Source: a virus (Duplodnaviria; Caudoviricetes). Taken from it: DNA of 64,000 nt. How positions within the stretch are numbered: the first letter of the stretch is position 1; the number at the start of each line of letters is the position of its first letter. The translations under genes were made by a program, and so were the position numbers. Under the pieces are notes generated by a model. That model had not been told where the DNA came from. It saw nothing but the letters and a program-made list of their open reading frames with translations, and did not search any database. Shown here in pieces: positions 1-64,000 of this stretch. The stretch lies in IMG/VR virus record IMGVR_UViG_3300035208_004396; one strand, written 5' to 3'.

Positions 1-572
1 GTCTTAAAAATAATACGGATATTGAAAATTATAATTGGTTATCGATAAACACTCTTTCTTTTGCAAATGGTACTAATTTATTAGGGGGCTTTAGTTATAG
101 CGGATCATATACCGGAAGTACCGGTACTACTGGAATAAATCAATATAATCAAGTTATCAAATTACCATGTCTAACAGAAGTTTTTTCACAAACTAAAACA
201 ACCGCTAGCACTAATTATACTTTAACTGAAGAAGGGTGGTATGATATCGATGGTACATTATACATTAAGGGTAAAACTGGATCTATAACAGATCTTACTT
301 TCTCCTATGATATGACTCAGTTAATAACTTCTACCTATACACTTACTTCGGATTTAACTAATGAAATTTTTTCACATGAAGGTATTGATGAAAAAATACC
401 ATTTCATGCTAAATTATTTGCTATTACTGGTGAATCCGGTAGTTTAGTAATAAATCCTAATTCGGTAAGTGCTTGGTTTAGTTCTGCTAGTTCTGCTGCT
501 AATTTCAATTCTACTGGAACTAGCACTTATGCTATAGCTAATTACATTATAACCAGAAGAAATTATGCTTAA
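1..572 (+). CDS. Partial (5'-truncated) Ser/Thr-rich putative virion/tail-fibre protein
   Basis: Frame 3 is open from position 3 to the TAA ending at 572, so the listed ORF 312..572 is only the C-terminal part; composition is T/S/G/N-rich and beta-type. Confidence 0.55.
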   Translation, partial: LKNNTDIENYNWLSINTLSFANGTNLLGGFSYSGSYTGSTGTTGINQYNQVIKLPCLTEVFSQTKTTASTNYTLTEEGWYDIDGTLYIKGKTGSITDLTFSYDMTQLITSTYTLTSDLTNEIFSHEGIDEKIPFHAKLFAITGESGSLVINPNSVSAWFSSASSAANFNSTGTSTYAIANYIITRRNYA

Positions 573-584
573 TTGGAGGTTAAT

Positions 585-1034
585 ATGAAAATTTCAAATG
601 TATCATTTACTGATATTAGATTAAAAGCGATGGGAAATAGATATTATGAGATAGCCGAACCTTTGTCTATAGTAATAAATACGGACAAAGATATCTTGGT
701 TTATCATTTCGATGCCGGTTTTGTTACTAATTTCCGAAGTGGCGGAGCAATAGTAGATAGTTTCATAGATCAAATAGGAGATGAAGCTCATCAAATATGT
801 TGGCTTATACACGATTCGAATTATACTCCATGTGATATGTTGAATATGGCACATCCGTTATCCAAGTCAGATAGTGATAAATTGTTAAGAGCAATGTTGA
901 GAAAAGCAGGGGAAAGTTCATTTAAGGTTGATATGGTGTATTATTCAGTTAAGATATTTGGTAAGTCTGCTTACTATGATGATGACTCATTAACGGAAAA
1001 AAACTCAAAATTATTCAAATTTAAGAAAAATTAG
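585..1034 (+). CDS. DUF1353-family phage protein
   Basis: GFVTNFRS...LIHD.NY...SD.LL..ML motif pattern; GGAGG RBS precedes the ATG at 585. Confidence 0.65.
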   Translation: MKISNVSFTDIRLKAMGNRYYEIAEPLSIVINTDKDILVYHFDAGFVTNFRSGGAIVDSFIDQIGDEAHQICWLIHDSNYTPCDMLNMAHPLSKSDSDKLLRAMLRKAGESSFKVDMVYYSVKIFGKSAYYDDDSLTEKNSKLFKFKKN

Positions 1035-1116
1035 TAGAAAATCTCGACAATCTATTAACGTTTTGCAACATTTTATTAACAGATGTTGATATATAATATT
1101 AAGTCAAGGAGAAAAC

Positions 1117-2163
1117 ATGGAAGATGAATTAAAAAAGAAACTTCTAGGAATTGGCTTAAAGGAAGAAGACTTGGCCGAAGTTACTGTCGCGTTTGATACA
1201 GCTGTAGAGTCCATGGTGAATGAGCGCTTAGTTGAAGAGAAGGCGAAGATTGATGCTTCATATAAAACCAAGGCTGATGACTTTTGTGAGAAGAAAATTG
1301 CCCAAGAATTAGAGTTTGAAAAAGCCGATCTTCAGAAAATTTCCGAAGAATGGTTACAGAAGAAAGCTAATACTTTAGCAAAGAAAGCTCAGATGTTGGT
1401 CGATAAAGAAGTCGATCGGATTGAAGAGAATACTTCTCAATATATCGATAAGTATTTTAATGAAGCATTCCAAGAAAAGTTTGGTGCTGAATTAGCTAAT
1501 ATCGAGGAGTCGGTTATTTCTTCAGTCGATCAGTATTTGGATCTCGTAATTGCTGAAAAAGTTGGTCCTCAAATGATTGAGAGTGCCGCTATGAATGAAA
1601 CTTTTGCTCCAATTATTCAGGGTATTCAGAATCTGTTCGAAACACAATATGTACCATTGAATAATTCAGGTACCGCTAAATTGGAAGGTGCTAAAAAAGA
1701 GATCTCAAGTTTAGAGGAATCGCTTAAAGAACAAGTAAAAGCAAATATGAAATTAGCCGTGGAAAATGAAAAGTTCCAAAAGAATGTGTTAATTTCGGAA
1801 AAATGTTCTGAATTATCAGCTGGCAACCGTGTTAAATTGAAGAAATTCTTCGAAAATAAGCCTTTTGCCACAGTAAAGTCTGATATTGAAGAGTATTGTT
1901 TAACGTTGGAGAAAGAAAGTTCTGAAAAAGCTAATCTGATTGCAGAGAAAGCTGAATTAGAACGTAGACTTCAAATGCGTAAACCTACACCGGAACCTCG
2001 TCATGAGCCGGTTAAAACTATGTCAGAAAGAGTAATTTCAACAGATGTTACTAGACACATTCATACTGAGCCAAAACTCGAAGAGAATGTAAGTAACAGA
2101 TTTAGAGCTCAAAAGGAAAGCTTAGACGAAGCTTTACTTAAAAGAGCAGCTTCATTGTTATAA
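1117..2163 (+). CDS. gp22: Prohead core scaffolding protein (gp22-like)
   Basis: Acidic coiled-coil protein directly upstream of the major capsid gene; V..YLD pattern; AGGAG RBS and ATATATA motif upstream. Confidence 0.8.
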   Translation: MEDELKKKLLGIGLKEEDLAEVTVAFDTAVESMVNERLVEEKAKIDASYKTKADDFCEKKIAQELEFEKADLQKISEEWLQKKANTLAKKAQMLVDKEVDRIEENTSQYIDKYFNEAFQEKFGAELANIEESVISSVDQYLDLVIAEKVGPQMIESAAMNETFAPIIQGIQNLFETQYVPLNNSGTAKLEGAKKEISSLEESLKEQVKANMKLAVENEKFQKNVLISEKCSELSAGNRVKLKKFFENKPFATVKSDIEEYCLTLEKESSEKANLIAEKAELERRLQMRKPTPEPRHEPVKTMSERVISTDVTRHIHTEPKLEENVSNRFRAQKESLDEALLKRAASLL

Positions 2164-2181
2164 AATATAAGGAGTAAAACA

Positions 2182-3468
2182 ATGCTTATACTTAATAAAA
2201 ATCATGCTGGTCAGTCAGATAAGCTAAAGCTTTCCGGCATTACAGATCCGATCATTCGTGAAAATACACGCCAATTGATCGAAAACATTCAAGGTTATCA
2301 AACTAAATCGAAATTGAACGAAGATTTTGGTATTGGTTTGAATCCGCCTACTGGTTTGAATCAAGGTATTCCTACTGGTGGAATTGGCCATGGTGCTTAT
2401 GCTCCAGTAACTTGGGCAGTTGCTCGAAGGGCTTTCCCCGATCTTATCTCTAACGTATTGGTTGGTAACCACGTTATGAAGACACCGGCAGAACAGATTT
2501 TCGCACTTCGTAACATTTATTTAACTAATGATAAGACGAAGATGGTTGAAGCTGCATGGCGTGCCGTTGGTAAGTTCTCTGGTTTTACTGGTTCTCAACC
2601 CGGTCGTGAAGGTCCAGTTGATTCTGGTACTGCCGCTGCTGGTACGGAGAATCCTGAACACTGGAAACTTGGCGGCGATCCTGCTAAGTTCGAAAAGATG
2701 CCAGAACTTGGTATCAACATGATTTCTCAGGTCGTTGTGGCCCAGAAACGTCAGGTTGGTGCTTCTATCAGTACTGATGCTCTTGAGGATTTGAATTCCC
2801 AACATAGTATTGATGGTTTACAACATCTCACTCGTTTGTTACAATATGAGTTAAGTGCGGAAATGGATCGTGAAACTATTTCTCATTGTAAAGCTCATTG
2901 TATTCCTCAGATTATCAATAAGTCCGATACGACTTTAGCTGATAACACGGGATGGGTCGGTAGAAGTTCTATGGAACGTTTCTCTTGGATCAGAACTTTG
3001 ATCATGAGAAAGGCTAACGAAATTGGTACTGCTACTCGTATTAGTGCTGCTAACGTAATGGTGGTTTCACCTGATGTTGCTACAGTATTACAAGCTGGTA
3101 ACAGCCAATATTTCACTGCTTTCAACGGAACGGTTGATGCTTTGAAAACCACGGCAGAAATTGGTACCTTAAATGGTAACATTCGGTGCTTCGTGGATAG
3201 ATATCAGGGTGGTGAACATGCCAATGGCACAGAAGATACCGGAGAAGTTCTTCTAGCTTATAAGGGTAGTGCAAACGATGACGCTGGTGTTATCTTCTGT
3301 CCTTATATCATGGACGTTGTGCAAACTGCTACTGATCCTAACGACTTCTCACCTAGGGTTGCTGTAAAGGCTCGTTATGCTTATGCAGATAACATTCTCG
3401 GTTCAGAAAACTATTATCGGTTATTGAAGTTCAACAAGATCTTCGATGACGCTAACCTTGTGTTCTAA
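2182..3468 (+). CDS. gp23: Major capsid protein (T4 gp23 family)
   Basis: RRAFPDLIS..LVG..VM..P...IFALR, AEMDRE, YKGS..DAGVIFCPY, DPNDFSPRVAVKARY motifs; LNE maturation site near residue 45. Confidence 0.95.
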   Translation: MLILNKNHAGQSDKLKLSGITDPIIRENTRQLIENIQGYQTKSKLNEDFGIGLNPPTGLNQGIPTGGIGHGAYAPVTWAVARRAFPDLISNVLVGNHVMKTPAEQIFALRNIYLTNDKTKMVEAAWRAVGKFSGFTGSQPGREGPVDSGTAAAGTENPEHWKLGGDPAKFEKMPELGINMISQVVVAQKRQVGASISTDALEDLNSQHSIDGLQHLTRLLQYELSAEMDRETISHCKAHCIPQIINKSDTTLADNTGWVGRSSMERFSWIRTLIMRKANEIGTATRISAANVMVVSPDVATVLQAGNSQYFTAFNGTVDALKTTAEIGTLNGNIRCFVDRYQGGEHANGTEDTGEVLLAYKGSANDDAGVIFCPYIMDVVQTATDPNDFSPRVAVKARYAYADNILGSENYYRLLKFNKIFDDANLVF

Positions 3469-3483
3469 TAAGGAGACTTACAC

Positions 3484-3816
3484 ATGATTAAAACTACTAT
3501 TTATCATCAAGGAAACGACACTGATTTCGGTGACGTTTTCACCCCGGATTCTTCAGTTGGTTGCGGTCGTATTCAATTCCAAGAAGGTAAAAATTGGTTG
3601 AATGTTGCTACCGTGATTTCACCGAAGTTCCCTGAAACTGATTGGGATAAGTCCGTAAGTGGCACTTCTGCTACTATTGATACTCTATCTGCATATTACT
3701 TATCTAAGGATTATGCTGGAGCCAATAGTGCTAATGTTACTCTTGGAACCTTCTTCCAGAGTTCTGATAAGGGCGATTATCAGATTAATGCTTCGGCTTT
3801 CATACCGCAAGCTTAA
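3484..3816 (+). CDS. Hypothetical protein following the MCP (candidate capsid decoration protein)
   Basis: AGGAG RBS, codon usage like the MCP, located before the operon terminator. Confidence 0.5.
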   Translation: MIKTTIYHQGNDTDFGDVFTPDSSVGCGRIQFQEGKNWLNVATVISPKFPETDWDKSVSGTSATIDTLSAYYLSKDYAGANSANVTLGTFFQSSDKGDYQINASAFIPQA

Positions 3817-3831
3817 TTCTAGCTTAAATTC

Positions 3832-3864
3832 AAAAAAAACCGATCTAAATAAGATCGGTTTTTT
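3832..3864. terminator. Bidirectional intrinsic terminator
   Basis: AAAAAAAACCGATCT-AAATA-AGATCGGTTTTTT between convergent genes. Confidence 0.85.
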
Positions 3865-3920
3865 GTAGATAGTAGATAACTAATTTGAATGGAAAGAACA
3901 AAATCTATCTTTTATACATC

Positions 3921-4229
3921 TCAATGGCTATAATCTTTAGCAAAACTTCTAAAATATTCTACACTTGGTATTTTTAATACTGTTCCTGGCATAAACTGAT
4001 GTTGTATATCCATGATGTTATTATAACTACATAACATCCACCAGTATTTGTCATCTTGATATACGCGATAAGACAATAAATCTGGTCTTCCTTCTTCAGT
4101 TTCTCTTATCGAAACATAACCATAGTTTACATCATAATCCCATTCTGGAACACTGCCAAGATCATATTCACTTACACCGTTTACTACGTTTTGCTGATAA
4201 AATGAAGTTCTATCATATATCGATTTCAT
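3921..4229 (-). CDS. gp53: Baseplate wedge protein, gp53/LysM-like
   Basis: GRPDLLSYRVY.D..YWW.L..YNNI.D.....PG..LKIP signature. Confidence 0.8.
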   Translation of the reverse strand: MKSIYDRTSFYQQNVVNGVSEYDLGSVPEWDYDVNYGYVSIRETEEGRPDLLSYRVYQDDKYWWMLCSYNNIMDIQHQFMPGTVLKIPSVEYFRSFAKDYSH

Positions 4230-5035
4230 CTATATTTCCTCGTTTCGATTACTATATCGGATAATGGTGTAACTGTATATGGTATATTATCAGGATTAGT
4301 ATAAAATGATATATCTGTAAATTCGTAATAATTAGTTCCCGATTTAGCACTATAATTACAAGTATAAAGACTAAGTCCAGTTTGAGTATTCTTGTATAAT
4401 GTATTAGCATCAAAAGTAATATTTACCGATATTTGATTAACTTTTTTACAAACCGGAATATAATTCAATACCAAATATCCAGAAGATAGACTAGAAGTGT
4501 TATTCAAATAATGACAATTTCTATTATTTAACAAGACATAAAGTGGAATATCAGATCCGTTAAGACTACTATCGAATGTTACTTCAGCATTGAATTTTAT
4601 GTTTAAAGCATTGTGTAAATCTAAAGTTTTCTCAGTATTGCTAGTCTTATCTCGAACATAATAACTTTCTCCAATATAAGTATCAAATGGAATATATCCA
4701 CTATCACCAGAATATAATTCTTGATAAACACCATTACCTGATAGATCAGCTATATTTGGTACAAAATAGGTCGAAATAGTTGGATAACACCCTAAAGTTT
4801 TGTAACCATCAATATATTCAATAATACCACCCATATTTCGTTCATCTATTTGTAATGACATATCAGGTGTTATGGAATATTTAGAAATAACATCTGTATA
4901 ATTATCAAGTTTAGTACCTTTATATAATAATGTATGATTCGGCATAGCACTACATAATGCAAGATCAGTTGATAATAAATCATCAAACTGTGTTTGAAAT
5001 GTGGAATAACTTAAACTATCACTAGGATTCATCAT
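4226..5035 (-). CDS. Hypothetical (probable structural) protein
   Basis: 269-aa ORF translationally coupled to the gp53-like gene. Confidence 0.5.
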   Translation of the reverse strand: MMNPSDSLSYSTFQTQFDDLLSTDLALCSAMPNHTLLYKGTKLDNYTDVISKYSITPDMSLQIDERNMGGIIEYIDGYKTLGCYPTISTYFVPNIADLSGNGVYQELYSGDSGYIPFDTYIGESYYVRDKTSNTEKTLDLHNALNIKFNAEVTFDSSLNGSDIPLYVLLNNRNCHYLNNTSSLSSGYLVLNYIPVCKKVNQISVNITFDANTLYKNTQTGLSLYTCNYSAKSGTNYYEFTDISFYTNPDNIPYTVTPLSDIVIETRKYR

Positions 5036-6057
5036 TAAACCTCTCCAAATAATGAAATCATAAGATTTTGATTTTTAATCCAGAATGCATCTCTAGTACG
5101 GTTAGAATAATCTATTCCAATCGGATTATATTGTACTGCTAAACCAGAATTTTTGGAAATTTTATTCTTTAAATCATCGTATGTAACAGCACTTCTAGAC
5201 ATATTAGTCATGTTTTTAGGATCATTCTCGACATTACAAATCTCATCGCCCGTGATGGGTACTTCGTATAAGTCCGATTTTAATCTTAAATTTATACCAG
5301 CAGATAAATCTGACTTAGCTAAATAAAACCCAACATTTAACATTCTACCAGCAAAACTACCACTATTTTCGGTACAGATTCCACCGGAATTAGCAAAATC
5401 ACCATAATTATATTCAGGTCTTATATCGAAACGTTGAACTAATTGACCATTGCAGTATAAACCTAAAATGGGTGTGAAATATTCATAACTATTCCATTGT
5501 TGCCAAGGATTAACATGCTGATCTAAATTACTATCAGCATAATCTTGCATATATATGTTTATGCTGCCTTCGATAAATACTCCTGTTACGGTCATATAAT
5601 CTGGAATATTTACACCTTTTAATGGAATTCCTACACTATTTCTATAAGTATTTTGATCATCAACTGTATAATTACCTATGGGGTCATCAGTATAACATTG
5701 ATAGTTTCCTATACCGGAACACGCAATTGGGTTTGAGTTTATTTGGTGTTTCATATTCAGGAATGTCATATTCTGGCCATCATAATATATGCATTGATAG
5801 TTTAATGGTGTTGAATTTGGAATAGACGAAGCAAAACCAGATGAATTAATAGAGAAAGTCATATAATTTTCGTGATCCGTGAAAATTATATCATTTAATG
5901 CTGAACTTGGATATAAACTTAAGATGTTAGATTCGATATTTTCATCATTTTTAGTTAACATCTGATCTATTTTATTAAAATAATCACTATCAAAAATCGA
6001 ACCTCTATTCAACGAAGTGGGATTGCCTTTTTTACCAAATTCAGATAATTCGATCAT
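5035..6057 (-). CDS. Hypothetical (probable baseplate/structural) protein
   Basis: 340-aa ORF; TATAAATA 6 nt upstream of the ATG. Confidence 0.5.
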   Translation of the reverse strand: MIELSEFGKKGNPTSLNRGSIFDSDYFNKIDQMLTKNDENIESNILSLYPSSALNDIIFTDHENYMTFSINSSGFASSIPNSTPLNYQCIYYDGQNMTFLNMKHQINSNPIACSGIGNYQCYTDDPIGNYTVDDQNTYRNSVGIPLKGVNIPDYMTVTGVFIEGSINIYMQDYADSNLDQHVNPWQQWNSYEYFTPILGLYCNGQLVQRFDIRPEYNYGDFANSGGICTENSGSFAGRMLNVGFYLAKSDLSAGINLRLKSDLYEVPITGDEICNVENDPKNMTNMSRSAVTYDDLKNKISKNSGLAVQYNPIGIDYSNRTRDAFWIKNQNLMISLFGEV

Positions 6058-6080
6058 ATTTAGTATTTATATTGTAATAC

Positions 6081-6860
6081 ATGAATTACTTAATAGTATT
6101 GACAAAATGTTATAATGTAAAAGATTTCATGACATTTTACGATTATCACATTAGATTATTTGATAAGATTATAGTGTATGATAACGAATCAAGTGTTAAA
6201 ATACCGGTAAAATCCGAAAAGATAATTGGTTTTCCAGATCAATATTCTTTATATAATGAAATTATGAAAAATTTCCCATTTAAAAATGACGATTTAGTAT
6301 GTTTTCTTGATGATGATGAGTATTTATATACAGATTTTGATAAAAATGGGTTTAATGATGCCGTTTACGGCGTTTTAGATCGGTATGGAGCAAATATTTT
6401 ACATATACCCGAGATACTTATCAGTACTAAAGTTTTGCTCTCTAAACGCCATGAAACGCTGCCCATTACTTCGAGATATATCAGATTGGATAAAGGTAAT
6501 ACATGTAAGTGTATTATTCGTTATAAAAAAACACATTATGATTTTAATTTCAAAAATATTATGATATCTGACACAATAGGTCATATACCGAGTATAAATG
6601 GAGTTAAATATAGTGTTGGTATGTCTACATTTCCCGATATATCTTATAGCAGTTATGCTAAAGTGGATTTAGATGCAAAGATAAGGTTATATCATTATCA
6701 CATTAAATCGGAAGCGGATTGGTTGATTAAATTGAACAGGGGTAGTGCTGCTACCAAGATACCTTGGTATAGTAATGATATAAGAATGAATTATGCTTTT
6801 TCTGGATATGATACTATTGATAATAGTGTCTATTATAAAGTTAAAGAAAATCTATATTGA
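6081..6860 (+). CDS. GT-A fold glycosyltransferase (GT2/GT92-like)
   Basis: YH...FDKIIVYDNES, FLDDDEYL (DxD), KCI, LYHY..KS..DW..K..RG motifs. Confidence 0.8.
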   Translation: MNYLIVLTKCYNVKDFMTFYDYHIRLFDKIIVYDNESSVKIPVKSEKIIGFPDQYSLYNEIMKNFPFKNDDLVCFLDDDEYLYTDFDKNGFNDAVYGVLDRYGANILHIPEILISTKVLLSKRHETLPITSRYIRLDKGNTCKCIIRYKKTHYDFNFKNIMISDTIGHIPSINGVKYSVGMSTFPDISYSSYAKVDLDAKIRLYHYHIKSEADWLIKLNRGSAATKIPWYSNDIRMNYAFSGYDTIDNSVYYKVKENLY

Positions 6861-6865
6861 ATAAT

Positions 6866-7792
6866 ATGAAAGTTGAAAAGATAGATTATACAAAGTTTTC
6901 ATTGCTTAAACCCGTAGAAGATACATGTATGATTCAGTCCGATACAGATTCTATGTATATGAGTGCGGATGAATTATACCAAAAGACACCTGATATGGAC
7001 GATATGAAGTTCTTATTAGGTATAGATAAGATGTTTGGCGATTTTTGGAACAATTTTTTAACTAATAAAGCTAAATCAGAAGGGGTCGAAGATCTTATTA
7101 AATTCAGTAGAGAGAGCTTATTTGGGTCATTTTTGTCTATTAAAAAGAAGATGTATATAGGTACCAAGGTAGTAGAAGATGATCAAATCTATGGTTATGA
7201 TCATTGGAAACCCAAGATTAGTGGTATTTCGTTGCATAAGTCAGCTATGCCCAAATTCTGTAAAACTAAAGGTGATCCCTTGATTTTTAACATTTTGACT
7301 AAACATAATAAAGCAGAAACCGATTCCGAAATGGTGAATATTTTTAACGAATATAAGAAACAGAAAATAGAAGATATAAGTTCAAATGGCTCAATAGGTG
7401 ATTATAAGAAATATGTTCCTGAAAGAATGAAAACTTATTTATCTGAGCCAATTTTGTCTAATTTTATGAAAGGTTGGTCAATTAATGCAAAAATGGCATT
7501 CAGTTATAATTGGATTCTTGAAAAATTCAATTTACCTTTGACACCTATTAGTAGTGGAGAAAAATTCAATTATATCTTCGTTAAGCCTACAAATCAGTTT
7601 GGTATAGAATCTATAGCTTATGTTGATGAATGGCCAGAACAATTTTCGAAATTTTTTGAGATTGATTATGAAATGTCTTTTAGAAAGTTCTTTTTACCTA
7701 TTTTCGATCAGGTTTATAATATAATCCATTGGAAAAATGATGACGAAATTATACCGTTGAAATGGTCAAGTTTGGATTTTTTGCACGGTTGA
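6866..7792 (+). CDS. gp43: Family B DNA polymerase, C-terminal part (motif C palm + thumb) of a split gene
   Basis: SDTDSMY (motif C), KKKMY, KISG..L.KS..P, GEKFNYI, IDYE..F.K.F..P. Confidence 0.9.
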   Translation: MKVEKIDYTKFSLLKPVEDTCMIQSDTDSMYMSADELYQKTPDMDDMKFLLGIDKMFGDFWNNFLTNKAKSEGVEDLIKFSRESLFGSFLSIKKKMYIGTKVVEDDQIYGYDHWKPKISGISLHKSAMPKFCKTKGDPLIFNILTKHNKAETDSEMVNIFNEYKKQKIEDISSNGSIGDYKKYVPERMKTYLSEPILSNFMKGWSINAKMAFSYNWILEKFNLPLTPISSGEKFNYIFVKPTNQFGIESIAYVDEWPEQFSKFFEIDYEMSFRKFFLPIFDQVYNIIHWKNDDEIIPLKWSSLDFLHG

Positions 7793-7803
7793 TATATAAG
7801 ATT

Positions 7804-8121
7804 ATGATAAAACAATTGTTAAAACTTTATTGTGCCAGACGTGTTATAACGGGTGGTTCTATTGCATATATGTTTGAAAGTATTAAAGATTGGTCCCCTC
7901 TATTAGATAAACTTCGTAAAGAATTCTTAAAGAATCCAAATACATATTTGAAAGAGATTTCGGAATTTTTATCGAATGTGCCTGATAAATCTTTCATCGA
8001 TTTGAATGATTGTCCGAAAGAGGATTATCTCGAACACAACAAAATTTTCGTATTACATGTTACAGAATATAGAAATATGCTTTATTCATTACAAACCGTG
8101 ATGCAAAAAATGGCAAAATGA
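7804..8121 (+). CDS. Hypothetical protein
   Basis: ATG at 7804 preceded by ATATATA-N5. Confidence 0.5.
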   Translation: MIKQLLKLYCARRVITGGSIAYMFESIKDWSPLLDKLRKEFLKNPNTYLKEISEFLSNVPDKSFIDLNDCPKEDYLEHNKIFVLHVTEYRNMLYSLQTVMQKMAK

Positions 8122-8312
8122 ATAATTTCGAACGACAAAAAAAATTCATGCTCGATCAAATAGAATACATGAATCGTATAAAATGGTTCAAAGGAATCGA
8201 AATTAATTCGGATCCAACAGAGTCGTTCTTAATAGATTGGGTTAAAAAAGGTGGAGCAGAAGAGTTTAGAAAAAAATGGGAAAAAGAAAATGGTTCTTTA
8301 AATGACATTTAA
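8118..8312 (+). CDS. Small conserved-looking protein (KW..G....D......DW...AEEFR; DUF4032-like)
   Basis: ATGA overlap with upstream gene; motif resemblance only. Confidence 0.45.
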   Translation: MNNFERQKKFMLDQIEYMNRIKWFKGIEINSDPTESFLIDWVKKGGAEEFRKKWEKENGSLNDI

Positions 8313-9788
8313 CTTATTTAAGCCATTACTTACACAAGTTAAAACTATAGAATAAGTATTTCCCTTAGCATAAAGATGTTGTATACGAGTAATTATATAA
8401 TTACCATCGTTGACTTTATCTTGATTCGATGAATTAGTTTCGAAATATATCTGTATACAATCCCCAAGATTTAATGTATTGCTAGGATTATCTAAATAAG
8501 CTTTATCCTGTTTATTAACAGTATATGAAATCTGAATGAAATTAGCAAAAAATGACAAATAATTTAATTGGTTTATATTTGGAGACACATCATAATGATC
8601 ATGATGATCTGGCCAATGTATTACTCCTTCCTGCCTAGAATAACTCGGATAAATACCTTTATTATTCAAAATATTATCATTTTTACATTGTGGACAAAGC
8701 CAGTGCCCATTTTTAATCAAATTTAGATCTTTATTCGGTAATGTATACTCACATTTATCGCATTTAATTTCATTTTTATCAAAATTCTTAAAAGATGAAT
8801 ATTTAGCCGGACCTATATCATTAGATGTACTAGTAAATGATCTTTTATTCATCAATAAATTTATACCCGAAACAATATCTTTAACATTAACACTATCATT
8901 AATTTCGAATTCTGTAGTATTTAACGTTTCCGTTGTATCTAATATAGTAGTTGTAACATTATAACCATACTTATTACGAATCAAACCAGTGTTATTGCCC
9001 ATATTAACAGAATCATATACAATATAAGTAGCTTTATTCCATTCTTTATTCTTTTGAGCTAAAGTTTGTTTATAAGCTTGATTTATAAATGTAAAAGTCG
9101 GATTTCTTGTACTCATTTTTAGCAAGGTATCAGCTTTCACATCACCATTTATAGTAGTATACACTATTAAAGAATCTGAATTGCTTATAAACGAATGTTC
9201 TAAAACTTTTTCTATGAAATTTTTATAAGAGTTATTGGCATTAAGCCATAATTGTCTATCATTGGTTGATATATCGTTTCTATAAAAAGTCAAGCCCAAA
9301 CTGTTATATAATTGTTCCAACACTTCTATTGAAGTTTCCTGATGATATGAGATATAACGAACATAATTGTTAAACATTTCAGTATTAACTAAAGAACAGA
9401 TGATTTGGTAATGATAATCACCTATACCATTAGAAATATCAGTTTGAATGCTTAAAATGGTCAATTTAGTTTCAATAGAAATGGGTGGTTTTGTATCCGA
9501 ATTTGCCGATCCGATGAATAATTTAGCATAAATAATATCCCCTATTTTCAAAGGTCTTAAATAAGAGTATTTGCCCGAATCTTCTAAGGTTAATATAACT
9601 TTTGGCAAACTAGATAACAGGTTTTCATCAAATTCAACTTTTATTATATCATCTAAATTGAATCTAGCTCCAGAAGAATCGGGATTATATAATCTTAGAT
9701 CTAGATCTACAGTAGAAGCTAGGTTCGGATTAATTTCCCGATTCGAATATAATGCTTCTTCTGTATTTTCAGAATTGAAATTGCCCAT
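8298..9788 (-). CDS. Baseplate hub protein (gp27/gpD-like) with Zn-ribbon insertion
   Basis: N-terminal E.DENL....P...LTL.D and C-terminal LNLGD.I....GNYIITRIQH....Y...L pattern; CDKC...CPQC insert. Confidence 0.65.
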   Translation of the reverse strand: MGNFNSENTEEALYSNREINPNLASTVDLDLRLYNPDSSGARFNLDDIIKVEFDENLLSSLPKVILTLEDSGKYSYLRPLKIGDIIYAKLFIGSANSDTKPPISIETKLTILSIQTDISNGIGDYHYQIICSLVNTEMFNNYVRYISYHQETSIEVLEQLYNSLGLTFYRNDISTNDRQLWLNANNSYKNFIEKVLEHSFISNSDSLIVYTTINGDVKADTLLKMSTRNPTFTFINQAYKQTLAQKNKEWNKATYIVYDSVNMGNNTGLIRNKYGYNVTTTILDTTETLNTTEFEINDSVNVKDIVSGINLLMNKRSFTSTSNDIGPAKYSSFKNFDKNEIKCDKCEYTLPNKDLNLIKNGHWLCPQCKNDNILNNKGIYPSYSRQEGVIHWPDHHDHYDVSPNINQLNYLSFFANFIQISYTVNKQDKAYLDNPSNTLNLGDCIQIYFETNSSNQDKVNDGNYIITRIQHLYAKGNTYSIVLTCVSNGLNKLNVI

Positions 9789-10699
9789 TATGCTAATGTT
9801 ATCTTGAAACTATAATCGCCTTTATTCCAAGACCCTATTTTTAAGGAATTACATATTCGATATGCTTCTCCTACACTGTTAGGTGCAGAAAACATTCTAT
9901 AATCACTATCGTTTAATAATAACAACCAGGATAAATAATTTAATTTTGAATAAGCATACAGATGACATGATGCTAAAGTCACTTTTAGATCTTTATACCT
10001 AGAATAAACTTCCATAGCTTCATTAGATATGCTAATTGAAGGTTTAGATAAATTCTGCAAATATGAAAAAACTTGATATAAACCTTTATTATCCGTGTTA
10101 TTCTTAATAATTTCGATATATTCATCTGTAAGTTCATCTGTTATTTCATCTATTCCAAGTTGTTTGAACAATGAAAGCATTAAAGATTTACTCATCATTT
10201 TAAATCTATTGTCTTGACCATCACCGAATTTTCCACCTTTACCTTTGACTTCTATTTTTTGATTGGTATCTAAATCTACTAAATCCCCTTTGTCTTTACA
10301 AAAACCTAAATTTACAAATAATGATGCGAAAAGAAATTCACCTCTACCTATTGCAGGTCTATTAGTTGTTACTCTTAAAGCATCAGTGATATATTCGGGT
10401 TTAAGATAACCATCTAGACTGGATTGTTTCAACAGTGATGATAATTTAGCAGGACCATATTCCATAGGTTTAAAATGAGTTTTATATAATTTTTCAAAGA
10501 ATTTATCTGGAAAACCTATCAAATCTTTCTCAATTATCTGAGCATGATCTGTAATAACATTATGTTTACCAGATTTAGTTTCTGTCCATAACTTTGCTAA
10601 TTTTGCTTCTATATTGTCCAAATTTATCTCATTTTTTATCCTTTGCAAGATATCATCGTTAACTTGAACTTCTTTACCATTTACGGATACATTTGGCAT
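9788..10699 (-). CDS. Putative PD-(D/E)xK nuclease-fold protein
   Basis: G.GEF....L...GDL.......IEVK motif. Confidence 0.5.
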   Translation of the reverse strand: MPNVSVNGKEVQVNDDILQRIKNEINLDNIEAKLAKLWTETKSGKHNVITDHAQIIEKDLIGFPDKFFEKLYKTHFKPMEYGPAKLSSLLKQSSLDGYLKPEYITDALRVTTNRPAIGRGEFLFASLFVNLGFCKDKGDLVDLDTNQKIEVKGKGGKFGDGQDNRFKMMSKSLMLSLFKQLGIDEITDELTDEYIEIIKNNTDNKGLYQVFSYLQNLSKPSISISNEAMEVYSRYKDLKVTLASCHLYAYSKLNYLSWLLLLNDSDYRMFSAPNSVGEAYRICNSLKIGSWNKGDYSFKITLA

Positions 10700-10714
10700 A
10701 TCATATATATGAAT

Positions 10715-13357
10715 ATGGCGAACAGTACAAATTCATCTAATTTAGATTATACTAAGTTGACTCATTCTCAAATAGTAAACGATTTCATTCAACGAGTAAA
10801 AAATGATTCTAGATTTGCCAAATTATCTAATGCTTCGATATTCGTATTATTAACCGAAGCTGTTGCTGGTGTATTTGATATGTCAAATTATTATATTCAA
10901 CGTACTGCCGAAGAAAATTTCATAGACACTGCAAGATTAACTAGTTCTATAATAAAATGGTGTCATAATCTTTCATATCAACCTAGAAGACCTATACCGG
11001 CTCATGCTAATATAGCAGTTCAATTAAAAGGTCCACTACCTATTACTTGTAGTATAGGTGATGTTATTTGGTTCAATACTAATGATATAAACTTCACATA
11101 TTCGGATCATAATTACATATTCCAGAATTCTTATTCTTATACCTTAACTGCTAGTGATATTTCTAATGGTAAAAGTTCTACATGGTCTAAATTAATCAAA
11201 TATGCAATACCTAGTAAAATAAAAGATGGTTATATAGACTTAAATGGGGCAAAAGCATATAAAACAGGTGATCTTGAAGATGTTAAAGTGATTCAAGGTA
11301 CAAGAAAAACTACTACTATTAAAGCTAAAGATTATGTCCATAAAATGAGAAAACAATATCAAAAATATGATATTAACGATCTTAATTTCTCAGATTACAT
11401 TGGCGAACGGGATCCTTTTGCTATCAAAAATGATGTTATTTATCCGGCAAACGGGATTTGTAGAATCGGCTTAAGCAAAGATGTAAATAATCCTTATGAA
11501 AGAACTTTTAATATCGAATTAACTGATATTTATCTTAATTCTTCAGCATTAGCTTATAACGATTCGAATACTACACCAGAAAATCCACTTGATATTTGTA
11601 AGGTTTATTCTAATCAAGATAAAACTGTTAGAATTGAATTCGGTGATGGTGCTATTGCTTCTAACGGGTTCAATAATATAGAAGAAATATTAACAATTTC
11701 TTATTTGAGCACAGATGGTTATGTTGCAAATAAGTCGGGTTCAACAGGAGATCTGATAAAAACATCAAATAAGTTCTATTCTATCGGTACTAACATAACG
11801 AATGTAACTAATAATATTTCGTTTATTTTACAATCTGATATAGCAGGCGGATCTGATTTTGAAAGTGATGAAAAGATGAAAAGAAATGCTAAAATAGCAT
11901 TTTCAAGTCAAAATTCTCTTATTTCATTGCAGGATTATCAATCATTCTTGATGACACTTTCGGATCCTATTAATGTTCAACATGCTTCTGTTGTAAGCGA
12001 ATATAAAACAGAATCTAGCATTACTGGAGAACATCACGAGTTACAAAACGTTTTGCTTTATTCTATTACGAATTCATTTTACAGAAATTCTAAACCTTTG
12101 AATATATTCGATGATCAATATGATACTACGGCATATAGCAATTTAATGCTTTATGACAATAGAACCGAGTATCTCGATCATATTTTAGACACGTATCGCT
12201 TATATAAAGCACCTTATCAGTTCTATTTGACTCAATATGGTGATAATACGAGTTCGTTCAGGTCAAAATTACAGGATATCCAAGGACGAATCAAATATAA
12301 AACAGAAACTAGTTCTAGGTTATATAGTATAATTCCAATAGTTCATTACTTCGATATTGTAGGAAATATAAAAGTTAATAAAACGGCTGATATCGGAACA
12401 ATAAAAAATAACTTGGAAACAGAGATTACTGAATACTTTGACAAAAATGTAACATTTAACACAGAAGTTTATAAAGCCGATCTATCATCTAAAATTCTAA
12501 ATATTGATAATGTTGCAACAGCCACAATAGATATAAAACCATCTAATTTGCTAAAATCACCAGATGTAACTTATAATTTCATATATGGTACTAATTTCGA
12601 ATTGAAGTTAGTTAATTCAACATTAGAAAATAATTACAATATCTTATTACTAGATATAAACACATCTAATGGATCAATTATCAGTGCTGATTTATTAGCT
12701 AATAAAAGATTGAGTATCACCATTTATTATACTAATTCTGCTGGTGTACTGGCGAGTTATAATCTAAATATCATTCCTAAATCGGTAACTGAGTATAATG
12801 GAATAGTAACTATTGTTACACCTAACAATTTCGAAATAGATGGAACTATTAGTTCGGAAAATGAAATGGAATTGTTAGTTGCCGAAGAAGATGATTTAGC
12901 TAGTCTTAGTGCATTATCTCGGGATAGTGTTTATTCTACAGGTACTAACACTATACTAGGATCAGATGTATTAAAGGCTTTGACTAATTATCTTTCTAGC
13001 TTAGATACTAAAGTTACAGCTGATCGAGCAATACCATTGCCATATTATCTTTATGCTTATCCTAAATATGGTCATGCTGAAGAATATAAAAAATTATCTA
13101 ACTCGGATTATAATGTAGCAAAATTCTTATATGAAGGGCTAGATAATATAATAAAATCATTGAATATAACATTAGAATCAACTAATTTAACTAGTTCTAA
13201 TTGGATTATAGTAAATATGATGGTGAAAGATCTATATATGATATTGGCAGCAAGTTTAGCCGATAGCGTATTAGATGAAAATAATAACGTTGTAAATTAT
13301 TCTTTACCTAACGAAATACCAGTTTTCAGATTGAATCAACTTACTTATTCATATTAA
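10715..13357 (+). CDS. gp6: Baseplate wedge subunit (gp6-like)
   Basis: LDY...F, EENFIDTAR..SSI....L.Y.PR, IEFGDG, Y.STDG..AN, GG.DFES; start at 10709 or 10715 (the listed 10643 start overlaps the divergent gene). Confidence 0.85.
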   Translation: MANSTNSSNLDYTKLTHSQIVNDFIQRVKNDSRFAKLSNASIFVLLTEAVAGVFDMSNYYIQRTAEENFIDTARLTSSIIKWCHNLSYQPRRPIPAHANIAVQLKGPLPITCSIGDVIWFNTNDINFTYSDHNYIFQNSYSYTLTASDISNGKSSTWSKLIKYAIPSKIKDGYIDLNGAKAYKTGDLEDVKVIQGTRKTTTIKAKDYVHKMRKQYQKYDINDLNFSDYIGERDPFAIKNDVIYPANGICRIGLSKDVNNPYERTFNIELTDIYLNSSALAYNDSNTTPENPLDICKVYSNQDKTVRIEFGDGAIASNGFNNIEEILTISYLSTDGYVANKSGSTGDLIKTSNKFYSIGTNITNVTNNISFILQSDIAGGSDFESDEKMKRNAKIAFSSQNSLISLQDYQSFLMTLSDPINVQHASVVSEYKTESSITGEHHELQNVLLYSITNSFYRNSKPLNIFDDQYDTTAYSNLMLYDNRTEYLDHILDTYRLYKAPYQFYLTQYGDNTSSFRSKLQDIQGRIKYKTETSSRLYSIIPIVHYFDIVGNIKVNKTADIGTIKNNLETEITEYFDKNVTFNTEVYKADLSSKILNIDNVATATIDIKPSNLLKSPDVTYNFIYGTNFELKLVNSTLENNYNILLLDINTSNGSIISADLLANKRLSITIYYTNSAGVLASYNLNIIPKSVTEYNGIVTIVTPNNFEIDGTISSENEMELLVAEEDDLASLSALSRDSVYSTGTNTILGSDVLKALTNYLSSLDTKVTADRAIPLPYYLYAYPKYGHAEEYKKLSNSDYNVAKFLYEGLDNIIKSLNITLESTNLTSSNWIIVNMMVKDLYMILAASLADSVLDENNNVVNYSLPNEIPVFRLNQLTYSY

Positions 13358-14243
13358 TATCGACATATTCATCAAGATACTTAATATAAAGATCTAAAAT
13401 ATGCTGGAAATCTTCCCCATTTTTGGCATAATATCCCATAGCTCGGTCGTGGCCTCCACCTTCACCTACCTTAGTACTAATAAAGCTAAGAGGGATATCT
13501 TTACTTCGAATAGAGATCTTCAACTTACTTGGCCACACCATGATTAAATATTTTGGATTGAAATCTCGTTGAATATAATAAGATATCTCGGCAAGATGAT
13601 CGACTTCAATGATAAGCATCCCGTTTTTAAGATTTTGAATCGCTAATTTATCATATTCATCTGCCAGAGATTTAGCATAATTAGCTAGAAAATCTTCATC
13701 ATTTTTGTCTAATTTCAAACCAAATGCGAATTTCCAAATGAATTCATTGAAACCAAGATACCAATAAATAGCATTTAACTGGAAAGAAAGCTTATTTTTA
13801 AGAACCCAACGATCATAATCATCAGTAACATCAACTATTTGTTCGAGATAATCTATTTTGAAATACTTTTTATAAAAATCATAAGCTAGTTTAGCACCAC
13901 TTCTGCTTTCATCAATAAATACATTTTCTTTAATATTCAGACATTTTTTTGCTGTTGTATGATGATCCAAAACCAAAACTGGTTTACCTAAATCTTGAAA
14001 ATCTTTTACACTGGTAGTCTTATTAGGACAGAAATCGGTAAAAATAATGCAATCATAATTGGCAATATTATTCCTCGCATAATCCAAAGATTCTTGTTCT
14101 TTTTTATTATAATTGATCATTCGAACATTAATTATGTTATATACTTGTTTAAGAACAATAGCCGAAACGGCTCCATCTAGATCTATGTGAGTAAAATTGA
14201 GAACTTTCAAATCACGATTCAAGAAATAGGTATAATTTTCCAT
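13341..14243 (-). CDS. DHH-family phosphoesterase
   Basis: THIDLDG, TD, LDHH, D.YD.W, GGGH motifs. Confidence 0.9.
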   Translation of the reverse strand: MENYTYFLNRDLKVLNFTHIDLDGAVSAIVLKQVYNIINVRMINYNKKEQESLDYARNNIANYDCIIFTDFCPNKTTSVKDFQDLGKPVLVLDHHTTAKKCLNIKENVFIDESRSGAKLAYDFYKKYFKIDYLEQIVDVTDDYDRWVLKNKLSFQLNAIYWYLGFNEFIWKFAFGLKLDKNDEDFLANYAKSLADEYDKLAIQNLKNGMLIIEVDHLAEISYYIQRDFNPKYLIMVWPSKLKISIRSKDIPLSFISTKVGEGGGHDRAMGYYAKNGEDFQHILDLYIKYLDEYVDINMNK

Positions 14244-14252
14244 ATATTATAT

Positions 14253-14281
14253 AATATACTAAATTATTCAAGTTTTCTCAA
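14253..14281 (-). promoter_or_regulatory. Sigma70-type early/middle promoter
   Basis: Minus strand reads TTGAGA-17 nt-TATATT upstream of the DHH gene. Confidence 0.7.
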
Positions 14282-14283
14282 AT

Positions 14284-14309
14284 AAAAAACCCAGTTAAAA
14301 CTGGGTTTT
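14284..14309 (-). terminator. Intrinsic terminator after uvsX
   Basis: AAAAAACCCAGTT-AA-AACTGGGTTTT. Confidence 0.75.
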
Positions 14310-14313
14310 CATT

Positions 14314-15507
14314 TTAATTTTCCGGAACTTCTTTTTCTACTTCTATAGGTTCTGGTGTAGATGTATCTTGTTTCTTAGCTTCACGTCTAGCTTTTCTCGC
14401 AGCCCGTTCAGCCTTTTCAGCTTCACTGGCAATATTTTCATCTTCCAGTGTAGGTTCAGCTTTAACAACGTCTCTAGCCAAAGCATCGACATCATTATGA
14501 TAATTGTATTTACACTTGATGAAATCTGAAAATTTAGTATTAGTAAGCAAAGGTTTAACGAATTCTTCTGAGTAAGTTTCTTCTTCCTTGAAAGTTTTCG
14601 TTATTTCACCAGTAGTCTTATCCAAATCGATATCTACTCGATAATATGAACCCGGCTTATCTTTATTAACTACTCCGCTTTCTACTAAGTCATCTAGAAG
14701 GCCAAACCATCTATCAACACCGCGATCTACCATTATTCGGTACTTAACTTTACTGTTTTCGACCGCTTCACGTCCTTTCTTGATCACGGCATTACAGATT
14801 TTGCCCAATACTGTCTTAGTTTCATCATCCTTTACTTTAGCAGCACTATTTACCAAAACGATAGCATCTGAATTGAAATAGAGTTTTGATCCACCCGGAA
14901 TGTTTTTGGGGTCACCATACATTTGCAACGAAGCATAAGTGTGATTGATTACTAATACTGTAAAACCACAAGCATGCATGATGTTAGCTAACTCATTTTT
15001 GAATTTGCTTGTAGAACCCATATCGACTGTACTTGAGCCCTCTTCAGCTTTAGCCATCACCTGGGTCGATACAAGATCGCCCCAAGAATCAAGAAGAACG
15101 AACACATTTTCACGATCCTTCTTCTCTACATCTTTGGCGATATTGGTGAAAATCTCTTTAAGATCGGATATGATTTGAGTATCAAAAATACCTACGTCAT
15201 CCATATTTATCCCCAAAGCATTAGCTATTTTATAATCGAAAGCTCGTTCAGTATCAATTACGAAGCAATCCATTCCCGTACGAAATGCTTCTGCTAGGAA
15301 ATGTAACCCGATGATGGATTTGCCCATCGTACTATCAGCAGCAATTTCGCTGATAGCTCCTCTTTTAATGCCACTATTCATAATTCTACCCGAGAATAGA
15401 ATATCTATAGCTGGAATTGTGGATGAAATGAATGTATCTGGCTTCTTAATAGAGATCATGTCAGCCAGCTTCTTATTACGCATGATGCTCTTAACTAAAT
15501 TAGACAT
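14314..15507 (-). CDS. uvsX: RecA-like recombinase
   Basis: Walker A ADSTMGKS, IDTERA, LDSWG, INHTY, PGG..L.F. Confidence 0.92.
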   Translation of the reverse strand: MSNLVKSIMRNKKLADMISIKKPDTFISSTIPAIDILFSGRIMNSGIKRGAISEIAADSTMGKSIIGLHFLAEAFRTGMDCFVIDTERAFDYKIANALGINMDDVGIFDTQIISDLKEIFTNIAKDVEKKDRENVFVLLDSWGDLVSTQVMAKAEEGSSTVDMGSTSKFKNELANIMHACGFTVLVINHTYASLQMYGDPKNIPGGSKLYFNSDAIVLVNSAAKVKDDETKTVLGKICNAVIKKGREAVENSKVKYRIMVDRGVDRWFGLLDDLVESGVVNKDKPGSYYRVDIDLDKTTGEITKTFKEEETYSEEFVKPLLTNTKFSDFIKCKYNYHNDVDALARDVVKAEPTLEDENIASEAEKAERAARKARREAKKQDTSTPEPIEVEKEVPEN

Positions 15508-15634
15508 ATTTTACCTTTTTTAATAATAGATTCTTTGAAAATCTGAATCTAGAACGTGATTATATTTGAATATAGTTATATATTTTACTTATTTTCGTTG
15601 AAAATGACCATTTTAGTCACTTCATATATACAAT

Positions 15635-15790
15635 ATGAACGAAGAATTTTCTAATGGTGTAGTTAATACTGGTTTATCGACTGGAGTACCAACTGGCGGT
15701 ATAGGTAAGGGAGCTACGTGTCATCCCGTACCACATTTTCGTGATTTTTATAAGCGAAAGAAGAAAAAGGTAAAAAATGAAAATAAATAA
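15635..15790 (+). CDS. Unannotated 51-aa protein resembling the mature N-terminus of the major capsid protein, with a basic tail
   Basis: MNEEFSNGVVNTGLSTGVPTGGIGKGATCHPVPHFRDFYKRKKKKVKNENK; ATATATA-N4-ATG upstream. Confidence 0.75.
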   Translation: MNEEFSNGVVNTGLSTGVPTGGIGKGATCHPVPHFRDFYKRKKKKVKNENK

Positions 15791-16586
15791 CATTTATATT
15801 GATTTAGAAGGTGTTTTAGCTGATTTTTTATGTCAAGCCCATACTTACAATATGGTTAACAGCAAAGGTATAGCAGACTGGAATTCTATACGTGTTGCCG
15901 GTGCTTCATTTTGGCCTACTATGCCCTGGACAAAAAATGGAAAAAGCCTTTTTGATATTTTAGTTCATTTTTGCATAGAAAACAACATCAATTTATGCAT
16001 ATTAGCTATTGCTAATGATGATAGCATGAAATCTGGGAAAACAGATTGGATTAAGAACAATTTGCACATTAACTTGTTAAACGTTCATTTCGTTAAAACT
16101 GGTTTTGATAAATCTAGATTTGCCAATCCTTCTTCCGTATTAATAGATGATTTTTATAAAAATGTTGCTTATTTCAGAGCTAGACAAGGTTATGCGATAT
16201 TATATAAAAATAATCCAGATGACATTATAGTTCAACTCAATAATCTAGTTGCAGGAATAATTCCGGAAAAATATATCGCGGAAGCTATACATGACAAAAA
16301 AGTGATCCGAGATGGTAAAAAAGAGGTTAAAAAAGTAACCGATAGAAAAGGTTATCGTGTAGAATATGATAAAGTTACTAATCTACCTAAAGAAGTAAAA
16401 ATAACTACTAAAGAGAAATTAGCTAGGAAACAGGGTCAAAAAAGTGGCAGTTTGAAACGTTATGGTCAAATTAATGTTATGCAACAGAGACGAGAACGTT
16501 CATTTAAGATACGAGATATGCAAGGTCTGGCACATTACTCTGATAATCATGGTAAAATTATATTACCCAAATTAAAGGACGATTAA
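15777..16586 (+). CDS. HAD 5'(3')-nucleotidase-like domain fused to a basic C-terminal domain
   Basis: IYIDLEGVLADF, K..W, K..FA....VLIDD...N. Confidence 0.7.
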   Translation: MKINNIYIDLEGVLADFLCQAHTYNMVNSKGIADWNSIRVAGASFWPTMPWTKNGKSLFDILVHFCIENNINLCILAIANDDSMKSGKTDWIKNNLHINLLNVHFVKTGFDKSRFANPSSVLIDDFYKNVAYFRARQGYAILYKNNPDDIIVQLNNLVAGIIPEKYIAEAIHDKKVIRDGKKEVKKVTDRKGYRVEYDKVTNLPKEVKITTKEKLARKQGQKSGSLKRYGQINVMQQRRERSFKIRDMQGLAHYSDNHGKIILPKLKDD

Positions 16587-16589
16587 ATC

Positions 16590-17165
16590 ATGGCCGGTTT
16601 GACTAATTTTTTCAACATGAAATATAAATCTAATGCTAAATTTCTAGTTTATATAAAAATTGGCACCGGTGATAGATTGTTATTAACTACAGTAAAAGAT
16701 GTTACACTTCCTAAACTAACATTAGGTACATTAGAACTAAAATATGGTAATGTTAATGAAACTGTAATGATTCCGAAATATGGTACTGAAGATTTACAAT
16801 TAGACATCATGGAAGATAGTCATTTTTCTATATATTCTATGATAGTTGCATTAAAACATGAAAATTATGCCCCGTATGATTATGTTAATGCAGGTTATAT
16901 TGGTAGGGATGATGTTAATATAGAAGTTGATGAATTGTCTATGGATAATTCTAGAATTCTTATTAAACATATATTTAATAATTGTAAATTATCAAATAAT
17001 GATGCCTTAGTTTTGGATTATCAGAATACCGGCCCTACATTTTATAATATTTCCTTTGCATATCAAAAATATGTAATTCAATACACAACGGATAATACTA
17101 TGATAAACGATCCATCTTTTCAAAAAAGTATAGTGGATGCTAAACCTATACTAAGTAAATCATGA
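16590..17165 (+). CDS. Tail tube-like protein (gp19/gp54 fold)
   Basis: V.LPK......, L.L...ED, C.......LDY......F.ISF.Y pattern. Confidence 0.6.
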   Translation: MAGLTNFFNMKYKSNAKFLVYIKIGTGDRLLLTTVKDVTLPKLTLGTLELKYGNVNETVMIPKYGTEDLQLDIMEDSHFSIYSMIVALKHENYAPYDYVNAGYIGRDDVNIEVDELSMDNSRILIKHIFNNCKLSNNDALVLDYQNTGPTFYNISFAYQKYVIQYTTDNTMINDPSFQKSIVDAKPILSKS

Positions 17166-17608
17166 ATGATTTTTTCCCCGCAACATTGATTACAAATGGT
17201 CATTTTTATGGATTTCAATACAATCCAGCTAATATAGTGCCGAATTATGATGCTTTTCCTCTGATTTATTGTGTTGGGCCATCTTTGACCAATATAAACA
17301 ATATTCGTGGTTTGAATTTACATCATATTCCTAGAACTCAAAGATTTGAATTTTTAAAGAAAATGGAAAAGGAGTACAATTTCACGAATAAATCTCGTTG
17401 TGTTTTGACAGATGACCAATTAAATAGATTATTACCAGGTGTTATAGTAGCAATACGTGAATATAGTAGAAAAAGAATGTGTCAAGTATTCGAAATTTAT
17501 AATAAATCTATGCCCAAATTCATATATTCGGATGGAAATATAAGGCAATGTATTCCCGATCGCGAAGTTATAGATTATTTTGCTAAAAGCAATAATGCTC
17601 ACGTATGA
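17162..17608 (+). CDS. gp2: DNA end protector protein (gp2-like)
   Basis: F.Y.P....YD.FPL.......GLNLH.IP...R signature. Confidence 0.75.
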   Translation: MNDFFPATLITNGHFYGFQYNPANIVPNYDAFPLIYCVGPSLTNINNIRGLNLHHIPRTQRFEFLKKMEKEYNFTNKSRCVLTDDQLNRLLPGVIVAIREYSRKRMCQVFEIYNKSMPKFIYSDGNIRQCIPDREVIDYFAKSNNAHV

Positions 17609-18132
17609 GTGAGAATCTTTCCTAATTCAGAATTGATTTTCTTTACCGAATATAACATAGAAGTAGTTTTAGCATTAGATAGCGCATTTTGTAATCTCAT
17701 ATCACCATTGGCACTCTTAATCCAACTAGAAGTAGAAAAATAAGATAATTTATACCGTAACCATTCTCTAAGTTTAGCCATTAATAGATCCAAATTAGAT
17801 ATCGAATCTTCTTCTTCTGATGTTTCTGGTTCTCTGATTAAATTCCCATTTTTGTCAATCAAACCTAGTTTATAAGCTTTAGTTTGAGTTGGTATAGTCA
17901 TTAAAGACTTTATGAATATGAAAACTAATATATTATCAATCTCTCTACTATGAGTCATCATATTCAATCTTTTATTAGGATCGTTAAGCTTCTCGGAAAT
18001 TAGATTTAAATCCGCATGATATGAACAGTAAAGATTACAATTATTATACAATTTCTGAATGAACTTCAGTCCGCTAAGTTCTGAATCGACTAAACTATTC
18101 AATTTTTCAAAAACGAACTGATCTGTATCCAT
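17599..18132 (-). CDS. Conserved T4-like phage protein (AYKLGLID..G motif)
   Basis: FIK.L..P...AYKLGLIDKNG motif. Confidence 0.55.
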   Translation of the reverse strand: MDTDQFVFEKLNSLVDSELSGLKFIQKLYNNCNLYCSYHADLNLISEKLNDPNKRLNMMTHSREIDNILVFIFIKSLMTIPTQTKAYKLGLIDKNGNLIREPETSEEEDSISNLDLLMAKLREWLRYKLSYFSTSSWIKSANGDMRLQNALSNAKTTSMLYSVKKINSELGKILTHT

Positions 18133-18133
18133 A

Positions 18134-18559
18134 TTACTTGAAATTTTTCATTAAACTTATTTCGTGATCGTATTCGGTAATGGCATCAGTAAAAAGCTTA
18201 TTGATACTAGAATTATCCTTATATTCATCTTGAACCATCAATGTTTTATCTCTGAAATTAGATAAATCTGATAAAACGGAATTCTTATCGAATTTAGTTA
18301 ATGTTGGCATATCTATATCACCAAAATCGAATTTTGTTTTACCAATACCAACTTCAGTAATAGTATCAGGAAATTCTCTTAACATATTATAAATCTTATT
18401 CAAATGTATGTGTTGTGCATCAGTTTCACAAGTCCAATGCCAAACATTCACCTTAACTGAAAATAATAACGTTTCGATACAATAATCAAACAAATCACGG
18501 TATTCTTCGTTAGCTTCTTCTTTAAGATATTCTGTAAAATCGGTTAATTTTTTATCCAT
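18134..18559 (-). CDS. Ferritin/Dps-like four-helix bundle protein (DUF5856-like)
   Basis: HW.....QH..L...Y.......D...E motif; upstream TATAAATA and AGAGG. Confidence 0.6.
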   Translation of the reverse strand: MDKKLTDFTEYLKEEANEEYRDLFDYCIETLLFSVKVNVWHWTCETDAQHIHLNKIYNMLREFPDTITEVGIGKTKFDFGDIDMPTLTKFDKNSVLSDLSNFRDKTLMVQDEYKDNSSINKLFTDAITEYDHEISLMKNFK

Positions 18560-18595
18560 TTTTAAGCCTCTAATGTTATTTATAAGATTTGATCT

Positions 18596-18634
18596 CAAGA
18601 AAACCGCTATGTCTTTAGCTTATGGGTGATTCAC
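18596..18634 (+). mobile_element. Remnant right end of an IS200/IS605-IS607 (tnpB-type) element
   Basis: CAAGAAAACC...GTCTTTAGC...GGGTGATTCAC resembles typical tnpB element right ends; no transposase present. Confidence 0.45.
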
Positions 18635-18640
18635 TATGTT

Positions 18641-20104
18641 TCATAACATCACATCATATTCGTTTATTTCGAACGAATTATCTTTATAATACTTCTTTCT
18701 TTCGGCATATTGCTTCAAAATTTTATTCTTATGTATAGTACCATTCTTATTTTTATAAGACAAGTCATCAATAATATCGAATACAACCACTTTTTCTTTA
18801 GTCTCCGTTCTTCTTAAGACTCGACCAATACTTTGCAACACTTCAATTTTAGATTTACTATTAGAATACATGATGAGACAATTAAGCTTCTTTATGTTAA
18901 CACCTGTACTCATTGTCTTATAAGTAGCTAAAATAATACAACCTTCGGAATTTTCAATCGAAGTTCTGATGTTTTCACGATCTTTAACACGAACAGCCCC
19001 GGTTACAACATTGATATTGAATTCAGGGAAATTCGATTCAATATAAGATTTAGTCATTTTAAGATGTTCGAGATGATGAAAAAGTATCAATGTGTTATAT
19101 TCTTTCTTGATTCGGCCGAGAATAAAACCTAATCCTTTCACATTACGATTGGGATATTCTTCGCACATTTTAACTTCTTCGGGATAAGATCTATCTATAT
19201 TTTGCTTTATGAAATCTAAAGGATATTTGAAGAATAAAGCCCCGATTTTCAAATCGGCTAAGATTTTAGCATCTTGTAATGTTTTAGTATCGATTTTATA
19301 AATTACAGGTCCAAGAGCACCCATAATCATAGTACATTCGGACTTATCTTTTGGCATAGTACCAGTAGTGCCGATTCGATATGAAGCATTTACACATAAT
19401 TCCGCTATACTTTTCAACACTTTAGCTTTACTATTATGACATTCATCTATAAACAAGGCATCATATTTTCTAAAAAATTCTACATCTTTATCCATCAGAG
19501 ATTGCCATGTAGAAATCAACAATGGTTTATCATAAGTTGGTTTCTTCCCAGCATACAATATTTCCAAAAATTCATCACTGCCGTAAGACTTAAAATCACT
19601 TCTCATCTGTTCAACAAGTGTAGTATTTGGCACAATAAGTAAACATTTCTTCACATTCTCACTTAATAATATTCTAATCATTTGATAAAGTATCAAGGAT
19701 TTACCTGATCCAGTTGCACATTCCAATACACCATTTCTATGAATTAATGCCGATTTCAAAGCATCTACTTGATAATCTCGCAGTTTCAAATTAGAAAAAC
19801 TAACTAATTTAGCATCTAATTCGGTAGTATTTATCGTGTTATCTGGCAAAAAACCAGTCAATTTCAATTCAATTTCGTTAGTCGAACAAAACTCTTTTAA
19901 TTTATATAATAGACCATAAGGTATCGTATGATTTTTCTTGTTGAAAAATCGAATTTTACCATCCCAAATATGATTCTTATATTTCGGATTAAATAGATAT
20001 CCTTTTGCATAAACTGAAAAATATGAGTATAAATGTGTATACATAACTGGATCATCACTATTAATCGTGATTGTACTATAATCTTCGAAATATGCTTCTA
20101 TCAT
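18641..20104 (-). CDS. uvsW: SF2 DNA helicase UvsW
   Basis: WDGKIR, LRDYQ, ATGSGKS, DECH, GTTGT, QSIGR.LR; start placed at 20104 (TATATT-N6-ATG). Confidence 0.95.
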   Translation of the reverse strand: MIEAYFEDYSTITINSDDPVMYTHLYSYFSVYAKGYLFNPKYKNHIWDGKIRFFNKKNHTIPYGLLYKLKEFCSTNEIELKLTGFLPDNTINTTELDAKLVSFSNLKLRDYQVDALKSALIHRNGVLECATGSGKSLILYQMIRILLSENVKKCLLIVPNTTLVEQMRSDFKSYGSDEFLEILYAGKKPTYDKPLLISTWQSLMDKDVEFFRKYDALFIDECHNSKAKVLKSIAELCVNASYRIGTTGTMPKDKSECTMIMGALGPVIYKIDTKTLQDAKILADLKIGALFFKYPLDFIKQNIDRSYPEEVKMCEEYPNRNVKGLGFILGRIKKEYNTLILFHHLEHLKMTKSYIESNFPEFNINVVTGAVRVKDRENIRTSIENSEGCIILATYKTMSTGVNIKKLNCLIMYSNSKSKIEVLQSIGRVLRRTETKEKVVVFDIIDDLSYKNKNGTIHKNKILKQYAERKKYYKDNSFEINEYDVML

Positions 20105-20132
20105 GATTAGAATATAGTAAATAAATATGTTT

Positions 20133-20744
20133 ATGAGTATCGAATCTCCATTTTTGCCATTAAGCAATAGTTCTAATTTCCAGACTGTTATAGGTATGTC
20201 TGCTTATGTTAATAACTCTACTTTATCAAATTATGCTACTATTTCGAGCTTATCAAGTATAAATTCGGATATATCAACTTTAAATTCTAATTTGAACACA
20301 ACTAACTCAAATTTATCCAACTTGAGTTCTAGTTTATCAGGATATCAATTGACTGAAAATATGATATCCTATCTCACTAGCGGAAGTTTATCATCATTAA
20401 ATTCAAATGTTTCGAGTTTAAATTCAAATTTATCCAACTTGAGTTCTAGTTTATCTGCCTATCAAGAAAAAGGATCATATTTATCGGCTAGCGAAAGTAT
20501 TAATCTATTATATAAAGATAATCTCAGTGCTGGTCCAGGCATAAATATAACAACTTTAGAGGATAAAACTCAAATAAATGTTCCTTCTGCTAATCTATAC
20601 CTATTAGGTCTAAAAGCATCGGCTACATCAACTGCTTCCCTATTAACTAATCCAGTCGGTGTATATTTCGATGTATTGACTGGATCTAGCGGAACTTTAT
20701 CAGCTAGTTTCATAGACAACCATTTATATTTCTTAGTTTCATAA
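20133..20744 (+). CDS. Ser/Asn-rich coiled-coil fibre-like structural protein
   Basis: Internal repeat NSNLSNLSSSLS.YQ twice; LSAGPGINI fibre motif; ATAAATA-N5-ATG. Confidence 0.55.
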   Translation: MSIESPFLPLSNSSNFQTVIGMSAYVNNSTLSNYATISSLSSINSDISTLNSNLNTTNSNLSNLSSSLSGYQLTENMISYLTSGSLSSLNSNVSSLNSNLSNLSSSLSAYQEKGSYLSASESINLLYKDNLSAGPGINITTLEDKTQINVPSANLYLLGLKASATSTASLLTNPVGVYFDVLTGSSGTLSASFIDNHLYFLVS

Positions 20745-20769
20745 AAAAACCGGATTAAATCCGGTTTTT
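20743..20769. terminator. Bidirectional intrinsic terminator
   Basis: AAAAAAACCGGAT-TAA-ATCCGGTTTTT between convergent genes. Confidence 0.85.
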
Positions 20770-20777
20770 CTTTTATT

Positions 20778-21677
20778 TTATTTCTTCAAACACTTTTTAA
20801 TATCAGCCTTTTTAGCATCTATTTTGTCACGAAGTTTCTTTTTAATTAAACTTTCGAACATTTTATCGAGTTCCCATAGACGATTATTATAAATCTTAGA
20901 CACTATTGAATCTGTTTTTTCATTTAATAATTGGCCTTCACCTTTATAAAAATCTAAACATTCCTGTTTGCTCTTATCTTTTTCGGGTTCACTTTCAGCG
21001 GTTTTTTCCTCGGGCTTAGAACCTTCTGCTGGTGCAGATCCTGCTGGTGTAGATCCTTCTGCAGGAGTACCTTCGACCGGGGCAGATTCTTCTTTAGGTG
21101 TGGATCCTTCAGGAGCCGATTCTTCGGATGGTGTAGATCCTTCTGCAGGAGTTACCTCTGTAGATGTTTCTTCACTAGACGGAGCTGATTCTGTACCGGT
21201 AGTTCCTTTATCCGGTGTTTCTTCCGTCGGATTTTCTTCAGTTGGAGTTTCAGACGGAGCAGCATTTTTCTTGATGTCAGAAACATCATTTTGAAGATTT
21301 GCTATTGCATTAGCAATGCTTACTAATGCATCAGAAATAGCAGTTTGATCTGTAGAATCACCTGATTCTGTTGCATCTGGTGTCGAAGCAGGATCAACTG
21401 TAGCTGGATTTTCTGGATCTGTTTCGGTAACAGGGGCATTAGGATTAGCTAGATTGGGATCTTCACTTGGATCTACACTAGGATCAGCCATTGGTTCTGC
21501 ATTAGGAGCAGTAGCAGTACTAGGATCTGCTGAAACCGGAGTATTAGGATCTGGCAATTGTGTATTATCATTGAAATCCTGTGATTTTTTTACATTATTA
21601 TCATCATCTAGAAAGCTTTCTTTTAGCTTGTTATTAATTTTTTCCTTAATGGAATCCGGATTAAACTTTTTTTTCAT
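20778..21677 (-). CDS. Acidic Pro/Ala/Glu/Thr-rich low-complexity protein (candidate internal head/core protein)
   Basis: (P/A)EGSTP repeats; LKE and LNE motifs. Confidence 0.55.
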   Translation of the reverse strand: MKKKFNPDSIKEKINNKLKESFLDDDNNVKKSQDFNDNTQLPDPNTPVSADPSTATAPNAEPMADPSVDPSEDPNLANPNAPVTETDPENPATVDPASTPDATESGDSTDQTAISDALVSIANAIANLQNDVSDIKKNAAPSETPTEENPTEETPDKGTTGTESAPSSEETSTEVTPAEGSTPSEESAPEGSTPKEESAPVEGTPAEGSTPAGSAPAEGSKPEEKTAESEPEKDKSKQECLDFYKGEGQLLNEKTDSIVSKIYNNRLWELDKMFESLIKKKLRDKIDAKKADIKKCLKK

Positions 21678-21718
21678 GACTTATACCTTTTATTAGTTAT
21701 ATATTTAAGTATATCGAA

Positions 21719-22129
21719 TCATTTGAAAAACTCTTCGAAAGCTTCAGAAGAGTATAAAGTTGAAAATGCATCATCTAAGTCTATAACTTGAGTAAATTTT
21801 TCTTTTTCTGAAGAAATTACATCTTTGAATTTATCAAACAGTTCTTTAATTTCTTTTTTGTCTATGGTTTTAGATTCTTTTAATATCTTTACGATCTCAT
21901 TTGGTGAATAAACAGAAGCAATGTGCTTAACATCATTATTATCGATCTTTCTTAAAAATTTCTTAATTTCTTTCATAACATTTTTAAGTTTAGAACTTGC
22001 TTTGATCTCTTCTTCTTTTTTACCATCAAGCATCATTTTAGCAACAAAAACATAGAAAAATGGGTTTTTATCTTCTGAAGCTTGAATATATTTGCTTTTT
22101 TCATCTAAAAACTGTGTTAATTCAGACAT
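21719..22129 (-). CDS. Hypothetical protein
   Basis: AGAGG RBS before ATG 22129; ATAAATA upstream. Confidence 0.5.
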   Translation of the reverse strand: MSELTQFLDEKSKYIQASEDKNPFFYVFVAKMMLDGKKEEEIKASSKLKNVMKEIKKFLRKIDNNDVKHIASVYSPNEIVKILKESKTIDKKEIKELFDKFKDVISSEKEKFTQVIDLDDAFSTLYSSEAFEEFFK

Positions 22130-22149
22130 GTTTACCTCTTTTATCATAT

Positions 22150-22602
22150 TTATTTAACGAACTTGATTTTGTTTTTATTTATCAAATATTTCAAGTAACT
22201 ATATAAGTGTTTACAATATGTAGTTACTTGTCCTGGATTATTAACTCGATTAGGTATTCTCATATTAGCAGATGGTTTAGAGAAAAAATTGTTATTTTTA
22301 ATCAATGGATAAGCCACATTATATCTGAATGCATTACAATCACAACGTAATTCACATTTGCAATTAGTATCATAAGGTTTATTTTTATCGTTTCTATAAA
22401 TTTGAATTGTAGTTTTATAGTTTTTATCGCCTTTTTCAGATTTAACTTCACCCCTACATAACATCTGTAGACCATAATCTACTTCGTTGGAACTTACAAC
22501 TGGTAAATCAGTATTAGAATGTGGAAAAACCTTATCGAAGGAGTTTCTCATATCCAAAAGACTAGTTTTTTCCAACAAATATATCCGTCTGAATGCACCC
22601 AT
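22150..22602 (-). CDS. SWIM zinc-finger protein
   Basis: C.C..F.Y....CKH motif. Confidence 0.7.
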   Translation of the reverse strand: MGAFRRIYLLEKTSLLDMRNSFDKVFPHSNTDLPVVSSNEVDYGLQMLCRGEVKSEKGDKNYKTTIQIYRNDKNKPYDTNCKCELRCDCNAFRYNVAYPLIKNNNFFSKPSANMRIPNRVNNPGQVTTYCKHLYSYLKYLINKNKIKFVK

Positions 22603-22603
22603 A

Positions 22604-24745
22604 TTAATAACCTTCCAGTTTATAAGTTTCAGTATTAGAATAACAAGATTTAACTGATTTTGGACATTTTCGATTGAAAATGAACGATAATGAAACCAAT
22701 CTCTTGCCATTTTTAGCTATTTTTAAGAAATTTGCAATCTTATTCATATTTTCTCTATCTAAAGTCAAAATATAATGAGTATAACCTTCATAAATATCAG
22801 TACCTTTAATGTTTATTTTTACACATCTATAATAATTTCGGTTAACAGTACCGACTACAGTATGATTTTCTACTTCCCGATTATCCATCTCAAATATAAA
22901 TGGAAAATCACTTTTCGAGGCAGAATAAATTAAATTTTTAGTATTTAATGTCGGATTTTCAATTATACTTGACCCAGATAAGGCTTCTAATTTCGTAGCT
23001 TGAGCGAAATACGGAATAAACAACTTGTTTCCTGATAATTTCAAATTAGAATAATCCATATAAAACGTTTGTCTTAAATAATAATCCGCCTCACTAGTGA
23101 TCAAAGAATGAGCTATTATGTTCATGGTCAATGTAGCTGAAATTACAAACTCGAAATTACTCAATACACGTGTAGCCGGAATAATAGATCGAATCAACTT
23201 AATCAAAGGTTCTGCAATTTGATTCAATTTTACCAATCTAGCAGTTTGAGCACTAGTTAAACCCAGACTAATATGAGATGATAACTCATAATTAGTAGGA
23301 TCTATCATATCTTCGGTATAAAAATGAGAATGTGTCGCTTTATCAATCCATAATGGATAAACATTTACTAAGAAACCTAATGTATTAAACAATATATAAA
23401 TAGCCGTGTTTGTACCTTTATATTTGTTTATCACAGCTAATTTAGAATATACCGATCTCAACATACTTACCGGATCATAATTCAATGTATCATTTTCATC
23501 TTTGAAAAAATCTATCACATTATTCAGTGTATCTAAATCTAAATCTAAGTCAGGGCAATAAGTTTTAGCAAAATTAGACAATAATTGATCTTCGATTAAG
23601 CTAGCATCATTAAAATCTCCTATTCGTTTAATTTTCTCCAATATACCTATCTTACATGATTCATTTAGATTCAACGACGTATATTCTGTGTTAAAAAAAT
23701 ACTCGAGATATTCTTTAAAATCATTAAATTTTAGATCGGCTAAGTATTTTGGAACTGGAATATATAAATCTCGGATATTTTCACATTTTTTAACGAATGG
23801 CCCAAGCTGATTATAGGCTATAGTATAATTTTTGATTAAATCATCATATTCATTATCACCTATTTTAAGGTATACTGAAGCAAAAACAGTTCCACTTGTG
23901 TCTATGCCATCTAATTTTCGATAAGCTACATCATCTTCTATTTCAACATCACCGATTATATAACCCGCACTATCTTGTAATAATTCGAAAACATAAGTGA
24001 CATCGAACAACTCGGTTAATTCAGACCAATACTCATTTTTTGTAACATTGGGATTAAATGCTTCTAATTTACAATTTCCGGTGATTTGATATCCTAGACA
24101 TAGATTTTCAGGATAAATATCTCTGAAATTTAATACTAAATGTTGTAAACTTTTTATAAACTCGGTTAAAGTGATCGGTACAAATATAAATTCTTTGAAA
24201 TTTGAAAAAGTAAACTTATTACCATTTACATCAAATAAGGCTAAACTTAAGTTGATATCTGATATTTCTGTAAAACCTTGGGGATTTGCCGTAAAAAGAC
24301 AACTCAAAGTGTAAATATCACCATTCTGAATCAACTTCAAATTTGAAATATAATCGTTTATTTTCGAATTATTGTTAAAAAATGTTATATTTTCAGATGA
24401 AATTCCAATACTATCATAGATATCTAATTTTATTTCCCACGCTTTGATATAAACTAATTCGGTCTGTGTATAAGAACCATGTAGACCTTTGAACGAGAGA
24501 TATGAGGTCTTATCTGCCAAAAGATCGGGTTTCTTAGTATCGATCAAAATATTACGAATAGTATAAGCAATTCTGTATTTCGTACCACCATTGAACAGGA
24601 TAGTATCTTCATTGATATCATTGCTGTCAGAATCAAAACCCCAGTTATCAGCAGGAGTATTCGGTATAGGATCTAAAGGTTTAGAAATATCACTACTAAA
24701 CCATCTCAGATCCGAAAGGTCATATATTTTAGACTCTTTTATCAT
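22604..24745 (-). CDS. Baseplate wedge/tail protein (P2 gpI/gp7-like motif)
   Basis: YKGT..AI..LF..LG motif followed by IPATR; ATAAATA-N5-ATG. Confidence 0.55.
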   Translation of the reverse strand: MIKESKIYDLSDLRWFSSDISKPLDPIPNTPADNWGFDSDSNDINEDTILFNGGTKYRIAYTIRNILIDTKKPDLLADKTSYLSFKGLHGSYTQTELVYIKAWEIKLDIYDSIGISSENITFFNNNSKINDYISNLKLIQNGDIYTLSCLFTANPQGFTEISDINLSLALFDVNGNKFTFSNFKEFIFVPITLTEFIKSLQHLVLNFRDIYPENLCLGYQITGNCKLEAFNPNVTKNEYWSELTELFDVTYVFELLQDSAGYIIGDVEIEDDVAYRKLDGIDTSGTVFASVYLKIGDNEYDDLIKNYTIAYNQLGPFVKKCENIRDLYIPVPKYLADLKFNDFKEYLEYFFNTEYTSLNLNESCKIGILEKIKRIGDFNDASLIEDQLLSNFAKTYCPDLDLDLDTLNNVIDFFKDENDTLNYDPVSMLRSVYSKLAVINKYKGTNTAIYILFNTLGFLVNVYPLWIDKATHSHFYTEDMIDPTNYELSSHISLGLTSAQTARLVKLNQIAEPLIKLIRSIIPATRVLSNFEFVISATLTMNIIAHSLITSEADYYLRQTFYMDYSNLKLSGNKLFIPYFAQATKLEALSGSSIIENPTLNTKNLIYSASKSDFPFIFEMDNREVENHTVVGTVNRNYYRCVKINIKGTDIYEGYTHYILTLDRENMNKIANFLKIAKNGKRLVSLSFIFNRKCPKSVKSCYSNTETYKLEGY

Positions 24746-24977
24746 ATTTGTATTTATCTAACTCAGTAATGATTCGATATACATTATTTTAACGCCGTTT
24801 TAAGCTCTTTTTATCTTAAATATTGATAGTTATATTATTTTAATTAAAAAAGCTCTTAAACAGGAGTTTCTGTGCAATTAAACTAGCATATAACATTATC
24901 CCTTAATGTTTAATAATTATGAGTATGTTATAAACAATAAAAAAATAGGTTATCTGTCATTAATCTCGAATTTTTAA

Positions 24978-25148
24978 TGTAAACTTATTTCAACATTTCA
25001 ACAAAATGGATCCTTCTTTACTCTAAGTAGGGAACCAAGTGATTTTTATCATCTAAAAAGTCCACATATTTCTCGATAGATACATTATAGTTGGGTAGGG
25101 AGAGGTGGAATCTTTTTTTATATAGTATAAAACCTATAGGAGGGGGTA
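24978..25148 (+). repeat. Copy 1 of ~170-bp dispersed direct repeat (core 25054-25148)
   Basis: Core differs from 57251-57344 by one substitution and one T-run length. Confidence 0.95.
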
Positions 25149-25157
25149 GAACTATGG

Positions 25158-25218
25158 AAAATGTAAAGATATTGAGAATCTAAAATGTAAAGATATTAAG
25201 AATTTAAAATGTAAAGAT
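25158..25218 (+). repeat. Tandem 24-bp repeat x2.5 (AAAATGTAAAGATATT...)
   Basis: Units start at 25158, 25182 and 25206. Confidence 0.9.
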
Positions 25219-25238
25219 GTGGCTATTATAGATATATC

Positions 25239-25460
25239 ATGAGTTGTCCTAATTGTGATAAGTTGAAGAATGGAGTTAAATTAGTTAAAGGTTTACATAT
25301 ATTGACAGCATCTAAATCAGCATGTTGTCCGATTAAAGCAGTTATAACTTATTTTGATTCGAGAATAGTAACATATCTCGATAAAAACAATCAAACTCAT
25401 TCTAAACCAATAGAAGAATTCGTTAAATCTTCATGGGAAGACCGGTTCTTTAACATTTAA
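25239..25460 (+). CDS. Small Cys-containing hypothetical protein
   Basis: 73-aa ORF, CPNC. Confidence 0.45.
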   Translation: MSCPNCDKLKNGVKLVKGLHILTASKSACCPIKAVITYFDSRIVTYLDKNNQTHSKPIEEFVKSSWEDRFFNI

Positions 25461-25555
25461 TGCACTTTTAAGACATTTTTTATGAAAATATGTGAAAACA
25501 TTAATGTTATACAGAAAAAGGCCTTAAACAGGCCTTTATGATTAAAATAAGACTA

Positions 25556-25966
25556 TTAATACATGATTTGTTTTTTATAGTCTATGTATGATTTCAATAA
25601 GCTCACATTAGATTTTAATGTCAACATTGTGTCTTTAAAATAGCATTGATAAGATTCTTGAATATTTTTATTCCGGATTAGTTCTATAAATTTGGGATCG
25701 CCATTAATTCTCATCTCTATTTCTTTAGCAGTAGACCATACCATAGAGTCATTGAACTTATATTTCGGTAATAAATGATAAGTTAAGTCTGCAATATCAC
25801 ATTCTAAGTTCTTTATTAAGTTTGTTTGTTTCTGTAAAATATTACACCATTTGTTTATTCGTTTAGATAAAGTGAATGAATATTCTATTCGGGGTAATTC
25901 ATCTTCTGGTATAGTAGTATCTATTGCTGCTACTTGCTTTATTTTTTCAAATTCTTCTTCGGTCAT
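25556..25966 (-). CDS. uvsY: Recombination mediator UvsY-like
   Basis: Size, helical pattern, I..DP and C-terminal LK..ID.KK. Confidence 0.6.
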   Translation of the reverse strand: MTEEEFEKIKQVAAIDTTIPEDELPRIEYSFTLSKRINKWCNILQKQTNLIKNLECDIADLTYHLLPKYKFNDSMVWSTAKEIEMRINGDPKFIELIRNKNIQESYQCYFKDTMLTLKSNVSLLKSYIDYKKQIMY

Positions 25967-26270
25967 GATGATTCCTTAGTGTTATTTGTCGTTTTTCTTG
26001 ATTTGTGAAATTAGGATCGCCATATTTAGCTAATTTCGTAGATCTTGACTTATTTATGGTATCGAGTCCAGCACATCTCTTAGAACAATACAATCTATAA
26101 CCTTTAACATAGTTTATATAACGTGTAGGTTTGCCACACATTTTACATAGGCCTTGTTTACCTTTGAAGTCTAGATAATAAGATTCGCTGTTATAACCGT
26201 GTTTATAAAGGTGTCTAAGCAACGAATTAACATCATTAAAGGTCTTTTTGCAAAAATTACATTCTATCAT
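25947..26270 (-). CDS. Zinc-finger protein; N-terminal part of a homing-endonuclease-type gene lacking a nuclease domain
   Basis: C2H2 finger plus CKMCG...GY..YCS..C...T...KYG..N. Confidence 0.55.
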   Translation of the reverse strand: MIECNFCKKTFNDVNSLLRHLYKHGYNSESYYLDFKGKQGLCKMCGKPTRYINYVKGYRLYCSKRCAGLDTINKSRSTKLAKYGDPNFTNQEKRQITLRNHHDRRRI

Positions 26271-26312
26271 TTAGCTAGTCCTTATATAAATATACAAAAT
26301 AGGAGTGAAACA

Positions 26313-29219
26313 ATGTCGAAGTATTCTACACCAGACGTGTACTTCAACGAAATCGATCATACAGTTCGTAATAATACCACTGTTGGCGATGGACGAGGTG
26401 CTATTGTCTTTAATGCTGACAAAGGTTATGTAAATCAACGAATTTTAACTACGGGTTATTCTAATTTCAAAACTCAATTTGGTACGCCGACTAACAGTTC
26501 TAATTATGGTCATTTTGCTGCAGAACAATTCTTTGCTAACGGTTCTACACAACTTCTTGGAGTTCGTGCTACTATGGGCGATGAAAGATATGCTTTCATT
26601 CAATACCCCTATAACAGTGCTGGTATAGCTAATACTAATCTGGATTCTACAACTCAAGAATTAGAATATGTAGATTATGAAGGTGAACATAACTTAGTAT
26701 TACTAAATGCTTTTAAGGGAGATTTGAGTACTTATACTGCAGATAACTGGCATTATATTGATAATACAGCAACATTCTTTATGTATTCATACGGGAAAGT
26801 TTCCGATTTTGCTGATTTATATAATGATGGCGCTGATGAAGTCAGAATAGTATATCGTGATTCTAAAAATGCTGAAATTACTGCTAATTCGGGTACATTT
26901 TATAAGATTCCTACTAGTGATAAACTCACAAATTATAACAGATTTGCTCTGAATCAAGCCGGTATAAATTCTTCGCCATTAACTGCTGATGCAACAGGAT
27001 CTTCGGCATATTATCATTTTGATTCTAGTGATAGCATAAATGATACTTCTGCTACTTATTATAAGACTTATTTACATCTTGATGCTGGATATTCGTTGAA
27101 TTCTACTGATATTGATGCTCAATATTATCTCAATTCTGGTGTTTTAACTGGAACTTCTGCTGAATTGACAACGTTATTAAACAATGAATCCATTTTAGGT
27201 TTAACAAGTGCAGATTCTGCATATTCGGCTAATGCTTCGAAATTAGTAGTTGCGGATTGGGATGAAAATCTAGAATTGAAGACCTATTATGTTAATAAAT
27301 CATCTTTTACTTCTCCAAATGTTAGTGGCATAGAATATCGTGAATACTCTCATGGTGATAAAGATTTTGCTCTGTGTATCAATGCTATTTCTAGTATTAG
27401 ATGTGATAATATGACTGGTTCTGATAGTTTTGCTATTTTAGAAGATCTAGCGGATCAATATGGTTTAGCAGTTACGGATATTAACAATTCATCATATTGC
27501 AATTTGAAATATACTGATGCTAAGTCACAAGAGGAAGTAAATTTATTGGTTTATAATGATGGCTTATCTGAAGGATTCGGGGCTTATTCTAGTACACCAA
27601 ATCTATTCATCTTATACCAAGATCAAAATAACTCAAATAAAACTAAAGGTGAAGCCATTTATTATCATAAAGATCCTAAAAATGTTATTTTACCTTGGCA
27701 GATTAGTAAAAATAATGTCCCGGAACTCATTGCACAAAGCACATTAGAGATGTTCAGCGATAGCACGGGAATCTGGTCAGATGGTTATACTCCTACTAGC
27801 ATAGATGAAGAACCGGGCAATGGTGACGTTGAAAGTTATACAGATAAATCTAAGAACTTGGTCATAGCTGCATTAGCTCCAGGGGATTACTTGAATAGAA
27901 TTGGTATTTCAATAATAACACCGGATTGCGAAGATATACCGGCATTGAATGGACCTAATACATTCGATTGGAAATATCTTTTCGATGATGAAGACAAGGT
28001 CGATAATGGTGCAGATAACTTGACTTATAAGAAAGTCTATAAGTTGAATGTTTATGTTCGGAATATAGATCAAGATGAATCTATATGGGGTACTGGTTTA
28101 ACTAGTTTGAATTATGACCCTACCGAATCATTCTATGTGTCTAATGATCCTACGGCAAAAGATTTACAAGGTAATAGCTTATATGTTACTGATGTGATTA
28201 ATGGTCATTCTAACTATATCTACGTTTCTAAGAAATCAGTAGAAACATCTTTCGTATCAAATATAGGGGGTGTTACTACTTATGATATGCCATCCCAAAC
28301 TTATTCTATTTATAGTCTTAGTGGTGGTAAGAATTCTAAATTGAATGATATTAAGCAGAAAACGGCAGCATTACAGCTTTTCGAGGACAACGAGAAGTCT
28401 GATTTCGATATTATATTTAATGTTGAACCGATTGAAAGTTTTACGGGTAAACAAAAATATAAAGCGATGCAAGATAAGATTGCTAATATTGCTATTACAC
28501 GTGGAAAAGATATCGGGTTCATTCAGACCACATCGAAAGCGGCGAAAACTGGTTCATTGATGGTAAGTGAAAGTAAGAATTTCAAATATACTAATGGTTC
28601 TTACGTTGCTGGTTATGGCGGATATGATAAGTCATATAACAGTGACATCAGTGCATGGATTAATATCCCTAAGTCGGTGGCCGGTGCTTGTGCTGAATGT
28701 TTTTGTCAGATTTATTCATATCCCTGGATGGCACCTGCGGGAACAGAACGCGGTGTAATAGCATATTCAGATGGTACTACACCTAAATTGAGTAAATTGG
28801 ATATGGGTAAGTTATATAATCAAAACATCAATACTTCTCGTACTTTCCCAGCTTATGGCGAAACTTTATTCACTCAGAAAACTATGTTGAAGAAAGATTC
28901 CGCACTGAACAGAATAGATGTTAGATCGCTGGTGAATACAATAGAAAAGAACTTATATATATTGCTTTTGCCGTTCATTTACAAGAAAAATACTGCCACT
29001 ACAAGAAGTTCTATGAAATCTACAGTCGAAGATTTATTAGGTAGAATTAAGGCTGGAGAAGGTATAACTTCATATTCAGTAACAGTTAAATCTGATTCTA
29101 ATGATCCGCATTTGGTTTATGTAAACTTGACTATCATTCCGGCCGAATCTATTGAATTCATCGAAGTCAATATCACGTTGGAAAGAGATCAGGGAATAAC
29201 ATTCGCGGAAGCTGCTTAA
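26313..29219 (+). CDS. gp18: Tail sheath protein with large central insertion
   Basis: TPDVY.NEID, FG.P, PWMAPAGTERG, ALNRIDVR, P..SIEFI; TATAAATA and AGGAG upstream of ATG 26313. Confidence 0.95.
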   Translation: MSKYSTPDVYFNEIDHTVRNNTTVGDGRGAIVFNADKGYVNQRILTTGYSNFKTQFGTPTNSSNYGHFAAEQFFANGSTQLLGVRATMGDERYAFIQYPYNSAGIANTNLDSTTQELEYVDYEGEHNLVLLNAFKGDLSTYTADNWHYIDNTATFFMYSYGKVSDFADLYNDGADEVRIVYRDSKNAEITANSGTFYKIPTSDKLTNYNRFALNQAGINSSPLTADATGSSAYYHFDSSDSINDTSATYYKTYLHLDAGYSLNSTDIDAQYYLNSGVLTGTSAELTTLLNNESILGLTSADSAYSANASKLVVADWDENLELKTYYVNKSSFTSPNVSGIEYREYSHGDKDFALCINAISSIRCDNMTGSDSFAILEDLADQYGLAVTDINNSSYCNLKYTDAKSQEEVNLLVYNDGLSEGFGAYSSTPNLFILYQDQNNSNKTKGEAIYYHKDPKNVILPWQISKNNVPELIAQSTLEMFSDSTGIWSDGYTPTSIDEEPGNGDVESYTDKSKNLVIAALAPGDYLNRIGISIITPDCEDIPALNGPNTFDWKYLFDDEDKVDNGADNLTYKKVYKLNVYVRNIDQDESIWGTGLTSLNYDPTESFYVSNDPTAKDLQGNSLYVTDVINGHSNYIYVSKKSVETSFVSNIGGVTTYDMPSQTYSIYSLSGGKNSKLNDIKQKTAALQLFEDNEKSDFDIIFNVEPIESFTGKQKYKAMQDKIANIAITRGKDIGFIQTTSKAAKTGSLMVSESKNFKYTNGSYVAGYGGYDKSYNSDISAWINIPKSVAGACAECFCQIYSYPWMAPAGTERGVIAYSDGTTPKLSKLDMGKLYNQNINTSRTFPAYGETLFTQKTMLKKDSALNRIDVRSLVNTIEKNLYILLLPFIYKKNTATTRSSMKSTVEDLLGRIKAGEGITSYSVTVKSDSNDPHLVYVNLTIIPAESIEFIEVNITLERDQGITFAEAA

Positions 29220-29223
29220 AAAT

Positions 29224-29281
29224 AAAAAGGATCCTTTAAGGATCCTTTTTTATTAAAAAAAACCCTATAAAGGGTTTTTTT
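29224..29281. terminator. Two back-to-back intrinsic terminators between convergent genes
   Basis: AAAAAGGATCC-TTTAA-GGATCCTTTTT and AAAAAAAACCCT-ATAA-AGGGTTTTTT. Confidence 0.85.
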
Positions 29282-29284
29282 AGT

Positions 29285-30073
29285 TCACTTATTTAATCGC
29301 TGTTTTTCGTCATCTTTTACACCTTTTATGAATGATTCTTTAGATTTAAGCCATTCTTTATTCAATGGAGATTTATATAACGGAATATTGATATTTTTAA
29401 TATTATAATCTAGATACATCGATCTAATTTCATCGATTAAACTATCGCTCATAGATGAAATCTCTAATTTTGCTATTTTCTCGTTGGAATTTTCCGATTT
29501 TACTAAACTTTCTTCATAAAGACTCTTATAATCCATACTGAAGTCTATTTTATCATCGCCATAACGTAAAACACTCTTGAAATCTTCTACATTTAATCCA
29601 TAATATATTGATTTAGGTGAATAATTTGCTAAATAATCTCGCATAATTTTTGAAAATTGTGCTATATCCATCTTATCATGAGAGTTATTTTCCGACCATT
29701 CTTCGAATTCTTTAAAATATCTTTCGTATAAGTATTGTATCTTATTTAACATGGACTTAATCCAACTATCTTTTACAGGAGCTATTTCACTTCCTATACA
29801 TTTCAAACTCGGTATAACTGTCATTTTATCTGAAATAGTGAATGCAAATTCCTTGTCATTAAGTCTTTTAGAAAGATCAGTATTGATATTTTTTGTGAAA
29901 AACCAAATAGGTTTAGTTTTATAACCGAATAATGTTTTCGCACTTAATTTAGCTTCATCATATTTACGTCCGAAACGAGCTTCTCTATCAGCTTCGGCTT
30001 TTTTGAAATATTGTTGATAATTATGAGAATAACCACCATAATTAGTATTATAATATTCTAAGAATCTTTCCAT
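29285..30073 (-). CDS. Hypothetical protein
   Basis: 262-aa ORF; ATATATA-N5-ATG. Confidence 0.55.
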   Translation of the reverse strand: MERFLEYYNTNYGGYSHNYQQYFKKAEADREARFGRKYDEAKLSAKTLFGYKTKPIWFFTKNINTDLSKRLNDKEFAFTISDKMTVIPSLKCIGSEIAPVKDSWIKSMLNKIQYLYERYFKEFEEWSENNSHDKMDIAQFSKIMRDYLANYSPKSIYYGLNVEDFKSVLRYGDDKIDFSMDYKSLYEESLVKSENSNEKIAKLEISSMSDSLIDEIRSMYLDYNIKNINIPLYKSPLNKEWLKSKESFIKGVKDDEKQRLNK

Positions 30074-30098
30074 ACTAATATATATGTGAAAATAACTA

Positions 30099-30170
30099 TT
30101 GAGAAAGATTTAATAATTTCTTATATTATGATCATTGGAACTGAGATTCCAATCGGCTAATTGACAATTC
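30099..30170 (+). promoter_or_regulatory. Sigma70 promoter with boxB/boxA-like leader (copy 1)
   Basis: TTGAGA-17-TATATT, then ATTGGAA-CTGAGA-TTCCAAT hairpin and TAATTGACAA. Confidence 0.75.
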
Positions 30171-30189
30171 GGAACATTTTCAATCTTTT

Positions 30190-30520
30190 TAGAATTAAAC
30201 TGTAGGCTCAGAAACAGCCATCAGCTAAAGAGTGGCAAAGGTTCCTCCTAGTATAACGGGGACGGTGAAAACTTAGCAAAAGCCCGTTTAAGTCATGTTA
30301 ATTAATAGGACATGATGACATATGCTGGAGGATAATCAATCGATTTGTTACGTACATTCAAACTAGTTAAAAAACTGTGAAATAATACCAAGGCTAATGA
30401 GTGCTAAGTCTGGTCTAAGGTGAAATTTCACAGCCAGAAGATCTCCGGGTTTGATATGTATAGTATACATTCGGGTAAGTTAATTGCTCGAGCCTTTGGA
30501 GTAAAATTACATTTTTTCTA
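30190..30520 (+). ncRNA. ~330-nt structured ncRNA with a 23S rRNA H43/H44 (uL11 site)-like core
   Basis: TGTAGGCTCAGAAACAGCCATCAGCTAAAGA at 30201; closing GGAGTAAAATTACA; many internal hairpins. Confidence 0.7.
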
Positions 30521-30591
30521 TTGAGATTCATCTAATTTTTTCTATATTTCAATTTGTTAAAGATTCAAATCTTAACTGTTAATTGAAATTT
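30521..30591 (+). promoter_or_regulatory. Sigma70 promoter with hairpin and boxA-like leader (copy 2)
   Basis: TTGAGA-16-TATATT, hairpin GTTAAAGAT-TCAA-ATCTTAAC, TAATTGAAATT. Confidence 0.6.
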
Positions 30592-30607
30592 TGGTTTTAT
30601 TTTTTAT

Positions 30608-30691
30608 GCCCAGGTGGTGGAATTGGTAGACACTAGGGACTTAAAATCCCTTGGTCGTAAGATCGTGAGGGTTCGATTCCCTCTTTGGGCA
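30608..30691 (+). tRNA. tRNA-Leu(TAA)
   Basis: Full cloverleaf with long variable arm and GTTCGATTC T loop. Confidence 0.95.
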
Positions 30692-30694
30692 CTA

Positions 30695-30765
30695 TAAGGC
30701 GTGGTTTAGCTGCTACGTCTTAGAAATGGAAAACGTTTGAGCTAACAAACGTTTTAGTTTCCATT
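30695..30765 (+). ncRNA. Kissing-loop two-hairpin RNA, copy 1
   Basis: Loops TTAGCT and AGCTAA are exact reverse complements; GAA junction. Confidence 0.7.
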
Positions 30766-30769
30766 AGCT

Positions 30770-30844
30770 ATATTATTCGTATAATTCTGGCAGTACAATC
30801 GCCTATCGGCAGATTGGTATGGGTTCGAATCCCATATAATATAT
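30770..30844 (+). tRNA. tRNA-like RNA with all-A/U acceptor stem and aberrant anticodon arm
   Basis: D arm GTAT/GTAC, T arm ATGGG-TTCGAAT-CCCAT; anticodon arm irregular. Confidence 0.6.
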
Positions 30845-31013
30845 CTTTTAGTTGAAATAAAATAGAGATTAAAAATCCTTGCCATAAACTTCCTAGATCT
30901 ATAAGGCAAAAGATAAAACGATACGTGAATGAATGTGTAATAAGCATAATCTAGTATATTCACATTATATTGTTTAATCCCCCCGTCAAGTTTTACTGGG
31001 TTCTTGACATTTT

Positions 31014-31088
31014 GGCCGAGTAACCGAATTTGGCATAGGTACTTGTTTCAAACACAAGATTTTGTGGGTTCGATTCCCGCCTTGGCCA
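31014..31088 (+). tRNA. tRNA-Leu(CAA), short variable loop
   Basis: CTTGT-TTCAAAC-ACAAG anticodon arm; 5-nt variable loop. Confidence 0.9.
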
Positions 31089-31092
31089 CTAT

Positions 31093-31164
31093 GCCGTTAT
31101 ATGTCAATGGTTAGACGAAAGGACTTTTAATCCTTGGATCCGAGTTCGAGTCTCGGTAACGGCA
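31093..31164 (+). tRNA. tRNA-Lys(TTT)
   Basis: Full cloverleaf. Confidence 0.95.
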
Positions 31165-31447
31165 CTAATTTTCAGGAAAAAAGATAAAAAACCTCGACTG
31201 GATGTAAGTAAAGAGGGGTTTGACCTTTTCAGATTTTAGACGTAAAATCGATAACAAAAGGTTCTTTTTATACTTAATATAATTTAAGATCTCGATTAAG
31301 TTGAAATAAAATAGAGATTACCACCTAAATTTTCTTAGAAGTTTAGGAAAGGCTGAGTGGTTGAGCACTGACCGAGTACCACTGAAATAATAAAAAATGC
31401 AGTTCGGTCATCATTTTATAGGATTGATAACTATTATGGATAAAACA

Positions 31448-31690
31448 ATGAATAAAAATGAATTTGATGAATTATTCAAGGTTCCTGCTAATATGGATTC
31501 AGATTCATATGAGGACTGGATAAGGAAAAAGTGCATCGATCTTCGAAACGGTATTGACTTTATGATTGAGAATATTGAATATTTGGAGGGTGATGCTGGC
31601 GAATTTCCGTCCGAAAGAGAATCTGTATACGATAAATGTTATTCTAGATATCAGGAGTTATTCGATAATTCAACCGAAAATGTAGATTGA
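31448..31690 (+). CDS. Small acidic hypothetical protein
   Basis: ORF within the tRNA region; start 31436 or 31448. Confidence 0.55.
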   Translation: MNKNEFDELFKVPANMDSDSYEDWIRKKCIDLRNGIDFMIENIEYLEGDAGEFPSERESVYDKCYSRYQELFDNSTENVD

Positions 31691-31692
31691 CT

Positions 31693-31902
31693 ATGAAATA
31701 CAATGGCATAGAACTAGTCGATGTAAGTCAGAAGGAATCTATTACAAATGATGATCCCATAGAAATGATCTGTTGGAATGATGGAGATATTCCAGTCAGG
31801 TGTATAGTTTATGCAATAGTTCCGGGAAGTAGATATCCTGTTATTACTGATTGTAATAGATGCATAGTATTTCAACATTGTGCATATAATAACGTTTTTT
31901 AA
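31693..31902 (+). CDS. Small hypothetical protein
   Basis: Follows the previous ORF; P.EM..W.D....HCA pattern. Confidence 0.55.
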   Translation: MKYNGIELVDVSQKESITNDDPIEMICWNDGDIPVRCIVYAIVPGSRYPVITDCNRCIVFQHCAYNNVF

Positions 31903-31970
31903 AGTTACAGGTAAAAAGAATCACTCCACTATAATATGTCGGTTTCTTGAGAAGGTTCTTCCGACATTTA

Positions 31971-32046
31971 GGCCAGGTAGCCGAATTTGGTATAGGCGTG
32001 GCGCCTAGGACGCCATTTTTTGAGGGTTCGAATCCCTTCTTGGCCA
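31971..32046 (+). tRNA. tRNA-Leu(TAG), short variable loop, C33
   Basis: TGGCG-CCTAGGA-CGCCA. Confidence 0.88.
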
Positions 32047-32080
32047 CTTTTAAGCTGGAATAGTTTGATAAATATAAAAA

Positions 32081-32164
32081 GGAGATGTGTGCGAGTTGGT
32101 TTATGCAGGTAATCCTGAAAATTACTGGTCTTATGGCCCGTAGGTTCGAATCCTACCATCTCCT
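32081..32164 (+). tRNA. tRNA-Ser(TGA), C33
   Basis: GTAAT-CCTGAAA-ATTAC; long variable arm. Confidence 0.9.
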
Positions 32165-32168
32165 CTAT

Positions 32169-32250
32169 GGAAGATTACGCTAAAGGTAAGCGGAAGCTTT
32201 GCTAAAGCTTTGAGGCAAAACTCTTATAGGTTCGAGTCCTATATCTTCCT
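32169..32250 (+). tRNA. tRNA-Ser(GCT)
   Basis: Full cloverleaf with long variable arm. Confidence 0.92.
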
Positions 32251-32253
32251 TAC

Positions 32254-32325
32254 TGCCTAGTCGTATAAAAGCAAGTATAATGGACTTTGAATCCATTGGA
32301 CGGGGAGCGTTACCCTGCTAGGCAA
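32254..32325 (+). tRNA. tRNA-Gln(TTG), variant T loop
   Basis: ATGGA-CTTTGAA-TCCAT; T loop AGCGTTA; U1-A72. Confidence 0.85.
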
Positions 32326-32343
32326 GATTTTTAAAAATAATAG

Positions 32344-32414
32344 TTGAGAAATAAGAATTTCTTTTCTATATTATGATCATTGGAAACGAGATTTCCAATC
32401 GCTTATTGAATATT
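32344..32414 (+). promoter_or_regulatory. Sigma70 promoter with boxB/boxA-like leader (copy 3)
   Basis: TTGAGA-17-TATATT, then ATGATCATTGGAAA-CGAGA-TTTCCAATCG and TTATTGAAT; near-duplicate of copy 1. Confidence 0.78.
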
Positions 32415-32415
32415 A

Positions 32416-32486
32416 CGGAATATGGTGTAATGGTAACACAATAGCTTTGCAAGTTATTTTCCCGAGTTCGAATCTCGGTATCTACA
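32416..32486 (+). tRNA. tRNA-Ala(TGC) with poorly paired acceptor stem (possible pseudo-tRNA)
   Basis: D, anticodon and T arms intact; acceptor CGGAATA/TATCTAC has 3 mismatches. Confidence 0.6.
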
Positions 32487-32490
32487 CTAT

Positions 32491-32572
32491 GCTAGCGATG
32501 CGGAATTGGTACCGCCCCTGACTGTAGATCAGGCGCCTTCGGGCTATGTGGGTTCGAATCCTTCCGCTAGCA
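32491..32572 (+). tRNA. tRNA-Tyr(GTA)
   Basis: Cloverleaf with GCC-TTCG-GGC variable arm. Confidence 0.92.
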
Positions 32573-32575
32573 CTA

Positions 32576-32641
32576 TGAGATTGAATTTGACGGTTCTATC
32601 TCAGAAATGGTTATTATTTTCGTCAAAAAATAATGACCGTT
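32576..32641 (+). ncRNA. Kissing-loop two-hairpin RNA, copy 2
   Basis: Loops TTGACG and CGTCAA are exact reverse complements; same GAA-ATGG junction as copy 1. Confidence 0.7.
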
Positions 32642-32654
32642 ATTATAGTAAAGT

Positions 32655-32727
32655 GACTTCTATAGTATAATTGGTATTACGTGCCACCGTTGCGATGGAG
32701 ATATGTGTTCGAACCACATTAGAAGTC
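32655..32727 (+). tRNA. tRNA-His-like body (G-1:C73) with aberrant anticodon arm
   Basis: 8-bp acceptor GACTTCTA/TAGAAGTC; anticodon region CCA-CCGTTGCGA-TGG has no GTG. Confidence 0.6.
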
Positions 32728-32858
32728 CTAATTTTATTATCTTTTTGGGCATGCTTAGCTGATAACAACATGAAAATCTATCTGATCAAATAATATCTGA
32801 ATAAGCATCGGCGAAAATATGCAACGGGTAGAATAATAAGTTATTTTTTAGGAGAAGC

Positions 32859-32929
32859 TTATGAAATGGCAGCTACCATTTAAAGACTATTAAAGTCTGC
32901 AAAGGTTCGAATTCTTTCTTGCACACTTA
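32859..32929 (+). ncRNA. Second 23S H43/H44-like RNA, with a tRNA T-arm in place of the H44 loop
   Basis: AGCT..GCAGCTACCATTTAAAGA..GC-[AAAGGTTCGAATTCTTT]-GCACAC. Confidence 0.6.
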
Positions 32930-33030
32930 TATAAAAATCCCATACTTAAATGGGCTATATTGATACAATTGGCAGTATAGATAGCGAGAGTTGGGACTTA
33001 GCTCTAAAATAAGAGGTACCAGATTTTTAT

Positions 33031-33103
33031 CGCGGGTGAGTGAAACGGTTTACACATTTGGTTCATACCCAAAAAATAGTCGGTTCGACCCCGACACCCG
33101 CTA
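33031..33103 (+). tRNA. tRNA-Met(CAT), initiator-like
   Basis: C1:U72 mismatch, CGCGGG 5' end; only two G-C pairs next to the anticodon loop. Confidence 0.88.
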
Positions 33104-33115
33104 TTTAAAGTTTAT

Positions 33116-33187
33116 TCCAATGTAGTTCAGAGGTAGAATAAGCGATTGTTAATCGTGAGGTCGGAGGTTCGAATCCTTCCATTGGAG
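33116..33187 (+). tRNA. tRNA-Asn(GTT)
   Basis: Full cloverleaf. Confidence 0.92.
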
Positions 33188-33195
33188 TTTTTTAT

Positions 33196-33291
33196 ACATC
33201 ATCATGCTGCAACGGGTCTTATAAGCCTGTACCCAACAACAAATATGCGCGGCTGGTCTTGGGGCACCGGGTTCGATTCCTGGATGATGTA
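33196..33291 (+). tRNA. D-armless tRNA-like RNA, anticodon TAT (Ile)
   Basis: Acceptor ACATCAT/ATGATGT, anticodon arm CGGGT-CTTATAA-GCCTG, T arm intact, 37-nt variable region. Confidence 0.75.
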
Positions 33292-33315
33292 CTAAGTTTA
33301 GTTATAATCCATTTT

Positions 33316-33388
33316 GACCCCTTGGCGAAATAAGGAACGCGACTGTCTGCAAAACAGTTATGATATGGTGCAATTCCATAAGAGGTCT
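33316..33388 (+). tRNA. tRNA-Cys(GCA)
   Basis: ACTGT-CTGCAAA-ACAGT; U73; variant T loop TGCAATT. Confidence 0.88.
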
Positions 33389-33408
33389 TTTTAATATATA
33401 ATCCATTA

Positions 33409-33482
33409 CGGTCTGTAGCTCAGTACAGTAGAGTACTGGTTTTGGGAACCAGATGTCGTGAGAGCGAAGCTCACCAGACCGA
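33409..33482 (+). tRNA. tRNA-Pro(TGG), variant T loop
   Basis: CTGGT-TTTGGGA-ACCAG; T loop AGCGAAG. Confidence 0.88.
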
Positions 33483-33562
33483 TAATAAATAGAGCTTCTA
33501 CTTTTAAGTTTTGAAGAGCACTTCGAAAAACTCTTTAGGTTGATTAACCTTTGAACGATCAC

Positions 33563-33605
33563 TGTTAGGAATGGTTTACCGGAGTTCGATTCTTCGACCT
33601 AGCAA
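33563..33605 (+). ncRNA. tRNA minihelix-like RNA (acceptor + D-loop-like linker + T arm)
   Basis: TGTTAGG/CCTAGCA, AATGGT linker, CGGAG-TTCGATT-CTTCG. Confidence 0.45.
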
Positions 33606-33840
33606 TATTAAGAATAAAAGCGCAAAATGTGATAAAATCAAGTTTATCATTTCCGATATGTTTAATGATTTCGGCGTTTTTATTTTTTTTAACTATATTA
33701 AGTCCCTTATATAGTGTCCAAGAACAACACTATATTAAAAGTCTGCCGAAAAAGCCTAATGATTATTACTTGGTAATCTAAGGCGATCTGATACACCACG
33801 AGGCTAGATTTAGAGGTATATACGGTGAGATCAGAATTAT

Positions 33841-33915
33841 ACTCGATTAGCTCAAGTTGGTCTAGAGCAGCTGCGTCAGGCAGCAGGGTCATTGGTTCAA
33901 ATCCAATATCGAGTA
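33841..33915 (+). tRNA. tRNA-like RNA with shortened anticodon loop centred on TCA
   Basis: Perfect acceptor, D and T arms; GCTGC-GTCAG-GCAGC. Confidence 0.7.
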
Positions 33916-33920
33916 CTTTT

Positions 33921-34000
33921 GCTCTCGTAGCCACATCGGTCTTCTAAACCGCTAAGTGTAAATGGAGCTGTAAATACAGGTTCGATCCCTGTCGAGAGTA
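33921..34000 (+). tRNA. D-armless tRNA-like RNA, anticodon TCT (Arg)
   Basis: Acceptor GCTCTCG/CGAGAGT, CGGT-CTTCTAA-ACCG, T arm intact, long variable region. Confidence 0.75.
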
Positions 34001-34048
34001 CTAAAAGATATTTATATTTCTTAAATTTAACAAAAACAAAGGAATCTA

Positions 34049-34504
34049 ATGAAAAAGTTAATCGTTTTGTGTTTCATCCTTGTTATTACGGCATGCAGTA
34101 ATAATTATTCTAATGGTGAACGAGTTGGTCTTGTAACTCAATTCTCAAAAACAGGTCTGATTTGGGATAGTTGGGAAGGACAGTTGAATATGACACAGAC
34201 TGGTATGAATAGTTCGGCTGAGTTCGATTTCAGTTTGGATAACGATATGCCAGAATTGCAAGATAAGCTTATCCCGATACTCGATTCAGCAGCTCATTAT
34301 GGTTGGAAAGTATCGTTAAGTTATACTGAAGTAACTGGATATAATTGGTTGAATAATAGAGGTTGTACAAATCATTTTATTAAAAATGTAGTTGTTTTGG
34401 ATAAGAATCCTATGCATAATGTATTTAATAAGGATACTTTGAATAAAAGTGATACCATTTATGTAGGACATCGTGATACCATTTATGTAGTAATAAAGAA
34501 GTGA
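34049..34504 (+). CDS. Phage lipoprotein
   Basis: Signal peptide with lipobox ITAC; YS.G.R.G....FS..G....WEG.L motif. Confidence 0.75.
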   Translation: MKKLIVLCFILVITACSNNYSNGERVGLVTQFSKTGLIWDSWEGQLNMTQTGMNSSAEFDFSLDNDMPELQDKLIPILDSAAHYGWKVSLSYTEVTGYNWLNNRGCTNHFIKNVVVLDKNPMHNVFNKDTLNKSDTIYVGHRDTIYVVIKK

Positions 34505-34510
34505 GTTTTA

Positions 34511-34581
34511 GCCCTTATAGTTCAATGGTAAAACACCAGATCTGTAATCTGGCTTTCTTGGTTCGAGTCCAGGTTTGGGCG
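34511..34581 (+). tRNA. tRNA-Thr(TGT), C33, two U-U acceptor mismatches
   Basis: CCAGA-TCTGTAA-TCTGG. Confidence 0.75.
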
Positions 34582-34595
34582 TAAATAGGATAATT

Positions 34596-34718
34596 ATGAT
34601 ATATTTCGTATTTGCTTGTATAATTATTATGATTTTAGAATTAGTATATTTGATTAAATATCGTAGAGATTATGAGAACTGTTTGATCAAATTAGGTAGA
34701 AGAAATCGTAAAAAATGA
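34596..34718 (+). CDS. Small single-pass membrane protein (40 aa)
   Basis: MIYFVFACIIIMILELVYLIKYRR...; AGGA RBS. Confidence 0.5.
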   Translation: MIYFVFACIIIMILELVYLIKYRRDYENCLIKLGRRNRKK

Positions 34719-34743
34719 TTATATTTGACATTGGAGAATAAAT

Positions 34744-34896
34744 ATGATTGTTGCTTTAATAATTGTTTTTGCTTTGTCTTTGATTTTGAACTTCAAATTG
34801 ACCGGTGATGTTGCCGATTTGGAAGAAAATATTGTTATAAATAAAAATCAAATTGAAAAGTTAAAGAAGAAACTTCAAAAAGGAGAAAAAAGATGA
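34744..34896 (+). CDS. Small single-pass membrane protein with coiled tail (50 aa)
   Basis: MIVALIIVFALSLILNFK...; GGAG RBS; ATGA overlap with next gene. Confidence 0.6.
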   Translation: MIVALIIVFALSLILNFKLTGDVADLEENIVINKNQIEKLKKKLQKGEKR

Positions 34897-35093
34897 TTCT
34901 TAATATCATTTTAGGCATTATTATTATTTGTACAATTCTGCTAGCCATCCAGTTTAAGCATGATGGTAATATGATTAAGGCCGACAGAGATTTTATCCAA
35001 GCGAGTTTGGATACATATCGTGTTTCTGGTGATATGGCAAAGGTGAAGTCTGTTAAAACTACTGTTAAAAAGTCTAAAAAGAAGGCAAAGTAA
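34893..35093 (+). CDS. Small single-pass membrane protein with basic tail
   Basis: N-terminal hydrophobic helix; AGGAG RBS. Confidence 0.65.
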   Translation: MILNIILGIIIICTILLAIQFKHDGNMIKADRDFIQASLDTYRVSGDMAKVKSVKTTVKKSKKKAK

Positions 35094-35263
35094 TGAATTT
35101 TCCCGAATATTTCAAGTTAGTTTCATTAGAAGCTGAAAAGATTAATCCGGATATCAAATTATCCGAAAGGGATATTCGGGAATGTTTTAATTTGAATATG
35201 TCTGTAGCTAAAGCCGCTGTTAAATGTTTATATAATATCAATTTTTCTGAATGTTTTCATTAA
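35093..35263 (+). CDS. Small hypothetical protein (56 aa)
   Basis: TAATG coupling to the upstream stop. Confidence 0.5.
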   Translation: MNFPEYFKLVSLEAEKINPDIKLSERDIRECFNLNMSVAKAAVKCLYNINFSECFH

Positions 35264-35359
35264 TCTGGTTGTTATTTGAAAATTAATCATTTTTTCGCTA
35301 TAGTAATTACGTAAAAAGAATTAATAACTAACAATTTCATCTAAAATTAGAGAAAAATA

Positions 35360-35968
35360 ATGGAAATAAATCTAATAAGTGGAAGCGAAGGTTTTGATAA
35401 TATACATGGTACAGTTTTCGCTATTAAAGAAGCTGCATGTATTACTATGGGTCTTCATGCTAATCCTGAACATGTATTAATGATGACTAATGAAGATATT
35501 TTCGATTATCTAAAAGATTTATTTATAGCCGAACACTCCTTATCCAAGATACCAGTAATTCGAATTATCGATAAAATGGATAAAAATGTAAGGAATCAGA
35601 TATTTAGACACACTAAAGCTAGTCCTCATTTTTATGCTCAATCTAGTAGACCAGATTGGAATAAAGGCAAAGCTAGAGATCAGAACGAATTCACTAATAA
35701 TGTCATGGATTTTAATGTTGAAGCCTTTTTAGCTATGGCTAAACAAAGATTATGTTATAAAACCGAGAAAAATACTCGTATTTGGATGGAAAGTGTTGTA
35801 GATTATCTAAAAAAATCAGATAATCCAATATTTAATGCTATTGCATTTTGTTCTGTGCCACAATGTATTTATCGTTATGGTTGTCCAGAACTTAAAAGCT
35901 GTGGTTTCTTTGATAAGAAATACTCAACTAATAAGATCGAAACTAGATATTCTGAATATCATAATTAG
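35360..35968 (+). CDS. thyX: ThyX-like FAD-dependent thymidylate synthase family protein
   Basis: AEHS, Q..RH......QSSR, N......RLC, P.C.YR..CPE...CG. Confidence 0.7.
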   Translation: MEINLISGSEGFDNIHGTVFAIKEAACITMGLHANPEHVLMMTNEDIFDYLKDLFIAEHSLSKIPVIRIIDKMDKNVRNQIFRHTKASPHFYAQSSRPDWNKGKARDQNEFTNNVMDFNVEAFLAMAKQRLCYKTEKNTRIWMESVVDYLKKSDNPIFNAIAFCSVPQCIYRYGCPELKSCGFFDKKYSTNKIETRYSEYHN

Positions 35969-38235
35969 ATAAAATCAAATCTGAATCCGGCTCTATCTTG
36001 AGCTGATTCGTTGTTTGAACTCAAAGTCTGAACTATATCATATGTTAAATAAGAACCAGATATAAATTGATAATCTATTCCACTTTCACTCTCGAAATCT
36101 GCTAAAGCTGAGCCATATATACTCAAATTTTGTGTAGTATCGGTCATAGTATAAGGCAAAGAACTAGAAATATTAGTAGCTTGATCTAATATAAAACTAG
36201 AGAATTTCTCGAATTCTATTTGATGTTCCGGATTATAAGGTATAACTAACTCAGCAGAATGATAATACATTGGTTCGTTTATTCCATTATTAACATATAG
36301 ATAATCTTTATCAAAACGATGATAGAAATCTACCGGCATAGTTAAATTACCATAATCTACACGTTCATGAGCTAAATCCGGATAAACAAAACCAGACCCA
36401 CCAGATATGGCATTATCGATTATTCCATCATCCAGTCTATAAACATCTTCATTTAATAATGTGGGTACAATAGATGCTTTTAATGATAGAGTATATGTGT
36501 CATAAGATAGGTTATAATCATTTATAATTTCATCTGGTATAGTCATATTGACATCTATATTTACGCCATTAAAACCAATATCGACACCGTTATTTTCAGC
36601 TCCTATGATCAAATCTAGAGAATCCCCGTTTATTTCAACAAATAGTAGATAATTATGAGAATTATTTACTATATTATAAACATAAGGTAAACTAGTTTCT
36701 TCATCTATACCAATCTTGAATGTCGAAGATACCTGAGTTACTCCCTGTATTTGGAATAGACTGGTTATCTTGAATGAAAAACGAGTTATATCATCAAGGA
36801 AATCAGTATCTATATTATCTGCGAATTTAATCTCTATTTTATTATATAAACCAGCGAATAATACGAAATCTTCTTTTTTGCTATTATAACCCCGAGTTAT
36901 TTCTAAATCTGCTGAGTTATCAAGGAATGTATAAACTCCAGTGATTTTATAACCTGTGTTCAGGTACAATATAACATCATCAAAACGATTCGATTTAACA
37001 GTTATTTTTTTAGAATCTAAGCTGGAAACTGGATCTATTTCGAAGGAATATACTCTTTTTACTATCAAACCTTGTTCTATGTTAGCTACTATGTTTTGAT
37101 CGAGATTTGTATCTATTTCTTGATTATTTACTATAGCAGTGCCATCCAATTTCAATTCTGACTTATTTTCGGAATATATCGCTTCACTAGAATCCGTTTG
37201 TTCGACTAATATTGGTGTTTCTTGTTCTGAATAAGATCTTACGGCATAAATATTGGTAATTTTAGTAGGTTTAATCTCAGTATCATCAATATAAAATGTC
37301 TCATTATCTAAACCAATGTAATTTGCTATAATATCAAATGTCAAATTAGTAGAATTTTCGACATTACTCAAGTTTATTTCCGGATATAATTTTGAATAAA
37401 CTGTATATGTATCGGAATAATAATACTGATAATTGTCATCATAATCTACTCTGAAATTAGGAATTCCAGCGGTGTCTAGACTAGATAATTCGAACGATAA
37501 TGGATTCTGTTCGAATTTTTCTGAAATTTCACTAATATCATCTATATTAGTTACTTCGAACCGAGACGTATAATCTTTTGAGCTATGATTAACAGTCTTA
37601 TTTGCTACTTCGAAATATGATACATTACTCCAGGTTAAATGTTTTTGCTGCATAACATAGCAACAATATGAATAAGGATTCATTATTTCAGGAGCAACTA
37701 CTTGATAAGTAGCTTGATTATTACTCGAATAATGTAAAGTTAAACTAGTAAAAATGTCAGGTTTAACCGCTTCATTGGGTATACAATTCAAAATATATGT
37801 AGAATTATCAGTTTTGAATGTTAAAAGCAAATTTAATTTAACATCGTTAAATAGATTGAATTTGCTTTCTTCGGAGAATTGTAGATATACCCTAGTATCT
37901 TTTTAAAAAGAGATGGCTTTTTGTTTATGTAAAGCAACAGTATTAGCAAAATCTGCTAACTTAACGAATTTAATGTCATCCTCATCGATTCCCAAATAGA
38001 AATCGAAGGATAGTTTCCGATCTATATAACTGATGCTAGTCTGGTCTATTATTCCAAATGTATCCATACTGCTATCGGGATAAGATTGTACAGCCAAATC
38101 ACCGTCTCTATCAGTTAAATTGAAACCTACTCCTACATTTCTCACACTTTCATAATAATCAATATTATCAATAGAAACTTTATAATGATCTTCTAATTTG
38201 GTAACATTAACATTATGTTCATCTACAATACTCAT
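35965..38235 (-). CDS. Large acidic structural-type protein, interrupted by one in-frame TAA at 37903-37905
   Basis: ORFs 37903..38235 and 35965..37830 share a frame and the interval between them has no other stop. Confidence 0.6.
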
Positions 38236-38337
38236 TATGATATATATGATCCATTATACATTTAATTTTCAAGACACTACATAAAAAAGTAGCCCTGGTA
38301 TTTCTACTGAGCTACTTATATAATCGTTAAAAACTAT

Positions 38338-39669
38338 CTAAAAGTTATCAAATTCATCAGCTATATTTTTAGCTTCTGTAGCTTTTATTTCTTCAATTGA
38401 ATTAGCTGCTATATCATATAACTGTTGTTTTGAGATATTTACTCCGATCGGTTTCAATTCAAATTTATTTGCACCTTCGCGAGTTTTAATGAGCTTTATC
38501 GTGAAAATGTTGTTTTGATTCTGTTCTTCTGATTGAGTAATCGATAAAACTTCATCTGCTTTTTCAGCCATACCGATAGAATTGCCTATATCTTTAAGCT
38601 CCAATGACATAGCATCCAGAGCATCTCGTTTAACCTGTGCAGCAGTTATAATTGGGAATCCTTCTGCCATAGCTAACGATTTCACCTGATCTGTAATCAT
38701 TGCTAATTGAGTAGACATATTAACTTTGCTATCTATTTTACCATTTGGAACCATACAACCAACATAATCTACCATTACGACTTGTGGTATGAAATGACAT
38801 TTTTCTCTTAATTCTTTTATATTACTTCGTAATGCCAATGCTGATTTTTCACCACCAGGAAACTCTTCTATTTTTAGCTTTTTAGCAATAATCTGCTTTT
38901 TTTCGTTCCATCTTTTCATGAACGCATCTTTTTTGATGAATAGATACTCATCTTCAGTCAAATCTAGCAAATTCTGCAATACTCTTTGGGCAATTTTAAT
39001 TTTACCATCTTCAAATGTATAGTATAAAACATCATAGCCATTTCGGATCAAATTAGCCGATAAAGCACACATAGTCATAGTTTTACCAACGTTAGTTGGA
39101 CAAAGTAAGAAAGTAAGAGTTTTCTTAGATAATCCCCCTTTAAGCATCTTATCTATGGTTATTAAACCGGTTTTAATATGTGCATCCTGAGCATGACTTT
39201 CGTCATAAATCTGTTCTATATCATCAATCAGATCGTAACCTAATTTTGAATCTAATGAGAATCCTTCGCTATCGCTTACATCCTGAGCATAATCCGATTC
39301 CATGTTTTCATCATTAGAATTGACATATTTCATGATATTCATAACATTCTGATACAAACGTTTCTTTTTCATGAAAATTTCGATATTGTGAATGATATAT
39401 TTTGTATTTGCTGTATCAGTATCTATCGAATTAGCTTTCCTGTATAAATCCCATTCAGTAGGATCATTTTTGAATAAACTCGATATTTCGAAATCATTTG
39501 GGAAAACTTGATATTTAGTGTAAAAACCAGACAACTTAGAAATTACATTTTTGTAAACTTCATCATCATTAAACCATTCTGGATCTATTACGGGCATTAC
39601 CTTTTCACAAATCTCTTTATTAGATATAATGGCTTTTAACATAACAAGCTCTAAATTATTCATAAACAC
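38338..39669 (-). CDS. gp41: Replicative DnaB-like helicase
   Basis: TG...ID..L.GG, PTNVGKT, YYTFE, VDYV, ITAAQ..R, K.R. Confidence 0.93.
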   Translation of the reverse strand: MFMNNLELVMLKAIISNKEICEKVMPVIDPEWFNDDEVYKNVISKLSGFYTKYQVFPNDFEISSLFKNDPTEWDLYRKANSIDTDTANTKYIIHNIEIFMKKKRLYQNVMNIMKYVNSNDENMESDYAQDVSDSEGFSLDSKLGYDLIDDIEQIYDESHAQDAHIKTGLITIDKMLKGGLSKKTLTFLLCPTNVGKTMTMCALSANLIRNGYDVLYYTFEDGKIKIAQRVLQNLLDLTEDEYLFIKKDAFMKRWNEKKQIIAKKLKIEEFPGGEKSALALRSNIKELREKCHFIPQVVMVDYVGCMVPNGKIDSKVNMSTQLAMITDQVKSLAMAEGFPIITAAQVKRDALDAMSLELKDIGNSIGMAEKADEVLSITQSEEQNQNNIFTIKLIKTREGANKFELKPIGVNISKQQLYDIAANSIEEIKATEAKNIADEFDNF

Positions 39670-39742
39670 CTCTTAAAAGTCTTTTTTAATCTATACCATA
39701 TAACTATATCGTAAAAGTATAAAATGAGTTTAAACGATCGTT

Positions 39743-40765
39743 TTATATAAATTCCGAATATAATGAGAAAAATTTATCCAATGTTTCATCTTTGTATTGA
39801 ATGTCTGACTCATTAACATACTTAGTAGTTATCTCTCTCAAATCGAATTTAGATATATCGGATAAATCTATATCGACATCACTTATTGGTAAATCTTCGA
39901 AATTTATAACGAATTTATAAGGTTTAAGGTTAGATAAATCGGCTGTATATTTACTTATCTTGGCAATTTCATTATCAAAAGCGTAAGGAATTTGTAACTT
40001 TATATAATTATTCGTTATATCATTTAATTCTTCGGGATAAATTATAGTTTTGAATTTCATAGAAACATTATTCTCTATAAAATTCAAACTCATATTTTCT
40101 AGATCTAATACGCCACAGCCTTTATTTTCATTCTCATCGATCATCGTGAGTTGATATGGACTACCTATATAAACTATATTTTTACCATTTTCGTGTATTT
40201 CGTTACGTTTATGAAAATGCCCCGTATAAACATAATCGAATTGCTTAAATAACGTCTCTTTCTCGATACCTTTAGTTGCTACATGGAATTTATCCATAAA
40301 CATATCTACAATATCAAGATGAGCAAACAATATCTTAGCTTCTTTAGTATATACCAAATCATCGAATAATGTATAATCTGTAAGCCAAGGCAACATGAAT
40401 ATTTTTTTACCAGCTAATTCTATCTCAGTTGGATTTTCATATACTGTACAATTCGGTAAATTCATGAACATTTTCAACGAATGTGTAGAAATGTCGTTCT
40501 TATTATAAGTATCATGATTTCCGATTATCATTGAAACATGAAAATCTGAAAAAATCTTATTAAATAAATCATAACTTACATTATAAGTAGATACATTCAA
40601 TTCGTGTCTATCATCGAAAATATCGCCCAAGATAAAAAGTTCGCTAATAGATAAAGATTTTAATTTCATGCTTAAAATCCGGAAAAATCTAAGTTGACTT
40701 TCTAAAAACTCAGGGTCATTTTGTTTAATTCCCAAATGTAAATCTGCTAAAAGTCCAATTTTCAT
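39743..40765 (-). CDS. gp47: Recombination nuclease subunit (Mre11/SbcD-like)
   Basis: DLHLG, LGDIFD.R, GNHD, GHFH, YIGSPYQ. Confidence 0.92.
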   Translation of the reverse strand: MKIGLLADLHLGIKQNDPEFLESQLRFFRILSMKLKSLSISELFILGDIFDDRHELNVSTYNVSYDLFNKIFSDFHVSMIIGNHDTYNKNDISTHSLKMFMNLPNCTVYENPTEIELAGKKIFMLPWLTDYTLFDDLVYTKEAKILFAHLDIVDMFMDKFHVATKGIEKETLFKQFDYVYTGHFHKRNEIHENGKNIVYIGSPYQLTMIDENENKGCGVLDLENMSLNFIENNVSMKFKTIIYPEELNDITNNYIKLQIPYAFDNEIAKISKYTADLSNLKPYKFVINFEDLPISDVDIDLSDISKFDLREITTKYVNESDIQYKDETLDKFFSLYSEFI

Positions 40766-40823
40766 GAATGAAATATACTCTATTTGTTATAGAAAAAATA
40801 CCAGTTTTCACTAGGGTTATAAT

Positions 40824-41993
40824 TTAAACTAACATGGATAAAAATTGGTTTAAATATTTCTCGTTTTCCATGATGTGATTATCAATATATCGATATTGCC
40901 AGGTTAAAATCTCATTATAATTGTCTTTTTTACACAATTTCTGAAAAATTTCATCTATTTTGCTACAACTATAATCATTATGGAATTTACAATCTGGATA
41001 AATTTCTTCATAAGGTGAATCTTTATTATCGTCAAATGTGGCACCTAAAAATACACTACCCGAAATACAAGATTCATAAAATCTCAATGCCGATTTGCAC
41101 TTATTAAATTCATTAGATACTAACGGTGCTACTTGGAAATCAGCATTGATTTTCTGTACGATATCTGGATATGAATATGAATTTGTCCAAGGTATAAACT
41201 CAATTTTATCCCTAATTGGCTCAAAAAAGTAAGGCATTACACCTAATACTGTAAAATCGATACGTTCGTTTTTAACATTTTCTATGATCCAATCTTTTAA
41301 ATTAGTATTCCAATCACCGAGATGACCAACAATACCAGGAAAACCCTTAGGTTCAATTGGACTAGGTTTGCGTTCTGGTATATTTTGCGTATAATGTGTA
41401 GGTGAACCGCTATATAAGATCTTAGGTTTATCAATATCTTTCGATATTGGCTTTTTATAATCTTTATTCCAGAGATATTTCGGAACTGTATTCTTTATAG
41501 TTCTTACAGTCGAAATCTTATATTTTTGACTAAAACATTTACCCAAATAATCAGTACTACACATTATTATATCGAAATATGAAACGATTTCGGCCATAAA
41601 TGGGGATTCTTCTGGTCTATTTGGATTCATACTACGACTAGGGTTATAATCGGGTACTGAAATACCTTCGTATTTCGTTTCCCAAGGAGATCTGAAAAAT
41701 ATATCATCTATCTCATAAATCAATTTGAATCCGAATTTAGCTTTGATTGTAGAATATTGACGTAAAATATTCAGATGATTCTGATCATTAGGCTTTTGCC
41801 ATATTATAGCAGCTGTATTAGCTAAAATACCAATGTCCATAATTGGAATAGGTGATACTATAGCAACAAAACCTTGATCGTTAATTGCATTTATATAGTT
41901 AGCTAGATATCTCAATCTAACATGACTACATCCAGAAAAGTCTGAAGTATAGATCAAGATAAGTTTTTTTTGGTTTGGATTTTTAATGATCAT
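40824..41993 (-). CDS. GT-B fold glycosyltransferase
   Basis: D.SGC...R, YEIDD, ST.YL, APL..N.FN..KS.L.F.E motifs. Confidence 0.8.
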   Translation of the reverse strand: MIIKNPNQKKLILIYTSDFSGCSHVRLRYLANYINAINDQGFVAIVSPIPIMDIGILANTAAIIWQKPNDQNHLNILRQYSTIKAKFGFKLIYEIDDIFFRSPWETKYEGISVPDYNPSRSMNPNRPEESPFMAEIVSYFDIIMCSTDYLGKCFSQKYKISTVRTIKNTVPKYLWNKDYKKPISKDIDKPKILYSGSPTHYTQNIPERKPSPIEPKGFPGIVGHLGDWNTNLKDWIIENVKNERIDFTVLGVMPYFFEPIRDKIEFIPWTNSYSYPDIVQKINADFQVAPLVSNEFNKCKSALRFYESCISGSVFLGATFDDNKDSPYEEIYPDCKFHNDYSCSKIDEIFQKLCKKDNYNEILTWQYRYIDNHIMENEKYLNQFLSMLV

Positions 41994-42015
41994 ATTTTAA
42001 ATTTATATATTTTTA

Positions 42016-43440
42016 TTAAATTGATTCGAGCAATCTTGGTTTATAAAACTCTTTCAAATTTTTCAATTCAGTTAGAACAGAAACATCTGGATTTTTAATC
42101 AAATTATCATGATATTCGATATTTTTATTCAAATCTGATATATATTTTTCAATTCTGCTAATCTCTAAACGTTTAATCGAATCCAATGATAAAGACAAAA
42201 TATATTTACAATCTTCACGATTAACTTTCAAACTCTTTTCCAGAATATCGGATGTATCTTCTGATTGTAAACTTTTTTTAACAATATCCAGATTATTAGC
42301 AACTTTTAATTTTAATTCTAAATGGTGTAAGTCTAGATCAAGTATATGCTTTTGATTTTTATTAAGTTCTATTTCTACTTCTTTACGCCAATTTAGCCAT
42401 CTTTTCATCAAATTTATGAAATTATCTGTACAAAGCTCAATATCGAGATCTTTCTCTTCTCCCCGAGAAGGTTCTTGAGTAACAGAATAAATCTGATATT
42501 TTACAGATTTAATGAGATGTTTATGAATATAATCTTCGAAATCTTCAGAATTTCTATAAACAACTTCTATTTTACAAGAATTATTTATATCCGAACTATC
42601 ATTAGCATAAAGTATGATCTTTTCATCATGCAATTTAGCCATACTTTTCAAAAATACTTCGGGATCAAAACCGGGACAACAATCTGTTACTGTTAATAGA
42701 TAACCTTTTTTACACTTTTCGATCGAATAATGACATTCGTAAATTAAAGATCCATTGTTTGTATCGTAAAGATTAAATAAATCATCTTTAGTCGATAATA
42801 AGCGCCCACCATACTTATAATCAGGTCCTTTTAAGAACTTCATTAAATCGTGTGTATTAGCATCGGGATGTTTTAACACATATTTAAGTGATTCGACAAT
42901 TTCTTCAAGATTATGATCTGGGATATTGACTCGTATACCAACAGCAATACCAAAGATTCCATTGACGAAAAATGCAGGAAAACGACTCGGAATATCGATA
43001 TATTCTTCTAATTCCCCTGTATAATTCTTAACCATCTTAGCTGCACTTTTACATTCTAGCATCTTCATGCCTAATGGCGATAACTTACATTCGGTATATC
43101 TGGTAGCTGCTGGACCATCTGTTAAATTTCCCCAGTTTCCATGTCCATATACAAGTGGATAAAGTTGATTTACCAGTGTACATAAAGCATTAGCAATTCC
43201 ACTATCACCATGGGCATGATATTTACCCATGCAATCGCCTACTATCTTTGCACTTTTAACAGTCGGTTTATCAAAATAAGCTTTAACATCTTCTAGACTT
43301 TTAATTAAACGACGACCACAAGGGATTAAACCATCACGCCAAGAGCTTATAGCTCGGTTTTGTATTAATTCTTCCTGATAATCTTTAATGTTTGTTTCTA
43401 ATACTTCTGTAATATCTCTATTTTCTTGCTGCATATTCAA
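42016..43440 (-). CDS. gp52: Type IIA topoisomerase A subunit
   Basis: NRAI...DGL.P..RR, KSA..VG...GKYH.HGD, G.GNWG....AA.RYTE, NG..GIAVG. Confidence 0.93.
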   Translation of the reverse strand: MNMQQENRDITEVLETNIKDYQEELIQNRAISSWRDGLIPCGRRLIKSLEDVKAYFDKPTVKSAKIVGDCMGKYHAHGDSGIANALCTLVNQLYPLVYGHGNWGNLTDGPAATRYTECKLSPLGMKMLECKSAAKMVKNYTGELEEYIDIPSRFPAFFVNGIFGIAVGIRVNIPDHNLEEIVESLKYVLKHPDANTHDLMKFLKGPDYKYGGRLLSTKDDLFNLYDTNNGSLIYECHYSIEKCKKGYLLTVTDCCPGFDPEVFLKSMAKLHDEKIILYANDSSDINNSCKIEVVYRNSEDFEDYIHKHLIKSVKYQIYSVTQEPSRGEEKDLDIELCTDNFINLMKRWLNWRKEVEIELNKNQKHILDLDLHHLELKLKVANNLDIVKKSLQSEDTSDILEKSLKVNREDCKYILSLSLDSIKRLEISRIEKYISDLNKNIEYHDNLIKNPDVSVLTELKNLKEFYKPRLLESI

Positions 43441-43478
43441 AATATAAAAACTAATTCACCGATTAAACGTCGAAAAAA

Positions 43479-44198
43479 TCAAATCGAATGAAAACAATAT
43501 ATGCAGTTATGTTTACAGATCTTATTTTCCAATAATTCGACACGGTTTCCCGGAGCCAAACAGAAGTTTCGGTTACGTTTCCCAGTTTCAAAAACAACTT
43601 CTTTTTTAAGAACACGTTCAGCTTCGATTTTGGACATGCAACCAATCAGTTTAACATCCAAATCTTTAAGCCAAATGCCAGCACAAGATTCAAAAGAATA
43701 ATCAAAACCTTTAGATTTAGAATAATTGATTAATTCTTCAGCTTCTTCATGCATCTTTTGAATATGCTTATCTGAAAGTTCATTATCTGTGTAATTAGTC
43801 AAGTTCAAAAATGAAAAACGACACCTTTTAACACCAGAAGATTCAAAGGCATCGAGAACATGTTTAGCTACTTCTACCGAAATCATAGGATCTATTCTAA
43901 GAACTGCTTGATTTACTGGAAAACCTAAATCAAACAGGATTTTAAGCTGTCTGGCATTAAATGTAGCTTTGGGTACACCAGGTTCGATAAAACTTCCACC
44001 TAATCCTGTAACAGTAAGGTGCAAAACCATCTTATCCTTATATTTCACAAGCTTCTCGATCAAATCGTCACTAAGATTTTTGGTAATGATCAAGTTAATA
44101 TCTTGTAACTTTTCGAGCCAAGATTTATCAAAAACAGGATCTCCGGCTTCTGTACTGCCCCAAGTTGTGATCATCGGCTTAGATTTTGTAAGTTCCAT
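43479..44198 (-). CDS. DUF1848-like protein
   Basis: TG.G...EP.VP, RIDP, SF, and C-terminal C.H.C.YC. Confidence 0.6.
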   Translation of the reverse strand: MELTKSKPMITTWGSTEAGDPVFDKSWLEKLQDINLIITKNLSDDLIEKLVKYKDKMVLHLTVTGLGGSFIEPGVPKATFNARQLKILFDLGFPVNQAVLRIDPMISVEVAKHVLDAFESSGVKRCRFSFLNLTNYTDNELSDKHIQKMHEEAEELINYSKSKGFDYSFESCAGIWLKDLDVKLIGCMSKIEAERVLKKEVVFETGKRNRNFCLAPGNRVELLENKICKHNCIYCFHSI

Positions 44199-44233
44199 GA
44201 TAAAAATATAGTATTTCTAAGATTAATTGGCAA

Positions 44234-45175
44234 TTACAAATTGATGAGATTATGTGTGTTCCAAGACAAACTGAGATCGCCACTTACGAGCAATTTAACT
44301 GTATTTACTTTAGCTTCTTCATTTTCACAAACCTGCTTTGAAACCTTAGAATCGATGTTTCGATTAATAATAATTGCCGATTTCATAGGTACCATTGTAT
44401 AATCTACAAAACCTAAAGCTGTGGAATTGTTAATTAATGAATACTGCTGACTATAATAATCGATCAATTCATCAAATAATTGATTATAATAATCGTTAGT
44501 ATGCATCATATCGAACGTTTTGTCATTATTTTCGGGATTTACCGAAAAATCATCCTTCTTAATGATGTTAGAAACTCGAATAGTATCCGACATATATTGG
44601 AGAGTATTGAGCCAATCTACCAATGTTTCACATTTATCATGATTTCCTTTCCATACATTGGTATTAATTCGAACGGGGATTTTTTTAGGCTGTTTTTTAG
44701 CCCATTGATAGATTTTTTGCATCTTTTCCAGTCCAATAGTGGCAAATTCACCATTATCATTATGTACTGAAACATTAAGATGTGTAAGTCCGGCAGTAAT
44801 CAACTTACTAAGAAAATCTTCGGTCATATTGACACCATTAGTCGTCATAACAACCTTTTTGAAGCCAATTTTGGAAAGTTGTTCGACCAATGGTACTAGA
44901 TGGCTATACAATGTAGGTTCACCACCTAAAATAACACATTCTTGAATACCCAAAAGATTATGGGCCTTTTTAGCATTGATAACTGCTTTATCAAAAGGAA
45001 GTTCCAAATTAGAATCAGATTTGGAATTGATACAATATGGACAAGCCCTATTACACGAGTTTGTTACCACAATTGACATATAACACTTGGTGTTTATATA
45101 TTTCTTCAAAAACTCACTATAAACATAAGAATCGTTTTCTTTTAATACTTCGATATCACCAAGTTTGAATATCAT
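44234..45175 (-). CDS. Radical SAM protein
   Basis: CNRACPYC, GGEPT, TTNG; TTGAGA-17-TATTTT promoter upstream. Confidence 0.9.
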   Translation of the reverse strand: MIFKLGDIEVLKENDSYVYSEFLKKYINTKCYMSIVVTNSCNRACPYCINSKSDSNLELPFDKAVINAKKAHNLLGIQECVILGGEPTLYSHLVPLVEQLSKIGFKKVVMTTNGVNMTEDFLSKLITAGLTHLNVSVHNDNGEFATIGLEKMQKIYQWAKKQPKKIPVRINTNVWKGNHDKCETLVDWLNTLQYMSDTIRVSNIIKKDDFSVNPENNDKTFDMMHTNDYYNQLFDELIDYYSQQYSLINNSTALGFVDYTMVPMKSAIIINRNIDSKVSKQVCENEEAKVNTVKLLVSGDLSLSWNTHNLINL

Positions 45176-45243
45176 TATAACCTCTTATTGTAGCATAAAA
45201 ATATGAAAATCTAACCCTGTTCTCAATAGTAATATATAGAAAT

Positions 45244-47844
45244 ATGGCAGAAAATACAGAAAACCAGGTTCAAAATGAACCGAGTATTAAAGAATATAAT
45301 AAGGCTTTTGATAAAATAAGCAAAATATTCAAAAAATATAATGGGATAGATCGTGTTAAACAATTCAGTCTAGCCGAAGAACCATTGTCTACTATATTGC
45401 CTATATTCAAAATTAACAAAACTGATGTCGTAAATGAAGAATATTTAAAAAATAAGAATAATATCCCTAATATCCAGAAAAAGTTGCTTAATATAGCAAA
45501 TAAACCTAAAAATACGCCATATAAGGACCTTAAAGATTCGAGTATGCCTAAAGAAATATGGAATACGGTTATTTTGGGTCTAATGGGTAATAATGATAAA
45601 TCTGCCAAAATTATAAGCATAACAGATCGATTGAAAAGTGCTTACTATCAACCTAAAAGTTATAATCGAAATGATATTGTTGAAAAATGGACTGATTTTG
45701 CTAAAGCATTCGTGGAAAGCAGTGCTGATCATCTTGCCGGTATAATCGATACTACTGACTTGACTAACAAGAACAATAATATCGATATGAAAGCTTTACA
45801 CTCGAAAACAGGTGATATGATCTACAAAGATGCGACTTGTGCAGAAGATATGATAAAGGTAGACTGTGCTAGCTGGGCTTGCAATGATGATAATTTAAAA
45901 TTACAGGAATTAGCTAAAGAATCTGGTATTACTATTCACGATGAAGCTAAAGATCCTACTAAAGAAATTCACCTGATGCCATTGCCTAATTCATTCTCTA
46001 ATATGGCCGAAATGAATAAAAATATGAGCAATTATGTCTCGTGTAAAGGCATTTATGCTCAACCAGAAGATATAATGACTGACCCGAGAATTGGTGATGT
46101 TAAACAAAATAGTGTCATAGACAAGATTAAAAACTGGGATAAAAATGTAAAAGATAAGTTGTTTAATAAAACCGCTCGTGGTAATTCCGTAGAAAACAAA
46201 TACCGAGAAGTCTTGAAAGCTTATTATGCTGCTATGGATAATGCGAGAAAAGATCCAAAAAACATGACTCGGTTCGATAAATTGCTAAGTCCAGATGGCA
46301 AAGTGGGTAAATTGATCGACAATATCGAGATTAATCCTTATACTTTACCATTTAAGATGGCACTTTCATTATGGCGTAATAGGGATATTTTCCGGGAATT
46401 AGTAAGAAGTGCTAAGATTAAATTTCCAAAACTCTATAAATTTGCTCAAAATGATCCTAAAAATAGTGAAGCAGATGGCTTAGGTGAAGCTATTGATATA
46501 GGTGAATTAAGATTAACCGATATTCTAAAAATAGCCGAGTATTATGATAAAAACGAGCCAAAATTCGTAGATAAAGATGGTAATCTTATTGCTGTACAAA
46601 AAAATAAAACAGAATCATTCGAAGAGTTATGTAGAAATGAAATATCCAAGTTATTAACAGAAGATGACAAAGAAAATACTCCTGAAAATACTGATTATGT
46701 AGGTACATTATCGGATTACGATTTGAAAAACATTGATATGGTCCGTAATTTCTTAGCTATTTTAATCTATAGTTTCATTTCTTCTTTTGATATGGTAGAT
46801 TCTTGGAAAGAATATGATTCTAAGATGGAAGGAGTTAAATTCTATTCTGGTAAAGGTAATAAAAGTGGTAGTTTTTTATTAGCTAAAGCTGCAAAATTTG
46901 AAAAAACGGCTAAAACACCGGAAAATAAGTCAGCAGATCAATCTGAAAATAAAGATTCTGTTCTAAATCTAATCAATAAAGCTATGAGCAAAATAGAAGA
47001 ACTCAAAGGCCGTACATTTTATGATCTTAAAAAAGAAGAAAAACAGAAAATTCCTCAAATTTTGAAGAATTATACTAATACTGCTACTCCAGAAGAGAAG
47101 AAAATTTTAGATTATATAAGTAAAAATCCCGATAAACTCAAGAAATTATTATCAGAACAATTAAGTTTCAGGAATTTTTACTTATTAAATGAAATACGTG
47201 CAAAACATCCAGAAATTAAAAATGGAGCTAAAAAACAGGTTAATATTGAAAAAACACCAGAAGTTAAATCTGTACCAGAAATAATTACACTTATTCGCCC
47301 TTATGCTGAATCTACAGATAATAATGAAGATCCTATCATAATGGAGGATGATAAAGCTAAATCATTTGGTCCTTTAGGAGGATTCCTTTACGTATTAACA
47401 TCAGCATATACAGCATGGAATAAAATGAGCAAAATTATTAACGACAAGATGATAGCAGCTAAACTTAAACCGACTGAAATAGCCTATGCTGATTTAGCTC
47501 AAATTGGTCCTCTTGAAAGTTTAGTAAATGTTGTTTCGGTTTCCGAAACATCTATTAAAGATCTAGCAAACAAGTCTAAAAACAAGTTCGTTGGGGCTAT
47601 TGCTAAAACATTAGATGCAATAAAACAAGTAAAATATGAAAATTTAACTATACATAACTTTGAATTCGGTAGTAAATTGGTACAAGAATTACCTAAACTA
47701 GATTCATTCGATGCTAATTATATTAAATTTGATGAAGATATTAAAACATTACCAAATTGCTTATGTGATGTTTATGACTTAGATAATGCTAAAAAAGATG
47801 CTGGATTTGAAGAAAATACACCAGAACAAAAGGAACAAAAATGA
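45244..47844 (+). CDS. Large hypothetical protein (candidate internal head protein)
   Basis: 866 aa; LLTE and LLNE motifs; ATATATA-N5-ATG. Confidence 0.55.
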   Translation: MAENTENQVQNEPSIKEYNKAFDKISKIFKKYNGIDRVKQFSLAEEPLSTILPIFKINKTDVVNEEYLKNKNNIPNIQKKLLNIANKPKNTPYKDLKDSSMPKEIWNTVILGLMGNNDKSAKIISITDRLKSAYYQPKSYNRNDIVEKWTDFAKAFVESSADHLAGIIDTTDLTNKNNNIDMKALHSKTGDMIYKDATCAEDMIKVDCASWACNDDNLKLQELAKESGITIHDEAKDPTKEIHLMPLPNSFSNMAEMNKNMSNYVSCKGIYAQPEDIMTDPRIGDVKQNSVIDKIKNWDKNVKDKLFNKTARGNSVENKYREVLKAYYAAMDNARKDPKNMTRFDKLLSPDGKVGKLIDNIEINPYTLPFKMALSLWRNRDIFRELVRSAKIKFPKLYKFAQNDPKNSEADGLGEAIDIGELRLTDILKIAEYYDKNEPKFVDKDGNLIAVQKNKTESFEELCRNEISKLLTEDDKENTPENTDYVGTLSDYDLKNIDMVRNFLAILIYSFISSFDMVDSWKEYDSKMEGVKFYSGKGNKSGSFLLAKAAKFEKTAKTPENKSADQSENKDSVLNLINKAMSKIEELKGRTFYDLKKEEKQKIPQILKNYTNTATPEEKKILDYISKNPDKLKKLLSEQLSFRNFYLLNEIRAKHPEIKNGAKKQVNIEKTPEVKSVPEIITLIRPYAESTDNNEDPIIMEDDKAKSFGPLGGFLYVLTSAYTAWNKMSKIINDKMIAAKLKPTEIAYADLAQIGPLESLVNVVSVSETSIKDLANKSKNKFVGAIAKTLDAIKQVKYENLTIHNFEFGSKLVQELPKLDSFDANYIKFDEDIKTLPNCLCDVYDLDNAKKDAGFEENTPEQKEQK

Positions 47845-48221
47845 TAGTAGAAGTAACCGATGATGAATATAATCGAATTTTAATGTCTAATTATAACTAT
47901 AAACCTGTAGATTCGGTTAATAATGAGGGTACTGATGAATTTTATGACCAAATTCGAGAAAATTATAAAAACATGATTGGTTTTATTAAAAGAGTATTAG
48001 ATCAATCCCACATATTTTTCGATATGAATGATGAAGAAAATGTGTTCTATCTTGATAAAAAACTAACAAAACCGGATCAAGATCACATTAGAGCTATAGT
48101 TAAGGGTTATAATATAGCATTTAACAATGGTAATTCGGATTTAGAAGGTGTTGATCATTATAACGTCTATTTTTATAATACTGAAGAAAAATACATTATA
48201 AAACTAGCATTAGAGGATTAA
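47841..48221 (+). CDS. Hypothetical protein
   Basis: ATGA-coupled ORF. Confidence 0.5.
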   Translation: MIVEVTDDEYNRILMSNYNYKPVDSVNNEGTDEFYDQIRENYKNMIGFIKRVLDQSHIFFDMNDEENVFYLDKKLTKPDQDHIRAIVKGYNIAFNNGNSDLEGVDHYNVYFYNTEEKYIIKLALED

Positions 48222-48341
48222 ATATATAATATAGGAGAATTTATGAAGAAAGTATTATTGCTGATATGCACGAAGAAGAAAATTGTGTATTAAACATCGA
48301 TCTTGTTGAAGCCATGTAATAAAAAATAACTAATATCAATT

Positions 48342-48370
48342 AAAAAGAGATCAAATAAGAGCTCTTTTTT
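48342..48370. terminator. Bidirectional terminator
   Basis: AAAAAGAGATC-AAATAA-GAGCTCTTTTTT. Confidence 0.6.
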
Positions 48371-48394
48371 ATAGTTTTATCTAAACAATAATCT

Positions 48395-48742
48395 TTAACA
48401 ATATCTTTCTTCGAAATAATCATCATAACGCTTTAGAAACTCATTATATTTAATTTCATTTTCAAACACTAATTTCTTATTATAATCCAAAATATAAAGT
48501 ATATCATCATGACAATTTTTAGTCCTGAAAAAATCAGTCAATTCAGGAAACAATGATACGAATTGATCAAATATAGAATTTTGTGATGTACAATTTGTGA
48601 ATTTCAAGTATTTTTTGTTAAAAAATGGCCAAAAATGATAAACCGAGTATTTAATACGACCATCTTTTTTATAAGTTATTCTAACACGAAGAACATCTTT
48701 ATAAAAACGAATTCTACCATAATGTGTTTTATTCAAGAACAT
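48395..48742 (-). CDS. Hypothetical protein
   Basis: 115-aa ORF. Confidence 0.45.
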   Translation of the reverse strand: MFLNKTHYGRIRFYKDVLRVRITYKKDGRIKYSVYHFWPFFNKKYLKFTNCTSQNSIFDQFVSLFPELTDFFRTKNCHDDILYILDYNKKLVFENEIKYNEFLKRYDDYFEERYC

Positions 48743-48745
48743 TAG

Positions 48746-48952
48746 CTATCTCTCCAATATGTGAAAAATTGAATGAATGAGATCTATATAATAGGATTGT
48801 ATTTTTTGTATTTCGGGAAACGTTAAGGTCGGATCATCGGCTAGGAAAGCTATCCACTGACCATTACGGCGAAACATATATACGCCATCTACTAAAAGCA
48901 TATTTCCATTATACTTATAATTTTTCATACTGTTAAATATATGAAATTTCAA
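48746..48952 (-). CDS. Small hypothetical protein
   Basis: ORF adjacent to the previous gene; start uncertain. Confidence 0.4.
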   Translation of the reverse strand: MKFHIFNSMKNYKYNGNMLLVDGVYMFRRNGQWIAFLADDPTLTFPEIQKIQSYYIDLIHSIFHILER

Positions 48953-48980
48953 TGAAAAACGAAGATGATAAATAAAAAAT

Positions 48981-49190
48981 ATGATAGAAAATTCAATTTT
49001 AGATCAGTTCAGTTCTTTAGGAAATGTGTATAATTGTGGAGTTCATATCCGTATTTTAGATGATTATTATGATGCTACTATAACATTTAATCCTATTCAC
49101 ATCGAATTAAGTAAGGACGACAATTATTCAGATAGATATTTCGATACTATTCCCGAATTGATAGAGTTTATCAAAAAACAGGTCGAATAA
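48981..49190 (+). CDS. Small hypothetical protein
   Basis: ATAAATA-N6-ATG; TAATG coupling to gp5. Confidence 0.5.
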   Translation: MIENSILDQFSSLGNVYNCGVHIRILDDYYDATITFNPIHIELSKDDNYSDRYFDTIPELIEFIKKQVE

Positions 49191-49912
49191 TGGATTTATC
49201 GAAAATAGGCTTAAAAAGTCAAACTGATTTGATTAACGATCAAAATGTCATAAAAAATGATCCTAAAACAGGTAATTGGACCGGAAAGGTAGTAGATATT
49301 GCCGATCCTTTGATGCTTGGTCGTATTAAAATAGAGATATTTGGCTATTATGATGGCTATAATACAGATTCTTTACCTTGGAGTATACCATCTAATTCAT
49401 TCTTGGGTGCTAAAAACAGTAATTTCATAGTACCAGAATTGAATAGCATCGTAACTGGTTATTTCGATAATAACGATGAAATGAAACCTATTTACGAAGG
49501 CATTATTCGGACAAAAGAAACCGATTTAGCTAGCACAACATTATTCGAAAGAACTTTGGATTATCAAAATACTCAAGTTTTATATGAAAATGATTATGGC
49601 GATGCTTTAATTGTGAATAAAAAAGAAGGCAGTTACAAGTTCAAGCATCGTTCTGGTTTGCTTATTACGATAGGTAATTCTGGTAAATTGGAGTTAACTA
49701 CTAATTTAGCCGATTTCGGTATGACTATTAATGGCGATGTCAACATGCAAGTAACAGGTAAAACAGATATTGTTTCACAGGGAGATGTAAATGTAGATGG
49801 TAAAAGTGTGAATTTAGGCAAAAATTTGCAAAAACAATTAGTAAATAATTTACCAGCATGTCTTATTTGTGGTAGTCCCCATCAAATAGGAAACACTAAC
49901 GTAAAGGCATAA
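49190..49912 (+). CDS. gp5: Baseplate central spike (gp5-like OB fold + beta-helix, no lysozyme domain)
   Basis: G.VVD..DP..LGR.K....G......LPW, VP, H.SG; C-terminal C..CG.PH metal-binding tip. Confidence 0.85.
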   Translation: MDLSKIGLKSQTDLINDQNVIKNDPKTGNWTGKVVDIADPLMLGRIKIEIFGYYDGYNTDSLPWSIPSNSFLGAKNSNFIVPELNSIVTGYFDNNDEMKPIYEGIIRTKETDLASTTLFERTLDYQNTQVLYENDYGDALIVNKKEGSYKFKHRSGLLITIGNSGKLELTTNLADFGMTINGDVNMQVTGKTDIVSQGDVNVDGKSVNLGKNLQKQLVNNLPACLICGSPHQIGNTNVKA

Positions 49913-49916
49913 TTTA

Positions 49917-50840
49917 ATGTTATTCAGAGAATTTCATAGAATCTTAAACATCGATATGTATTTCAAAAAGAAAAATATTACGTCAGATTATACGAAATAT
50001 AAATTGAAAAGAATGACCAACGACATAATGTCCTTGATAAATAAAAAAGATGTTAAAGGTCTAAAAGAATATCTTTATGATTATAACGATAAATCTACAT
50101 TCGATTTATTTGCTTATATTACAGGTTCGAGAAATGCTAGGACAAAAGAACAGATATATAATATTATCGAGGAATATATGACGGATTTACACGAGTATTT
50201 ACATCAAAATAGTCATAAAATAGAAATAAAAGTGGAAAAAACAGAATCTTTGAAACAATATCTAGACAAACATAAGCTTAATGAAGTTGATGATCCTTTC
50301 GGCGATGATAAAGGAGATGATAATGCTATAGATACCGAAGAAGATACTGGTTCCGAAGATCCTTTCGGTGATCATACTAGTGATATGCCAAAAGATTCAG
50401 GCACATCTAGTGATAAAACTGAAGTACCTACTGATACACACGAAGAAGATCCCGATTTTAAGACTGGCCATGCTAATCCAGATGATTTGACTCTTCCTGC
50501 TCAACCCAGTGGAGAAACTGCTATAAATGTAGAAAATGTAATGACTAATCTAAATTCATTATTGTTAGGAAATAATAAGGATTTCGTAGATATGCCTAAG
50601 TTTAAGAAAGCTGTCGAGCTGATCTGTTCTGGTAAGAAATTAAATATGGATGATTTGACATTCGTAGATACTAAAAAAGTAATAGCTAAGCTTAAAACCT
50701 TATTAACCGGATTAGATGATTTCACGGCTAATTATGTAAAACAAAAGATAAGACAACCTATTGCAATAGATTATATGAATAAAAAATTAGATGCTATTCA
50801 ACAAAAACAAAATACAGAATTTTTGAGTCAAGCATTATAA
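49917..50840 (+). CDS. Hypothetical protein with acidic linker (candidate head protein)
   Basis: FREF N-terminus, KLNE followed by DPFGD repeats. Confidence 0.5.
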   Translation: MLFREFHRILNIDMYFKKKNITSDYTKYKLKRMTNDIMSLINKKDVKGLKEYLYDYNDKSTFDLFAYITGSRNARTKEQIYNIIEEYMTDLHEYLHQNSHKIEIKVEKTESLKQYLDKHKLNEVDDPFGDDKGDDNAIDTEEDTGSEDPFGDHTSDMPKDSGTSSDKTEVPTDTHEEDPDFKTGHANPDDLTLPAQPSGETAINVENVMTNLNSLLLGNNKDFVDMPKFKKAVELICSGKKLNMDDLTFVDTKKVIAKLKTLLTGLDDFTANYVKQKIRQPIAIDYMNKKLDAIQQKQNTEFLSQAL

Positions 50841-50850
50841 AGAGGTAAAT

Positions 50851-50964
50851 ATGAGCATGAAAATAAGAAAACAAACAAAAAAGTTAAATCAAATAGAACC
50901 TTCTATTTGTCAAGAAACCATAGATATTAAAGTGGAAAATCCAAAAAAACATAAAAAGAGTTAA
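50851..50964 (+). CDS. Small basic ORF (37 aa)
   Basis: AGAGG RBS; fills the gap between genes. Confidence 0.35.
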   Translation: MSMKIRKQTKKLNQIEPSICQETIDIKVENPKKHKKS

Positions 50965-50966
50965 TT

Positions 50967-51785
50967 ATGACCCCATCATTCCCATTTATTCCAGATACTC
51001 AATTCTTAACAATCCCAATCGATGGGGAATGTTGTTCTGGTGAAAATTCTTGTGTCTGTGTTACTAGTGGGGATGTGGATAACTGGAATTCTGCTTACTA
51101 TATAATCCAAAATAACAGTGCTAATTGGGGAAACCAACACGATTATTCTGGTGAAATAGGTGATATAAGTGCCATTCTTAAACCAGAATTATGGAATTCT
51201 GCTGCTTCTATGTTAAATAGTGCTGATATTTGGAACTCAGCATATTCCACATCTAAAGAAATTTCTGAAAAATATATATCGGCAGTTAATGTAAAATACT
51301 ATGATGATGGCGATTTAGGCTGTTTTGGTTTATCTGGCAATGGAACAATAGATGATCCTATCAGATTAAATAGTGCTACAGAAAATAATCTCGAACTATA
51401 TTTCAAATTATTTGAAGATCTATATAAAAATCCGGGTGATATTAGCACTAGAAACTGGATGGAATCTGCTTATGGTGAATATCTTTACACTTTAGCAAGT
51501 GGAAATCTTGAATATATGGGTGAAATAGATCAATCCCTGAATAAACTATGGCTCATCATTCAAAGTATGAATTATAGTGGCTGTAATTATATTCAAGGTA
51601 AATATATACAGATTGAAAATCAAACTATAAGTGTTACGGGATTATCTGCTTATTTAGCCGGTGTTGGTATAAAGATTGAAAATAATACGATTATAAACAC
51701 TAATGCTTATACTTATGATGCTGCTATGAATTATACTAATTACTCTAGTTATAGTGGAGATTCAATATATTACAATGAAAAATGA
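50967..51785 (+). CDS. Fibre-like structural protein
   Basis: WNSAY repeats, LSGNGT..DPI, AG.GI.IENNTI. Confidence 0.55.
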   Translation: MTPSFPFIPDTQFLTIPIDGECCSGENSCVCVTSGDVDNWNSAYYIIQNNSANWGNQHDYSGEIGDISAILKPELWNSAASMLNSADIWNSAYSTSKEISEKYISAVNVKYYDDGDLGCFGLSGNGTIDDPIRLNSATENNLELYFKLFEDLYKNPGDISTRNWMESAYGEYLYTLASGNLEYMGEIDQSLNKLWLIIQSMNYSGCNYIQGKYIQIENQTISVTGLSAYLAGVGIKIENNTIINTNAYTYDAAMNYTNYSSYSGDSIYYNEK

Positions 51786-52086
51786 TCAAATTTTAATACA
51801 AGCTATTAAAAAAGTATGTCTTGATAAAAAAACACCGGGTTTTGTCAAACACATTTTAACAGATGCGACCAAATCATATTTCTCCGAATCTATTAACTTA
51901 GTTTATACTAAACCAGAATTAGGAGATTTATGTCATAGTATTAAAAATATAAATGAAGAGTATAAGATTCTAAACAATAGTATAATCTGTGAAAACGTTC
52001 AATTAGTAGATGCCATTATGACAAAAGGTGAATTTATCGGTACCGTTTTTCATAATATTCCCATTAATATGTTAAGCAAAAACTAA
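51775..52086 (+). CDS. Hypothetical protein
   Basis: ORF overlapping the upstream stop. Confidence 0.45.
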   Translation: MKNDQILIQAIKKVCLDKKTPGFVKHILTDATKSYFSESINLVYTKPELGDLCHSIKNINEEYKILNNSIICENVQLVDAIMTKGEFIGTVFHNIPINMLSKN

Positions 52087-52784
52087 AAAGTATAGTTATA
52101 CCATATTTTCTTTAACTGAGAAAAATCTGGTTTATCTACTGTAAATTCGGTTAATACACCATTTTTTATCATATCTTGTATTTCTTCGAAATTTGCATAT
52201 TTTTCTACTCTTTTAGATAATGAACTAGATTTATAATTAGATGGTGCTTTATATATTGCTAAAATGTGTGCTTCAGTCAATTTTTCAATTTCTTCACGAT
52301 TCAAATATTTGGCCACTATAAAATTAATGCCATCTAGATTGATTATATAACAATTTCTTATAGTTTTAGTTTCATCTCTTGATTTAATCCAACTCAATTT
52401 TTTAGATTCTTCCTCTGTAGCATAACGTTGAATAATACCTATATCTTCACCATAATAATCTGATGCTATCTTAGCATATTTATTCCAAAATGCACCATGA
52501 TAAGCACCATATTTACTCTGTTTTTTACCATTAACAGAACCATCTAATACATGTATCATTTCATGTAAAATAGTATTTACTAATAATTTTCTATTATCGA
52601 AAATTTTATCTTTTAATCTTATTAAATAACCATTTCTATATTCTGATGTATCACCGAACTTATCTTCATCTTTAGGCAATCTAGCCAGAAATATAGGAGG
52701 TAATATGTAACCTAATTCTTTCTCAAAAAAGTCCTTTCTGAAAAATTTAACAATATCTTTAGCATCTGCAATAGAATATAACAT
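52083..52784 (-). CDS. SprT-like zinc metallopeptidase
   Basis: TILHEMIH....HG.FW; ATATATA-N5-ATG. Confidence 0.8.
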   Translation of the reverse strand: MLYSIADAKDIVKFFRKDFFEKELGYILPPIFLARLPKDEDKFGDTSEYRNGYLIRLKDKIFDNRKLLVNTILHEMIHVLDGSVNGKKQSKYGAYHGAFWNKYAKIASDYYGEDIGIIQRYATEEESKKLSWIKSRDETKTIRNCYIINLDGINFIVAKYLNREEIEKLTEAHILAIYKAPSNYKSSSLSKRVEKYANFEEIQDMIKNGVLTEFTVDKPDFSQLKKIWYNYTF

Positions 52785-52843
52785 ATAATTATATATTTAT
52801 ACAATATAACACGAAATAAATGCAAAACTAAATTATGTAAAAA

Positions 52844-54859
52844 TTAGTTCACAAGGATGGAAGCTTTTACTTTTTGTCCATTTACTTCGACTAAGTCATC
52901 AGGATAAAAATAATCAATTTTACCATTATCAAAGGTGATTTTTATTGTAGGCAAATATTTATTAGCAGATTTCAAAATAGCATCAGATTTATAAAATTCA
53001 TCAGTTGCTTCTATCAAACTTCTAATTGTACATCTGGCCCCCCTAGTAATAGCTCTTGCACAATCTATGTTGTAGAATCTAAACTTGGGATAGAGTAATG
53101 CCCCATAAACCGAGTTAATGATAGTTTTTCTGGTTCTCTGTTCTACGAAATATCTAATAGTTCCAACTTCATCTTTTTCAGCTTTTGCCTTGAGCCATAG
53201 TTTCTTAAAATACTTTCTTTCGGCATAAACAGTTTTAACGAACTTTGGAATCATACCCTCTTCAGGTAAGAAATATACTCCATTTATCTTAGATTTGATC
53301 AATTTCAAAGACTTAATTTTATCCGGTGTGGGCTTAATTACAACACATTCTGGACTTATATTATATTGTCTTATATGATGAGGATATGAACTGTTAATGT
53401 CACCATCTAGTCCATGTAGATATAAGCCGGTCTTATTTGCACAAAAACCAGCTTTAACACTAAATGGAGCATAAGAATAATAAGCTTTTTTTTCCGGTAC
53501 CCAAACTAAATAATCTTTCTTTATTTGCTCAATAGATGGTTTTTTTACCATACTATCGGGAATTAGGTTTTGCCATTCTATTGTACCATCTGCCAGTTTG
53601 TTCTTATAATAACCTTCTTGAATCCACCAATCTTGTACATTTCTTTCTTTATTTAAAGGAACTGTTTTTTCTTTTAACACGAACTGGAGAATATAAGCTT
53701 CTGCTAATTTTGACATAGAAGAAATCTTATTCACCAAGATCAAACCATTATGACTCAATGAAATAGCAGTATTTATCAACCCAGTTTTATCATTAAGTTT
53801 AACGAAACATCTTACGTCTTGTCTGTTATAAACAACATATTTGTTATAATCTTTTCTATAAAAATCTCGAATGGGACCATCATATTCTATCTTACCAATC
53901 CCAAGCTCTTTCATGCAAATATCATTCAGTTTGAAACTTGGCAGATTGAATTGTCTTGTTAAATGTCTATACATTACCATATAATCGATGTGAATCAAAC
54001 CAGGGATTTCACAATTATATGAGTAATCATAATTGACATTTGCTGAAGTATTCTCATTATCTATTTCTGGTGCTATATTCAGAGGTGATAACAATTTAGA
54101 CAATCTCGAATCTAATTGATTCATCCTGTTAACAACATAAGGTACGTCGAAATGTGCACTATTCCAGCCAGTCAATATATCGAAATTCTGTTTATTGAAC
54201 CAATTAGCAAAATTTGTGAGCATTTCGAGCTCAGTTTTGAAATAATGATAATGATCTACACTTGGATCGTCCCCAGTATAAGGTTCAAGACCCCAAGTAT
54301 GATAAGCTTTATCTATATTTGAATATACCGTAATTAAATTAATCGGATATTCTGCAAGATTAGCAAAAGGAAATTCTGCTTTATAATAACAACTTCTTCT
54401 ATATGGTGTTACAATTTTCTCTTCTTCATCATAAACCGGTGTATTCAGATAATCTCGATCGATTTCTAGTTCTAATATAGTTTTATATCCAGTTTTAACT
54501 CTAACTTTATGATATAATGGATATTTTCGGCCGGATTGAATTTCAATATCAAAAAAAGCAATACGATAATCACTCTCGGAAATATATCGATCTTCGTTGA
54601 GATAAGTATATAATAAATACTGTTGAACTGGTGGTAAATCATATAAAAATGCTTTATTTGCTTCACCTAACATCCTAACATTATCACGATCATCTGAACT
54701 GGTCAACTTGACTTTTTCGTGAGTTCGCCACAAAGAATAATCACCATTTTCATCCCTAACGAAGTATTTCCTCACATAACGCTTACGATTATATTTTAGG
54801 TCATCTTTGTTTTTGTAATAAATGTAGCCTTTATGATAACAAACATTCTTATAAATCAT
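52844..54859 (-). CDS. gp43: Family B DNA polymerase, N-terminal part (exonuclease, motifs A and B) of a split gene
   Basis: FFDIE (ExoI), GWNS..FD.PY (ExoII), YN.QDV (ExoIII), DINSSYP (A), K..INSVYG (B); no DTDS. Confidence 0.92.
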   Translation of the reverse strand: MIYKNVCYHKGYIYYKNKDDLKYNRKRYVRKYFVRDENGDYSLWRTHEKVKLTSSDDRDNVRMLGEANKAFLYDLPPVQQYLLYTYLNEDRYISESDYRIAFFDIEIQSGRKYPLYHKVRVKTGYKTILELEIDRDYLNTPVYDEEEKIVTPYRRSCYYKAEFPFANLAEYPINLITVYSNIDKAYHTWGLEPYTGDDPSVDHYHYFKTELEMLTNFANWFNKQNFDILTGWNSAHFDVPYVVNRMNQLDSRLSKLLSPLNIAPEIDNENTSANVNYDYSYNCEIPGLIHIDYMVMYRHLTRQFNLPSFKLNDICMKELGIGKIEYDGPIRDFYRKDYNKYVVYNRQDVRCFVKLNDKTGLINTAISLSHNGLILVNKISSMSKLAEAYILQFVLKEKTVPLNKERNVQDWWIQEGYYKNKLADGTIEWQNLIPDSMVKKPSIEQIKKDYLVWVPEKKAYYSYAPFSVKAGFCANKTGLYLHGLDGDINSSYPHHIRQYNISPECVVIKPTPDKIKSLKLIKSKINGVYFLPEEGMIPKFVKTVYAERKYFKKLWLKAKAEKDEVGTIRYFVEQRTRKTIINSVYGALLYPKFRFYNIDCARAITRGARCTIRSLIEATDEFYKSDAILKSANKYLPTIKITFDNGKIDYFYPDDLVEVNGQKVKASILVN

Positions 54860-54919
54860 TAAATTCGAACCTATATTTTTAATAAAAATACTAAATTATG
54901 ATAAAAAGGAACGTCGAAA

Positions 54920-56086
54920 ATGTATATAGCAGTATGCAACAAAGATCAATTCAAAATTAAATTGGATTCTATTAGGCATTATTATAATCCTAGATTAGAT
55001 ACCAACATTGATAAAGTTGATGATCAATTATATTCCGAATTATCGGCATTATATTGGCTCTGGAAACATAACAACGATGATATCATAGGACTTGAACACT
55101 ATCGTAGATTCTTCGTTAGCAAAGATAGCGATGTTTGGAATCACGAAAAAGCTAAAAAAATAGAATTGGTTAATGAAAATGAAATTAATGAACTGTTGCA
55201 AACTAAGGATATTATCTTATGTGAACAAGAAGTACCTGCAAAGAATGCTCTGACATTCCTTTTTTCTACAAGACATAATTCAGTAGACTCCGATTCCACG
55301 ATGTATGATATGTTCATAAATTGGTTCGAATATTTAGCTAAATCGAATAACAAGGATTTCTATTTCTACATGATAAGGGAAATGTCTAAATCCCCCACGT
55401 TATATGCTAATAATATGTTAATTGGCAAAAGAGAAGTCATAAGTTCATACTGTAACTGGTTGTTTCCTACCTTATCAGACTTTAAATCTCGTTATTATCC
55501 AGCAAAAATGGTACAACGTGGATTCGGTTATCTTGCAGAATGGTCTATGGGATATTGGTTCAAATTCAATAAAATAGCAATAACTAGCTTATATAAAGTA
55601 GTTTATGATGATGATGCTAAACCTACTAGATGTTGTTTTACTCATGAAGAACTAACTAATTCTAAAAATGATGTTTATGTAAATAAAATATTGGACAAGA
55701 TTAGCCGGGATTTCAAAGAAACACTATCTAAAAACATGCATTTTGATAAAAACGGTGTAAATATTCAAATTACCGAAAGAACCGGAGATGTTTTGATGAT
55801 TGCTCACTATCTCAGATTTGGATTTAATGTATATTATATCGGTAAAAACAACAACGAATTTATTAAAAAACTAGTTGAATTATATAATGATGATAATTAT
55901 GCCAGAATAGTTTTGGGTCATGTACCACCATTAGAACACTGTTTATATACCGAAACATTATTAATATCAGATTTAGCTCAGGGTATTTCCGCATTAAAAG
56001 ATCATAAAGAGGGTATAAAAGCAACAGCTAAAGCTATCGATTTAGATCATAGAAGCATTATAGATACAGTGGTGTATCTTAAATGA
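54920..56086 (+). CDS. DUF4422-domain (glycosyltransferase-associated) protein
   Basis: YSEL.ALYWLWK.....IIGL.HYRRFF, NM, YC.WLF..L, R..GYLAE. Confidence 0.8.
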   Translation: MYIAVCNKDQFKIKLDSIRHYYNPRLDTNIDKVDDQLYSELSALYWLWKHNNDDIIGLEHYRRFFVSKDSDVWNHEKAKKIELVNENEINELLQTKDIILCEQEVPAKNALTFLFSTRHNSVDSDSTMYDMFINWFEYLAKSNNKDFYFYMIREMSKSPTLYANNMLIGKREVISSYCNWLFPTLSDFKSRYYPAKMVQRGFGYLAEWSMGYWFKFNKIAITSLYKVVYDDDAKPTRCCFTHEELTNSKNDVYVNKILDKISRDFKETLSKNMHFDKNGVNIQITERTGDVLMIAHYLRFGFNVYYIGKNNNEFIKKLVELYNDDNYARIVLGHVPPLEHCLYTETLLISDLAQGISALKDHKEGIKATAKAIDLDHRSIIDTVVYLK

Positions 56087-56850
56087 AAGTCTATTGTGTA
56101 AGTAATCTAGAACTGACTACATTAAAGAATCTGAATTATGATTCTATGTTTCCGGAGGCGGATATAATAAGTATAGCCGGTAATATATCAAAAGATCCAA
56201 ATATAATAAGAAAGTTATTTAAAGAATTAACTAACATTTATAATGCTATTGTATATGTAAATGGACCTTTTGAATATGCAGGGGATAATCCTCTTTATAA
56301 ACTAGATGAAATCGAACGATTAACTACATTGAAATCATATCATAAAAAGTATAAAATCGATCGGAAATTACCATTGTATCCAGTACATCTAAAAAATAGA
56401 GAAAATCGAATATTCATCAATTATCGTTATATAGATGGCAATGATTCAATCTGTGATAATTCATATTACAATAAACCAGATTTTAGCGATTTATTCATGA
56501 ATGAGTTTAATATGCTCTATTATCAAAACATGTTGACTGATGAAATTGTAAAAGATACTATAAATGCAGCTAAAACCGATACGCATCTCTTTGTTTCTAG
56601 ATATTGTCCTATTTCTAAAGATTTGAATCCTTTGCCCTGGAAATATGAAGATGTTTCTTATTTTGGTACTTATTCTGGTGAAACTATCTTCGATACTTTG
56701 AAAGACGGAGCTGTTATACATTACGGATTTTTACACTGGAAAGATAAAAAAACAATATCTTACAAAGGTAAACAAATAACATTCATCTGTAATTCAGAAA
56801 TTTCACCTTGGCCTAAATACAATCGAAATGATTATGTCATCTCTATCTAA
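56083..56850 (+). CDS. Calcineurin-like metallophosphoesterase fold with degenerate metal ligands
   Basis: SNLE / AGNI / NGPFEY / YGFLH where SDLH / AGD / GNHEY / GHxH are expected. Confidence 0.6.
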   Translation: MKVYCVSNLELTTLKNLNYDSMFPEADIISIAGNISKDPNIIRKLFKELTNIYNAIVYVNGPFEYAGDNPLYKLDEIERLTTLKSYHKKYKIDRKLPLYPVHLKNRENRIFINYRYIDGNDSICDNSYYNKPDFSDLFMNEFNMLYYQNMLTDEIVKDTINAAKTDTHLFVSRYCPISKDLNPLPWKYEDVSYFGTYSGETIFDTLKDGAVIHYGFLHWKDKKTISYKGKQITFICNSEISPWPKYNRNDYVISI

Positions 56851-57174
56851 ATATCCTTTATTTTTCATTTCAAAGGCCTTTTAGGGCCTTTTTTCATTAG
56901 ATCCTATATAGTTATCCAGATTAAGAATAATACGCCTTTATAACACCGTTTATGTCAAATTAAACAACTATAGATTTATTTTCATTTTAAGGCCCTTTTA
57001 AGACGATTAAATTGAAAATTAGTAACTATTCAGTATATAAGCTAAAAACGTCTAAAACAGGCATTTAACGCCAATAAAACTGGTATATTAGATAATACTA
57101 GTACGTAACCTAAAATTATAAATACCGATCTGTGCTTAATCAACCAAGTTTTTATCATAGTATATCATTTTAAT

Positions 57175-57344
57175 TGTAAACTTATTTTAACATTTCATCA
57201 AAACAGATTTTTACCTACTTAGAGTAGTGAACTAAGTGATTTACAAGTCATAAAAAGTCCACATATTTCTCGATAGATACATTATAGTTGGGTAGGGAGA
57301 TGTGGAATCTTTTTTATATAGTATAAAACCTATAGGAGGGGGTA
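57175..57344 (+). repeat. Copy 2 of ~170-bp dispersed direct repeat
   Basis: Matches 24978-25148. Confidence 0.95.
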
Positions 57345-57433
57345 CTAAGATAGAAAAGGTTCGTCTATTCTTCAATCTTGATGTATACGAACAAATAAAA
57401 TGATTAAATTTTGATATATAAAAGGAGGTTTAT

Positions 57434-57808
57434 ATGGAAGAAACAGAACAAGTATATAAGTTAGATGTATCGAATCCAGTATGTCCATGTTGTGGTAAGA
57501 AATTAGTTTTGTTCGATAGTACCGAATCTATACCGAATGATGGATTAGTTAAAGAAAGTTTGAATGAACAAGTAGTACAAACTGAGATAGAACGAGTTAT
57601 TGAAAATACGGCCAATGAGTTATTAGACTTATATGTTCCTGATAATGATGAAAGAGATTCTTGGAAAGTTGATAATGATGTTCGAAATTGGGTTAGACGT
57701 AAAAGCGGGGAATTACATTTTATCTTTATCGAAGAATATGATATCGATATAGATATCATGAAGATCGAAGAAGCTATTTTAGAAAAACTAGATGAAATTA
57801 TTAAATGA
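57434..57808 (+). CDS. Hypothetical protein with CPCC knuckle
   Basis: ATATATA and AGGAGG upstream. Confidence 0.6.
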   Translation: MEETEQVYKLDVSNPVCPCCGKKLVLFDSTESIPNDGLVKESLNEQVVQTEIERVIENTANELLDLYVPDNDERDSWKVDNDVRNWVRRKSGELHFIFIEEYDIDIDIMKIEEAILEKLDEIIK

Positions 57809-58473
57809 AAACTGTAATAATAAGTAAAGATCAGCCTAAGTTCGTAGAAGAGATGGTTTCTAAATTAGATACTGATTATGTTATCGTTTTAGATCGTTGT
57901 AGTAAATCTTATCCGGCTGGCTATAATTATATAAAAAATGAAACGGGTTCTGGTTTTTTAGCTGGTTTTTGTAGAGATTTGGGTGCTAAAGATATAAAAG
58001 ATGATATTTTGTTCCTAGATGGTGATAAAATACCAGATATTTCAGAAAGAAAGATATCATATTTGAGTACTATGGGTTATGATTGTGTACTTTTAGGTTT
58101 AGGTCGAAGAGATCTGAGATTATTCATGCGTTGTGGAGAAGGTGTAGTACCATATTTAAGTAGTAGTTCAATTCGTTCCGAAATCTATTCTTGTGGTATA
58201 TATTTAAGTAAAGATATAATTAAAAAGGTAAAAGTTCTAAACAATGGACGAATATTCAATTCTCTTTTCGATGGTCGTTGGGGTGAAGAAGATCGATATT
58301 TAGGTGATGAATTGACTTATTTAGGTGCTAAAATAGGATATACTAGCCATATAGTATTAGCTAATATGATCACTAACTTGACTAAATCGAATGATGAATC
58401 TAAACGTAAGGATTATATAACAAATCATCGGATAAGATTAGATTTAAGATCTAAATTGTTTTCCAATAGATAA
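57805..58473 (+). CDS. GT2-like glycosyltransferase
   Basis: R..G......LFLDGD, F.G.WG.ED motifs. Confidence 0.75.
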   Translation: MKTVIISKDQPKFVEEMVSKLDTDYVIVLDRCSKSYPAGYNYIKNETGSGFLAGFCRDLGAKDIKDDILFLDGDKIPDISERKISYLSTMGYDCVLLGLGRRDLRLFMRCGEGVVPYLSSSSIRSEIYSCGIYLSKDIIKKVKVLNNGRIFNSLFDGRWGEEDRYLGDELTYLGAKIGYTSHIVLANMITNLTKSNDESKRKDYITNHRIRLDLRSKLFSNR

Positions 58474-58481
58474 ATAACTTT

Positions 58482-60035
58482 ATGAAGTTAGAAAACTTAG
58501 ATTTCACCGATTTTGGTTACTCATATCTCAGCGGTGATGTTTGGCATGATCAATTTATCGATAATTCATCTCGTTTTGTACGAACAGGTTTACCAAAATT
58601 AACAGAAAATTCAAATATAAATGGGGATAATCTTCAAAGCTATTATTCTAGCTTAATCGAGAATGATAAAACTCTTGCTGATAATGCATCGGTGTTCATT
58701 GACATAAACTCAGCTAATAATGATATTTTTGCTCGTAAAATTCATTCTGATTTAACAGACGAAGTTATAAATGCCGTATCTACTGAAAGTTATTATGGTA
58801 ATATCCCTAAAGGAATAGGTGATGTAGCAACAATTCCTATTGCTACAGAACCAAGCGTATTAGCTATGACAGAAGATGTTTATAACTCATTTGAAACTAA
58901 TTCGGGTAGATTATATAAAGCTAAACCTTATTGGTCTAAATCTTCACCATTTCAATATAAATTTGGAACTTTTAATACAACAGAAATCAATTTTCCAAAA
59001 GATAAAGTTAAAATAGGGCATATCGATATTCCAGCTACTAATTCGACGGAATTAGTACAAATCGTAGGGACAGGTCTAATAGAATCTAATCAGAACTCAT
59101 TATCAGGCAATGATAGATTAGATTATAATACGTATCATCGAACTTATGCTCTATATTACGGTGATAAAAAAGTTCAAATCATTGATGTTCCTTATGAATT
59201 ATATAATACTATACCATTAAATATCAACTTTTATATGGTAGGATCGAAAGAAAATCCAATATTAAATGATGATCTTTATTTAACTGTCGAAAATGTAGTT
59301 AAAACTGAATATAAATGGACTGGCAATACTGTAAATAGTTCAGATTATAAGGTCTTAAAAAGATATAAACGTGTTAAAAATGGCGATGATATAACTTATT
59401 ATGATGATGAAACTGAAGTTTCTGCTGATTATCTTATCGAGGATAATGATGTTTTAATTTCTAATTCTGCTAATACTTATTCCGTAACATGGCATTCTCT
59501 TACAGATACTAATAGTATATCGCAAGAAATGGACACATTATCTGTTAGTTTGAATGATATTTCTAAAGTTTTAACAGGTGTAGATCAATCTGGTAATTAT
59601 TGGTCTGCTGATATATCTTGTAAATATGGCGAATCTTATGGTTACACATATCTTTATGGCGGTGAATATTTTGATAGTGTACCTGAAATAAACATGTATT
59701 ATATAAGTTCTACTAATGTAGATCCTGTAGGTATATACGGAAGTAATTATTATTTAAATAGTTCAGTTAATTATCAAATAAGTACAATAGCAACACGAAC
59801 AAGTTATGATAAGCGATTATTTAACAACTGTTATTATGTAAAATCCAGAGATATAGCGTATTATGATGACCGTGAACCTAGTATTTGTTATCTCGAATTA
59901 AGACAGCTTAATCAAGTAGTGGGTTCTGGTGTATCAGATTATATTTATACAGATATAACCGACTCGGCATATTACCAAGTCGGCGGAAAATTGACCGTTT
60001 TATCTGATTTAATAGCTAAATTGAAATATCTTTAA
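58482..60035 (+). CDS. Hypothetical structural-type protein
   Basis: 517 aa, beta-rich; ATAAATA-N5-ATG. Confidence 0.5.
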   Translation: MKLENLDFTDFGYSYLSGDVWHDQFIDNSSRFVRTGLPKLTENSNINGDNLQSYYSSLIENDKTLADNASVFIDINSANNDIFARKIHSDLTDEVINAVSTESYYGNIPKGIGDVATIPIATEPSVLAMTEDVYNSFETNSGRLYKAKPYWSKSSPFQYKFGTFNTTEINFPKDKVKIGHIDIPATNSTELVQIVGTGLIESNQNSLSGNDRLDYNTYHRTYALYYGDKKVQIIDVPYELYNTIPLNINFYMVGSKENPILNDDLYLTVENVVKTEYKWTGNTVNSSDYKVLKRYKRVKNGDDITYYDDETEVSADYLIEDNDVLISNSANTYSVTWHSLTDTNSISQEMDTLSVSLNDISKVLTGVDQSGNYWSADISCKYGESYGYTYLYGGEYFDSVPEINMYYISSTNVDPVGIYGSNYYLNSSVNYQISTIATRTSYDKRLFNNCYYVKSRDIAYYDDREPSICYLELRQLNQVVGSGVSDYIYTDITDSAYYQVGGKLTVLSDLIAKLKYL

Positions 60036-60967
60036 GCTGCGATACTTGTATTTTTTACAATATTGATTATATCAATAATCTTGTTCATAGGATTGAAAGT
60101 AGTCTTGATGAACTTAGTATCGTTGTATTTGGTTTGTTTAGATTCAGTCCTATGAGTAAGAATGTCGGTATAGGCATTGATGATTCCCCAGGCAGAACCC
60201 TTGAAGTTAGCATTGTCATCTTGAGAATAAGCATTTACGAATTCTAGTTTCTTTTCCTCGATATTTTTAATCTGTTTTACATCAGCACTCTGCTTAGTAG
60301 GAAAAATAATGTCCATAACGTGTTCGAATTCAGTTTTATTGAATTTGAGCTGGCTAAACCGTCCTGCAATTTGATTAAGTTCGGTCATGTAATTAGAAAC
60401 TCCCTTGAGCACGATCTTTGCATTTTCAAGATTTCCCATCAGATTCTTAGAATGACGAATCCTGATCGTATTGGCAGTTTCCTTGAAGGCAATGTTGAAC
60501 TGATTCTGACAAACTACTCTAAGAGGAGTAATTGCCGCACTAAGCTGATATTTCCCGTTAAATGAATTCTGAAAGATGACATAAGGAGTAAATTTATCAT
60601 CAAGGATATTGATTTCCGGCAGTTTACCGATAAGATAAATCATTCCAGTATGAGTCAGACCCCCTTTTACGAAAGCGAAATCATCATTCAGGTAATTTGC
60701 AAAAGCAAATGCCTCTGGGTTTTGAATGATTTCGTAATTCTGGCCGGTAATGCCCAGGATCTTATGTTCGCCTGTCTTGTAATTTGCAACCTGAGCTACC
60801 TTTCCATTAACCCTAACTCCATTACCCAGAAACAGATTTTCCTTCGTAACATTGAAATTCAGATTCGAAATAGAAAGAGCTTCTTCTACGATCCCTGTAT
60901 GAAGATCTGTTCCGATGTTAGACCAAGTAGATTCTCTAATCATAATAATCCTTGATGGAATATCCAT
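60032..60967 (-). CDS. DUF932/DUF945-family phage protein
   Basis: LG.....Y.IIQN.EAF, NS.NG......TP.RVVC.N, RH, G.AWG..NA.T; TTGCGA-17-TATATT promoter. Confidence 0.85.
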   Translation of the reverse strand: MDIPSRIIMIRESTWSNIGTDLHTGIVEEALSISNLNFNVTKENLFLGNGVRVNGKVAQVANYKTGEHKILGITGQNYEIIQNPEAFAFANYLNDDFAFVKGGLTHTGMIYLIGKLPEINILDDKFTPYVIFQNSFNGKYQLSAAITPLRVVCQNQFNIAFKETANTIRIRHSKNLMGNLENAKIVLKGVSNYMTELNQIAGRFSQLKFNKTEFEHVMDIIFPTKQSADVKQIKNIEEKKLEFVNAYSQDDNANFKGSAWGIINAYTDILTHRTESKQTKYNDTKFIKTTFNPMNKIIDIINIVKNTSIAA

Positions 60968-61049
60968 CTTTTAAGTTGATATTTCAAATATAAGAACTTT
61001 GATTATGTTTCGCAATAATAAATCATAAAAATATTCAAATATATAAGAT

Positions 61050-62627
61050 ATGGCTACAATAGCAGAAACATTAGCTAATATCAGTAAACGAGATAGTAAT
61101 TCGAATGATAGTAATGTTATGTTTAGATTATATAAAAAAACAGAAGAAATTGCTAAAATACTGTTAATAAATCAAAAAAATAGCAAAACCGAATTCAAAG
61201 AACTCATCGCGATATTGAAGAAAAATGCTAACATAGAGGCTAAAAAAGATAAAGCTAAACCTAAAAAAGAAACTCATACATTGTCCGATTTAGTACCGGC
61301 TATGTCTAAAGTATTAGATGCTTTAACTGTATTCATTGCTAATTGGTCTAATCCGATAGTAGTAGGTGTAGCTTTAGGCTTAGGTGTGGTTGTAGCACTT
61401 GTACCTATACTGTTAATAGTTTATCTGTTAATCATGAATTTCATCGATAATCTACCTGGATTATTAAACAATGTGTTAACGGGCTTAATCGATGCATTAG
61501 GTAATATAATAAGTAAATTCGCTGTTGTTTTAGTAAATACATTCAAAAATGTATTAAGAGATATATTTGGTCCTAATATAGATAAAGTTTTCGATATGAT
61601 AGACAATACATTATTAGCTTTAGCAACTACAGTAACTACTATTTTAACAACAATATCGAATGTTATCACTGGCATATTTAAGACCTTCGAAGGAAAAACA
61701 TTAGGTCAAATTCTAGGTGGTCTAATAAGTGATATGATAACTGGTATTGTTGATGGCATAATAGATGGAATGACTGATCTATTACAAAAATTAGACAGCA
61801 TTATGCCTTTAATAAGCAAAGTTCTAGATGAATTAGCGAATACTATTGCAAATACTATAGGTGGATTCTTCGATAATTTGGGTAAACATGAACCATTTAT
61901 CACAATTGTATCAGTTTTGAAAAGCATGGGCACAGGAATAGACAAAGTATCGGCTGGAATATATGAAATGACTGGAGCTATCAAATCATATTTCGAAGCT
62001 AAGGGAAAAGAAGCTATTGCTACCGCTGGTACAGCAGTTGGTAAAGCTGGCACTTCTATCGGTACGGGAATATCAGATTTAGTTTCTTATTTAAAAAATG
62101 ATAAAAAAGAAAACCCGACAGAAGAAAATGATATGCCAGTCCGGGTTATCAATTTATCCGAATTAACCGGCGATATTTCATTAATACCTACTAAATTAGA
62201 TGAAAATGGTGCTTCTATAAATCACAGTCTAGGTATTTTAGCCTCTATAGCAAACAAGAATTTCAACATCATTCAAGATACTAATACCCAGTTCCATAAG
62301 ACTATATTAGATAGCATGACTAATATGCTAGAATATAGTAAACCAAAAACAACATCGGTAAATGATGTCGGAAATAGATTGGATACTGCATTATCGAATC
62401 TTTTAGGGCATAAAAACACAGTTAATGATACTACTACATCTACGAAAATGTTGAATACTGCTGATGTTAACAAAACTATGTCTGAAAATTTAATCGATAG
62501 CATTAATTCTATTAAAGATATTTCGGATAACATTTTACAATTATTAACTAAGACATTCAATGAAGGTGTAAACACTAAAACTATAACGGAATCCACATTG
62601 AATGGTTATACATTTCCGAGTAGATAA
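61050..62627 (+). CDS. Helical tape-measure/baseplate-hub-like protein with hydrophobic segment
   Basis: Amphipathic repeats, long hydrophobic stretch; ATATATA-N4-ATG. Confidence 0.45.
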   Translation: MATIAETLANISKRDSNSNDSNVMFRLYKKTEEIAKILLINQKNSKTEFKELIAILKKNANIEAKKDKAKPKKETHTLSDLVPAMSKVLDALTVFIANWSNPIVVGVALGLGVVVALVPILLIVYLLIMNFIDNLPGLLNNVLTGLIDALGNIISKFAVVLVNTFKNVLRDIFGPNIDKVFDMIDNTLLALATTVTTILTTISNVITGIFKTFEGKTLGQILGGLISDMITGIVDGIIDGMTDLLQKLDSIMPLISKVLDELANTIANTIGGFFDNLGKHEPFITIVSVLKSMGTGIDKVSAGIYEMTGAIKSYFEAKGKEAIATAGTAVGKAGTSIGTGISDLVSYLKNDKKENPTEENDMPVRVINLSELTGDISLIPTKLDENGASINHSLGILASIANKNFNIIQDTNTQFHKTILDSMTNMLEYSKPKTTSVNDVGNRLDTALSNLLGHKNTVNDTTTSTKMLNTADVNKTMSENLIDSINSIKDISDNILQLLTKTFNEGVNTKTITESTLNGYTFPSR

Positions 62628-63130
62628 TGAGTTCTGTTTTCAATAAGCTTTATTATCAAGGCGAATATGTCCCAGTAAATAAGGACAAATGTATAAATTG
62701 CACTAATTCTAAACTAAAAATACCGTTTTATCGTAGTTCATGGGAATTAAAATTCATGAGGTGGCTAGATAAAAGAATTGATGTTCTTGAATGGGGTTCA
62801 GAATGTCAAATGATAGATTATTATTCAGATCAAGACAATAAGATGCATACTTATTTTCCCGATTTCTATATGAAAGTAAAAGATAAAGATAATGAGATCG
62901 TTAAATATATGATCGAAGTAAAACCCAAATCTCAAAGTCCAAAGTTAGATGAAAATAACAATGTTAAATATCCAAGTTTACCTAAAAACAAAACTAATAA
63001 GAATTTATCACGATGGTCAGAAAAAACAGCTATTTTACATCGAAACAATGAAAAATGGGCAGCAGCAAAACATTATTGCTCTACCCATGCTATGATTTTC
63101 AAAGTATTAAATGAAGATGATCTATTTTGA
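62627..63130 (+). CDS. gp4: Head completion nuclease (gp4, TnsA-like)
   Basis: YRSSWE..FM..LD....W.SE, H.YFPDF, IEVKP..Q, N..KW.AA. Confidence 0.92.
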   Translation: MSSVFNKLYYQGEYVPVNKDKCINCTNSKLKIPFYRSSWELKFMRWLDKRIDVLEWGSECQMIDYYSDQDNKMHTYFPDFYMKVKDKDNEIVKYMIEVKPKSQSPKLDENNNVKYPSLPKNKTNKNLSRWSEKTAILHRNNEKWAAAKHYCSTHAMIFKVLNEDDLF

Positions 63131-63132
63131 TG

Positions 63133-63825
63133 CTAATCTAGGCTATCGGCCAACGCATCTACGTCATTACATATATGGCCATCATCATTGCAATACACTG
63201 GCCTAGATTTGTCATAAATGGTCAACCTGTTTTTCTTTGAATCATATACGGCCGTCTTCTCCTGTGTCATAGGAATACTACAATCACCACACATTGCTGA
63301 AATATACGTATCCCAGTCAATTCCACTGTAATCGAAATCCCACATGAATATTTTTATCTTCTCTGGTGTAAATCCGAATCTAGACTTTACGTTAGCCATT
63401 ATCTCTTGGCATTTTTTAATGGTCACTGGTCCCTTTTGGGTTACAATCCCGATTCCTTTAGTCTCCTTGTGAATATTATCATCTACCATGACATTCCAAG
63501 TCGAACTTTTTTTAGCCCGTTCGAACTTTGCAGCCCAAGCTGCTAGTTCTGTATCTCTACCAATTTTAGCAATCTCTTTTTCGGTCATACCAAGTTCTAT
63601 TGCACGATGGTGCATCATTTTTGCACATTCTATCCAACCCATCAAACTTGCAATATTTGATAATTTAGCTGCTTTTTCTGGTTTTGTTATAGATTTAGCC
63701 AGATGTTCAGGAACACTTTTATTTTTGAAATATTCCGACATATCATCCCAATCTTTATTTACACTGGCTTCATTAATTAACTTATCCATATCCATCTTCA
63801 ATTCTTCTTTTTTGAATAATTTCAT
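63133..63825 (-). CDS. Hypothetical protein
   Basis: GGAGG RBS; LINE motif. Confidence 0.55.
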   Translation of the reverse strand: MKLFKKEELKMDMDKLINEASVNKDWDDMSEYFKNKSVPEHLAKSITKPEKAAKLSNIASLMGWIECAKMMHHRAIELGMTEKEIAKIGRDTELAAWAAKFERAKKSSTWNVMVDDNIHKETKGIGIVTQKGPVTIKKCQEIMANVKSRFGFTPEKIKIFMWDFDYSGIDWDTYISAMCGDCSIPMTQEKTAVYDSKKNRLTIYDKSRPVYCNDDGHICNDVDALADSLD

Positions 63826-64000
63826 TTAATCCTCCCTGAAATATAATATACCATCGGAATAATCTTCCAAACTGAAACCTAATTTATCAATTTTATCGGT
63901 TAATTCGGGTGAAACTGAATCAAATTCAACTGAAAGTTCTTTTTCATCAAGATCAACATAGAAAATAATGATCCACTGACCATATTTCTTAAATATTTTA
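63826..64000 (-). CDS. Partial hypothetical protein (runs off the window end)
   Basis: Open minus-strand frame ending ...DGILYFRED*. Confidence 0.45.
   Translation of the reverse strand, partial: KIFKKYGQWIIIFYVDLDEKELSVEFDSVSPELTDKIDKLGFSLEDYSDGILYFRED

Follow-up and report, generated by a model that had tools for sequence, protein, structure and literature searches.

The 64,000-nucleotide stretch of viral DNA analysed here, referred to as the window, carries at 15635–15790 (+) a 51-aa open reading frame (ORF) that is a real gene under purifying selection, and its product copies an N-terminal module of the phage's own major capsid protein (MCP). Judged by its sequence, the gene is the minimised member of a larger family, a relationship that the preliminary description of this DNA overlooked. 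The product may be a DNA-binding peptide of the head interior, targeted to the prohead and possibly processed by its protease, a tentative reading to which we give a probability of about 0.48. The phage itself has no cultured isolate, and its only records are metagenomes of landfill, groundwater and wastewater. We found no published description of a separate gene that consists of the MCP cleavage site and the N-fist, occurs once per genome and co-varies with the MCP.

The small gene and its surroundings

The gene runs from ATG to TAA, stop codon included, with no in-frame start further 5′, and is the minimal member of a family derived from the MCP N-terminus. Gene callers recognise it on public metagenome contigs, where the exact 51-aa protein and two variants are called genes on about 30 contigs. 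All of its parts lie on the + strand. The product opens with M-N-E (15635–15643), which aligns with P3–P1 (L-N-E) of the putative prohead-protease site of the MCP. Residues 4–29 (15644–15721) reproduce the ~26 residues with which the mature MCP begins, the equivalent of the T4 gp23* N-fist, as aligned by BLASTP and hhalign; this segment is called the arm below. Residues 30–39, HPVPHFRDFY (15722–15751), are a remnant of MCP residues ~101–113 (TP....FALRNIY) in the family alignment (A6) and in the hhalign comparison of A6 with the MCP alignment (A5). The lysine-rich tail, residues 40–51 (KRKKKKVKNENK, 15752–15787), corresponds to a basic run that is present in every family member. Compared with longer family members, the 51-aa ORF has lost the equivalent of MCP ~74–100 between the arm and HPVPHFRDFY. 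The FRDFY motif and the KRKKKK tail are both found where they had been described; overlooked was that FRDFY, by its alignment with LRNIY (MCP 109–113), is itself MCP-derived.

An ATATATA box and CAAT stand directly 5′ of the ATG (15624–15634, +), without a Shine-Dalgarno sequence, and the ATATATA-N4-ATG start reported earlier is confirmed, with ATATATA at 15624–30. The box, ATATATA/TATATACA, is a possible promoter or short-leader start, as at several other genes of the window. TATA(A/T)ATA-like boxes lie 3–6 nt before starts that lack a Shine-Dalgarno sequence at 6081(+), 6057(-), 10699(-), 14243(-), 20127(+) and 15635(+); AAGGAG is present at the scaffold, MCP and 110-aa genes. Such starts just after TATA-like boxes suggest short-leader or leaderless transcripts for part of the genome.

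The gene is located between a divergent UvsX/RecA-like gene (14314–15507, -), at a distance of 127 nt, and a 269-codon gene (15777–16586, +), which overlaps it by 14 nt and encodes a 5′-3′ deoxyribonucleotidase-like protein (phrog_2643, E=4.6e-18). A tail-tube-fold protein (16590–17165, +; phrog_45, E=1.2e-6) and a T4 gp2-like DNA end protector (17162–17608, +; PF26869 on an identical product, alignment A3) follow. In the 269-aa protein the deoxyribonucleotidase-like N-terminal half is joined to a lysine/arginine-rich C-terminal extension of ~110 aa, which is absent in the 161–163-aa homologs of other lineages; relatives of this protein numbered none in IMG/VR and few elsewhere. Farther along the window, 13 tRNA genes are clustered at 30608–34581 (+). 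One of them (33841–33916), with anticodon TCA (SeC according to ARAGORN), may read UGA, although no ORF discussed here needs recoding. A TnsA-like endonuclease gene is found at 62627–63130.

Derivation from the major capsid protein

The MCP gene (2182–3468, +) directly follows the gene of a T4-type capsid assembly scaffolding protein (1117–2163, +; PF25623, E=1.4e-11; phrog_237). Its 428-aa product, from which the module was copied, is a gp23-family protein (PF07068, an assignment precomputed on a 99%-identical database cluster) and is less than 30% identical to the MCPs of cultured T4-like phages. MCP residues 45–76 (2314–2409, +) hold the putative cleavage site L-N-E(47)|D(48) and the N-fist-equivalent segment. 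Residues 1–27 of the small ORF are identical to MCP 45–72 at 16 of 28 positions (57%) with one gap, at E=1e-7 in a single BLASTP comparison, which rules out a chance match and upholds the earlier statement that the ORF copies the mature N-arm of the MCP. A profile of the small-ORF family, searched against 4,792 six-frame ORFs from the window and the collected loci, retrieved only family members and the window MCP (E=1.8e-7); a third copy of the motif in the window, beside the 51-aa ORF and the MCP, was not found by this six-frame search. The core V/I-P-T-G-G-I-G-K/H-G-A is written with different codons at 5 of its 7 identical residues, in agreement with the earlier remark that the shared G.PTGGIG.GA core uses mostly different synonymous codons. 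Over the anchored arm the same codon is used at 7 of the 15 identical residues.

At the level of profiles, hhalign aligned the family (A6) with the MCPs (A5) at 98.6% probability and E=1.2e-15 over 78 columns. Family positions 5–85 are matched with window MCP 27–116, and hence the family is a copy of the N-terminal quarter of the MCP. The copy takes in the last part of the propeptide, where the MCP reads ..LLENQ.. and the family ..ILEENG.., and then the x-x-Glu site, the ~26 residues behind it and the sequence up to the FALRNIY strand. In the window the minimal form comprises the equivalents of MCP ~45–73 and the remnant of ~101–113 (HPVPHFRDFY vs TPAEQIFALRNIY), with the middle deleted.

The glutamate of the site is found without exception in the family members and in the MCPs of the clade. 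At the position of M-N-E, relatives within the family carry T-N-E, I-L-E, L-D-E, L-N-E, V-N-E or M-D-E, and the clade MCPs all have [LIM]-x-E followed by DF (or ATF). T4 gp23 is matured at E65|A66 (PMC9546572). The distance from the site glutamate to RR-A-(I/F)-P in the clade MCP is 34 residues, equal to that from E65|A66 to R100-R101 in T4 gp23, and this equal spacing points to L-N-E47|D48 as the maturation site and to the copied segment as the equivalent of the T4 gp23* N-fist. The T4 N-fist is an N-terminal element of 25 residues that contacts four subunits in the mature shell, helps to lock the expanded shell and comes to lie at the exterior of the mature capsid (PMC9958956). Before expansion, T4 gp23 residues 66–105 have no ordered structure and are located within the shell, probably in contact with the scaffolding core (PMC9546572).

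A family in related phages

The preliminary description had made its claim depend on conservation in related phages. The gene is conserved, with homologs in three lineages (B, C and D) besides that of the window (A). The clade is common in samples from sewage, landfill, groundwater, and gut or rumen.

The lineage B homolog (P0005; 59 aa, 64% identical, E=9e-8) was the sole distant homolog detected by HMMER among 1.8 billion proteins. It lies on a 130-kb contig in a syntenic position, 5′ of a nucleotidase-like gene, a tube-like gene and gp2 and near UvsW, and the MCP of this contig (P0007) is 85% identical to that of the window. A homolog of the window's TnsA-like endonuclease gene occurs near the lineage B MCP, and an IS605 OrfB/TnpB (Cas12f-like) gene is inserted in the phage near the family gene (L017 14145–15368).

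The lineage C form, obtained by profile search, has 57 aa; it starts MIILE|DFGMGVG..., contains the run KRKRKRKHKR and ends ...PSFKEFLRK, and its ORF overlaps the start of a gp2-like gene. The lineage is abundant in sewage assemblies and is listed in ~330 contig-collection blocks, mostly from sewage. Within 10 kb of the family gene, the lineage C loci that were read contain no MCP gene. In loci L028–L043, genes for Cpn10, an IF1/eIF-1a-like protein and a ClpP-family protease are present within 5 kb 5′ of the family gene.

Lineage D was reached by searching whole IMG/VR records with related MCPs, 44–50% identical to the window MCP. Here the family is represented by forms of 95–215 aa in phage genomes of 290–424 kb, one per genome beside a single MCP. 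Four IMG/VR records have a completeness of 70% or more (98% or more in three), and each of them gave exactly two arm matches, the MCP and one ORF of 95–215 aa; the extra arm-bearing ORF was also found on four smaller IMG/VR fragments. Short Pfam Gp23 matches (model ~185–327) occur in ORFs of 77–225 aa at G006:C1 232984–233103, 149401–149739 and 148199–148426, and other MCP-fragment ORFs may thus exist in lineage D phages. A small Cys-rich ORF (CP.C...CCP..., ending F.KSSW.D) lies just 5′ of the family gene in lineages C and D (L046 801–1073, L020 19–240), with one ORF in between in the lineage D locus that was read; the window does not have it, and a functional partnership with the family gene is possible.

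The common architecture is an optional leader, x-x-E, the arm [DE]F..G[VI]...G...G[IV]P.GG.(G/C)(K/H)(G/A), an optional Cys/Pro/aromatic-rich middle, a P....aromatic motif, a Lys/Arg run and an optional variable C-terminal domain. The 51-aa ORF has x-x-E with the arm, the P....aromatic motif and the Lys/Arg run, and its genome encodes a gp23-family MCP. Basic stretches, of 5–12 consecutive Lys/Arg or Lys/Arg-rich, are found in all members (KRKKKKVK in the 51-aa ORF), and the mature product of the 51-aa ORF, like those of its relatives, is predicted to be basic and DNA-associating. The N-terminal module and the poly-Lys run are conserved and the C-terminal extensions are variable (A6), a pattern expected of a targeting module that carries cargo.

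Other searches returned little. Pfam, the Gp23 model included, gave no match for the 51-aa ORF and six longer members, and the family has no match in PHROGs. Neither the ORF nor its region matched any of 50,697 GenBank phages (tblastn, blastn), no confirmed relative emerged when IMG/VR and JGI metagenome contigs were scanned for patterns of the ORF or of alignment A2, and a word-based protein search with the 51-aa ORF returned its own cluster only. A 784-aa repeat protein (P0004) from the exhaustive search was rejected as repeat-driven, since its eight repeated stretches match only ORF residues 22–45. A family member is absent from the P0130 loci, from the differently arranged neighbourhood of a UvsX relative that is 51% identical (L006), and from the 4 kb around gp2 relatives of 33–39% identity.

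Selection and co-variation with the capsid protein

Protein-level selection on the small ORF, which the preliminary description had deduced from codon usage, is borne out by dN/dS values of 0.06–0.13. The lower value was obtained in the window's lineage (Nei-Gojobori), and 0.10–0.13 among distant family members. Of the 156 nt of the window's gene, 14 are different in one strain lineage, 11 of these changes being synonymous and 3 non-synonymous, and 10 of the 14 are at third codon positions; in the MCP-like codons 1–29 the strain lineages show 0 non-synonymous vs 6 synonymous changes. Between lineages A and B pS is 0.78, so that synonymous sites are saturated while the family persists. The one run recorded as RNA, a metatranscriptome, gave a single contig covering 16307–16531, outside the 51-aa ORF. 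The run with contigs over the 51-aa ORF is labelled RNA-Seq but is probably DNA.

The arm of the copy tracks the arm of the phage's own MCP. The comparison covers 25 anchored arm positions and amounts to about three independent events, scored by identity counts. For instance, the copies of lineages A and B are nearest to the A/B MCP arms, with 13–16 identities vs 9–12 to other MCPs, and GGIG is unique to the A/B copies and the A/B MCPs, the rest of the clade having GGDG. Similarly, the copy in the lineage D genome G014 is identical to its own MCP at 21 positions, vs 13–17 to others, and both have GADQ and KAV. Among the distinct other lineage D copies, GLDQ is common to the copy and its own MCP in 5 of 6, the exception being G006. 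The residues that copy and MCP have in common are encoded by the same codon in only 75 of 160 cases. Recent gene conversion is ruled out as the cause of the tracking by these differences at synonymous sites, and the match has been kept by selection. The simplest reading is that copy and MCP share a binding partner.

Proposed role

A capsid-associated peptide that contacts DNA is plausible, since it fits the poly-Lys run, the retained position of the protease site and the leader of the longer relatives. The gene would have originated when the 5′ part of the MCP gene was duplicated; its protein would have kept the protease-site residues, the ~25-residue N-fist segment and a remnant of the next core strand, and a poly-lysine tail would have been fused to these. 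In T4 the N-terminal region of gp23 is located within the unexpanded shell, on the side of the scaffolding core and the protease. The copy could make the same contacts as the N-terminus of the MCP and thereby co-assemble into the prohead. A gp21-type protease would trim it at x-x-Glu where a propeptide exists, namely in the longer relatives and perhaps at MIILE|DF in lineage C. The lysine run would bind packaged DNA, either for charge neutralisation or as a tether between DNA and shell. The 51-aa form would then be a stripped-down version, with a targeting module and a DNA-binding tail and no cargo domain.

At the N-terminus of the longer members stands a leader, MT.EEA.EILEENGY, and L-x-E comes next. 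This ~17-aa leader (M[TNS]L.EA..[IL]L..NGY) also heads 5–18 other ORFs in each of the 290–424-kb genomes (G001, G006, G007, G008; e.g. L153–L166). In 11 of the 12 ORFs read, the leader is followed by [LI]-x-E at residues 16–20 of the protein, where chance would give it in ~12% each, with the caveat that the last positions of the leader profile favour Glu. It looks like a shared capsid-targeting leader that marks out many putative internal head proteins. Capsid-targeting sequences (CTS) in T4 are short leaders removed by gp21 after entry into the core (PMC3012670, PMC5694885), and the T4 internal proteins conserve only this targeting part (PMC3012670). A Peptidase_S77 of the gp21 type exceeds the Pfam cut-off in each of three relatives with complete or near-complete genomes; it was not found in the 64-kb window, part of a genome of ~206 kb, or within 10 kb of the lineage B MCP.

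Position and promoter also bear on the role. The family gene is linked to gp2, the head-associated DNA-end protector, in lineages A–C and is unlinked in lineage D, and its neighbourhoods differ in lineages C and D. An exact TATAAATA, the T4 late-promoter consensus, lies 17–34 nt 5′ of the start in lineage B and at six lineage D loci, of which two belong to near-identical genomes; at the 51-aa ORF the exact sequence is absent.

Encapsidation, cleavage and DNA binding of the family are what we infer from sequence, and several findings count against the head-internal reading. In the 51-aa form the arm is preceded by M-N-E alone, without a propeptide, and a profile of the leader (A7) has no match in the window, so that leader-plus-LxE is known from lineage D relatives and not from the window's phage. 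Cleavage of the 51-aa form is doubtful, since the cut would remove no more than three residues and would have Met instead of Leu/Ile at P3; other members have T, I, L, V or M there (Thr in lineage B). The conserved module lies after the cleavage site, unlike in the T4 CTS, and would stay in the mature protein. By analogy, the final outside position of the T4 N-fist would fit a role on the shell surface as well as an internal one. A predicted complex of the 51-aa protein with two copies of MCP 77–428, run without controls, scored below the mark and counts neither for nor against this reading.

If the head-internal reading is true, a clade of large T4-like phages targets head proteins by means of the capsid protein's own N-terminal module, a mechanism unlike the T4 capsid-targeting sequence and one that offers a natural 25-residue tag for loading cargo into capsids. 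The leader with L/I-x-E, the arm and the poly-Lys run could serve as a signature to predict the internal head proteomes of uncultured large phages. The N-fist segment, conserved in two co-varying genes, marks an autonomous interaction part of gp23-type MCPs. Very short ORFs in phage regions that look intergenic can be core genes.

Alternative explanations

The main idea of the preliminary description was a shell accessory, that is, a free N-fist which after expansion fills sockets of the lattice left without an MCP N-terminus, at the portal vertex or the pentons, and whose basic tail contacts DNA or acidic patches of the shell. We regard this as unlikely, though as the main rival of the head-internal reading. 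The 25-residue N-fist of T4 contacts four subunits and helps to lock the shell (PMC9958956), the copied segment is the best-conserved part both of the MCP N-terminus and of the family, and the co-variation of the arm with its own MCP is what docking on MCP subunits would predict. Moreover, G001, G006 and G007, the three complete or near-complete relatives, have no second full-length paralog of the gp23/gp24 type that could act at the vertices. A poly-Lys tail and variable C-terminal domains would nevertheless be odd for an external cement protein, and the leader-plus-LxE of the longer members points to entry into the prohead core. The same doubt attaches to a trans-acting form of the idea, in which a spare N-fist co-evolving with the MCP would plug empty sockets and its poly-Lys run would anchor the packaged genome to the shell. 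If true, this would represent a new class of capsid-completion factor made from a recycled piece of capsid protein.

Alternatively, the product might never be packaged and might regulate assembly as a non-structural mimic of the MCP N-terminus, binding the scaffold, the prohead protease or a partner of the chaperone/EF-Tu type and so timing or limiting the assembly or cleavage of the MCP. The module includes both the protease site and the part that faces the scaffold (PMC9546572), the 51-aa form starts exactly at P3 of the site, and the gene resides amid genes of replication and nucleotide metabolism, outside the head module. A regulator of this kind has, however, no obvious role for a family-wide poly-Lys run, and the late-promoter-like TATAAATA 5′ of the relatives, the linkage to the virion protein gp2 and the capsid-targeting-like leader of the longer members all argue against it. 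It is quite improbable.

A decoy that soaks up a host sensor of the MCP N-terminal region, in Gol/Lit-like or other capsid-sensing immunity, is very unlikely. To our knowledge the Gol region is the only well-described N-terminal trigger in T4 gp23. N-terminal regions of the T4 MCP, through the Gol peptide of gp23, are known to trigger immunity (PMC3014915), longer family members cover the Gol-equivalent stretch, and tracking of the phage's own MCP would suit a decoy. However, this stretch of ~29 residues, VRR.(I/F)P.L....(V/C)GVQP... (window MCP ~74–100), is missing from the 51-aa ORF and likewise from the forms of lineages B and C, the lineage D equivalent is without the conserved LVGVQP core of the MCP, and the invariant part of the family is the arm and not the Gol region. 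The decoy would also leave the poly-Lys run and the leader unexplained, and a gene that every lineage keeps at one copy per genome resembles a core gene rather than an accessory anti-defence gene. The suggestion of a capsid-immunity decoy in the preliminary description has therefore lost ground, the Gol-equivalent being the exact part deleted from the 51-aa form and poorly conserved in the longer ones (PMC3014915).

Finally, a decaying fragment of a duplicated MCP gene, or a translated uORF that regulates the downstream nucleotidase gene, might be proposed for an ORF that is short, lacks a Shine-Dalgarno sequence, extends 14 nt into the next gene and matches nothing in Pfam or PHROGs, but a dead relic is excluded by the selection data, and the dN/dS values, the persistence of the family at saturated synonymous sites and the different gene neighbourhoods in lineages C and D largely refute both forms.

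Comparison with known systems

Small basic internal head proteins and protease-processed head proteins are already known from T4 (the internal proteins), P1 (DarA/Hdf) and phiKZ/SPN3US. T4 IPI, IPII, IPIII and Alt, with their N-terminal CTS, are the nearest in general design. On the head-internal reading, the family would share with them small size, basic character, entry into the prohead core and retention with the DNA, in addition to a conserved targeting part with variable cargo; the leader of ~17–20 aa in the longer members ends in L/I-x-E, as does a T4 CTS (PMC3012670, PMC5694885). Nevertheless, the family has no sequence similarity to the T4 CTS, its module is a copy of the MCP cleavage site and N-fist that would be kept after cleavage, and the 51-aa form has no leader.

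P1 DarA and Hdf are head-internal proteins that bind the inner surface of the capsid and touch DNA through a positive face; DarA is processed by the prohead protease, and Hdf is named a partial homolog of DarA (PMC12810830). They differ from the family in that they are unrelated in sequence, much larger, not derived from an MCP and have an anti-restriction function. The inner-head (ejection) proteins of phiKZ and SPN3US resemble the larger set of leader-bearing ORFs, being the many head proteins of large phages, with shared N-terminal propeptides and x-x-Glu cuts (PMC5694885, PMC10052503), and their propeptides are analogous to the leader family of the 290–424-kb relatives. Their protease, however, is S80 (S77 in the clade), their motifs are A/S/G-x-E, and no MCP-derived module has been described in them.

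The T4 vertex protein gp24 is likewise a separate gene that arose from duplication of the MCP gene. As a paralog it spans the full length of gp23, and the protease that cuts gp23 also acts on it at an N-terminal x-x-Glu (PMC9546572). In contrast, gp24 has the whole HK97-type fold, whereas the family retains only MCP ~27–116 with poly-Lys; the 51-aa ORF, without a Pfam Gp23 match and with homology confined to MCP ~27–116, is not itself a gp23-family MCP (PF07068). The closest counterpart of the copied segment is the N-fist/N-arm of T4 gp23* (aa 66–105). In the window's phage the segment occurs as a free 51-aa protein, and the sequence identity of the T4 element to the arm of the clade is negligible, yet the two occupy the same position and have the same 34-residue spacing from the site glutamate to RR-A-(I/F)-P.

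Follow-up and report, generated by a model that had tools for sequence, protein, structure and literature searches.

In the phage DNA analyzed here (64,000 nucleotides from an IMG/VR record, referred to below as the window), a plus-strand stretch at the head of an array of tRNA genes carries two short blocks that resemble part of 23S ribosomal RNA. The question raised by this locus is whether the likeness is a chance match, a piece of an rRNA gene, or an RNA of the phage's own, and in the last case what such an RNA would do in an infected cell. The phage is a distant T4-like myovirus that encodes a tail sheath, a gp41-like helicase, an SbcD/gp47-like nuclease and a topoisomerase II. The analysis indicates that 30190–30520 (+), 331 nt in length, is very probably a real structured non-coding RNA and a member of an RNA family; judged by its sequence, it is a divergent member of a phage-specific family in which the two ends of the RNA form a copy of the 23S GTPase-associated centre (GAC, helices H42–H44). 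Both other explanations, a chance match and a piece of an rRNA gene, were rejected, since the element belongs to a phage RNA family.

The initial annotation had described a free-standing mimic of this rRNA domain with a large inserted domain, beginning with a block identical to 23S rRNA at 26 of 31 positions. Positions 30201–30231 (+) read TGTAGGCTCAGAAACAGCCATCAGCTAAAGA, while two real 23S genes taken as reference (L060 and L402, the LSU rRNA identity of both being confirmed) read TGTTGGCTTAGAAGCAGCCATCATTTAAAGA; the sequences differ at 5 of 31 positions, and the 26 identities thus stand. As aligned, the matched 23S stretch is helix 43 together with its 3' flank. The second block, which had been placed about 265 nt downstream, was found as GGAGTAAAATTACA at 30498–30511 and is the helix-44 hairpin, and the proposed TAGAA/TTCTA closure was likewise borne out, as TAGAA (30190–30194) pairs with TTCTA (30516–30520) inside a closing helix of nine positions. 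The claim that the second block mirrors a GC-GUAAUA-GC hairpin held in part: a hairpin is present, but it reads G-A-GUAAAA-U-U, with G.U and A-U replacing G-C and C-G. The overall description of an H42–H44 mimic interrupted by a large insert is supported by the placement of the element in a covarying, phage-specific family. Its parts are the following, with E. coli numbers in brackets.

30190–30198 (+): closing helix, 5' strand, corresponding to 23S H42 (1047–1055)
30200–30224 (+): H43 mimic (1057–1081), with stem pairs C-G, U-A, G-C / G-C, G-C, C-G and loop UCAGAAACA
30225–30233 (+): CUAAA turn (1082–1086) and GAGU (1087–1090), reading CUAAAGAGU
30234–30494 (+): private inserted domain of 261 nt, with a predicted GGC/GCC closing helix and four arms
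30243–30332, 30334–30345, 30346–30469 and 30471–30491 (+): predicted arms of the insert, from a single-sequence fold
30495–30498 (+): UUUG linker, the family signature that joins insert and H44
30499–30508 (+): H44 hairpin mimic (1091–1100), with G.U and A-U pairs, a G.A closure and a UAAA loop; A1095 is kept
30509–30511 (+): ACA (1101–1103); A1101 is specific to the family, C1102 is the partner of G1087
30512–30520 (+): 3' strand of the closing helix, H42 (1104–1112)

The two strands of the closing helix (30190–30198 and 30512–30520) are paired at seven of nine positions, the two central positions being U.U, and G30230 pairs with C30510 (1087:1102). The H43-like hairpin has the pattern seen throughout the family, (A/C)UGUn before it and AUCA after it; A1067 is kept, C1066 and A1071 are present, and the C1057-G1081 pair is a compensated form of the rRNA A-U pair that occurs in the same form in 22 of 80 family members. 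The H44 segment (GAGUAAAAUU followed by ACA, 30499–30511) carries four substitutions with respect to the consensus GCGUAAnAGC, two of which make a compensatory A-U pair.

An Rfam scan, proposed with the initial annotation, showed no known family on the element at the gathering score or at E ≤ 10, the Rfam 15 covariance models without a match there including ROOL, GOLLD, tmRNA, group I intron and L10_leader among others. Since neither LSU rRNA nor any other family appears there, the statement that no other rRNA flanks the element is upheld. ARAGORN finds no tmRNA in the window, and no ORF of at least 40 aa overlaps 30074–30753 on either strand. A covariance model built solely from the copies of other phages (R1), on the other hand, matches 30191–30307 at 45 bits (E=1e-9) and, in the 3' half, 30364–30523 (E=0.002); the 261-nt insert breaks the match into two hits, and there is no single end-to-end hit. 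Because a model made from other phages' copies finds both halves, the element is beyond chance.

The family was collected by pattern searches. Scanning IMG/VR with a 19-mer of H43 in which two loop positions were free gave 74 loci, comprising 68 of family type, one real 23S gene and five chance hits; the 68 all read on as ...AUCA(u/g)(c/u)UAA(g/a)GAGU and then into unrelated sequence. When a second pattern placed no constraint on the H43 loop, at least 116 loci were obtained. At every complete locus UUUGGCGUAAnAGCACA follows 24–397 nt downstream, and after it a strand complementary to the bases just 5' of H43. The invariance of the H43 stem and of positions 1072–1080 follows from the search patterns and carries no evidential weight; the H44 motif and the H42 strand lay outside the patterns, and conservation of the 3' half is therefore independent evidence. 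At least 80 distinct IMG/VR phage sequences were obtained (97–470 nt as extracted, with flanks of 16 nt and 12 nt), and in all 80 distinct members the H44 motif and the complementary H42 strand stand at the 3' end.

In E. coli numbering the common layout runs from the 5' strand of H42 (1048–1055) through H43 (1057–1081), the 1082–1086 turn and G1087-A1088-G-U to the insert, which ranges from 24 to 397 nt across the family, and continues with UUUG, H44 (1091–1100), A1101-C1102-A1103 and the 3' strand of H42 (1104–1111). As GAGU is the natural 1087–1090 sequence of many real 23S rRNAs, the insert can be placed precisely between 1090 and 1091. The linker is nearly constant at its three scored positions (U in 78/80, U in 78/80 and G in 67/80). 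Long-insert members from elsewhere score 44–56 bits with R1 and are matched in the same way as the window copy.

Members lie nearly always among tRNA genes and on the tRNA strand, the upstream tRNAs ending 14–20 nt before G1062 and the downstream tRNAs starting shortly past the 3' strand of H42. The carriers span unrelated phages (T4-like, jumbo Rak2-like, Otagovirus and Lahexavirus) and include these cultured ones:

Pseudomonas pf16, L401 1499–1695: 72 bits, with tRNA-Asn and tRNA-Pro on either side
Pseudomonas UNO-G1W1, L405 1196–1393: 74 bits, within a tRNA array
Cronobacter GAP32, L400 1489–1740: 56 bits, in a gap between CDSs, unannotated
Serratia BF, L404 1194–1445: 59 bits, in a gap between CDSs, unannotated
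Aeromonas 4_4572, L403 1194–1485: 58 bits, directly 5' of tRNA-Met

BLAST also gave hits in the Erwinia phages pEa_SNUABM_12, 19, 44, 47, 49 and 50, in Erwinia Kaldavass and in Xanthomonas XbC2. At these five cultured-phage loci Rfam reports tRNAs only, and on 17 loci carrying other members it reports no known family matching the RNA. When contigs of bacterial genomes were scanned, the matches listed comprised 112 real 23S rRNAs (naturally GAGU), 9 chance hits and 0 family members.

Several neighbours of family members were noted in passing. A ROOL RNA lies directly downstream of member L027 (1503–2100), and tmRNA genes lie directly downstream of members L015 (8864–9133) and L028 (by ARAGORN, 442–812 nt past G1062). 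Authentic 23S sequence was seen in L402 (Paenibacillus phage Pd_22F, MZ092003.1, 82770–85209) and in several 'phage' records of 2–7 kb, and is probably host contamination or transduced DNA. Five large phage records carrying the RNA encode no uL11. A phage-encoded bL12 was rejected as a partner, since a bL12 C-terminal-like hit above the cut-off in one of these five carriers is no consistent association. With regard to such hits, a 340-kb jumbo phage with a GAC-mimic RNA (L398; G004:C1:189516-189599; IMG/VR contig 3300050120_000152) has a 144-aa frame that matches PF00542 at 28 bits, and a weaker bL12 C-terminal hit is found in G001 (L399).

Covariation among the homologues, the second check proposed at the outset, was evaluated on an alignment of 26 short members (A1), and H42, 1057:1081 and 1082:1086 were found to covary. 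In A1 the GAC secondary structure leaves 91.5% of cells paired, as compared to 22–49% when the 3' partners are slid by 1–3 columns, and in 500 shuffles the covariation score never comes up to the observed one. Double-sided compensatory changes are seen at each of the eight H42 pairs, and 1057:1081 is AU in 13 members and CG in 13. Among 44 sequences compared, 1082:1086 is CG in 20, UA in 16, AU in 1 and CA in 6 (the window copy, with C1082 and A1086, being one of the six), and U never stands with G. An alternative proposed by RNAalifold, in which 1081–1086 pairs with a UUUGGC linker, was rejected: 1082 and 1086 are mutually correlated, and a double change to A:U in member L057 keeps 1082:1086 but breaks the alternative. 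The short members also have a common covarying arm in their inserts.

Comparison with the 112 real bacterial 23S rRNAs, which were collected with the same search pattern, separates the family from rRNA. All 80 members have A1101 and none of the 112 does, and the C1057-G1081 pair of the 22 members is likewise seen in none of them; because both features are absent from 23S rRNAs, the family is a lineage of its own and not the product of repeated capture of host rRNA. An LSU rRNA gene or fragment (RF02541/RF02540) at the window locus was rejected because there is no LSU match and the 261-nt insert parts H43 from H44, and it is also contradicted by A1101. R1, which was built from phage RNAs, scores an authentic 23S GAC at 61 bits, a value that puts a formal figure on the closeness of the imitation. 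The likeness is not uniform: among the 80 members, G or C replaces A1067 in 11 and A1095 in 6, and the loops that contact the factors are therefore kept less constant than those of rRNA.

Some relatives carry a further piece of rRNA-like structure. The sarcin-ricin loop (SRL) hairpin AGUACGAGAGGA, with at most two or three changes, is found in the inserts of six long members (L105, L135, L086, L119, L028 and L097), where its flanking stems differ in sequence while complementarity is kept, that is, they covary. With this hairpin, the six RNAs copy both halves of the ribosome's factor-binding site. In the window copy no match to the hairpin with up to three substitutions occurs within 30190–30523; an SRL mimic was considered there and rejected, the stretch at ~30248–30265 matching 12 of 18 positions and being predicted to pair elsewhere.

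Among the family cores compared, that of the window copy is, on its primary sequence, the most deviant. C1066 occurs in 0 of 80 members and is natural in ~24 of 112 real 23S rRNAs, and A1071 occurs in 2 of 80. In H44 the C1092-G1099 pair has become A-U, a compensatory change, and G1091-C1100 has become G.U, a combination found in 0 of 80 members. The two U.U of H42 are a further deviation. A1067, A1095, U1060, A1088 and G1093.A1098 are all retained; the deviations could nevertheless weaken binding of uL11 or of another ligand. Position 1071 takes part in a base triple with the 1091:1100 pair. An archaeal LSU rRNA (L144) and a bacterial-like LSU rRNA (L145) combine the H43 loop of the window copy (C1066, A1071) with A1091-U1100 instead of G-C, and for this reason 1071 may covary with 1091:1100, a possible three-way covariation that is offered as a lead only.

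Relatives of the window copy with the same insert or the same core variants were found neither in IMG/VR nor in the metagenome collection, and blastn of the RNA against INPHARED gave no match. The pattern scans of IMG/VR did not return the window copy itself, and its phage is also missing from INPHARED. A metagenome scan with the exact H43 19-mer of the window returned solely real archaeal or bacterial LSU rRNAs and chance hits, a pattern for its H44 variant returned chance hits only, and a search with a window-specific 20-mer returned two ordinary family members. A candidate second copy at 32842–33015 (+), a weak model hit (E=0.19), was rejected because its sequence resembles a ribosome-binding site with a tiny ORF and what is left of a tRNA T-arm; by eye, AGGAG is followed there by a 10-codon ORF and the T-arm-like remnant GGTTCGAAT.

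The insert of the window copy (30234–30494) has a minimum free energy of -74 kcal/mol (z=-3.68), and 1 of 200 shuffles folds equally well. Its predicted fold is a four-arm junction closed by GGC/GCC, modelled from one sequence because no relative shares the insert or the core variants. No homologue of the insert was found among the other family members, and an rRNA-like piece within it was rejected, as the best-scoring stretch, at 25.7 bits, barely differs from the mean of the shuffles, 25.4.

As the first gene of the plus-strand tRNA array, the RNA lies between a divergent ORF at 29285–30073 (-), which has no family match and no relative in IMG/VR, and a tRNA-Leu gene at 30608. The elements that bear on its transcription, together with the other occurrences of the same promoter-like motif in the window, are these:

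30608–34581 (+): tRNA gene array, 13 tRNAs by ARAGORN and 15 by Rfam
30099–30127 (+): promoter-like TTGAGA-17-TATATT, ~62 nt upstream of the RNA; a consensus match only
30521–30548 (+): promoter-like TTGAGA-16-TATATT, starting one base past the end of the RNA, ahead of tRNA-Leu
32344–32372 (+): promoter-like TTGAGA-N16/17-TATATT
14253–14281 (-): promoter-like TTGAGA-N16/17-TATATT

The dedicated promoter that the initial annotation had put directly before 30201 proved to be misplaced: TTGACA (30161) and TAGAAT (30190) stand 23 nt apart, and with this spacing there is no canonical sigma-70 site just before 30201. The TTGAGA-N16/17-TATATT motif occurs four times in the window, as compared to 0.12 expected by chance, and three of these copies are on the plus strand in the region of the RNA and the tRNAs. 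Transcription of the window RNA probably starts from the putative promoter at 30099–30127, and as promoter-like copies both precede and follow the RNA, it may form a transcription unit by itself; its counterparts in other phages would probably be excised from the tRNA-array transcript.

Two observations concern the array itself. A tRNA with anticodon UCA at 33841–33916 (+) is called tRNA-SeC by ARAGORN and scores 46 bits with the Rfam tRNA model; it is a possible opal (UGA) suppressor and may indicate stop-codon recoding in the phage. Three matches to the Rfam tRNA model without an ARAGORN call (30770–30843, 32420–32481 and 32656–32727, all +), one of them partial (model positions 5–66), may be degenerate or unusual tRNAs.

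As to function, a mechanism of mimicry or decoy in the broad sense is somewhat favored. The window RNA would fold into the compact GAC tertiary module and bind host uL11, and, being off the ribosome, it would be a competitor of ribosomes for some ligand that docks at the stalk base. The most likely function is mimicry of the stalk base because the copy of the uL11-binding fold is constant, including bases that are unpaired in the secondary structure, while the insert is dispensable in length and in sequence. The isolated 58-nt GAC RNA binds L11 tightly, and also thiostrepton, which makes binding of uL11 the most secure prediction; to our knowledge uL11 is the one protein known for tight binding to the isolated domain. 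Binding of uL10 is doubtful, since H42 is represented by a short generic helix that lacks kink-turn 42, which a full uL10 site needs.

A more novel reading, with a probability of roughly 0.3, is that the RNA and host uL11, joined in some relatives by the SRL, make up a ribosome-free replica of the factor docking site that is used by the phage in counter-defence. Such a replica would capture toxins of immune systems or of competitors whose target is the GAC or the SRL, or it would trap a GTPase or RelA. Since some members add the SRL, ligands that recognize the two halves of the site together are suggested, namely translational GTPases or toxins that attack it. The location in tRNA arrays fits a toolkit for protection of translation; phage tRNAs can counter anticodon nucleases, and the proposed counter-defence by a GAC mimic is parallel to this. 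Toxins of host defence or of bacterial competitors that are directed against the GAC or the SRL can be named as its ligand only tentatively. A toxin that acts on the GAC has been described: the secreted toxin Tre23 ADP-ribosylates H44 of the GAC (1095–1098) and impairs the GTPase activity of EF-G (PMC8661411). HEPN defence nucleases that cut rRNAs and tRNAs have been reported (bioRxiv 10.64898/2026.07.14.738597).

Other ligands and other functions were also weighed. That uL11 itself is the ligand competed for seems doubtful, and so does the corresponding view of the RNA as a pure uL11 sponge, which would titrate free or exchangeable uL11 (perhaps with uL10-bL12) and leave L11-poor or L11-less ribosomes on which RelA is not activated, thereby blunting the stringent response. 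Ribosomes without L11 are in fact 'relaxed' (relC), and the scaffold of the L11-binding fold is the best conserved part of the RNA while the factor-contact loop bases vary, both of which agree with a sponge; however, the six members with an SRL hairpin are left unexplained by it, as the SRL has no role in L11 binding, and L11 bound to ribosomes would need to be exchanged in the course of a single infection cycle. Translational GTPases as ligand are unlikely. A trap or platform for EF-G, IF2, RF3, BipA or a similar factor, in which a docking site free of the ribosome leads to sequestration or to futile GTP hydrolysis, would suit the six members that join GAC and SRL in one RNA, and also the retention of A1067 and A1095 in the window copy, and EF-G reportedly binds GAC and SRL oligonucleotides. 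The affinities reported are weak, however, and EF-Tu and EF-G are very abundant; moreover, the SRL is missing from the window copy and from most members, and A1067 is not invariant.

It is very unlikely that the GAC-like fold serves merely as a highly stable structural clamp and that function resides in the phage-specific insert as an aptamer, a ribozyme or a protein-binding arm. The size of the window insert (261 nt), its better folding than shuffled sequence and the covarying insert arm of the short members speak for a role of the insert, but inserts of 24–397 nt are non-homologous across the family, and it is the GAC copy that is constant, down to single bases unpaired in the secondary structure. 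Least probable is that the element has no function and is left over from a capture of host 23S rDNA, or that it acts in cis as a spacer or a processing element within the tRNA transcript. The location in a tRNA array and the real 23S fragments in some 'phage' records would be in keeping with this, but the compensatory changes, A1101, the fixed point of insertion with its UUUG linker and the spread over unrelated phages indicate selection on the fold, and no rRNA flanks the element.

Within full-text literature no description of the family was found, subscription journals lying outside this coverage, and the catalogue of structured RNAs in IMG/VR (PMC10690425) does not mention it. Because of the journals outside coverage, a small chance is allowed that the family has already been described somewhere. 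Should the replica reading be true, phage anti-defence RNAs would gain a new class with this family, which would also be the first mimic of a functional rRNA centre to act in trans; no other case of a functional ribosomal centre copied by a free-standing RNA is known to us. Should the family bind uL11 or ligands of the stalk base, phages would have a new route to manipulate or protect translation, and tRNA arrays would carry a third kind of cargo beside tRNAs and tmRNA, ROOL or GOLLD. The idea is testable now, since cultured Pseudomonas, Cronobacter, Serratia, Erwinia, Xanthomonas and Aeromonas phages carry unannotated copies. With the family, dozens of natural variants of a classic tertiary fold of RNA also become available; among them the window copy, with the most divergent core, reveals at which positions change is possible, and that such changes are compensated. 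Many phage genome annotations would need correction.

Among known systems, ROOL and GOLLD are large ornate RNAs of phages and prophages near tRNA genes and share the genomic niche of the GAC-mimic family, but they have no sequence or structure match to it and are not rRNA mimics. The sarcin-ricin loop (23S H95) is copied by six long family members and not by the window copy. The L10 leader (RF00557) and similar leaders of r-protein mRNAs are likewise RNAs that imitate an rRNA protein-binding site; these leaders, however, work in cis from a position upstream of r-protein genes, and what they copy is the protein-contact patch alone, whereas the window RNA has no downstream ORF, stands in a phage tRNA array, has no Rfam match and copies the whole domain. 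With the 23S GAC itself (H42–H44, E. coli 1051–1108, the 58-nt uL11/thiostrepton domain) the window RNA has the same helices in the same order, and in common with it U1060/A1088, G1093.A1098, A1067, A1095 and the 1082:1086 pair. It differs from the GAC of the ribosome in being free-standing, with 261 additional nt between 1090 and 1091, a UUUG linker, A1101 in place of U, an H42 cut to a short generic helix, C1066 and A1071 in H43, and A-U and G.U pairs in the stem of H44.

Follow-up and report, generated by a model that had tools for sequence, protein, structure and literature searches.

Two-hairpin elements with covarying complementary loops in the tRNA array of a distant T4-like phage, and their probable kinship with T4 species 1 RNA

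What are the two short elements that lie among the tRNA genes of this phage, each built of two adjacent hairpins with mutually complementary loops, and would these loops meet within one molecule or between molecules? The window, that is the whole stretch of 64,000 nucleotides that was analysed, encodes a T4-type sheath, UvsW and PolB together with a gp2-like protein, and by this gene content the source is an uncultured, distant T4-like myovirus. The ENA assemblies ERZ27249489 and ERZ27247350 contain it. Both elements sit in the tRNA array on the + strand, as mapped with ARAGORN and Rfam. An earlier note on this DNA had described each as a hairpin, a GAA linker and a second hairpin placed just after a tRNA 3' end, with loops that are reverse complements. 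The sequence confirmed this layout in both copies, including the start of each element, the ends given in the note being 1 nt too long. The parts are as follows.

30695-30764, + strand: copy 1, whole element, read from the sequence
30695..30722, + strand: copy 1 hairpin 1, a 10-bp stem with two G-U pairs (sequence, folding, covariation)
30705-30712, + strand: copy 1 loop 1, 8 nt, TTTAGCTG (sequence)
30723..30725, + strand: copy 1 linker GAA, within the conserved block CTYAGAAAT (alignments)
30726..30764, + strand: copy 1 hairpin 2, 7+7 bp with a 5-nt 3' bulge at 30753-30757 (sequence, folding, covariation)
30740-30745, + strand: copy 1 loop 2, 6 nt, AGCTAA (sequence)
32576-32640, + strand: copy 2, whole element, read from the sequence
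32576..32603, + strand: copy 2 hairpin 1, 10 positions with one U.U (sequence, folding, covariation)
32586-32593, + strand: copy 2 loop 1, 8 nt, TTTGACGG (sequence)
32604..32606, + strand: copy 2 linker GAA (sequence, alignment)
32607..32640, + strand: copy 2 hairpin 2, 14 bp with two G-U pairs (sequence, folding, covariation)
32621-32626, + strand: copy 2 loop 2, 6 nt, CGTCAA (sequence)

Positions 2-7 of loop 1 in copy 1 (TTAGCT, 30706-30711) are the exact reverse complement of AGCTAA (30740-30745), and in copy 2 TTGACG (32587-32592) pairs exactly with CGTCAA, a match that can be extended to 7 nt (TTTGACG/CGTCAAA). Both copies fold into two hairpins (z = -4.9 and -4.6 against shuffles), and no closing stem of more than 3-4 bp was found around the pair. 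A weak terminator-like call falls within hairpin 2 of copy 1.

The folded molecule is RNA, because the stems contain nine non-Watson-Crick pairs, each of them G-U when read on the + strand, and no A-C pair. This bears on a DNA-level reading, in which nested inverted repeats would serve recombination, replication or cassette mobility. Such a role would suit the presence or absence of the module and its tRNA-like cassette between related phages, as well as the CACTAT junction repeated across the members, but the nine G-U pairs fold on the tRNA strand and turn into mismatches on the opposite one, which makes it extremely improbable.

Two further members, copies 3 and 4, were found on related metagenomic phage contigs, which brings the family to four distinct sequences, spread over two related lineages of phage. 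Copy 3 occurs as an identical sequence in several metagenomes, and its truncated version, L337, was the sole match beyond chance in pattern scans of IMG/VR, JGI metagenome contigs and GTDB genomes, whose matches were vetted by a structure script or covariance models. Hairpin 1 measures exactly 10 bp in all four members, and the block CTYAGAAAT is conserved in the alignments at the bases of the hairpins. In the alignment of stems and loops of the four distinct sequences, 96% of the cells are paired against 80% after shuffling, and sixteen pairs change on both sides, a count reached by none of 500 shuffles; when the partners are slid out of register, pairing falls to 35-48%. These figures support the proposal that the tRNA strand encodes a conserved, structured RNA about 70-77 nt long.

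The loops follow the same pattern. Copy 4, which folds with z = -3.8 and carries a 5-nt bulge in hairpin 2 as copy 1 does, brings a third loop sequence, GUGAUU/AAUCAC, in the unchanged register. In this pair as in UUAGCU/AGCUAA and UUGACG/CGUCAA, positions 2-7 of loop 1 always face the entire loop 2. Three of the six loop pairs differ between copies 1 and 2 and four of the six are changed in copy 4, every one of them by compensation; over the three paired copies, five of the six pairs change on both sides and pairing stays at 100%. Such pairing is more than chance would give, the probability of six Watson-Crick pairs out of six in a fixed register being 4^-6 per copy. Compensatory change in the alignment thus bears out the claim that loop complementarity is maintained, and covariation argues that selection keeps it. 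The earlier wording of 'fully covarying' loops holds for three of the four distinct members and fails for copy 3, the positional orthologue of copy 2, whose stems are weakened (z = -2.3 to -2.5) and whose two loops do not match each other.

The closest known RNA to these elements is T4 species 1 RNA, or RNAC, a link of which the earlier note made no mention. Species 1 and 2 RNAs of T4 have been known since the 1970s as abundant late in infection and without an assigned function (PMC3014915, PMC9697503). RNAC is a stable RNA of the T4 tRNA cluster, seen on Northern blots and without known function (PMC9697503, PMC3014915, PMC2330249), and is co-transcribed with the T4 tRNAs (PMC2330249). Its gene is

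NC_000866 70908-71046: rnaC (RNAC), 139 nt

As with the elements, a T4-type phage carries the locus within its tRNA cluster and on the same strand as the tRNAs, a hairpin with an 8-nt loop is followed by a hairpin with a complementary 6-nt loop in the same register, and a run of AAAAU precedes the second hairpin while UA(A) follows it. The loops of copy 2 are identical to those of RNAC, UUUGACGG in hairpin A and CGUCAA in hairpin B; those of copies 1 and 4 are covaried versions of the RNAC loops U-UUGACG-R / CGUCAA, again in register. Among seven T-even-type homologues of RNAC the six loop pairs are 100% paired and the stems covary, the loop helix showing one compensatory change, C-G to U-A, in Yersinia phage TG1. 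The literature searched yielded no description of this loop-loop match in RNAC.

Since RNAC holds the same loop pair, the module of the elements is most likely a stripped-down relative of the RNAC core. The two RNAs differ around that core. RNAC has a tRNA-like frame, with an acceptor-like closing stem and a canonical T arm (GGUUCGAAUCC) directly after the second hairpin, whereas the elements lack such a frame and the tRNA-like body forms a separate, complete unit downstream. The first hairpin of RNAC is long and branched, and its hairpins stand 13-15 nt apart instead of the 3-4 nt of the elements. The element model R2 found no match in the RNAC loci, and the RNAC model R3 matched the window at 32549-32670 with 13.9 bits, which at E = 0.17 is not significant. 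Homology to the T4 RNAD was also considered and rejected, the folds not being alike.

The conservation seen in RNAC also weighs on a plainer reading, in which the element would be a cis-acting processing or insulator spacer that separates tRNA folds and sets cleavage sites, the loop match having no function. The constant order of tRNA 3' end, CTAT, element and tRNA-like body, the conserved sequence at the hairpin bases and the persistence of copy 3 without a loop match all agree with a spacer. However, both partners were exchanged in four of six and in three of six loop pairs, with complementarity and register kept, and in RNAC the loop pair is conserved across genera, which a neutral spacer would not retain; we consider this role improbable.

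A different partner for the loops could also be imagined. As guides, they would recognise a third molecule, such as the two strands of a short duplex or a tRNA stem, and their mutual complementarity would be a by-product. Complementary loops would indeed fit both strands of one 6-bp site, and the module and the tRNA-like body next to it move together as one cassette. Yet a recurrent target site was not found, the sequences of the three loop pairs have nothing in common, a guide of six nucleotides would be very short, and the gene tables reveal no associated enzyme gene travelling with the module. We hold a guide function to be very unlikely.

The family was sought in databases and among related phages. 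Rfam searches returned tRNAs only, whether gathering cut-offs were applied or permissive ones (up to E = 10 for short stretches), in keeping with the statement that the elements belong to no named family, and a blastn comparison of this region with 50,697 phage records gave only tRNA matches. The element models R1 and R2, run on the whole records of 17 IMG/VR relatives (about 40% sheath identity), had no match. A descriptor scan of the tRNA arrays of these relatives counted 74 tandem hairpins with complementary loops of at least 6 nt against 58 in a composition-matched control, so that there was no enrichment, and no candidate had two strong stems. Contigs of relatives reached through the sheath, a 756-aa and a 262-aa protein ended before the tRNA array or were without one, and a 151-aa lipoprotein led to no DNA.

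Several other identities were tried and set aside. A third R1 match in the window, at 29217-29286, was traced to two bidirectional terminators (29224-29283), and an intrinsic terminator is contradicted by the lack of a U tract after hairpin 2 in copies 2, 3 and 4. The Rfam tRNA model and ARAGORN match the neighbours and never the elements, which have no cloverleaf; the tRNA-shaped decoy once proposed is not supported. Self-cleaving ribozymes (hammerhead, pistol, HDV-like/theta, twister, hatchet) have no Rfam match with E up to 10, and a hammerhead reading of the hairpin-GAA-hairpin starting with A lacks the CUGANGA upstream, where GCACUAU is found. An H-type pseudoknot with hairpin 2 unfolded is contradicted by the covariation of that hairpin, which is far stabler than 6 bp, and a mini-ORF from the ATG of hairpin 2 (4, 8 or 12 codons) is not conserved.

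The surroundings of the elements suggest how they could be made and released.

30521..30548, + strand: promoter-like site TTGAGA-N16-TATATT upstream of the copy 1 unit, consensus match only
30608..30691, + strand: tRNA-Leu(TAA) with no encoded CCA (ARAGORN; Rfam 54 bits)
30770..30843, + strand: tRNA-like body after copy 1 (Rfam tRNA 38.9 bits with alignment; not called by ARAGORN)
32344..32372, + strand: promoter-like site TTGAGA-N17-TATATT upstream of the copy 2 unit, consensus match only
32491..32572, + strand: tRNA-Tyr(GTA) lacking an encoded CCA; CTAT and then copy 2 come next (ARAGORN, Rfam)
32656..32727, + strand: tRNA-like body downstream of copy 2, anticodon arm aberrant (Rfam tRNA 38.8 bits with alignment; not called by ARAGORN)

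In a consensus scan, the hexamers TTGAGA/TATATT of the site at 30521 were seen again at 30099 and 32344. After the tRNA-Leu(TAA), whose last position is 30691, the sequence reads CTAT, and 3 nt separate the tRNA 3' end from hairpin 1 of copy 1. All four members are preceded by ...CA-CTAT ending a tRNA or a T-arm RNA, and are followed by a non-decoding tRNA-like body. Between hairpin 2 and the complete tRNA-like body downstream lie 4-15 nt. The position of the module varies, after tRNA-Leu in the window and after the T-arm RNA in L344. The body at 30770..30843 has intact acceptor, D and T arms and a stem with a 4-nt loop in place of the anticodon arm, and with that arm replaced it would not decode. 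Orthologues of the body at 32656..32727 occur in L228 and L344, and their differences are confined to the anticodon arm.

Our preferred explanation, to which as a whole we give a probability of about 45%, is that the elements are paralogues, each encoding a structured RNA about 72-77 nt long and related to RNAC, that they are carried on short promoter-driven tRNA transcripts of the + strand, and that their loops pair in trans. Each copy is flanked by a CCA-less tRNA on one side and by a tRNA-like body on the other, and it is therefore plausible that tRNA-trimming enzymes free it, probably as a stable species: an RNase Z/BN-type cut after the upstream discriminator would give the 5' end, and RNase P acting at the downstream tRNA-like body the 3' end. 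The released RNA would consist of two rigid hairpins of 10 bp and about 14 bp on an A-rich linker of 3-4 nt. Pairing is read as occurring between molecules because such a linker could not span two rigid stems lying end to end; on this geometric argument, molecules would most likely join head to tail into closed dimers or chains. The argument is one of reasoning from A-form geometry, by which the loops of one molecule would not easily be brought together. Frayed stem tops, or the bulge of hairpin 2 in copies 1 and 4, might permit a strained intramolecular fold.

Copy 3 offers a further hint. Positions 2-7 of its loop 1 (CUGCAG) and the tip of its hairpin 2 (ACUAGU) are each self-complementary, and such tips would fit pairing between molecules and not within one. 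The palindrome in loop 1 has a chance of about 1 in 64, and the palindrome at the hairpin tip is trivial.

The earlier note had instead seen a compact pseudoknot closed within one molecule, a claim that the same geometry speaks against, 3-4 nt of linker joining the bases of stems of 10 and 14 bp. Such a kissing-loop knot would be nuclease-resistant and would act in cis as a roadblock or spacer protecting tRNAs, or as a free small RNA. The loop covariation is equally compatible with pairing in cis, the 5-nt bulge of copies 1 and 4 could kink the helix, and adjacent hairpins do kiss in one molecule in guanidine-II riboswitches (PMC7357161). Nevertheless, the 10- and 14-bp stems covary and therefore form, only 0-2 loop nucleotides are left unpaired beside the 6 bp, hairpin 2 of copy 2 is a continuous 14-bp helix without a kink, and copy 3 retains the module without any match between its two loops. 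In guanidine-II there are two loop pairs and the linker must extend (PMC7357161). A knot within one molecule seems to us unlikely.

On the side of pairing between molecules, the role of the assembled RNA can be guessed from its setting among tRNAs and tRNA mimics, which would point to a link with tRNA metabolism or with tRNA-targeting host defences. A bolder proposal is that T4-type phages, T4 included through RNAC, make small RNAs that join head to tail and are active as dimers or chains, for instance as a scaffold or a decoy in the phage-host contest over tRNAs; we regard it as conceivable but rather doubtful. In any case, a loop pairing conserved in RNAC and freely covarying in a minimal relative of just two hairpins, carried by a very distant T4-like phage, provides a concrete and cheap experimental handle.

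Among known systems, the guanidine-II riboswitch (mini-ykkC) resembles the elements in having two neighbouring hairpins joined by pairing of their loops. It differs in its ACGR tetraloops, two C-G loop pairs, longer variable linker, ligand and 5' leader position, whereas the element loops have 8 and 6 nt, contain no ACGR and have no Rfam match. The phi29 pRNA and the bicoid mRNA have no sequence or Rfam relation to the elements (E up to 10), and bicoid is a eukaryotic mRNA. The pRNA has 120-174 nt, a three-way junction, a prohead-binding domain and 4 loop pairs and belongs to small podoviruses, whereas the elements are two plain hairpins with no junction in a T4-type myovirus. What these two RNAs share with the elements is the possession of two mutually complementary loops. 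In pRNA and bicoid, the loops that pair always belong to different molecules, which gives rise to dimers and to rings or chains, with six Watson-Crick loop pairs in domain III of the bicoid 3'UTR (PMC7357161, PMC4201828). For the elements, the length of the linker suggests the same pairing in trans; if it takes place between molecules, a rare natural case of RNA self-assembly would be added, and if the RNAs of T4-type phages join head to tail, they would represent natural RNA self-assembly beyond the phi29 packaging motor.

Both copies of the element in the window follow one layout. A tRNA without encoded CCA is followed by CTAT, the last T of which is already the first base of a 10-bp hairpin (H1) with an 8-nt loop (L1); a GAA linker then leads to a second hairpin (H2) of about 14 bp, beginning ATGG and closed by a 6-nt loop (L2). 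Positions 2-7 of L1 are the exact reverse complement of L2, with the loop pairs TTAGCT/AGCTAA in copy 1 and TTGACG/CGTCAA in copy 2 (7 nt counting the closing A), and RNAfold predicts two hairpins for each copy, at z = -4.9 and z = -4.6, respectively. The sequence thus bears out the earlier note, which had described two such copies with reverse-complementary loops. Each element fills the gap between the upstream tRNA and a downstream tRNA-like body.

Members of the family and their surroundings (L344, L228, L349 and L337 are contigs of related phages)
30608 to 34581, + strand: tRNA array of the window
30695-30764, + strand: copy 1, 3' of tRNA-Leu(TAA)
32576-32640, + strand: copy 2, 3' of tRNA-Tyr
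L344:9846-9917: copy 3, orthologous to copy 2 by position; L228 and L349 have the same sequence, L337 a truncated one
L344:10183-10256: copy 4, resembling copy 1
30770-30843 and 32656-32727; L344:9920-9993 and 10261-10333: tRNA-like bodies whose acceptor, D and T arms are intact

Most stem positions differ between copies 1 and 2, with pairing retained, and in the loop-loop helix three pairs of six have both bases exchanged. Near strains of the window phage carry identical elements and add no covariation information, IMG/VR relatives reach only about 40% sheath identity, and the contigs of closer relatives end short of the array. Through small ORFs inside the array, a related lineage was found on ENA and JGI contigs (sheath 87% identical, array DNA about 80% identical), and it contains two more members. 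Copy 4 has a 10-bp H1 with two G-U pairs and an H2 with a 3' bulge; its loops, G-GUGAUU-A and AAUCAC, again pair in that register through six Watson-Crick pairs, and compared with copy 1 both bases differ in four of them. Loop complementarity is kept in copy 4 and lost in copy 3, where H1 has two U.U mismatches, H2 is replaced by an unrelated 12-bp hairpin, and the L1 sequence A-CUGCAG-G lacks its complement in H2.

The nominated structure was tested on the four sequences against 500 shuffles and slid controls. It is 96% paired versus 80% in shuffles, and pairing falls to 35-48% in the slid controls; 16 pairs are changed on both sides, a count reached by none of the 500 shuffles. In the loop-loop helix pairing is complete (100%) across the three copies with bases aligned there, and both partners have changed in five of the six pairs. 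Nine stem pairs depart from Watson-Crick, every one of them G-U on the + strand with no A-C, so the fold is that of the tRNA-strand transcript and not of DNA. The two-hairpin fold is conserved on the + strand, with loop complementarity kept by compensatory change, which upholds the proposal of a structured RNA with covarying loops.

The absence of a named family was also confirmed, as Rfam 15 returned tRNAs alone, also when short stretches were searched with E up to 10. The succession of hairpin, GAA and a hairpin starting A-U is reminiscent of a hammerhead; its CUGANGA core is missing, however, and the topologies of pistol, HDV-like and twister ribozymes do not match. A terminator was rejected, the elements having no U tract and the real terminators lying at 29224-29283, as was a tRNA. 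Since tRNA models give no match over the elements themselves, the tRNA-shaped decoy suggested before is improbable. Covariance models built from two (R1) and four (R2) sequences retrieved known members only, and none in 17 whole IMG/VR relatives with 30-55 tRNAs in their arrays. Pattern scans of three collections gave chance matches plus one truncated copy 3, and in a structure-only scan of the IMG/VR relatives' arrays tandem hairpins with matching loops were not in excess over the matched control. As far as accessible data go, the family is restricted to one phage clade.

Every two-hairpin module has a tRNA-like body downstream, the anticodon arm of which is replaced, leaving it incapable of decoding. 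This arm varies fast and is the only part of the body in which L228 and L344 differ. The copy 1 type lies 3' of tRNA-Leu(TAA) in the window and 3' of a T-arm-bearing RNA in L344, each site being empty in the other phage. Module and neighbour are present or absent as a block (window 30606-30928 versus L344:8085-8220; window 32929/32930 versus L344:10183-10465), and together they behave as a cassette inside the tRNA arrays of the clade.

Phage tRNAs without CCA have to be cut endonucleolytically behind the discriminator; RNase P cleaves the 5' end of tRNA-shaped substrates. Given this context, the two cuts would free the spacer between CCA-less tRNA and tRNA-like body as an RNA about 75 nt long, shielded at both ends by stable stems. 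In known kissing complexes, a fully paired loop helix stacks coaxially on its own stem. By this geometry L2, engaged entirely in the 6-bp loop-loop helix, would stack on H2, and a kiss within one monomer, the compact pseudoknot of the earlier note, would put about 80 Å between the base of the 10-bp stem and that of the 14-bp stem, versus a maximum of about 20 Å for 3-4 nt. With this gap and, in copy 2, no bulge able to kink the helix, the monomeric kiss is unlikely and the linker probably too short for such a pseudoknot. A head-to-tail dimer would close neatly, with two linkers as corners and sides always of equal length because each consists of H1, 6 bp and H2. Copy 3, whose L1 pairing positions and H2 tip are both palindromic despite the lost L1:L2 match, is weakly consistent with pairing between molecules, at modest odds against chance. 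Two complementary loops are used in this head-to-tail manner by phi29 pRNA and bicoid mRNA (PMC7357161, PMC4201828), which the element would resemble if its loops pair between molecules, as geometry suggests.

The window phage is an uncultured, distantly T4-like myovirus of about 30% G+C, encoding a 1006-aa tail sheath (only 24-28% identical to the best cultured relatives), a UvsW helicase, a family B polymerase and a DnaB-type helicase.

Other features around the arrays
L228:6460-6523, L228:7590-7643 and window 31908-31970: tRNA-Leu leader with CACTATAATAT
30099-30127, 30521-30548 and 32344-32372: promoter-like sites preceding tRNA or non-coding units, all with hexamers TTGAGA and TATATT
29224-29283: hairpin pair, back to back and with runs of U and A, between the convergent sheath and 262-aa genes

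The hairpin pair looks like bidirectional intrinsic terminators. The promoter-like sites, found upstream of both the copy 1 and copy 2 units, may represent an early or middle class of promoter specific to the phage. Upstream of several tRNA-Leu genes lies a conserved leader, about 55 nt long and with CACTATAATAT and a hairpin, which seems to mark recombination joints of rearranged arrays. The first tRNA is separated from the 262-aa gene by an ORF-free stretch of about 380 nt (30134-30515) that matches nothing in Rfam; some of its parts are kept at 84-88% in L344. The tRNA at 33841-33916 (anticodon TCA; SeC in ARAGORN) is a candidate UGA suppressor, although the standard code keeps long window ORFs open. 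In the 756-aa gene adjoining the array, an in-frame TAA (37903-37905, - strand), TAT (Tyr) in strain L003, splits the gene into ORFs of 110 and 621 aa. In the further relative L203 the block of 202-aa and 756-aa genes (window 35360-38235) is inverted, with 77% identity in the 756-aa protein, and in place of the sheath/tRNA neighbourhood there are an RNA ligase, a kinase-like gene and NAD-salvage genes.

The closest counterpart of the element comes from the tRNA cluster of phage T4.

L211:2909-3047 (NC_000866 70908-71046, minus strand): T4 RNAC (species 1 RNA)

RNAC is a genuine late RNA, co-transcribed with tRNAs and with no role assigned (PMC9697503, PMC3014915, PMC2330249, PMC12685909); no description of its loop complementarity was found in the papers searched. 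Its fold includes two hairpins, the first capped by the 8-nt loop UUUGACGG and the second, further on, by the 6-nt loop CGUCAA; these loops share 6-nt complementarity, and both are identical to those of window copy 2. As in the element, an A-rich run ending in U precedes the second hairpin and UA(A) follows. RNAC homologues occur in 748 phage records; among seven divergent T-even-type homologues both stems covary and the loops are complementary in 7/7, Yersinia phage TG1 showing a compensating change (UUGAUG/CAUCAA). With a chance of about 4^-8 per copy for an identical 8-nt loop, shared ancestry or a common functional constraint is likely. Unlike the element, RNAC contains a T arm and an acceptor-like stem within one molecule, its first hairpin is long and branched, and its hairpins are 13-15 nt apart; covariance models give no connection between the two; we therefore call it the closest known relative or analogue, of a different family. 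The element belongs with the small, stable RNAs found in T4-type tRNA clusters, and its testable structural clue extends to RNAC.

Follow-up and report, generated by a model that had tools for sequence, protein, structure and literature searches.

A GAC-like block and a tRNA 3′ end joined within a phage tRNA array: a probable relic of a GAC-mimic gene

In this study, we describe an element in the tRNA array of a phage that combines two sequence affinities, one to the GTPase-associated centre (GAC) of 23S rRNA and the other to the 3′ end of tRNA-Leu. This element (hereafter copy 2) is best read, if with some reservation, as a degenerate fragment of a GAC mimic fused to a tRNA 3′ end and not as another mimic that works. 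Two-thirds of it, on the 5′ side, would come from a gene of the phage GAC-mimic family, of which the closing strand, the upper H43, the H43 3′ strand and the UUUAAAGA junction would be left. The remaining 3′ third would be the last part of a class II tRNA gene of the Leu type, from the T loop and the 3′ strand of the T stem to the acceptor 3′ strand and the trailer. An earlier note had described the element as an rRNA-tRNA chimera. As a statement on ancestry this stands, a GAC-type block being found together with a tRNA-type T arm, but a working GAC fold is not indicated. The string given in that note (TAGG...CTTA) is indeed present on the + strand; it really spans 32849-32929 (about 80 nt), the start at 32859 having been placed 10 nt too far right.

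The window, that is the whole stretch of 64,000 nt analysed here, is a phage contig of the myovirus type with a G+C content of 30% (Table 1). Its tRNA array comprises 13 tRNAs called by ARAGORN and several additional ones called by Rfam, some of them unusual. Copy 2 sits on the + strand, where 300 nt separate the tRNA at 32656-32727 from tRNA-Met at 33032. Other duplications and tRNA-like fragments are found in the array, such as repeat D5 and a minihelix near 33564-33602. Near-identical copies of this phage were found in ENA and Logan assemblies (L037-L040), and most sampled words of the window are present in several landfill, groundwater and wastewater runs. Among the near-identical strains there are zero substitutions within the element, so that they give no covariation data.

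Table 1. Positions of the element, of its parts and of the neighbouring features in the window
Feature	Position	Strand	Description
Tail sheath gene	26199-29219		
Copy 1	about 30187-30515	+	Member of the phage GAC-mimic RNA family; covariance model, family profile and clade profile
tRNA array	30608-34581	+	
tRNA-Leu(UAA) gene	30608-30692		Same array
tRNA-Leu(UAG) gene	31971-32047		Same array
T-rich leader TTATTTTTTAGG	32841-32852	+	Might pair with 32926-32937, as the 5′ strand, in a weak A/U-rich closing stem
H43-like hairpin	32856-32874	+	AGCU, 11-nt loop UAUGAAAUGGC, AGCU
Competing hairpin	32864-32881	+	AAAUGG-CAGCUA-CCAUUU; consumes the GAC block; pair probability 0.31-0.39
18-nt GAC block GCAGCTACCATTTAAAGA	32869-32886	+	H43 3′ strand and UUUAAAGA junction; E. 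coli 1071-1088
Small hairpin	32884-32898	+	AGACU-AUUAA-AGUCU; variable-arm position of the family; probability about 0.33
T-arm-like hairpin	32899-32924	+	GC / AAAGG-UUCGAAU-UCUUU / CUU / GC
Segment homologous to a tRNA 3′ end	32904-32931	+	T loop, T-stem 3′ strand, acceptor 3′ strand, trailer CACTxxTA
DnaB-like helicase gene	38338-39669		

Copy 1 clearly belongs to a family of phage RNAs imitating H42-H44 of 23S rRNA with a variable arm. It is a true GAC mimic, as the earlier note implies: it scores 27.2 bits with the GAC covariance model (E=8.5e-7) and is also found by the family profile (E=5.4e-11) and by the profile of its own clade (E=3.7e-12). Its closest relatives are L149, L168, L178 and L180, with which it has in common the CAGCUAAAGA variant and a compensating C-G pair at 1057/1081. 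A degenerate H43/junction pattern matched 40 loci in IMG/VR (L142-L181); once a real 23S gene (L173) was excluded, the family counts 39 phage loci, which are situated among phage tRNA genes. Their 5′ core (..rGGAUGUwGGCUUAGAAGCAGCCAyCAkyUAAAGAGU..) is followed by 94-310 nt of unrelated sequence, then by a 3′ core (yUUUGGCGUAAyAGCACAC) and by a strand complementary to the bases preceding GGAUG. In this closing stem, 89% of the cells are paired (24 unique members, 23 distinct strands) versus 55% with shuffled partners. Without exception, the 24 unique members have an H43 loop of 7 nt, a lower H43 stem able to pair, a GU following AAAGA, and GGCGUAAyAGCACAC. In structures of the 58-nt GAC, the loops of H43 and H44 build the tertiary fold and the uL11/thiostrepton pocket.

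This family is not covered by any Rfam 15 family, and our literature searches for phage rRNA or GAC mimics found no description of it. Copy 1 adds a member to a widespread and uncatalogued phage RNA family, undescribed as far as we could find, that copies the uL11/GTPase-factor site. The family 5′ core (H43/junction) is also present, unannotated, in cultured jumbo phages, as judged from the matched core alone, and the family should therefore be accessible to experiment. Carriers include Cronobacter GAP32, Pectobacterium CBB, Xanthomonas XacN1, Serratia BF, Yersinia fHe-Yen9, Aeromonas 4_4572 and Pseudomonas pf16, with example sites at JN882285.1 289521-289556, KU574722.1 285719-285753 and AP018399.1 150550-150586. 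In one IMG/VR locus (L156, 1503-2470, - strand), a GAC-mimic RNA, a tRNA and a ROOL RNA (337.6 bits) are consecutive in a single array.

The GAC likeness of copy 2 resides in its 18-nt block. As claimed in the earlier note, GCAGCTACCATTTAAAGA is identical to the E. coli 23S sequence (reference taken from rrlH) at 16 of 18 positions, and this match is above chance. Indeed, at up to 3 mismatches the 18-mer has two matches in the window, copy 1 and the element, where 0.11 are expected (two of 100 shuffles reached two). An nhmmer profile of 50 genuine GAC sequences (alignment A2, i.e. 49 unique GAC segments of metagenomic 23S genes and E. coli) ranks copy 1 first (E=1.1e-5) and the element's block second (E=0.0061), the next match in the window having E=6.6. 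The profile of the 24 family members, which is independent of the element since the members were found with a pattern from copy 1, also places the block second in the window after copy 1 (E=0.02). With both profiles, only 32869-32886 of the element matches. Furthermore, the exact 18-mer is found together with the AAGCU 5′ strand in genuine metagenomic 23S genes (L050 and L129). Both mismatches to E. coli, as well as the AGCU/AGCU upper H43, are thus natural variants of the 23S GAC. As the match lies on the sense strand of a 4.5-kb array that already carries copy 1, we are confident that the block is truly GAC-derived.

The 3′ third of the element has another source. Positions 32904-32931 are identical at 23 of 28 positions (82%) to the 3′ end of tRNA-Leu(UAG) at 32025-32052 (z=9.3), a score reached by none of 300 shuffles. 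Besides the T loop and the 3′ strand of the T stem, the match covers the beginning of the acceptor 3′ strand, the discriminator and the trailer. The earlier note had proposed that the H44 loop is replaced by a TTCGAAT T-loop hairpin. This hairpin is present (AAAGG-TTCGAAT-TCTTT at 32901-17, flanked by GC/GC), but since the match continues through the acceptor 3′ strand and the trailer, the T arm is a piece of a tRNA gene and not a convergent or grafted T-loop. In common with the array's tRNA-Leu genes (UAG and UAA), the element has the T loop GGTTCGAAT, the T-stem 3′ strand, the acceptor 3′ strand CTTG.., the 3′ signature of the array (discriminator A, then CT in the trailer) and a T-rich leader. 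It differs from them by lacking acceptor pairing, an anticodon arm and a variable arm. The acceptor partner is absent, with at best 4 of 7 pairs (with GGAGAAG, by eye), and the equivalent of the near-invariant G53-C61 pair of tRNAs is a G.U. A permuted or split tRNA was also considered and rejected, no acceptor 5′ strand being seen downstream by eye.

The simplest origin of this arrangement would be a deletion or an illegitimate recombination between a mimic gene and a class II tRNA gene downstream of it. A join at a short common GGTTC, with which the T arm begins, would delete the variable arm and the H44 loop together with most of the tRNA, and would leave the 5′ part of the mimic followed by the last 30 nt of a Leu-type tRNA. 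We favour this reading because class II tRNAs follow the mimics of the clade, as tRNA-Leu(UAA) follows copy 1 and likewise in L149 and L168, and because both copies carry GCAAAGGTTC near the junction, 3 nt downstream of AAAGA in copy 1 (30235-44) and 12 nt downstream in copy 2 (32899-908). The exact breakpoint is ambiguous, as GCACAC fits the family 3′ consensus and a tRNA acceptor strand equally well. The parent gene would be one other than copy 1. Indeed, the block of copy 2 is of the canonical CAUUUAAAGA type, versus the CAGCUAAAGA type of copy 1, and matches the clade profile of copy 1 only at E=6.4; it follows that copy 2 is not a recent sister or duplicate of copy 1. The pairwise similarity of the two copies is not significant by itself (54 of 1000 shuffles), and a local alignment of 30074-30700 with 32700-33031 did not rise above shuffles. 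Lying on the sense strand of the tRNA operon, the element is probably transcribed within the precursor, after which it would be discarded as a spacer or trimmed at its tRNA-like 3′ end. From these sequence comparisons we infer the deletion, the transcription and the lack of function.

If the element is debris, as is probable, its direct importance is small. It would nevertheless illustrate the turnover of GAC-mimic genes in tRNA arrays through duplication or acquisition, truncation and fusion to neighbouring tRNA genes, and such fusions could explain how the variable arm of the family is exchanged. It also amounts to a built-in negative control, in which the most conserved 18 nt of the mimic are kept and both conserved loops are gone.

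The main argument against a relic comes from two double changes that preserve pairing. The upper H43 keeps all four pairs through a G-C to A-U change at 1062/1076, and the T stem is kept paired through a G-C to A-U change at 51-63 relative to tRNA-Leu(UAG). Both could reflect past selection on the hairpins. As both replace G:C by A:T in a genome with 30% G+C, they are also what would be expected from an A+T bias.

The earlier note went further and saw in copy 2 a divergent second GAC-like RNA under selection for its fold. If this RNA is functional, a four-way junction would be built from the closing stem, the H43-like hairpin, the short arm and an H44 stem whose cap is the T-loop hairpin; it would still present the H43/junction surface to the partner of copy 1, and would gain processing or stability from its tRNA-like end. 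The compensatory pairs in the upper H43 and in the T stem speak for this reading, as do the significant block on the same strand of the same array as copy 1 and the probability of 0.9 of the GC/GC pairs. The element is also collinear with the family, from the closing strand through GGA, H43, UUUAAAGA and the arm position to GC...GCACAC and the second closing strand. It resembles the family members in its location within a phage tRNA array on the tRNA strand, in its block (17/18 to members such as L145), in its upper four H43 pairs, in the hairpin that the earlier note had rightly noticed at the position of the variable arm, and in GCACAC followed by a strand that could partly pair with the leader. 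The GC...GCACAC around the T-arm hairpin aligns with GGC-GUAAYA-GCACAC of the family. We nonetheless regard this reading as unlikely.

Indeed, copy 2 has lost both family-invariant loops, which correspond to the tertiary fold and the uL11/thiostrepton site of the GAC, as well as the lower H43 stem. While H43 of the family and of rRNA reads GGCU, a 7-nt loop UAGAAGC and AGCC, the loop of copy 2 has 11 nt, and no stretch of at least 8 nt complementary to this enlarged loop was found in the array. The 5′ strand of the lower H43 has suffered two 1-nt deletions (covariance-model alignment), and for want of these two nucleotides the stem, in which the family has (A/C)UGU.. with ..CA(U/G), cannot form. 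The UUUAAAGA junction is present but is followed by CU after AAAGA, where all 24 members have GU. Of the 3′ core only GCACAC remains, the tRNA T-arm hairpin standing in place of the H44 GUAAYA hexaloop; a profile of the family 3′ core found no match near the element, although this profile is insensitive and missed the diverged 3′ core of copy 1 too. A closing stem would be weak: judged by eye in the family register, 4-5 of its 7 A/U-rich pairs form, and UAGG/CUUA has an ensemble probability of 0.02. Altogether, the H43 region is separated from the family consensus by about seven events in 45 nt, with indels at invariant positions, and the sequence 3′ of the junction is wholly replaced.

The structure-aware comparison gives the same picture. 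By the GAC covariance model (R1, 50 genuine sequences), copy 2 is at background, with 9.6 bits and E about 1 versus the 27.2 bits of copy 1; it takes rank 10 in the window, behind nine equal or better matches, several of which lie inside ORFs. The H42-H44 fold put forward in the earlier note is thus not recovered. The AGCU/AGCU strands (32856-59 and 32871-74), described there as a compensatory change in H43, do exist, but the helix has a pairing probability of 0.03-0.04 in copy 2 versus 0.85-1.0 in copy 1 and six members, and the competing hairpin is stronger. In the T-arm-like region, the alternative pairing UGCAA/UUGCA is favoured, and the extended 3′ hairpin is the best-supported structure. 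The structure proposed in the earlier note has -7.1 kcal/mol, 6 kcal/mol above the MFE of -13.3, and the folding energy of the element is no better than that of shuffles (z-score of -0.7). In comparison with the 23S GAC itself (H42-H44; E. coli 1051-1108, the uL11/thiostrepton 58-mer), the element reaches 18/18 with some environmental 23S sequences, but it stands outside an rRNA gene, conserves neither H44 nor the H43 loop, and has no Rfam LSU match at E<=10. Judging from these models, neither GAC-like folding nor uL11 binding by the element would be expected.

The earlier note had argued that two differently elaborated versions of one scaffold reflect selection on the fold. The lost loops, the background score and the unpredicted H43-like helix do not bear this out, and no homologue of the element was found in IMG/VR, in JGI metagenomes or among the fetched related contigs. 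Homologues conserving the junction, to which that note had looked for confirmation, are missing from IMG/VR and JGI metagenomes, and a second copy of the block is present in none of the 39 family loci. The pattern CATTTAAAGA-N5-35-GGTTCGAAT gave 34 loci in IMG/VR, none of them related (a coding-gene family, ordinary tRNAs and chance matches). In JGI metagenomes, GCAGCNNNCATTTAAAGA-N5-35-GGTTCGA gave 95 loci, all genuine 23S genes with a 48-nt spacing, which we reused as the source for the GAC model.

Neighbouring proteins led to no diverged relative carrying the element's locus. The best relatives of the sheath protein in IMG/VR (44%) have no tRNA arrays, the 262-aa and 151-aa ORFs have no relatives in IMG/VR, and none were found for the 84-aa ORF of the array. 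A search of 5.8 billion proteins returned the identical contigs (L037-L040), an 80% relative by the sheath protein (L042), represented in the Logan runs SRR20000428 and SRR35904034, whose contig ends at window position ~30148, and a 57% relative (L041) without an array; relatives of the 151-aa protein are L043-L045, of which L043 has a tRNA array with no GAC-like match. In the sequencing runs, the element occurs only as identical copies, in X13 and X18 contigs. X7 and X15 do not cover 32792-32942 and are hence not evidence of absence, and X18 is a metatranscriptome whose low-depth contigs cannot show expression. In a 2.6-kb X18 contig of a related array, the tRNA end at 32730 is joined to a Leu(CAA) gene over 35 other letters and the element is absent at that junction, while in an X15 contig of this related array 32730 leads back to about 31911. 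We give little weight to these joints, for which a likeness of 80% and sides of 33 and 31 nt were accepted.

Copy 2 could also be a working, minimised partner of copy 1, a small four-way-junction RNA that has kept only the H43 3′ strand/junction surface together with the tRNA T-arm and 3′ end, which seems to us rather improbable. If it were so, the tRNA-processing machinery would excise, possibly CCA-tail, and stabilise copy 2, the phage would imitate the base of the ribosomal stalk in two different ways, and the T-arm would exemplify a natural swapping of modules between a tRNA and an rRNA mimic.

On the opposite side, the element might be a decayed class II (Leu-like) tRNA pseudogene throughout, with a coincidental likeness to the GAC block. 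AGCU/AGCU and the GG-containing 11-nt loop would then be an old D arm, and UUUAAAGA would go back to the anticodon loop of a gene like tRNA-Leu(UAA). Besides having a 3′ end that is clearly of tRNA origin, the element has about the length of a tRNA, and tRNA-Leu(UAA) is preceded by the identical leader TTATTTTTTA (repeat D15). MAFFT aligns it collinearly with three Leu genes and puts TTAAA on the anticodon loop of Leu(UAA). The T-rich leader TTATTTTTTAGG is similar to that of tRNA-Leu(UAA), and also to the closing strand in members of the clade, for example L149. Without the leader, the 5′ body bears no significant similarity to any tRNA-Leu (z=-0.4 to 0.1). Rfam found no tRNA match at E<=10, whether in the 6.5-kb search or in one restricted to 171 nt, and ARAGORN called no tRNA at the element at the default, 80% or 70% thresholds (introns allowed at default and 80%). 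Moreover, a chance GAC match of equal quality is expected only 0.006-0.02 times per window, and, scaled by length, about 30-fold less in a 4.5-kb array strand with a GAC mimic. We regard a pseudogene throughout as unlikely.

We give still less credit to a functional tRNA-like module that would belong to the non-canonical tRNA-shaped RNAs of the array (a minihelix and D-armless tRNA-like genes) and have nothing to do with GAC mimicry. With its T arm and 3′ end, it would offer a handle to the enzymes of tRNA processing, or act as a decoy against a host enzyme that targets tRNAs. The array does contain other odd T-arm elements (33196-33292, 33564-33602 and 33920-34000), and both the retained 3′ signature and the support for the extended 3′ hairpin would suit such a module. 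On the other hand, the poor acceptor-type pairing and the change of G53-C61 to G.U do not, and the GAC block is left unexplained. Finally, a translated mini-gene (AGGAG, 6 nt, ATG at 32861, MKWQLPFKDY, stop at 32891-32893) is highly improbable, for despite a textbook RBS spacing, similar to that of several phage ORFs such as those starting at 1117, 2182 and 26313, about eight chance AGGAG-N5-9-ATG are expected in the window (a rough estimate from base composition), the frame has only 10 codons and no homologue, and AGGAG corresponds to the family GGGAUG after a 1-nt deletion. This 10-codon ORF region (32850-32893, + strand) overlaps the H43-like part and is probably due to chance.

Two known systems offer a comparison. 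Within the tRNA cluster of phage T4, the stable RNAs 'species 1 and 2' (rnaC and rnaD) are non-tRNA small RNAs presumably released by tRNA-processing enzymes. The setting in an array is alike, but the T4 RNAs are demonstrated stable species while the element is known here from its sequence. The L10 leader (Rfam RF00557) is a ribosomal-protein leader that mimics rRNA, providing a look-alike site outside the ribosome. The idea of an rRNA look-alike is common to both, while the element has neither an adjacent r-protein gene nor an Rfam match.

Several other features of the array deserve mention. At 33564-33602 (+), the sequence looks like a minihelix made of an acceptor and a T arm, in which GTTAGGA pairs at 6 of 7 positions with ACCTAGC, an 8-nt linker and the T arm lying between them; neither tRNA tool calls it. 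Two long tRNA-like genes at 33196-33292 and 33920-34000 (+) have acceptor and T arms with odd cores; ARAGORN calls them at a relaxed threshold only, and Rfam gives a weak tRNA-Sec match (22.5 bits). At 33841-33916 (+) lies a tRNA with a UCA anticodon, labelled SeC by ARAGORN, which is possibly an opal suppressor; a general recoding is not apparent, the genes of the window being long ORFs under table 11. Furthermore, tRNA-Leu(UAA) and the 60-nt hairpin element after it (30603-30753) are 83% conserved in L043 (3045-3195), an otherwise distant phage array that also has a tmRNA. This hairpin element is thus conserved beyond the phage of the window.

Within the array, a 151-aa ORF (34049-34504, + strand) has a lipoprotein-like N-terminus (by eye) and more than 470 homologues, one of them in a Chitinophaga genome. 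These homologues hint at a host or a gene donor among the Bacteroidota. An 88-nt repeat with 72% identity occurs at 30082-30169 and 32327-32414 (+), before copy 1 and before the tRNA at 32420, respectively. It contains a sigma-70-like promoter (TTGAGA-17-TATATT), a strong hairpin and CTAATTGACAATT. A third, weaker copy at 32939-32970, downstream of the element, consists of a diverged hairpin and CTATATTGATACAATT. Immediately 3′ of the element, at 32930-32937 (+), TATAAAAA agrees at 7 of 8 positions with the T4 late-promoter consensus TATAAATA and is followed by the hairpin at 32939-32954. A new transcription unit, with tRNA-Met and the later genes, may begin here.
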